21,626 bases of DNA from Chthoniobacteraceae bacterium (lineage in GTDB: Bacteria > Verrucomicrobiota > Verrucomicrobiia > Chthoniobacterales > Chthoniobacteraceae): the NCBI GenBank assembly GCA_031409655.1, contig JANNXQ010000129.1, positions 1 to 21,626 on the forward strand, written 5' to 3'. The notes beneath the pieces were generated by a model that was given only the letters and a program-made list of their open reading frames with translations, ran no database searches and was not told the DNA's origin. The translations under genes were made by a program, and so were the position numbers. Numbering within the stretch: the first letter of the stretch is position 1; every line of letters starts with the position of its first letter. Below are positions 1 to 21,626 of this stretch, piece after piece.

Positions 1-74
1 AGGAACTTCTCCCGCCGGGTGATCTTCTTTTTGCGGCTATACTCGGTCTGCGCGAAACTCCGTTGGGCTTCCAT
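1..74 (-). CDS. IS5-family transposase, N-terminal 24 codons (partial, runs off the window)
   Basis: Hand translation from ATG at 74 gives MEAQRSFAQTEYSRKKKITRREKF(L), matching the IS5-subgroup N-terminal pattern 'Q.SFA..EY..K.K.TR.E.FL'. Not in the ORF track. Confidence 0.85.
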   Translation of the reverse strand, partial: MEAQRSFAQTEYSRKKKITRREKF

Positions 75-122
75 CCCTCTACGACCCCGCACCTCCTCAT
101 GACCTTTGCCCACGCGTCTGAT

Positions 123-137
123 TAAATCAGCGTTTCC
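123..137 (-). repeat. Putative IS terminal inverted repeat (left end), flanked by candidate target duplication CTAA at 138..141
   Basis: + strand TAAATCAGCGTTTCC|CTAA, about 50-60 bp upstream of the transposase ATG. The partner IR cannot be seen. Confidence 0.7.
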
Positions 138-327
138 CTAATCGTCGAACGCCGATGCCACCCCAATCTCGTGCAAGAGCGAAATACTAGAGCCGACGCC
201 TTTCATTGTTCCGCTCGCTGGAACTAGCAGCCGCGTCGGCTGGGCTCTGCGACCGCGGTGATCTTGCTAAATGGGGTGGCGTCGTGGCAGGTTGCGACTT
301 GCCGCGCAGGGCCAACCGCTATCCCGC

Positions 328-1662
328 ATGTTTTATCTCAAAAATTTCAAAAACTTCGCCGAAGCGGAACTCGACGATGAGCGGCCCGTCACGCTACTCA
401 TCGGCCCCAACGGCGCGGGCAAGAGCAACTTGATTGAAGCGGTCGAACTCCTTTCATTCCTCGCCGCGGGCCATCCGCTTCACGAGGTGACTGACCTCGG
501 GCGTGGTGGCGGTCTTGAAGTCCGCGGCGGCCTTGATGCCTGTGCGAGCTTTGGTCACGACACCTTCACTCTCGGTCATCGCTCGCGAATCTTGCCCCTC
601 GATGGAGGTTATGAGGTCGATTACCAAGTCACAGTGCGTGTGGGAAATGAGCGGCGCGTCGTCGGCGAGTCGCTGCGCATAGTCGGGCGGCACATTCCGA
701 TTTTTGAGATTCTACCGGCGATTCATAGGGCTGCCTCGGCGGACAATGAGGTGCGATATGACAACCGTGCCCGCGGAAAGAACAAGCCCGTTGCATCGGT
801 GGCTGCCGACAGATCCGCACTGTCGCAATACGCCCGGTTTGCCTCAAAAGATACGAAGCTCCCGCACACCCTGGCAGCCATCAATGCGGTCCTTAAGGCC
901 CTAGAGGCACCCGCTGTGTTCGATCCCGTCCCTAGCCGCATGCGTGAGTATCAGCAGAACACACAAAGCCGTCTTGCGCGGGATGGATTCAACATCTCGC
1001 CGGCCCTTTATCAGCTTCATACCTTCGCCGTCACGCCACCGCGACGTGGCACGTCGGAGAAACCGGAAGTCGTCGGCATGGGATGGGGAGACTCGGTCGC
1101 TCGCATCCTCAAACGCATCGCTCAGCTCCCCGATGAACCGTTTAAGAGCTTTGAATTCTTCACCACCAAGACTGGAGACGTTCTGTTTGGATTCAATACG
1201 CTGCACAGTGACAAAACCATCACCGCCCGCGTCCTTTCCGATGGCACTTTGCGCGCATTGGGTATTCTCACCGCCTTGGAAACTTCACCAAGGGGCTCGC
1301 AACTGGTGCTCGAGGAATTCGACAACGGCGTTCACCCCAGCCGCACGCACATTTTGAGCGAAGCGCTCTTTGAATGTGCCGAGTTACGCAAGCTCCATGT
1401 CCTAGCGACTACGCATAATCCCGCCACCCTGAATGCGCTCACCGCCGAGCAAATCGACGGCGTGCTCCTCGTCGTGCCCGACGCGGCGAGAAAATTCGCC
1501 CGGCTCCTGCCCATCAAGGAATTGCCGGGCTACATCGAATTCGTCGAGCAAGGCCGCCTCGGCGACCTCATCACCCGGCGAGTCTATGAGCGGCATCTCG
1601 GCACTGATTATGAAGGTGAACGGAAGAAGGACCTCGTCGAGTGGCTTGAGGCGTTACCGTGA
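328..1662 (+). CDS. ABC-superfamily (AAA_21/AAA_15-like) soluble ATPase
   Basis: N-terminal LKNFKNF strand, Walker A GPNGAGKSN, signature LSDGT, Walker B/D-loop LVLEEFDNGVHP and H-loop TTHNP. No TM segments. Start placed at ATG 328; the frame is open from 271, so the start is uncertain. Confidence 0.9.
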   Translation: MFYLKNFKNFAEAELDDERPVTLLIGPNGAGKSNLIEAVELLSFLAAGHPLHEVTDLGRGGGLEVRGGLDACASFGHDTFTLGHRSRILPLDGGYEVDYQVTVRVGNERRVVGESLRIVGRHIPIFEILPAIHRAASADNEVRYDNRARGKNKPVASVAADRSALSQYARFASKDTKLPHTLAAINAVLKALEAPAVFDPVPSRMREYQQNTQSRLARDGFNISPALYQLHTFAVTPPRRGTSEKPEVVGMGWGDSVARILKRIAQLPDEPFKSFEFFTTKTGDVLFGFNTLHSDKTITARVLSDGTLRALGILTALETSPRGSQLVLEEFDNGVHPSRTHILSEALFECAELRKLHVLATTHNPATLNALTAEQIDGVLLVVPDAARKFARLLPIKELPGYIEFVEQGRLGDLITRRVYERHLGTDYEGERKKDLVEWLEALP

Positions 1663-2156
1663 ACGTTGTCTTCTACGTCTTTGATACCAGCTATCTGATT
1701 GAGCTGGCCGACTGCGGACGCGATGCCGATCCGAAGGCTAGCCCGCACGTTCGCAAATTAGCCAAGCAAGCCGCAGCCGCAGGTGCGCGGTTCGTGGTGC
1801 CGCTGCCGTGCCTCTTCGAACTCGGCGACCACATCGCAGACGTGGGACATACAGTTCGCAGGCAGGAACTCGCGGATTGGCTCGCAAAAACCGTGACAGC
1901 CAGCCTCGAAACGGAAAGGCCTTGGATCATCACGCCGACCGGCGACCCGAAAGCCATCCTGCCAGAACTGCTCCAGATTTTTCGTGGCCAAGGCGTGAAA
2001 AAGCAGATCGGATTGGTGGACCTCTTCGCAGCTTCCGAGGCGCATCGGCTCAAAACCGATTACCGCGACCGCAAAGCCAAGGTGCATATTTGGACCAATG
2101 ACCGGGCATTGAAAGGACAGGAACCGGATCACGAGCCGAACCCATTCCACTGGTAA
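1659..2156 (+). CDS. PIN-domain (VapC-like) ribonuclease
   Basis: Acidic quartet in PIN spacing: VFD9TS, LFE54LG, GLVD121L, IWTND148RAL. The GTG start overlaps the ATPase stop (GTGA). Confidence 0.8.
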   Translation: MNVVFYVFDTSYLIELADCGRDADPKASPHVRKLAKQAAAAGARFVVPLPCLFELGDHIADVGHTVRRQELADWLAKTVTASLETERPWIITPTGDPKAILPELLQIFRGQGVKKQIGLVDLFAASEAHRLKTDYRDRKAKVHIWTNDRALKGQEPDHEPNPFHW

Positions 2157-2163
2157 GGAACGG

Positions 2164-3306
2164 GTGCGCCCAGACGACTGGAATTTCAGCCAAATGAATC
2201 CCGACGACGAGAATTGGTTTCGACGGAAAATCGAAGAGGCCGTTTTCGCGGCGGTTCAGGCGTTGCTGGACGCTGACAAGGCAGCGGAACGCGCTGACGC
2301 GGTGCGTCGGAAGCATCCTGGGATGCCGAAGGATGCGTTGGCTCAAATTCTGATCGATCGAGCTACGCGAAAGACAATGGTGGAAGGTGCCTTGAACGGT
2401 GCCGCAATTACGGCCGTAGAAATCCCGCTTGCAGCACCGGTTCCCGAGCCGGGACACAAGGCGCTCGCCATTTCAGGCATTAGCGCTCTGATCGTAGGCG
2501 ATATCGGCTTCACGACCAAAGTTCAGATGCAGCTGCTCCTCGAGATCGGCGAACTCTATGAGTGCCCATTTTCGAAAGACGATGAGGACGATGTATGGTT
2601 GATCTTCAAGGCGGCACTTGGCGCGAAAGGGACTGAACGGATAGGCGGCTACGGGAGGTTCGTGTTCGATCAGACAGCCAGGAAGCAGTTTCGACGCTTA
2701 CTCCGAGCGCATGGAATACGGCGGACAGCTCAGCGAATCGTTCAGAAAGTTGCAGGGAAGGAAGTAGCAAAACGCATCTCTGAAAGGGCCCTTCTGCGAT
2801 TAATCTGGGCGGCCAACATCGTCATAGGGGCTTGGTTCAATCGGCGCGCAACAAAGGCAGTCGGGAAATGGGCGAAAGTGAAAGCGAAGGTTCGCGCCTC
2901 AATGTTCAAGGAAATAGATCACATCAAAGCGAACGATCGGGCCTCCGCTGTGCTTGTGTTGCCTCTCGTCTTCTGGGTTGGGACTGCCGACGACACGCTG
3001 GTCGACAACACAATTACGCTCTATGCGCAGGCGACACGTCGTCTGAGTTTGACACCTGAGGAACTGGACGAGGTGGAAAAAATCGTGGATCAGGAGGATC
3101 TCGCGGAAGCCATTGAGTTAAGGCTCCGCAACGTCCCTGACTTAGTGCGACGAGAATTTCTCGCTATCGCCGTCACATCCACCGCGGCTGCAAGATTGGA
3201 GATCGTCGAGGCGCATCATCAAGCTTTGATAACTATCAGCCAAGCGTTGGGACAGACTTATGCGCGGAAAGACCTTCAGGAAAAGATCAGCTATCTGACG
3301 CGATAG
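2164..3306 (+). CDS. EcsC-like helical protein with TerB-like C-terminal domain
   Basis: The N-terminal ~240 aa has EcsC-like features (small-residue helices EGALNGAAITA, 'QMQLLLEIGELY', 'NIVIGAWFNRRATKAVGKWAK'). The C-terminal ~120 aa has a two-repeat helical pattern (VGTADDTL...LSLTPEEL; ...ALITISQALG) reminiscent of TerB. AAGGAA RBS before GTG, 7 bp after the PIN stop. Confidence 0.6.
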   Translation: MRPDDWNFSQMNPDDENWFRRKIEEAVFAAVQALLDADKAAERADAVRRKHPGMPKDALAQILIDRATRKTMVEGALNGAAITAVEIPLAAPVPEPGHKALAISGISALIVGDIGFTTKVQMQLLLEIGELYECPFSKDDEDDVWLIFKAALGAKGTERIGGYGRFVFDQTARKQFRRLLRAHGIRRTAQRIVQKVAGKEVAKRISERALLRLIWAANIVIGAWFNRRATKAVGKWAKVKAKVRASMFKEIDHIKANDRASAVLVLPLVFWVGTADDTLVDNTITLYAQATRRLSLTPEELDEVEKIVDQEDLAEAIELRLRNVPDLVRREFLAIAVTSTAAARLEIVEAHHQALITISQALGQTYARKDLQEKISYLTR

Positions 3307-3346
3307 AATAGGTCGGCTCTCACTCTTTGCGGAGGGCGCGGCTGGG

Positions 3347-4118
3347 TCAGTTCCTGAATCTCGCTCGCGGAAGGCTGGCTCTCATTCCCGCCGGGTGATC
3401 CGCACGATCCGCCCGCCCGGTGAGTTGCTCCTCGATCCGAGTCACCCGCGCCGAGCGGCAGGGCGACGAATTGCCGGATGAGCCCTGCGCCGACGGAGAA
3501 TCTATCGAGTCACGGCTGGCCGGGGACGGCGACGTAATCCTGCGGCTCGCAGTCCAGCTCCGCGGTCCACGCTTCACCGGAAACGGCTTTGATCTTTCCC
3601 GCCGCGATCGTCACCGCGAACGGATACGGAGCCGGAAAGCTGATCCAGAGCGCCTCACTCTGATCCATGGGCGAAACGACCCCGCCGCGCTGGAGCCAGG
3701 AGGCCGGAGCCGTCGCGGGAAAGTCGTCCAAGGAACGGAGTGGGAACTCGCCGAGGCCGGCGGGAAGTGGGTAAGTCCGGCCGTCGTCGGGAATCCGCAG
3801 GGTGCGCTGAAAGGCGATGGTCAGGGCCGGGAACGATGCGTCGTGCAATCCGGCGGCGCGCAGAGCCGCGGTGCGCAGGGCGGCTTCGATCTCGTCCGCC
3901 GTCGAGGTCATCACCCGGAGGCAATGCCGGTCCTGCTCCGCCCGGCTGAGTCGGCGAAATCCCCACCGCGATTTGAGTTCGGCGAGCAGGGAGTTGCGCC
4001 CCTCGAGACGCTGGAAATCGGCGAGGATGAGTTCGATCTCCCGCTCGAAGTGGGCGCGGAGTTTCGGGGCGATTTCCAGGAAGGTGAACGAAAGGCCGTC
4101 GTTTTCGAGTGTGATCAT
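3347..4118 (-). pseudogene. Disrupted conserved hypothetical protein ('FQRTLRIPDDG.YPLP.GLG.FPL' family)
   Basis: Starts MITLENDGLSFTF at 4118. In-frame TGA at 3512..3510 in VPGQP*LD, where I recall PWLDG in homologues. The frame continues LDRFSVGAGLIRQFVALPLGAGDS, then one extra base near 3437 shifts into IEEQLTG, after which similarity is lost. Confidence 0.75.
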
Positions 4119-4147
4119 GGGTGGATGGGTTGACGGTTCGGAAGGGC

Positions 4148-4459
4148 TCACCAGTCGCCATCGCGGATCTGGCGGGAGATGGCGGAGACGCATTTGGCGG
4201 AGAGGCCCCGCAGCGCGCGCAGGAGTTCCGCGACCACGGTGGGGCGTTCGCGGATGATTTCGAGCAGATCGCTCGAGACCTTCCCGGCCAACGCCAGTAG
4301 CGTATCGGGACTTTCCCCAAGCCCCTCGGCCAGACGGCGGATGGTCTGTTCGCCCTGGAGCGGCTCCTCCCGGTGCTCGATCTTGCTCAGATAGGAAGGC
4401 TCTATGCCCACGCGCCAGGCGACCTCACGCAGAAAAAAGGCGGGATCGCTCTCCGACAT
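4148..4459 (-). CDS. XRE-family helix-turn-helix transcriptional regulator (possibly N-terminally truncated)
   Basis: LREVAWRVGIEPSYLSKIE is a classic XRE HTH, followed by TIRRLAEGLGESPDTLLALAGKV. It lies 29 bp upstream of the pseudogene on the same strand. Confidence 0.8.
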   Translation of the reverse strand: MSESDPAFFLREVAWRVGIEPSYLSKIEHREEPLQGEQTIRRLAEGLGESPDTLLALAGKVSSDLLEIIRERPTVVAELLRALRGLSAKCVSAISRQIRDGDW

Positions 4460-4496
4460 CCACTGCGCCGGGCCGCCCAGGAGGGCGACTGGGCGC

Positions 4497-5609
4497 CTAC
4501 CCCTTCGGCGCGTCTTTCACGCAGCGGAAGCCGGTGTTTTGCAGGCCAGTATCGGGGGCGGTTTTCATCCGGGCGCTGGGGCGGTAGCCGCGGCAGTAGT
4601 TGTCGCTGCACATCCAGGAGCCACCGCGGGTGACTTTCTTCCAGACACCGGGCTCGGCCGGGTCGTGGCTGTCGGTGGGGCCGGGCGGGTTTTTGCGCGC
4701 GGCACGGTCGGGGTTCTTGTGGAGCGCGGCGTAGTAGTCGGGGCGATACCAGTCGTTGACGATCTCCCAGACGTTGCCGGCCATGTCGTGGAGGCCGTAG
4801 CCATTTGCGGGAAAGCTGCCGACCGGCGCGGTGCCGTCGAAGCCGTCTTCGATCCGGCGTTCGACGGGAAATTTTCCCTGCCAGATATTGGCCATCCACT
4901 TCCCGCCGGGCTGCATTTCGGCACCCCAGATGAAGGGCTTGGAGACGAGACCGCCGCGAGCCGCGTATTCCCATTCGGCTTCGGTCGGGAGCCGCTTGCC
5001 AGCCCATTTGCAAAAGGCCACGGCGTCTTCGTAGCAGACATGTACCACGGGGTGTTGCTCGCGCCCTTTGAGATCGGATTTCGGCCCGGAAGGATGCCGC
5101 CAGTTCGCACCGATCACCGGCTCCCACCATTGATACGCATTCGTCATCGGCTCGCCAGGTTGCGGCGTGCGCAGGCAGAGCGAGATGGCTTTGCCTTCAA
5201 ACTCCGCACCCAGTCCGGGGGTCGTCTTCGCGCTCAGCGGGCGCTCGGCCACGGTGATGTAACCCGTGGCATCCGCGAACCGCTGGAACTGCTCATTGGT
5301 CACTTCATACTGATCGATCCAGAAGCCATCGATCTTCACATCGTGCAGCGGTTGCTCGTCCCCCGGCACGTCTTCCCCCGTCCCGCCCATCGTGAAACTG
5401 CCGGTCGGAATCCACACCATGTCGCCTTGCGAAATCCCGGCACTCACCGCCGCGGTATTTTCGCGCTCGTGTCTGATCCGCCGCGCTTCGCGCGTAATCC
5501 AGAAAGCGCTCATGAGGATGAAGACGACGATGAAGCCGCCCATGATCAACGCGGAGCGCGTCGCAGGAGGGATGAGTGACGGGGTATCGGAATCGAGTTT
5601 TTTGCTCAC
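4497..5609 (-). CDS. Formylglycine-generating enzyme (FGE/SUMF1-family sulfatase-modifying factor) with N-terminal membrane anchor
   Basis: Motifs F.MG, YEVTNEQF, HPVVHV, RLPTEAEWEYAARGG, NGYGLHDMAGNVWE and RGGSWMCSDNYCRGYRPSAR with both catalytic Cys. TM segment ALIMGGFIVVFILMSAFWI. Start uncertain: GTG 5609 chosen because upstream starts collide with the divergent gene. Confidence 0.88.
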   Translation of the reverse strand: MSKKLDSDTPSLIPPATRSALIMGGFIVVFILMSAFWITREARRIRHERENTAAVSAGISQGDMVWIPTGSFTMGGTGEDVPGDEQPLHDVKIDGFWIDQYEVTNEQFQRFADATGYITVAERPLSAKTTPGLGAEFEGKAISLCLRTPQPGEPMTNAYQWWEPVIGANWRHPSGPKSDLKGREQHPVVHVCYEDAVAFCKWAGKRLPTEAEWEYAARGGLVSKPFIWGAEMQPGGKWMANIWQGKFPVERRIEDGFDGTAPVGSFPANGYGLHDMAGNVWEIVNDWYRPDYYAALHKNPDRAARKNPPGPTDSHDPAEPGVWKKVTRGGSWMCSDNYCRGYRPSARMKTAPDTGLQNTGFRCVKDAPKG

Positions 5610-5715
5610 AGAAAGGGGAACGTCTGCGGGCGGCCCGGGGGTTGCAAGCGCTCGTTGGGCCGTGGCCCGCGTCTCCGGTCTTGCGACCCGCGATTTCCTG
5701 CTATTCCATCGCGGC

Positions 5716-6414
5716 ATGAAGTCTCTCCTCTTCTCCCTCCTGCTCGCCACCACCGTTCCTTCCTTCGCGACGGAACTGCCGAACACCCTCACCGACGCCG
5801 AAAAAGCCGCCGGTTGGAAATTGCTCTTCGACGGCAAGGATGCTGGCCAGTCGTGGCGCGGCTACCAGAAGGACACGCTGCCTGCGCAGTGGGCGGTGGA
5901 AGACGGCGCGCTCGTTTTGAAAACCAAAGGTGGCGGTGACATCGTCACCAAAGACCAGTTCGAGAGCTTCGAGTTTTCCATGGATTGGAAGATCAGCGAG
6001 GGCGGCAATTCCGGCCTCATGTTAAAAGTGCTCGAGACCGAGCCGAAGCCCTGGTTCACCGGACCCGAGTGCCAGATCCAGGACAACGTGAAGGGTCACG
6101 ACGCGCAGAAAGCCGGCTGGATGTACCAGCTCTACGCCGCGAGCGTCGATACCACGAAGCCCGCCGGAGAATGGAACCGCTTCGTGCTCAAGTGCGTGAA
6201 GACGACGACGGGCACTTTCAAATGCGAGCACTGGATGAACGGCACGAAGTATGTGGAATACGAGATCGGTTCCGCGGACTGGAACGCAAAAGTCGCTGCA
6301 TCGAAATTCAAGGACAAGGCAGGCTTCGGCAAAGCGGCGAAGGGACACCTCTGTCTCCAGGATCACGGAAACGTCGTCGCCTTCCGCAATCTCAAGATCC
6401 GCGAGCTCCCGTAA
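5716..6414 (+). CDS. DUF1080 / 3-keto-disaccharide hydrolase family secreted protein
   Basis: Signal peptide MKSLLFSLLLATTVPSFA. Motifs NTLTDAEKAAGWKLLFDGK, GGNSG, ECQIQD, GEWN and GHLCLQDHG..VAFRNLKIREL. Confidence 0.9.
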   Translation: MKSLLFSLLLATTVPSFATELPNTLTDAEKAAGWKLLFDGKDAGQSWRGYQKDTLPAQWAVEDGALVLKTKGGGDIVTKDQFESFEFSMDWKISEGGNSGLMLKVLETEPKPWFTGPECQIQDNVKGHDAQKAGWMYQLYAASVDTTKPAGEWNRFVLKCVKTTTGTFKCEHWMNGTKYVEYEIGSADWNAKVAASKFKDKAGFGKAAKGHLCLQDHGNVVAFRNLKIRELP

Positions 6415-6442
6415 CGCCGACGGGACTTCCGTTTGGCCGACG

Positions 6443-6754
6443 CTAAGCCGAGCGCAGAAAAGCGATGCCCGCCACGATCATCGCCACCGCGCCCGTCTTC
6501 TGCAGGGTCACCCCTTCGCCAAAAAACACCGCCCCCATCCCGAAGGCCAGCACGGCTTCGAGGCCGAGCACCAGGATGTAAGTAACACCCAGTTCCGTGC
6601 CGCGCATGGCCTGCGATTGAAGCACGGCGCCGAGGCTGAAGAGCGCGACGAAGATCGCCACCGGCGCGGCATGCTGGAGACCGTTCGCGTGTTTCATGGC
6701 GACCCCGCCAGTCGTAAAAGCGAGCGCGGCGAAGAGAGCAAGGCAGAGGTACAT
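6443..6754 (-). CDS. SMR/DMT-like small four-helix membrane transporter
   Basis: 103 aa with four hydrophobic helices. AMRGTELGVTY, FFGEGVTLQK and the G-rich last helix match the SMR layout. Confidence 0.8.
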   Translation of the reverse strand: MYLCLALFAALAFTTGGVAMKHANGLQHAAPVAIFVALFSLGAVLQSQAMRGTELGVTYILVLGLEAVLAFGMGAVFFGEGVTLQKTGAVAMIVAGIAFLRSA

Positions 6755-6899
6755 AGTGAGTTGGGGTGAGACGAAGAACGTGTGGAGCGGGCCGAAGCCA
6801 CTCTCCAAATACTGCCCCTCAGAATTTAACGCACCCCGCGGCCAAACTTTCCCAGATTCCTGCCACCGCCGATTGGGGTTCCTCAGAACGCCCGCGCCT

Positions 6900-8051
6900 T
6901 CACTCCCCTCGCCCGCTGGCGAGCCGCGCGTGCTCTTCGATGAGGAAGCGGTCGGTCATGCCGGAGAGGTAGTCGCAGACCACGCGCGGGAGGCCGTCTT
7001 TGCGGATGCGGCGCGCGGTGGTTTTGCCGAGCAGGGTGCGATCGGCGAGGTAGGCGTTGAAGACGTCGCGGAGGAGGCCGCAGGCGCATTGGTTCGCGCC
7101 GGCCACTCGCGGGTGGTAGTAGAGATTTTTGTAGAGAAATTTGCGCAGCGCGCGGTTGCCGCGGAGCAAGGGGTCGCTGTAGCGGATGAGCGCCTTGGGT
7201 TGCTGGCGCACTTCCTCGGCGCTCTGCACTCCGGCGGCGTCGATGAGCACGGAGCTGGTGGCGATCACGTCCTGCACCTGGCGATCGATGATGCAGCGGA
7301 TGACGTAGGCGTGCAGCTCTTTGCCCGCGAGCTTGGGAAAGTGGCGGCGCACTTCGTCGTAGCTCTCCTGCCAGACGGCCAGTTCGCCGAGTTGCTCGGG
7401 AGTGATGAGATCGGCGTCGAGGCCGTCGTCGAGGTCGTGGCTGTAGTAGGTGATCTCGTCGGAAAGATTCGCGATCTGCGCTTCGAGCGAGGGGCTGGGG
7501 TGTCGCGCGCCGCCACTCTTCACCGGCGGATCGTAGAATTTCGCGTGCTTTTGCAGACCCTCGCGCACTTCCCAGGAAAGATTGATGCCGGGAAAGTTCG
7601 GATACTTCTGCTCGATCACCTCGACGATGCGCAGGCTCTGCAAGTTGTGCTCAAAGCCGCCGTGGTCGCGCATCAGTTCATCGAGCGTCTCCTCGCCGGA
7701 GTGGCCGAAGGGCGCGTGGCCGAGGTCGTGCGCGAGCGCGATGGTCTCGGCGAGATCTTCATTGAGCGCCAGGGCGCGGGCGATGGTGCGGCTGATTGAG
7801 GCGACCTCGATGGTGTGCGTGAGCCGCGTGCGCAGGTGATCGCCGGTGCCGTTGAGGAAGACTTGCGTCTTGTATTCCAGCCGGCGGAAGGCGCGCGAAT
7901 GAACGATGCGCGCGCGGTCGCGCTCATAGGCAGTGCGGTGCGGGTGCGGCGGCTCGGGATACTCGCGTCCGGCGGAATCGCCCGAGCGCTGCGCACAGGG
8001 CGCGAGGGTGTCGCGCTCGAGTTGCTCTTTCTCAGCGCGGGTGCGGATCAT
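6900..8051 (-). CDS. dgt: Deoxyguanosinetriphosphate triphosphohydrolase (HD superfamily, dGTPase-like)
   Basis: RTAYERDRARIVHSRAFRRLEYKTQVF, RTRLTHTIEV, LAHDLGHAPFGHSGE, FEHNLQSLR, SLEAQ, YYSHDLDD and CDYLSGMTDRF. Start MIRTR at 8051. Confidence 0.95.
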   Translation of the reverse strand: MIRTRAEKEQLERDTLAPCAQRSGDSAGREYPEPPHPHRTAYERDRARIVHSRAFRRLEYKTQVFLNGTGDHLRTRLTHTIEVASISRTIARALALNEDLAETIALAHDLGHAPFGHSGEETLDELMRDHGGFEHNLQSLRIVEVIEQKYPNFPGINLSWEVREGLQKHAKFYDPPVKSGGARHPSPSLEAQIANLSDEITYYSHDLDDGLDADLITPEQLGELAVWQESYDEVRRHFPKLAGKELHAYVIRCIIDRQVQDVIATSSVLIDAAGVQSAEEVRQQPKALIRYSDPLLRGNRALRKFLYKNLYYHPRVAGANQCACGLLRDVFNAYLADRTLLGKTTARRIRKDGLPRVVCDYLSGMTDRFLIEEHARLASGRGE

Positions 8052-8346
8052 CTTTGGGGTGCGCTTTGAGGTATTCGGCTTCGAGCCGGCGCCGCTCGGT
8101 GCGCATGTGGGCGCGAACCATGAGCATATCGAAGATGGCCATGAGCACGATGAGCGCGGTGAGCCAGGCGCAGGCGGCCCAGAAGAGGACGAAGAGCACG
8201 GGGTGCGCGCGCAGCCAGCCATCGAGAAAAGTGGCGCCCACGAAGAGCAGCAGGAGCGCGGCGAGCATCCCGTAAAACATGACTAGGCGGCGCGCGCGCT
8301 GCTCGCGGATCAGGCCCTTGGCGATCTGGATGACGAGGCGGACCAT
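8032..8346 (-). CDS. Small hypothetical membrane protein (2 TM)
   Basis: MVRLVIQIAKGLIREQRARR followed by two long hydrophobic stretches. Overlaps the dgt start by 20 bp. Confidence 0.75.
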   Translation of the reverse strand: MVRLVIQIAKGLIREQRARRLVMFYGMLAALLLLFVGATFLDGWLRAHPVLFVLFWAACAWLTALIVLMAIFDMLMVRAHMRTERRRLEAEYLKAHPKDDPHPR

Positions 8347-8359
8347 TTTCGACGCAGGG

Positions 8360-8800
8360 TCAGCGGTCGCCGCCGCCGATTGCCGTCGCGAGGCGCAGGA
8401 TGGTGTGGGCTCGGACCAGCGGGATGGTGCAAAAGACGTACCCGAGGATCGCGCCGACGACCGTGAGCAGTTGCGCATCGTCATTTGGCACATTGTCACT
8501 CAGGAGGATGACGAGCCCGAAGGTGAAGGCGGCGATGACGAACACGAGCACGGCGATGAGAAGGTATCGTGCCCACGCCTTCCGCTGCCAGACGCCGCCG
8601 ATGAAGACGGAAGACCAAAGCATGCTGCCGAGGACGACGCCTTTCAGGAGCTGGATGGGATTCTGCGCATGCCACGCAAAGGAGATGAAACCGAGATCGG
8701 CGATGCGGAGGAGCAGGAAAATCACGACCAGCCAATTGCGCCCGACGCGCTTATTCCGCGCGCCGACGGATTCGAATGCGGGACGTGAAGCTGCAGCCAT
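8360..8800 (-). CDS. Hypothetical membrane protein (about 4 TM)
   Basis: Four hydrophobic segments with a 'WQRKAWARYLL' loop. Gaps of 22 and 13 bp to co-directional neighbours. Confidence 0.75.
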   Translation of the reverse strand: MAAASRPAFESVGARNKRVGRNWLVVIFLLLRIADLGFISFAWHAQNPIQLLKGVVLGSMLWSSVFIGGVWQRKAWARYLLIAVLVFVIAAFTFGLVILLSDNVPNDDAQLLTVVGAILGYVFCTIPLVRAHTILRLATAIGGGDR

Positions 8801-8822
8801 GGATCGTGGAGGAGTCTACACC

Positions 8823-10472
8823 CTACGGTGCCGTCGCCGACAATTCGATAATCCGCCCGGGGAGTGTACCGAGTCGTTCCTTGAAGTTCGTGGCGCGCGA
8901 GTATTCGAGGATGTAGGCGCGGCCTGGGCCAGCGCGATGCGTGTCCAGCGGACGGCCCAGCGGAGCGAGCACCGTCTCGGTGCGCGCAACCCATGTGCCA
9001 TCCGCGCGCCGCTCCAGCTGCATGCTGAGCACATCGAAGCCGACATCCTCCGGCGCCGCCGGTGGACCGAGGAGATTGCCAAAGCGCGGCACGAGAAAGC
9101 GGCCCCGGAGAGGCGGAGGAAAATCATCGCCACACCAGAGCACGCCGCCGGGCGACGAATGCGCATCGAGCGTGAAGAGACCTTCGGGTTTGCCACCACC
9201 GGCCGGACCGAGATTGGCGACGGGCCGCGTAAAAATCACGCCGTCGGGAGGAGGCGGCGTGTGCGGGTAAGGGAAGTGCGGCTGCACGGGCAGGTCGGCG
9301 AACTGATACGGGAAGCCGTAGTGCCGCCCGCGTTCGATGACATCCACCTCTTCCGGAGCGCTGTAGTCGGGTCCGTTGGAAAAGGAAAACAGGACGCCTT
9401 CTGGATTCCAGGCAAGCGCGTAGGCATTGCGCAGGCCGCGGGCATAGACCTCGATCTCGGGTTTCGCGGCCTGCGGATCGAGCCGCCAGATGCAGGCCGT
9501 GAGCTCGACTTCGCCCGGGGTCGGGTAGCGCGGATCCTTGCTGGCCTCGCCCGCATCGGTGCGCGAACCGCTCGCGAGATAGAGCATCCCGTCCGGCCCG
9601 AAGGCGATCTGGCTGACGCCGTGATTGAAGCCGCCGAAGCCCTGCGGATAGTGGATGGTGTGCCAGGGCTGGAGCTTGCCCGGCAGGCCATCCACATCCT
9701 CCGACGAGCGCCAGATCACGACCTCGGCCGTCACCACATCCTGCCCCTTATCGAGCTTCTGATTCGTGACGATCCAGAGGCGTCCGCTTTCATCGAAAGT
9801 GCAGCCGAGTGCGGAAACGCCGCCGCGCTCCGCGTCGAGGTAGTCGGACGGTTTGAGGATCAGCGCGAGGAGCTGCGTCTGCGGGTCGAGGCGATGGACG
9901 CCGCCATTCAGCGCGAGCACGTAGAGTCCCGCGCGCCGCGGGGTGCTGGCGAGGCGGGTGCAATTTTCCGGCAACTGCACGACCTCGCGCACGGTGTAGC
10001 CAGCGGGCGGCTTGGGCAGCGGCTGGAAAGTGCTCGCCTTCACGAGGGCGTCAAAGGTCTTGAAACGCGAGGTGGCGCGCACTTTCGCGACTTCCTCCGC
10101 GGAAAATGCGCCGACAAGATTGCCCCAGGAATTCCCGGCGAAAGTGAGGACGTCCGCGACCTGCGCGTCGTCGAGCACCTGCGGCGGCATCACATTTTGG
10201 TATGTCTGACCGCGCACGCTGATCGGGCCGGCGAGTCCCTCGCAGAGTGCTTTGATCACCGCCGTGCGCTTCGTTGTGAACCACTCCGATTCCGCCAGCG
10301 GTGGAAAAACCGGCGGCGTGCCGAGGCCGGTCGCCTGATGACACAGGAGGCACTTTTCCGCGTAGATCGCCGCGCCCCGCTGCATCTGCGCGGCATCCGG
10401 CGCGGCGTGCGCCAGCGTGACGCCCGAAAGCAGGAGGAGGAGTGAAGAGCGCTTGGGACGGGGAATGAGCAC
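8823..10472 (-). CDS. Exported cytochrome c domain fused to a glucose/sorbosone-dehydrogenase-like beta-propeller
   Basis: Signal peptide, heme motif CLLCH with G.G.PPVFPPLA and distal Met (NVMPP). Propeller motifs IAFGPDGMLYLASG, YARGLRNAYALAW, GRHYGFPY, HSSPGG and LGRPLD. Confidence 0.85.
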   Translation of the reverse strand: MLIPRPKRSSLLLLLSGVTLAHAAPDAAQMQRGAAIYAEKCLLCHQATGLGTPPVFPPLAESEWFTTKRTAVIKALCEGLAGPISVRGQTYQNVMPPQVLDDAQVADVLTFAGNSWGNLVGAFSAEEVAKVRATSRFKTFDALVKASTFQPLPKPPAGYTVREVVQLPENCTRLASTPRRAGLYVLALNGGVHRLDPQTQLLALILKPSDYLDAERGGVSALGCTFDESGRLWIVTNQKLDKGQDVVTAEVVIWRSSEDVDGLPGKLQPWHTIHYPQGFGGFNHGVSQIAFGPDGMLYLASGSRTDAGEASKDPRYPTPGEVELTACIWRLDPQAAKPEIEVYARGLRNAYALAWNPEGVLFSFSNGPDYSAPEEVDVIERGRHYGFPYQFADLPVQPHFPYPHTPPPPDGVIFTRPVANLGPAGGGKPEGLFTLDAHSSPGGVLWCGDDFPPPLRGRFLVPRFGNLLGPPAAPEDVGFDVLSMQLERRADGTWVARTETVLAPLGRPLDTHRAGPGRAYILEYSRATNFKERLGTLPGRIIELSATAP

Positions 10473-10531
10473 GGTTCGGAATTAGAGGGCGCGTGGGGCG
10501 AAGTCGAGCGACGCGGGCGGCTCTGGGTGGA

Positions 10532-10594
10532 GAACTTCGAACACTGAACACTGAACATCGAACATCGAACATCGAACACTGAACACTGAACGAT
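10532..10594 (+). repeat. Tandem array of nine 7-bp units GAACNNN (mostly GAACACT/GAACATC)
   Basis: gaacttc gaacact gaacact gaacatc gaacatc gaacatc gaacact gaacact gaacgat, read directly. Confidence 0.95.
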
Positions 10595-10628
10595 GCGTGG
10601 CGCTTGCGCGCAGGTTTGGGACGCTGCC

Positions 10629-10686
10629 TTCGATGTTCGATGTTCGATGTTCGACGTTCGCTGTTCGCTGTTCGTTGTTCGTTGTT
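10629..10686 (-). repeat. Tandem array of eight 7-bp units, inverted relative to the 10532..10594 array
   Basis: + strand ttcgatg x3, ttcgacg, ttcgctg x2, ttcgttg x2, which reads GAACAAC/GAACAGC/GAACGTC/GAACATC on the minus strand. Confidence 0.95.
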
Positions 10687-10751
10687 TCCCCCACCCCCAA
10701 AAATTTCCCCTGCGATTCGTCCCGCCCCGGTGTTCACTTGGCGCACCTTTC

Positions 10752-13049
10752 ATGAAGTCCCTCCTCGCCCTCCTCCTCGTCTGCCTCCCCGCCATCCTGC
10801 GCGCCGAAGACGCGCCGAAAGCCGAGGAGCCGACACCGCCCGGCCACTCGCAGAATGGCGACGCCTTTAACGAGGGCCCGCGTCAGGCCGCCGTACGCAT
10901 GCCCGGCACGGGCGAGGTGCATTTTCCGATCACGACGAAGGTGCCGCGCGCGCAGGAGTTTTTCGATCAAGGGATCGGCCAGTTGCATGGCTTTTGGTAT
11001 TTCGAAGCGGAGCGCTCCTTTCGCCAGGCGGCGGCGCTCGACCGGGATTGCGCGACCGCCTACTGGGGCATGGCGCAGGCGAATGTGAACAATGCGAAGC
11101 GGGCCGCGGAATTCATGAAGGAGGCGGTGAAACGGCGCGACCAGGTGAGCCGCCGCGAGCAGCTCTGGATCGACGGATTCTCCTCCTTCTTCGCGGTGAC
11201 GAAGGCGGATGAAAAAGAGCGCCGCACGGCCGTGGTCCGCGCCCTCGAGGATCTCACCTATGAGTTCCCGGATGACGTGGAGGCGAAGGCGTTTCTCATT
11301 TTGCAAATCTGGGACAACAGCAAGCACGGGCTCCCACTGCAAAGCCGCCGCGTCCTCGACGCGCTCTCCAAAGAGGTGCTCGCGAAAAACCCGATGCACC
11401 CCGGTGTGCATCACTACCGCATCCATCTCTGGAATAACCAAAACGGCGACAAGCGCGCTCTTGATTCCGCGGCGCGCTGCGGCCAGAGCGCGCCGGCCAT
11501 CGCCCACATGTGGCACATGTCGGGTCACACTTTCTCGAGTCTGAAACGCTACGCCGACGCCGCCTGGCAGCAGGAGGCTTCGGCCCGCGTGGATCACGCC
11601 TCCATGATCGCGGCGCGGGTGCTGCCGGATCAGATCCACAATTTCGCGCACAACAACGACTGGCTGATCAAGAACCTCGGCTACCTCGGCCGCGTGCATG
11701 ACGGGCTGGATCTCGCGAAGAATATGGTCGAACTGCCGCGCGTCTCGCCGACCAATGCGAAGAGCTCCGACCTCGGCCGCGAGCGCATCGTGGAGCAGCA
11801 CTTGAAAGCCGAACTCTGGGACGAACTCCTCGCGCTCGAGGGGACGATCTATCTGGAGCCAAATGCGAATCCGGTCACCGAGGTGAGCCGGCTGCGCGCG
11901 CTCGGCACGGCGGCTTTTGCCAAAGGGGATCGCAGTCGCGGGGAGGCCAAAGTGTCCGCGCTCGAGGCGGTGCTGAAGAAGGCGCGCGAGGAACGCATCG
12001 TGGCTGCCGAGGCCGCCGAGACGAAAGCGAAGGAGGAAAAGAAGTCCGAAGAAGAAATCGCGAAGGCCATGGCCGACGCTTTGCGGAAATTTAACACGCG
12101 GCTCGACATCACGAATGGCGCGCTCGCCGAACTCCGGCTGGCGCGAGCGCTCCACGAGGGACGGCTCGACGAAGCGAAAACGCAGATCGCCAAGACCCGC
12201 AACCTTTCCTCCGAAGCCCAGTCGCGGATCTGGCTGAAGCTCGGGGACAAGGTGAAAGCCGAAAAGCTCGCGCGCGAAGCGATCGGCAAGGACGACCAGC
12301 AGGCGCAGCCCGTGGCGAATCTCGCCTGGGTGCTCTGGCAACTCGGGAAGAAGGACGAGGCGAAGAAGACCTTCGCGAAAGTGCGCGCCGTGGCCGGACA
12401 GGCGGATCTGGATCTGCCGGTCTTCGCGCGGCTCGCGCCGCTCGCGCGGGAGATGGGTGTGACGGGCGATTGGCGACAGCCCGCCGCCGCCCGGGCGGAT
12501 GTGGGCGTGCGTCCCACCCTGGACTCGCTCGGCCCCTTCCGCTGGCATCCCACCGCCGCGCCGGCGTGGAATCTCCCGGACAGCGATGGCCGCGCGCACT
12601 CGCTCGCGGATTTCCAGGGCCAACCGGTGCTCGTCGTCTTCTATCTCGGGAGCGGCTGCAGTGGCTGCATCGAGCAACTCAACGTCTTCGCGCCAGTCGC
12701 GAAAGACTTCGCCGCCGCCGGGATCAGAATCGTCGCCGTGAGCACCGACGCCGTGGACGGCCTGCACAAGACCTTTGCCAAATCCAAGGAGAAGTCCGGC
12801 TTCCCCTTCCCGATCCTCGCCGATCCGACGCTCGCTGCGTTCAAAGCCTACCGCGCTTTCGACGACTTTGAGGCCACCGCGTTGCACGGCACTTTCCTCA
12901 TCGACGGCGACGGCCTGGTGCGCTGGCAGGACATCGGCTTCCAGCCTTTCCGCGATGCCAACTGGCTGCTCACCGAGAGCAAGCGCCTCCTCCGCATCCC
13001 CGCCAGCCGCAATCTCCCCGCGACGACGCAAAGCACCGCAGGACGCTGA
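10752..13049 (+). CDS. Secreted TPR-like helical repeat protein with C-terminal AhpC/TSA (redoxin) domain
   Basis: Signal peptide MKSLLALLLVCLPAILRA. TPR-like AQEFFDQGIGQLHGFWYFEAERSFRQAA..D..CATAYWGMA. C-terminal APAWNLPDSDGRAHSLADFQGQPVLVVFYLGSGCSGCIEQL (CxxC), AVSTD, FPILAD and TFLIDGDGLVRW. Confidence 0.85.
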   Translation: MKSLLALLLVCLPAILRAEDAPKAEEPTPPGHSQNGDAFNEGPRQAAVRMPGTGEVHFPITTKVPRAQEFFDQGIGQLHGFWYFEAERSFRQAAALDRDCATAYWGMAQANVNNAKRAAEFMKEAVKRRDQVSRREQLWIDGFSSFFAVTKADEKERRTAVVRALEDLTYEFPDDVEAKAFLILQIWDNSKHGLPLQSRRVLDALSKEVLAKNPMHPGVHHYRIHLWNNQNGDKRALDSAARCGQSAPAIAHMWHMSGHTFSSLKRYADAAWQQEASARVDHASMIAARVLPDQIHNFAHNNDWLIKNLGYLGRVHDGLDLAKNMVELPRVSPTNAKSSDLGRERIVEQHLKAELWDELLALEGTIYLEPNANPVTEVSRLRALGTAAFAKGDRSRGEAKVSALEAVLKKAREERIVAAEAAETKAKEEKKSEEEIAKAMADALRKFNTRLDITNGALAELRLARALHEGRLDEAKTQIAKTRNLSSEAQSRIWLKLGDKVKAEKLAREAIGKDDQQAQPVANLAWVLWQLGKKDEAKKTFAKVRAVAGQADLDLPVFARLAPLAREMGVTGDWRQPAAARADVGVRPTLDSLGPFRWHPTAAPAWNLPDSDGRAHSLADFQGQPVLVVFYLGSGCSGCIEQLNVFAPVAKDFAAAGIRIVAVSTDAVDGLHKTFAKSKEKSGFPFPILADPTLAAFKAYRAFDDFEATALHGTFLIDGDGLVRWQDIGFQPFRDANWLLTESKRLLRIPASRNLPATTQSTAGR

Positions 13050-13124
13050 TCCCCGCAGATCACCCAGAGTCCGGGCGCGACAACCCGGCGGCGCGCGGTG
13101 GCCCCTCGCCCCCATCAATTCGTC

Positions 13125-14561
13125 ATGAGCAAACTCCACCTCCGATCGTTCCTCTTCACGGCCTTCGCCCTCTTCGTCGCCCACTCGCCCGCCGCCGATG
13201 CGAAGAAGCCGAACGTCCTCTTCCTCTTCGCTGATGATCAGTGCTTCGAGACGATCCGCGCGCTCGGCCACACCGACATCGAGACGCCGAATCTCGATCG
13301 CCTCGTGCAGCGCGGCACGACCTTCACCCACGCCTACAACATGGGCTCGTGGAGCGGCGCGGTGTGCGTCGCGAGTCGCACCATGCTCATCACCGGCCGC
13401 AGTGTCTGGCGCGCAAATGCGATCTACAAAGCGACCGATCAGGAGCGCGCGGCCGGACGGCTCTGGCCGCAGCTAATGTCCCGCGCCGGTTACGGCACTT
13501 ACTTCACCGGCAAGTGGCACATCCAGGCTGACGCCACCAAAGCCTTCGACGTCACCAAAGACATCCGCGCCGGTATGCCGAAGGACACGCCCTCTTCTTA
13601 CAATCGTCCGCGCGCCGGAGTGACGGACCCATGGAGCCCGAGCGATCCTGAGTTCGGCGGATTTTGGGAGGGCGGAAAACATTGGAGCGAGGTGGTGGGC
13701 GACAACGCCATCGAGTTTCTCAGCACGGCGCAACAGAGCGGCAAACCGTTCTTCATCTACGCCGCCTTCAATGCGCCGCACGATCCGCGGCAATCGCCGA
13801 AGGAATACGTGGATCTGTATCCGCTCGAGCGCATCGCGATGCCGAAGAACTTCCTGCCGGAGTATCCGCACAAGGACGCGATCGGCTGCAGCGCATCGCT
13901 CCGGGACGAAAAGCTCGGACCCTTTCCGCGCACCGAGCATGCGGTGAAAGTCCATCGGCAGGAATACTACGCCATCATCACCCACCTCGACGCGCAGATC
14001 GGCCGCATCCTGGACGCGCTGGAGAAATCCGGGCAGGCAGAGAATACGTGGATCTTCTTCACCGCCGACCACGGGCTCGCGATCGGGCATCACGGCCTCT
14101 TCGGAAAGCAGAACATGTACGATCACAGCGTGCGGGTGCCTTTCCTCGTCGCCGGCCCCGGAGTGCAGGCGGGGGCAAAGATCGACGCGCCGATCTATCT
14201 CCAGGACGTGATGGCCACCGCGCTCGATCTCGCCGGCGCGGAGAAACCGGAGCAGGTCGAATTTCACAGCGTGCTTCCGTTGCTCCGCGGAGAGAAATCG
14301 GCAGCCGCGCGGGAGTCCATCTACGGGGCGTATCTCGAACTCCAGCGCGCGATCACGCATGACGGCTGGAAGTTGATGGTCTATCCGAAGGCGAACGTCG
14401 CGCGCCTTTATCACCTCGCGAAAGATCCTGACGAAATGCACGACCTCGCCGCGGACCCAGCGCAAGCCGAGCGCCGCCGGGCGCTCTTCGCCGGCCTGCT
14501 CGTTTTGCAAAAGGAACTCCTCGACCCACTCGATCTCACGGCCTTCACCGGCATCCGCTGA
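13125..14561 (+). CDS. Cys-type (formylglycine-dependent) sulfatase, choline-sulfatase-like
   Basis: Signal peptide, KPNVLFLFADDQ, TPNLDRL, variant signature CVASRTMLITG, GKWH, NAPHDP, FTADHG and GKQNMYDHSVRVP. Confidence 0.92.
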   Translation: MSKLHLRSFLFTAFALFVAHSPAADAKKPNVLFLFADDQCFETIRALGHTDIETPNLDRLVQRGTTFTHAYNMGSWSGAVCVASRTMLITGRSVWRANAIYKATDQERAAGRLWPQLMSRAGYGTYFTGKWHIQADATKAFDVTKDIRAGMPKDTPSSYNRPRAGVTDPWSPSDPEFGGFWEGGKHWSEVVGDNAIEFLSTAQQSGKPFFIYAAFNAPHDPRQSPKEYVDLYPLERIAMPKNFLPEYPHKDAIGCSASLRDEKLGPFPRTEHAVKVHRQEYYAIITHLDAQIGRILDALEKSGQAENTWIFFTADHGLAIGHHGLFGKQNMYDHSVRVPFLVAGPGVQAGAKIDAPIYLQDVMATALDLAGAEKPEQVEFHSVLPLLRGEKSAAARESIYGAYLELQRAITHDGWKLMVYPKANVARLYHLAKDPDEMHDLAADPAQAERRRALFAGLLVLQKELLDPLDLTAFTGIR

Positions 14562-14637
14562 CGCCCCTCACCGCCAAACCCGCGCGCCGATCGCTTCGCA
14601 AAATACCTGACCCAGCACTCCCTCCTCCTCCCAAAAT

Positions 14638-16143
14638 TTGAAAACCACGGCGCTCCTCCTCATTCTCTGGATCATCGGCAGCGCGTCCCTCCCGGCCCAG
14701 GCCGCGGATCGGCCGAATGTCGTCTTCTTCCTCGTGGACGATCTCGGGCAGCGCGATCTCGGCGCCTATGGGAGCACTTTCTACGAAACGCCAAATCTCG
14801 ATCGCCTGGCGCGCGACGGCGCGAAATTCACAGATGGCTACGCGGCCTGTCCGGTGTGCTCGCCCACCCGCGCCAGCATCATGACGGGCCAGTGGCCGCA
14901 GCGCACCGGCATCACGGATTACATTGGCGCACCGTTGCGGCCGGAGCTGTGGAAACGCAATACGCCAGCGCTGCCCGCGCCTTACTCCGATCGGCTCGCA
15001 CTCGCTGCGCCGACGCTGGCCAAGGCGATGAAGGCGGCGGGTTACGCGACCTTCTTTGCCGGCAAGTGGCATCTCGGGCCGGAGGGGTTCTGGCCGGAAA
15101 ATCAGGGCTTCGATGTGAACCTGGGCGGCACCGACAAAGGCGGCCCGTATGGGGGAAAGAAGTACTTTTCGCCCTACGGCAATCCGCGCCTCCCCGATGG
15201 CCCGGACGGCGAACATCTACCGGATCGCCTCGCGAGCGAGACGGTGAAGTTCATTGAGGCGAACAAGGACCAACCTTTCTTCGCCTACTTCTCCTTTTAC
15301 TCCGTGCATACGCCGCTCCAAGCGCGGGCAGATTTGCAGAAGAAGTATGAGGAGAAGCGCATCAGGCTCGGGCTCGAGGCGAAATTTGGTTCCGAGCCGC
15401 CACGCGATGTGCGGCTCGTGCAGGAGCACGCGGTCTATGCGGGCATGGTCGAGGCGATGGACCTCGCCGTCGGCAAGGTGCTCGCCAAACTCGACGCCCT
15501 CGGCCTGCGCGAAAACACGCTCGTCATCTTCACCAGCGACAACGGCGGACTCTCGACAAGCGAAGGCTCGCCGACCTCGAATCTCCCACTCCGCGGCGGC
15601 AAAGGCTGGATCTACGAAGGTGGCATCCGTGAGCCGCTGCTCGTGCGCTGGCCCGCCGTGATCAAGGCCGGGAGCGTCGTGAGCACGCCGGTCAGCAGCC
15701 CGGATTTCTTCCCGACGCTGCTCGCCGCTGCCGGCGCGCAGCCGCAGCCCGGGCAGGTGCTCGATGGGCAAAGTCTCCTGCCGGTCTTCAAAGGCGGCAC
15801 GCTCCCGGAACGCCCGCTCTTCTGGCACTACCCACACTACGGCAATCAAGGCGGCGCGCCCGCGGCCGCGATCCGGCGCGGAGACTGGAAGCTCATCGAG
15901 TGGTTGGAAGACGGGCGCACGGAACTCTTCCACCTCGCGCAGGACCTGGGCGAAAAGAACGACCTCGCGCCGAAAGAGCCGCAGCGGGTCGCGCAACTGC
16001 GCGATGAACTCCACGCCTGGCAGAAACAAGTCGGCGCGAAATTTCCCATCCCGAATCCCGCCTACGACGCCACCAAGCCCAACGGTCGCGCCGCCAATCG
16101 CCCCGCCGGAGAGGCGAAACCCAAAGCTCCCGGCAAACCATGA
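14638..16143 (+). CDS. Cys-type sulfatase (arylsulfatase A-like)
   Basis: TTG start with signal peptide, RPNVVFFLVDDLG, CSPTRASIMTG, GKWHLG, FTSDNGG and LRGGKGWIYEGGIREP. Confidence 0.93.
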   Translation: MKTTALLLILWIIGSASLPAQAADRPNVVFFLVDDLGQRDLGAYGSTFYETPNLDRLARDGAKFTDGYAACPVCSPTRASIMTGQWPQRTGITDYIGAPLRPELWKRNTPALPAPYSDRLALAAPTLAKAMKAAGYATFFAGKWHLGPEGFWPENQGFDVNLGGTDKGGPYGGKKYFSPYGNPRLPDGPDGEHLPDRLASETVKFIEANKDQPFFAYFSFYSVHTPLQARADLQKKYEEKRIRLGLEAKFGSEPPRDVRLVQEHAVYAGMVEAMDLAVGKVLAKLDALGLRENTLVIFTSDNGGLSTSEGSPTSNLPLRGGKGWIYEGGIREPLLVRWPAVIKAGSVVSTPVSSPDFFPTLLAAAGAQPQPGQVLDGQSLLPVFKGGTLPERPLFWHYPHYGNQGGAPAAAIRRGDWKLIEWLEDGRTELFHLAQDLGEKNDLAPKEPQRVAQLRDELHAWQKQVGAKFPIPNPAYDATKPNGRAANRPAGEAKPKAPGKP

Positions 16144-17648
16144 AGCCATTCCGCCTCGCACTGATCATCACTACCGCGGTCGGCCTGCTTCACCCCACCC
16201 ACGGTGCCTCGAAGCCCAACATTCTCCTCATCCTGCCCGATCAGATGCGCGCGAGCGCCATGGCTTGCGATGGCAATCCCGACGTCCAGACGCCGCACAT
16301 CGATCGGCTCGCGGCGGAGGGCATTCGCTTCCGACGCACTTATGCCAATGTGCCCGTCTGTTGTCCGGCGCGCGCCATCTTACTCACCGGCACTTACCCG
16401 CACGTGAATGGCATGGTCGCCAATGATCTGCGGCTGCGCGAGGAGCACGTGACCATCGCGGAGCGGCTGCGCGAAGTGGGTTATCGCACAGGCTTCGTCG
16501 GGAAGTGGCATCTCGACGGCGGGCCGCGCGATCCGGGCTTTGTGCCGCCGGGACCGCGCCGCCAGGGCTTCGACTTCTGGGCCGCCTATGAGTGCCATCA
16601 TCTGCATTTTTCCCCGATCTACTTCCGCGACACGCCGGAGGAAATCCTCATCCCGAAGTTCGAGCCCGTAGCTTCGTGCGACTACGCCGTTGAGTTCCTC
16701 CAGTCGCAGCCGCGGGACCAGCCTTTCTTCCTCACCGTGCAGATGGGTCCGCCGCACGATCCCTACGGCGCGCCTGAGGAATACATGAAGCGTTACGACC
16801 CGGAGAAGCTGACCATGCCGGCGAGCTGGCAACCCGGGAGTGAGAAAGGTGGAGCCGGCGTGATCCCGCCGAGATTGCGCCGTCCCGGCATGCCCGAGCG
16901 GCCTTACGTGCCGGTCGGCGGCAAGGAGGAAGTCGGTGCTTACTACGCCGCGATCACCGCGCTCGACGATCAGGTCGGACGCCTGCTCGCGACGCTGAAA
17001 GAAACCGGCGCGGATGAGAACACGATCATCCTCTTCACCTCCGATCATGGCGACCTGCTCGGCAGTCACGGCCTGCGGCGGAAGCGCAAGCCGCACGATG
17101 AATCGGCCCGTGTGCCCGGCCTCATCCGCTGGCCCGCGCGGGTGCCGAAAGGACAAGTCGTGGACACACTCTTCAGTCACGTGGACATGGCGCCGACGCT
17201 GCTCGCGCTCGCGGGTCTGGAAGTGCCGAAGACCATGCAAGGCGCAGACCTCTCCCGCGTCGCACTCGGCGAGACGACCGCCGGACCCGACGCTGTGCTC
17301 CTCCAGATCTTCGTGCCCTTCAATCCCGACGGCATCGCCAAGCCCTGGCGCGGGATCGTCACCGCGACCCATACTTACGCGCGCTATGCAGACGAGCCAT
17401 GGGTGCTCTTTGACGACCAGGCCGACCCGCATCAAATGAAGAACCTGGCCGCGGAAGCCACCCAGACTGCGCTCCGCGAGAAGCTCGATGCACAACTTAC
17501 CGCCTTGATGAAAAAGCACGGCGACGCGTGGAGCTTTAACTTCAGCGAACCCGTCGAAGAAGGCGGCCGTCTCTACCGCCACAGCACCTTCTTCACCGTG
17601 ACCGAGTATCTCGACTGGGCCAAAGCCAACCCCGACAAGGCTCGCTAG
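16140..17648 (+). CDS. Cys-type sulfatase
   Basis: ATGA overlap with the previous gene. Signal peptide, KPNILLILPDQMR, CCPARAILLTG, GKWHLDG, PPHDPY and FTSDHG. Confidence 0.93.
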   Translation: MKPFRLALIITTAVGLLHPTHGASKPNILLILPDQMRASAMACDGNPDVQTPHIDRLAAEGIRFRRTYANVPVCCPARAILLTGTYPHVNGMVANDLRLREEHVTIAERLREVGYRTGFVGKWHLDGGPRDPGFVPPGPRRQGFDFWAAYECHHLHFSPIYFRDTPEEILIPKFEPVASCDYAVEFLQSQPRDQPFFLTVQMGPPHDPYGAPEEYMKRYDPEKLTMPASWQPGSEKGGAGVIPPRLRRPGMPERPYVPVGGKEEVGAYYAAITALDDQVGRLLATLKETGADENTIILFTSDHGDLLGSHGLRRKRKPHDESARVPGLIRWPARVPKGQVVDTLFSHVDMAPTLLALAGLEVPKTMQGADLSRVALGETTAGPDAVLLQIFVPFNPDGIAKPWRGIVTATHTYARYADEPWVLFDDQADPHQMKNLAAEATQTALREKLDAQLTALMKKHGDAWSFNFSEPVEEGGRLYRHSTFFTVTEYLDWAKANPDKAR

Positions 17649-17700
17649 CCTTCCGAGCGACCTCGAAAACAGGCGCAAGACGGCCAGCGCACTTCTCCCG

Positions 17701-18573
17701 ATGAAAACCACCCCGCTCATTATCGCCTTCTGCCTCTCCGTAACCTCCGGATACGCGGAAAACTTCAATTCCCAGATTACTCAAAGCCAGCGGGTCTTCA
17801 CCTGCGGTCATAGCTTCCACGTCTTTACTTACAATCAGGTCGCCGAGATGGCCAAGGCCGCGGGGCTGGATCATCAACTCGTGGGAATCTCGAGCATTGG
17901 GGGTTCGATGGTGCAGAGACATTGGGACGTGCCCGACGAGATGAACAAGGCGAAGGCCGCGCTCACTGCGGGCAAGGTCGATGTACTCACGCTCTCGCCC
18001 ATCTGGCTGCCGGATGAGGCGATCGAGAAGTTTGTGCAACTCGGGGTAAAACATAACCCCGCGCTCCGCGTCACCGTACAGGAGTTCTGGCTGCCAAATG
18101 ACGAATACGAGCCGGTCTATCCGCTCCAGACGAAGAAGAAAGTGGATCATAACGCGACCGATCTCTCCCAACTCCGGGAGGCCAATGCGCGTTACGCGAA
18201 GGAGATTGAGGAACTCGTGCGCGGGATCAATCAGCGGATCGGGAAAGACGCGGTGGTCGTGGTCCCGGTGGGCTTGGCGTCGATTGCCTTGCGCGCGAAG
18301 ATCGTCGCCGGGCAGGCGCCGGGCTTGAAGGCACAGGGGGATTTGTTCCGCGACCATTGGGGTCACGCGCTACCGCCGCTGCAGATCCTTTCAAGCTATT
18401 GCCACTTTGCGGTCATTTATCGGCGCAGCCCCCTCGGCCTCCCGCTGCCGTCTGCCTTCCGACTGCTGAAGGACGTGAGCGCAGACGACCAGCAGAAGCT
18501 GAACGTGCTGCTGCAGGAGATCGCTTGGGAGACCGTGAGCCGCCATCCGATGGCCGGAGTGCTCGCGCGATGA
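17701..18573 (+). CDS. Secreted hypothetical protein, possibly SGNH/GDSL-like hydrolase
   Basis: Signal peptide. VFTCGHSFH resembles the block-I G-x-S nucleophile motif, and LFRDHWGHA resembles the C-terminal Asp/His motif. Co-directional within the sulfatase cluster. Confidence 0.6.
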   Translation: MKTTPLIIAFCLSVTSGYAENFNSQITQSQRVFTCGHSFHVFTYNQVAEMAKAAGLDHQLVGISSIGGSMVQRHWDVPDEMNKAKAALTAGKVDVLTLSPIWLPDEAIEKFVQLGVKHNPALRVTVQEFWLPNDEYEPVYPLQTKKKVDHNATDLSQLREANARYAKEIEELVRGINQRIGKDAVVVVPVGLASIALRAKIVAGQAPGLKAQGDLFRDHWGHALPPLQILSSYCHFAVIYRRSPLGLPLPSAFRLLKDVSADDQQKLNVLLQEIAWETVSRHPMAGVLAR

Positions 18574-18658
18574 CAATCGCCTTTCGCTTCTCACCCGAAC
18601 AATCCACGCTGCTGCCCAGCAGAGTTCGCGACGTCACACCTTCCACTCCATGCCCCTC

Positions 18659-20296
18659 ATGAAAATCATCACCGCCCTCACCCTCACCCTTCTTGCCACC
18701 TTTGCGACGATCGCGGCCGATGCCCCGCGACCAAACATCGTCTTCATCCTTGCTGACGACCTTGGTTACTCGGACCTCGGCTGCTACGGCAGCGAGATCG
18801 CGACGCCGCAACTCGACTCGCTCGCGAAGGACGGACTGCGGTTCACCCAGTTCTACAACACCGCGCGCTGCTGGCCGACACGCGGGGCGCTGCTCACGGG
18901 TTACTATGCGCAGCAGATTCATCGCGATGCGCTGCCGGAGGTGAAGGGTGGCGGACAGGGTGTGCGGCAGAAGTGGGCGCGGCTGTTGCCGGAATTTCTG
19001 AAGCCAGCGGGCTACCGCAGTTACCACAGTGGAAAGTGGCATATCGACGGCAAGGTCCTCGACGGCGGCTTTGATCGGTCGCTCGACATGAGGAACCAGG
19101 GGAATTTTTTTACCGCGAAGGGCAACTCGATCGACGACGTGCCAGTGAAACCGCCGGCGGATGAGAAGGGCTACTACGCGACGATCGCCACTGCGGATCA
19201 CGCCATCGAATGCCTCAAGGACCACGCCGCGAATCACGCGGGCAAACCCTTCTTCCACTACATCCCATTCATCGCGCCGCACTTTCCGCTGCATGCGTTG
19301 CCGGAAGACATCGCAAAGTATCGCGACACCTATCTCGCGGGTTGGGAGGCGACACGGGCGGCGCGGTTTGCTCGGCAGAAAGAGATGGGGATCACGAATA
19401 CAACGCTCTCCGCGCTGGAGCGCGAGGTGGGGCCGCCTTACGCCTTTCCGGAGGCGATGAAGGCGCTCGGGCCGGGCGAGGTGAATCGTCCGCTGCCGTG
19501 GAGTGAATTGACCGAGGAGCAGCGCCGTTTTCAAGCAACGAAGATGGCCATCCACGCGGCAATGGTGGATCGCATGGATCAGGAGATCGGCCGTATCATC
19601 GCGCAGCTCAAAGCCATGGGTGCCTACGAGAATACGCTCATCCTTTTCGCCTCCGACAACGGCGCGAGTGCCGAGATCATGGTCCGCAATGGGGGGCACG
19701 ATCCGCAGGCGGCGCCGGGCAGCGCGGAGACTTATCTGTGTCTCGGGCCGGGCTTTTCCAGCGTGGCAAATACTCCGCATCGCCGGCACAAGACCTGGGT
19801 CCATGAAGGGGGCATCAACACACCGCTAATCGCGCATTGGCCAAAAGGCATCACCGCAAAAAACGAGCTACGGCACACCCCGGCGCACGTCATCGACTTC
19901 GTGCCGACGGTGCTGGAACTCGCGGGCCTGCAGAAGCCCAAGGAATGGAACGGCGAACCGATCCCCGAAGCACCGGGTCGGAGTCTCGTGCCCGCGCTGG
20001 TCAAGGATGCGCCGATCGTCCGCGACAGTCTCTGGTGGCTGCATGAAGGCCATCGCGCGGTGCGGGTGGGCGATTGGAAACTCGTCGCGGCGGAGGGTGA
20101 GCCGTGGGAACTCTACGACTTCAAGACGGATCGCGCGGAGCAGCAGAATCTCGCGGCCAAGATGCCGGACAAAGCGAAGGAACTACAGGAGGTGTGGGAG
20201 CGGCAGACCGCGAGCTTCACCGAACTCTCGAAGAAGACCCTCGACGCGCAATCCGCGCCGCGCAGCGGCCAAGGGAAGGCCGGGAAAAAACAGTAA
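18659..20296 (+). CDS. Arylsulfatase (AtsA-like, Cys-type)
   Basis: Signal peptide, RPNIVFILADDLGYSDLGCYGSEIATP, QFYNTARCWPTRGALLTG, APHFPLHA, HAAMVDRMDQEIG, SDNGA and HEGGINTP. Alternative ATG at 18650. Confidence 0.93.
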   Translation: MKIITALTLTLLATFATIAADAPRPNIVFILADDLGYSDLGCYGSEIATPQLDSLAKDGLRFTQFYNTARCWPTRGALLTGYYAQQIHRDALPEVKGGGQGVRQKWARLLPEFLKPAGYRSYHSGKWHIDGKVLDGGFDRSLDMRNQGNFFTAKGNSIDDVPVKPPADEKGYYATIATADHAIECLKDHAANHAGKPFFHYIPFIAPHFPLHALPEDIAKYRDTYLAGWEATRAARFARQKEMGITNTTLSALEREVGPPYAFPEAMKALGPGEVNRPLPWSELTEEQRRFQATKMAIHAAMVDRMDQEIGRIIAQLKAMGAYENTLILFASDNGASAEIMVRNGGHDPQAAPGSAETYLCLGPGFSSVANTPHRRHKTWVHEGGINTPLIAHWPKGITAKNELRHTPAHVIDFVPTVLELAGLQKPKEWNGEPIPEAPGRSLVPALVKDAPIVRDSLWWLHEGHRAVRVGDWKLVAAEGEPWELYDFKTDRAEQQNLAAKMPDKAKELQEVWERQTASFTELSKKTLDAQSAPRSGQGKAGKKQ

Positions 20297-20499
20297 GCAA
20301 AGGCGACGAGCCGAGCACGGCGGCGATCGCGCACCCTGGTGGGTGGGCGCCGGCGGAGGGCCATCTCCTGCCTCGCGATCGTAACATTCCGGGGGTCGCG
20401 ATCTGGTGTGGGAACGGGGTATCCGTTTGGCGGTGGGCGAGGCTGGCTCCGGGCCCGGTTTGCCCGGCGGTTTCTCCCCCACTGTCCTGACGATCCCGT

Positions 20500-21626
20500 A
20501 TGAAGAAACTCCTCTTAACCCTCGGCCTGCTCGCCGCACTCGCCTTCGCTGCTCCGGTGCGGGGCGCCATCGATCTCCGGGTCACCGAGGCTTGGCCGGG
20601 GCAGGCGGGCGCCGATCTTACGGTCGATTGGTTTGAGATCACCAATCTCGGCTCGACGCCCTGGACGCCGGCCGCAGGCGCGCTCTCCTATGATGACGAT
20701 TCCTTCTCCGCCCCGCTCGCGACCGTCATCAATGGCCTCACGGACATCCAGCCGGGCGAGTCGGTCGTGGTCGTCATCGGAACATCCGCGGCCGCGACCA
20801 GTTTCCGCACCGCGTGGCAGGGCGCGATCAATCTCACGGGCGTGGAAATCGGCCACACCGCCGGGGCGAACTTGGGCGACACCGGCGACGGCGTCGGCAT
20901 CTGGCTGGGCGTGCCGTCGGGCGCGCCGACGCACCAGATTAGCTTCAATACAATCGGCGCGTCGTGGGATGCGGATCTGAATGCCGCCAGCACGGTCGGC
21001 AATGCTTCGGGCGCGGTGAGCACGGGCGGGGCGACGGCGTCACCAGGGCGCACCGCCAGCGGCGGGGTGGTGAATCCGAATGCGCCGGTGATCACCGTGG
21101 CGCTGGCTTCGCGGCAGCTCTTTGGCATCGCGGAAGGTGCAAGCGGCGCAGTGGGCGGGGTCATCGGCGATCCCACCGATCGCGCGTCGCTCACGGGCAT
21201 CACTTTCACGCTCACCGATGTGAATACTCCGGTTGGTTCGCTCACGGTCACGCGGACGACGAGCAATGCGACCGTCGTGCCGCTGGCGAATGCGGTGCTC
21301 ACCGGCTCCGGCGCGAGCCGCACGCTCACGATCGCGCCCGCCGCGGTCGGCACTGCGAACATCACCGTGACGGTGAGCGATGGCGCGTTGAGCGACACCT
21401 ACGTCATCAGCTACGGCGCATCCGCCGCGTCCTCGACGCCGGGGAATTCGCGCTACCCCGTCGGCTCGGCGGATGCCTCGGCGGCGATGCCCATCGCGCC
21501 CGGCCTGATGCTCGTGGGCAATGACGAGGACGAACGGCTCCGGCTTTACGATCGTGCGAATTCCCGGCTGCCGATTTCCGCGACCGATCTGCGCCCGGCG
21601 CTCGGTGTGGCCAAGGAGGTGGACAT
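20500..21626 (+). CDS. Secreted multidomain protein (lamin-tail-like domain, Ig/cadherin-like domain, start of DUF3616-like propeller), partial, runs off the window
   Basis: Hand translation: MKKLLLTLGLLAALAFAAPVRG signal; LRVTEAW...DWFEITNLG...IQPGESVVVV...LGDTGDGV (LTD-like); TSNATVVP...GSGASRTLTIAPAAVGTANITVTVSDG (Ig-like); ADASAA...LVGNDEDERLRLYDR...KEVD. No stop before the window end, hence absent from the ORF track. Confidence 0.85.
   Translation, partial: MKKLLLTLGLLAALAFAAPVRGAIDLRVTEAWPGQAGADLTVDWFEITNLGSTPWTPAAGALSYDDDSFSAPLATVINGLTDIQPGESVVVVIGTSAAATSFRTAWQGAINLTGVEIGHTAGANLGDTGDGVGIWLGVPSGAPTHQISFNTIGASWDADLNAASTVGNASGAVSTGGATASPGRTASGGVVNPNAPVITVALASRQLFGIAEGASGAVGGVIGDPTDRASLTGITFTLTDVNTPVGSLTVTRTTSNATVVPLANAVLTGSGASRTLTIAPAAVGTANITVTVSDGALSDTYVISYGASAASSTPGNSRYPVGSADASAAMPIAPGLMLVGNDEDERLRLYDRANSRLPISATDLRPALGVAKEVD

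What the first reader, a model, noticed from the sequence alone, without database searches (positions are those of the whole stretch)
328..3306. Candidate undescribed defence/conflict operon: ABC-ATPase + PIN RNase + EcsC/TerB-like protein
Seen: three co-directional genes coupled by a GTGA overlap (1659..1662) and a 7-bp gap with an RBS. They are more AT-rich than the rest of the window (for example 31/60 G+C at 2761..2820) and are bracketed by an IS5 end and a decaying pseudogene pair. Established: soluble ABC-ATPase plus nuclease pairs underlie Septu (PtuA/PtuB HNH), PARIS (AriA/AriB TOPRIM) and AbiL-type systems, and TerB-like domains occur in stress and antiphage loci. Inference: the ATPase is a sensor that restrains or activates a PIN RNase effector, with a third, possibly membrane-associated, component. 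I know of no named system with this three-part architecture, but cannot exclude one.
Basis: partly seen in the sequence, partly recalled or inferred. Interest (0 to 1): 0.8.

Follow-up and report, generated by a model that had tools for sequence, protein, structure and literature searches.

The report
Catalogued ATPase–RNase pair plus passenger gene
The first two genes form an already catalogued but untested candidate anti-phage pair, in which an ATPase probably holds an RNA-cutting enzyme in check, while the third gene travels on its own in other bacteria and has joined the pair only in this lineage.

Summary
The three genes are real and intact, but they are not a conserved three-part system. 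Genes 1–2 match PADLOC PDC-M07A/B full length (E 1.6e-91, 3.9e-51), an untested two-gene candidate. The ABC-ATPase + PIN design is already validated as HEC-03, a different family. The pair is adjacent at 19 of 19 outside loci, none with gene 3, and sits inside type I RM operons at two annotated loci. Gene 3 (EcsC + TerB-like, true start 2194, so the gap is 37 bp, not 7) lies next to the pair at only 3 of 26 homologue loci, all ≥92% identical to it. New detail: between strains the ATPase inserts are hypervariable (residues 231–260, 17–23% identity, against 96–99% at the N-terminus). The ATPase C-terminal helix is swapped together with the PIN, and a complex model docks that helix on the PIN (0.78, best control 0.00). 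Best reading: a PARIS-like ATPase sensor that tethers a VapC-fold RNase, plus an independent passenger gene that may be a solo defence gene. No phage activity is shown.

The parts
1..137 (-). Left end of an IS5-family element (terminal inverted repeat 118-137, transposase start at 74, reading away from the operon); target site CTAA at 138-141; the contig ends inside the element
328..1662 (+). ABC ATPase, 444 aa, PDC-M07A family. Walker A 26-33, signature LSDGT 303-307, Walker B 325-332, H-loop 361-365. Hypervariable inserts at 76-260; C-terminal helix 426-444 predicted to dock on the PIN
   Evidence: PADLOC E 1.6e-91; Pfam AAA_21 9e-26
1659..2156 (+). PIN-domain RNase, 165 aa, PDC-M07B family, VapC-like fold; D9, E54 and D121 invariant, D148 at least 90% conserved
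   Evidence: PADLOC E 3.9e-51; alignment of 53 sequences; model pLDDT 92 and Foldseek hits to PAE2754/VapC at E about 6e-4
2157..2193 (+). 37-bp spacer, variable in length between strains; no terminator-like site on the + strand
2194..3306 (+). 370-aa all-helical protein: EcsC-like N-terminal domain with a moderately hydrophobic Gly/Ala-rich hairpin (about residues 65-108) and a TerB-like C-terminal domain; separately mobile
   Evidence: Pfam EcsC 1.4e-7; VIA-align Z 9.4 to 2h5n (rmsd 4.0, 117 aligned) and Z 8.9 to 2ou3 (rmsd 3.7, 125 aligned); atlas TerB/EcsC clusters; hydropathy
3510..4118 (-). Pseudogene of unknown family: premature stop at 3510-3512, remnant runs on towards gene 3, 3' part missing; broken at different places in L004 and L014
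   Evidence: no Pfam match above cut-off and no NCBIfam match
4148..4459 (-). XRE-type HTH remnant, 5'-altered relative to L004
   Evidence: Pfam HTH_31 2.8e-7

Best explanation
Genes 1-2 are a two-gene PDC-M07 abortive-infection or toxin-antitoxin-like module. The ABC ATPase tethers the PIN RNase through its C-terminal amphipathic helix (modelled). Its variable inserts most likely recognise an invader protein, such as an anti-restriction DNA mimic given the family's place inside type I RM operons (inferred). ATP-dependent rearrangement would then free or activate the PIN, which cuts RNA, probably tRNA or rRNA, and halts translation (inferred by analogy with PARIS and VapC). Gene 3 is an independent EcsC-TerB gene that has come to lie behind the pair in one Chthoniobacter-like lineage, is probably co-transcribed, and is kept for its own sake. 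It most likely acts at the membrane through its hydrophobic hairpin, possibly as a solo defence or stress gene.
For: Shown: full-length PDC-M07A/B matches; only A and B models are seen for M07, and the next accession is M08A. ATPase and PIN adjacent at 19 of 19 outside loci (13 found by the PIN query, 6 by the ATPase query), with gene 3 at 0 of 19 even with a broad 86-sequence profile (2 of the 19 have under 300 bp downstream). Pair between hsdS and hsdR in 2 of 6 plasmid loci read. Gene 3 next to the pair at 3 of 26 loci. Whole genomes: 0 of 5 pair-bearing genomes hold gene 3; 0 of 5 gene-3 genomes hold the PIN or ATPase (incomplete MAGs, empty answers without a positive control). Catalytic motifs conserved. 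Between four strains, ATPase residues 231-260 are 17-23% identical in 5 of 6 pairs, against 96-99% for residues 1-75. In L013 the ATPase tail (58-63%) and PIN residues 1-45 (47-53%) diverge together while gene 3 stays 93-98% identical. Complex model: ipSAE 0.78, best of 3 controls 0.00; this mark was reached by 116 of 157 solved complexes and 2 of 215 mismatched pairs; runs agree in at least 98% of contacts; partner pLDDT at least 88. The interface is ATPase 397-444 against PIN 16-18, 32-45, 70-95 and 134-138, the same segments that are swapped together. Tail 401-440 has the highest partial correlation with PIN distance, 0.38, over 28 pairs. HEC-03 (ABC+PIN) needs both genes for defence (bioRxiv 10.1101/2024.01.29.577857).
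Against: No experimental activity found for PDC-M07 (0 papers hold the term). The listed interface does not include the PIN acidic residues, so inhibition is not shown and the ATPase could instead be an activator. The model has one ATPase chain, whereas ABC ATPases work as oligomers. Trigger and substrate are pure analogy. Within the lineage the trio is stable: all three genes are intact, gene 3 has dN/dS 0.10-0.17 in 5 of 6 pairs (the sixth pair is nearly identical, with dS 0.004), and the flanks decay. A soil-run contig bridges all three genes. A defence role for gene 3 is not established: PADLOC hits lie near 6 of 20 gene-3 loci, against 8 of 20 random control stretches.
Confidence: 0.65

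Rival explanations
1. The trio is a functional three-part variant: gene 3 was recruited as a membrane anchor or second sensor for the ATPase-PIN complex in this lineage.
For: Same order and orientation in the window, L004, L013 and L014 and in a soil-run contig. Equal contig lengths suggest about four more cases (indirect). 37-bp spacer without a terminator-like site. Purifying selection on all three genes while the flanks decay. EcsC-like genes form putative operons with the defence sensor jukA (bioRxiv 10.1101/2022.09.17.508391, passage).
Against: Gene 3 is absent from 19 of 19 other pair loci, including one from the same family with a close ATPase and PIN (L118). The pair is absent from 23 of 26 gene-3 loci. 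Gene 3 is 98% identical between L013 and L014, whose PINs are 65% and ATPases 78% identical.
Confidence: 0.12
2. The ATPase-PIN pair is a selfish addiction or stress toxin-antitoxin module that stabilises a mobile island and has no anti-phage role; gene 3 is a non-defence membrane or stress protein.
For: VapC-like fold; translational coupling; occurrence on plasmids; no raw enrichment of defence genes around gene 3; PDC-S29-type EcsC models also ring in 4 of 14 ordinary control genomes.
Against: Patchy hypervariability of the ATPase inserts and embedding inside type I RM operons fit invader sensing better. The related design HEC-03 is anti-phage.
Confidence: 0.18
3. The linkage is an assembly or binning artefact, or the genes are dead cargo.
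For: The genome is a 306-contig assembly with 5.26% contamination, and the contig ends in an IS.
Against: The same linkage appears in three other records and a sequencing-run contig; dN/dS is mostly 0.04-0.23.
Confidence: 0.02

Closest known systems
PADLOC PDC-M07 (phage defence candidate, Payne et al. 2024 preprint)
   Same: Both proteins match the A and B models over their full length, and the genes are adjacent.
   Different: A third, unrelated gene follows. The ATPase scores lower against the models (305 bits) than typical members do (530-700 bits), so it belongs to a subfamily. No function has been tested.
HEC-03 (validated ABC ATPase + PIN system)
   Same: Same domain pairing; both genes needed for defence.
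   Different: Neither HEC-03 model tested matches anything in this genome, so it is a different family.
PARIS (AriA/AriB) and Septu (PtuA/PtuB)
   Same: ABC ATPase of the AAA_15/21 type coupled to a nuclease. In PARIS the ATPase senses foreign proteins and releases a tRNA-cleaving nuclease (PMC10802454, abstract).
   Different: The effector here is PIN, not TOPRIM or HNH; AriA and PtuA models match only around the ATPase motifs.
PDC-S29 / PDC-S30 and EcsC family; TerB/DjlA-N domain
   Same: 14 of 24 gene-3 family members scanned hit PDC-S29 weakly; TerB-like C-terminal fold.
   Different: This protein hits no PADLOC model at E <= 1 and is an EcsC+TerB fusion, about 150 aa longer than the PDC-S29 model.
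VapBC toxin-antitoxin systems
   Same: VapC-like PIN fold and acidic tetrad; the partner is encoded upstream with overlapping codons.
   Different: The partner is a 444-aa ABC ATPase, not a small DNA-binding VapB.

Membership tests
PDC-M07 | PDC-M07A profile match, full length | tested here: met
   PDLC04392 E 1.6e-91, residues 2-443 against profile 5-427/432
PDC-M07 | PDC-M07B profile match, full length | tested here: met
   PDLC04396 E 3.9e-51, residues 1-163 against 1-163/165
PDC-M07 | A and B genes adjacent | tested here: met
   GTGA overlap at 1659-1662
PDC-M07 | PADLOC system rule file and the preprint's supplementary definition (Tables S3-8) | not testable with these tools
HEC-03 | ABC ATPase + PIN architecture | tested here: met
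HEC-03 | Match to HEC-03 profiles | tested here: not met
   PDLC04147 and PDLC04148 give no match in the genome (the first had no positive control, the second rang in 4 of 14 controls); the PIN hits only PDC-M07B at E <= 1
PARIS | TOPRIM effector AriB | tested here: not met
   Gene 2 has a PIN fold; no AriB hit
Septu / retron PtuAB | HNH effector PtuB | tested here: not met
AbiL | AbiLii partner | tested here: not met
   Weak AbiLi hit on gene 1 (1.4e-21); no AbiLii hit on genes 2-3
PIN/VapC RNase | Fold and four acidic catalytic residues | tested here: met
   D9, E54, D121 invariant and D148 at least 90% conserved in 53 sequences; Foldseek; D-E-D-D signature as described in PMC12065111
PIN/VapC RNase | RNase activity and substrate | not testable with these tools
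   needs an assay
PDC-S29/S30 (EcsC-like singles) | Profile match of gene 3 | tested here: not met
   No hit for this protein; weak hits only for relatives
TerB-like domain | C-terminal helical TerB fold | tested here: met
   The only two chains with Z >= 8 of 48161 are 2h5n (9.4) and 2ou3 (8.9), both on model residues about 250-380 (middling Z for a helical protein); atlas neighbours carry PF05099
   3 of 26 gene-3 loci and 0 of 19 outside pair loci

The most novel reading that the evidence does not exclude
In this lineage the PDC-M07 ATPase-PIN module has recruited an EcsC-TerB membrane-hairpin protein as a working third part (anchor or second sensor), a three-gene immune variant caught as it forms. 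A milder reading, which I put at about 0.35, is that the EcsC-TerB family is itself an undescribed single-gene anti-phage protein: its homologues sit directly beside brxL, a type IIG RM gene, a type II restriction enzyme and a SIR2 gene, and at the end of a prophage.
Probability: 0.12. Interest if true: 0.7.

Novelty: new member of a known kind. Interest (0 to 1): 0.4.

Why it matters
PDC-M07 is listed in PADLOC but I found no paper that tests it. This locus gives a concrete model and natural reagents: strain alleles with near-identical ATPase cores but different inserts (candidate trigger specificity), and different tail/PIN pairs (candidate cognate neutralisation). Allele swaps can test sensing and restraint directly. 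The EcsC-TerB family is a separate, uncatalogued candidate worth one cloning experiment. It is not a new kind of system.

Tried and rejected
Seven-base gap with RBS: rejected. IS5 as carrier of the trio: rejected, the site is empty in L013 and L014. Defence-island enrichment of gene 3: no raw enrichment, 6 of 20 loci against 8 of 20 random 7-kb controls from this genome. After dropping generic domains by eye (kinase, ABC transporter, ThiF, radical SAM, cyclase, RecQ) it is about 5 against 1-2. This is post hoc, the test loci hold less DNA, and the control comes from one genome, so it is only suggestive. Joining contig C76 to the window across the IS: C76 carries the same upstream exonuclease remnant as the relatives but diverges before its end and shows no IS end, so the join is unproven. 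Viral contigs: 78 loci returned, none a full-length close relative of the ATPase; not examined further. Plasmid searches with the PIN and with gene 3: no match. Foldseek of gene 3 against the PDB: no match at E <= 0.001. ATPase against PDB sequences: only weak Walker A matches. No sigma-70-like promoter found. Expression: no RNA holder listed; the contigs laid cannot show transcription. Earlier scan findings: none returned. No complex was modelled with gene 3 (one job only). Of the 8 plasmid hits, 6 were read (H6 and H7 were not).

Full report
Observation. The three ORFs exist on the + strand. Gene 1 runs 328-1662; its first Met is invariant in 82 of 82 aligned homologues. Gene 2 runs 1659-2156 and overlaps gene 1 by GTGA; the overlap is kept in L004 and L014 and, as TTGA, in L013. 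Gene 3 starts at ATG 2194, not GTG 2164: that GTG is out of frame in L013 and deleted in L014, so the spacer is 37 bp. The block is 57.0% GC against 63.4% for the genome; 1.5% of 2140 equal windows are as low. The IS5 end at 1-137 is real and recent: 9 near-identical copies at or near contig ends, and an empty CTAA site in two relatives. The genes downstream are decaying, with different breaks in each strain. Named relatives are Chthoniobacter/Chthoniobacterales.

Genes 1-2. The PADLOC scan gives PDC-M07A (E 1.6e-91) and PDC-M07B (E 3.9e-51) over the full length; gene 3 has no hit. The accession after the last M07B model is M08A, so I infer that M07 has two parts. The Payne preprint (10.1101/2024.01.29.577857; passages, and sections 6 and 10 in full; supplements not seen) describes PDCs as untested candidates found embedded in BREX, DISARM or type I RM. 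It validates HEC-03, an ABC ATPase + PIN pair that needs both genes. Neither HEC-03 model tested matches this genome. A full-text search for 'PDC-M07' returns 0 papers; five further topic searches listed no title describing this trio. The library lacks most subscription papers. The Walker A, signature and Walker B residues are conserved. The PIN keeps D9, E54, D121 and D148 across 53 sequences and folds like VapC.

Is the trio conserved? Gene 3 homologues gave 26 loci (9 genomes, 17 metagenome contigs). The pair is adjacent in 3 of 26 (L004, L013, L014), all 92-94% identical in gene 3 and sharing flanking remnants, so they are one locus in one lineage. Of the other 23, 17 have at least 600 bp upstream and none holds the PIN; three of the 23 duplicate others. 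Conversely, 19 outside loci were read: 5 genomes of the window's phylum, 6 of 8 plasmid hits and 8 genomes of another phylum. All 19 have ATPase and PIN adjacent and none has a gene-3 family member; 2 have under 300 bp downstream. Two plasmid loci place the pair between hsdS and hsdR; L116 looks the same by my reading of its ORFs (not profile-tested). The pair is rare: 2 of 400 other phylum genomes, 3 of 300 order genomes, 0 of 3 genus genomes. A close gene 3 occurs in 1 of 150 family genomes, G752, which is placed in another genus; this hints at transfer, but MAG binning is a caveat. A soil-run contig spans 230-2531 and links all three genes.

Strain comparison. In four loci the ATPase is a mosaic. 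Residues 1-75 are 96-99% identical. Residues 76-230 are 57-72% and residues 231-260 are 17-23% identical in 5 of 6 pairs (window and L004 are nearly the same there). In L013 the tail 426-444 (58-63%) and PIN 1-45 (47-53%) diverge together. Gene 3 is 92-98% identical throughout, with dN/dS 0.10-0.17 in 5 of 6 pairs; the sixth pair (L013-L014) has almost no synonymous change and an uninformative ratio of 2.6. The complex model supports binding but does not show it: score 0.78, best control 0.00; 116 of 157 solved complexes and 2 of 215 mismatches reached the mark; contacts agree in at least 98%; partner pLDDT at least 88. The interface is ATPase 397-444, with W439, L440 and L443 at its centre, on PIN helices 32-45 and 70-95, and does not list the acidic residues. 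My PDB sequence search found no close solved relative of the ATPase, but a pass from likeness to solved structures cannot be excluded.

Mechanism. Shown: families, motifs, folds, obligate pairing, mosaic variation. Modelled: tail-PIN contact. Inferred: the inserts sense an invader protein, ATP turnover releases or activates the PIN, and RNA cleavage arrests the cell, by analogy with PARIS (PMC10802454, abstract and outline only). That VapC enzymes cut tRNA or rRNA is recalled knowledge, apart from the VapC20 title.

Gene 3. It has an EcsC domain and a TerB-like C-terminus. Its hydropathy is borderline (best 19-residue windows 1.59 at residue 90 and 1.65 at 252), so a membrane role is plausible, not shown. 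The family is broad (373 representatives at E <= 0.001), and 14 of 24 members scanned weakly hit PDC-S29. EcsC-like genes are noted in putative operons with jukA (10.1101/2022.09.17.508391, passages). TerB is described as a ligand-binding part of Ter systems (PMC7824862, passages). Direct neighbours include pglZ-brxL (L011), a type IIG RM end (L029), a type II restriction enzyme (L016), SIR2 (L028), DUF4238 (L015) and prophage tail and holin genes (L010); many other loci are housekeeping. The control shows no raw enrichment (6 of 20 against 8 of 20), so a defence role is only a lead.

Verdict. A member of the catalogued, untested PDC-M07 ABC-ATPase/PIN candidate, working most likely like HEC-03 or PARIS, with an independent EcsC-TerB gene appended in one lineage. 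Interest 0.4; a functional three-part variant has a probability of about 0.12.

Noticed in passing
window:6900-8222 (-): dGTP triphosphohydrolase (NCBIfam PRK01286, above cut-off; below the cut-off of the anti-phage dGTPase model), probably housekeeping.
   Followed up: partly
window:6443-6808 (-): Small multidrug resistance (SMR)-like transporter, weak hits below cut-offs.
   Followed up: partly
window:3389-4312: The decayed gene and HTH region draws far more contig depth in soil runs than the trio, suggesting a widespread family with no Pfam or NCBIfam name.
   Followed up: no
window:138-327: IS5 sits 190 bp upstream of the ATPase start, where the native promoter probably lies; it may alter expression. 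A soil-run contig shows a strand-switch joint at 143/230.
   Followed up: no
L033:11488-12611 (G000 C76): Broken DnaQ-like exonuclease gene, 98.6% identical over 138 bp to the sequence upstream of the trio in L004; its link to the window contig is unproven.
   Followed up: partly
L002/L003 (G000 C213:35324-36322, -): A second, distant AAA_21-type ATPase (403-aa open frame) in this genome; partner not examined.
   Followed up: no
L152:2-1558 and L141:1820-3550: Random control stretches of this genome hit DpdF (1e-189) and a type IIG RM model (1.5e-69).
   Followed up: no
PADLOC models PDLC04147/PDLC04148: HEC-03A is the 159-position model and HEC-03B the 458-position model, the reverse of the A = ATPase, B = PIN naming in the preprint.
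   Followed up: no
A3 alignment column of H363: Several close ATPase alleles, including L013 and L014, have Gln in place of the H-loop His.
   Followed up: no
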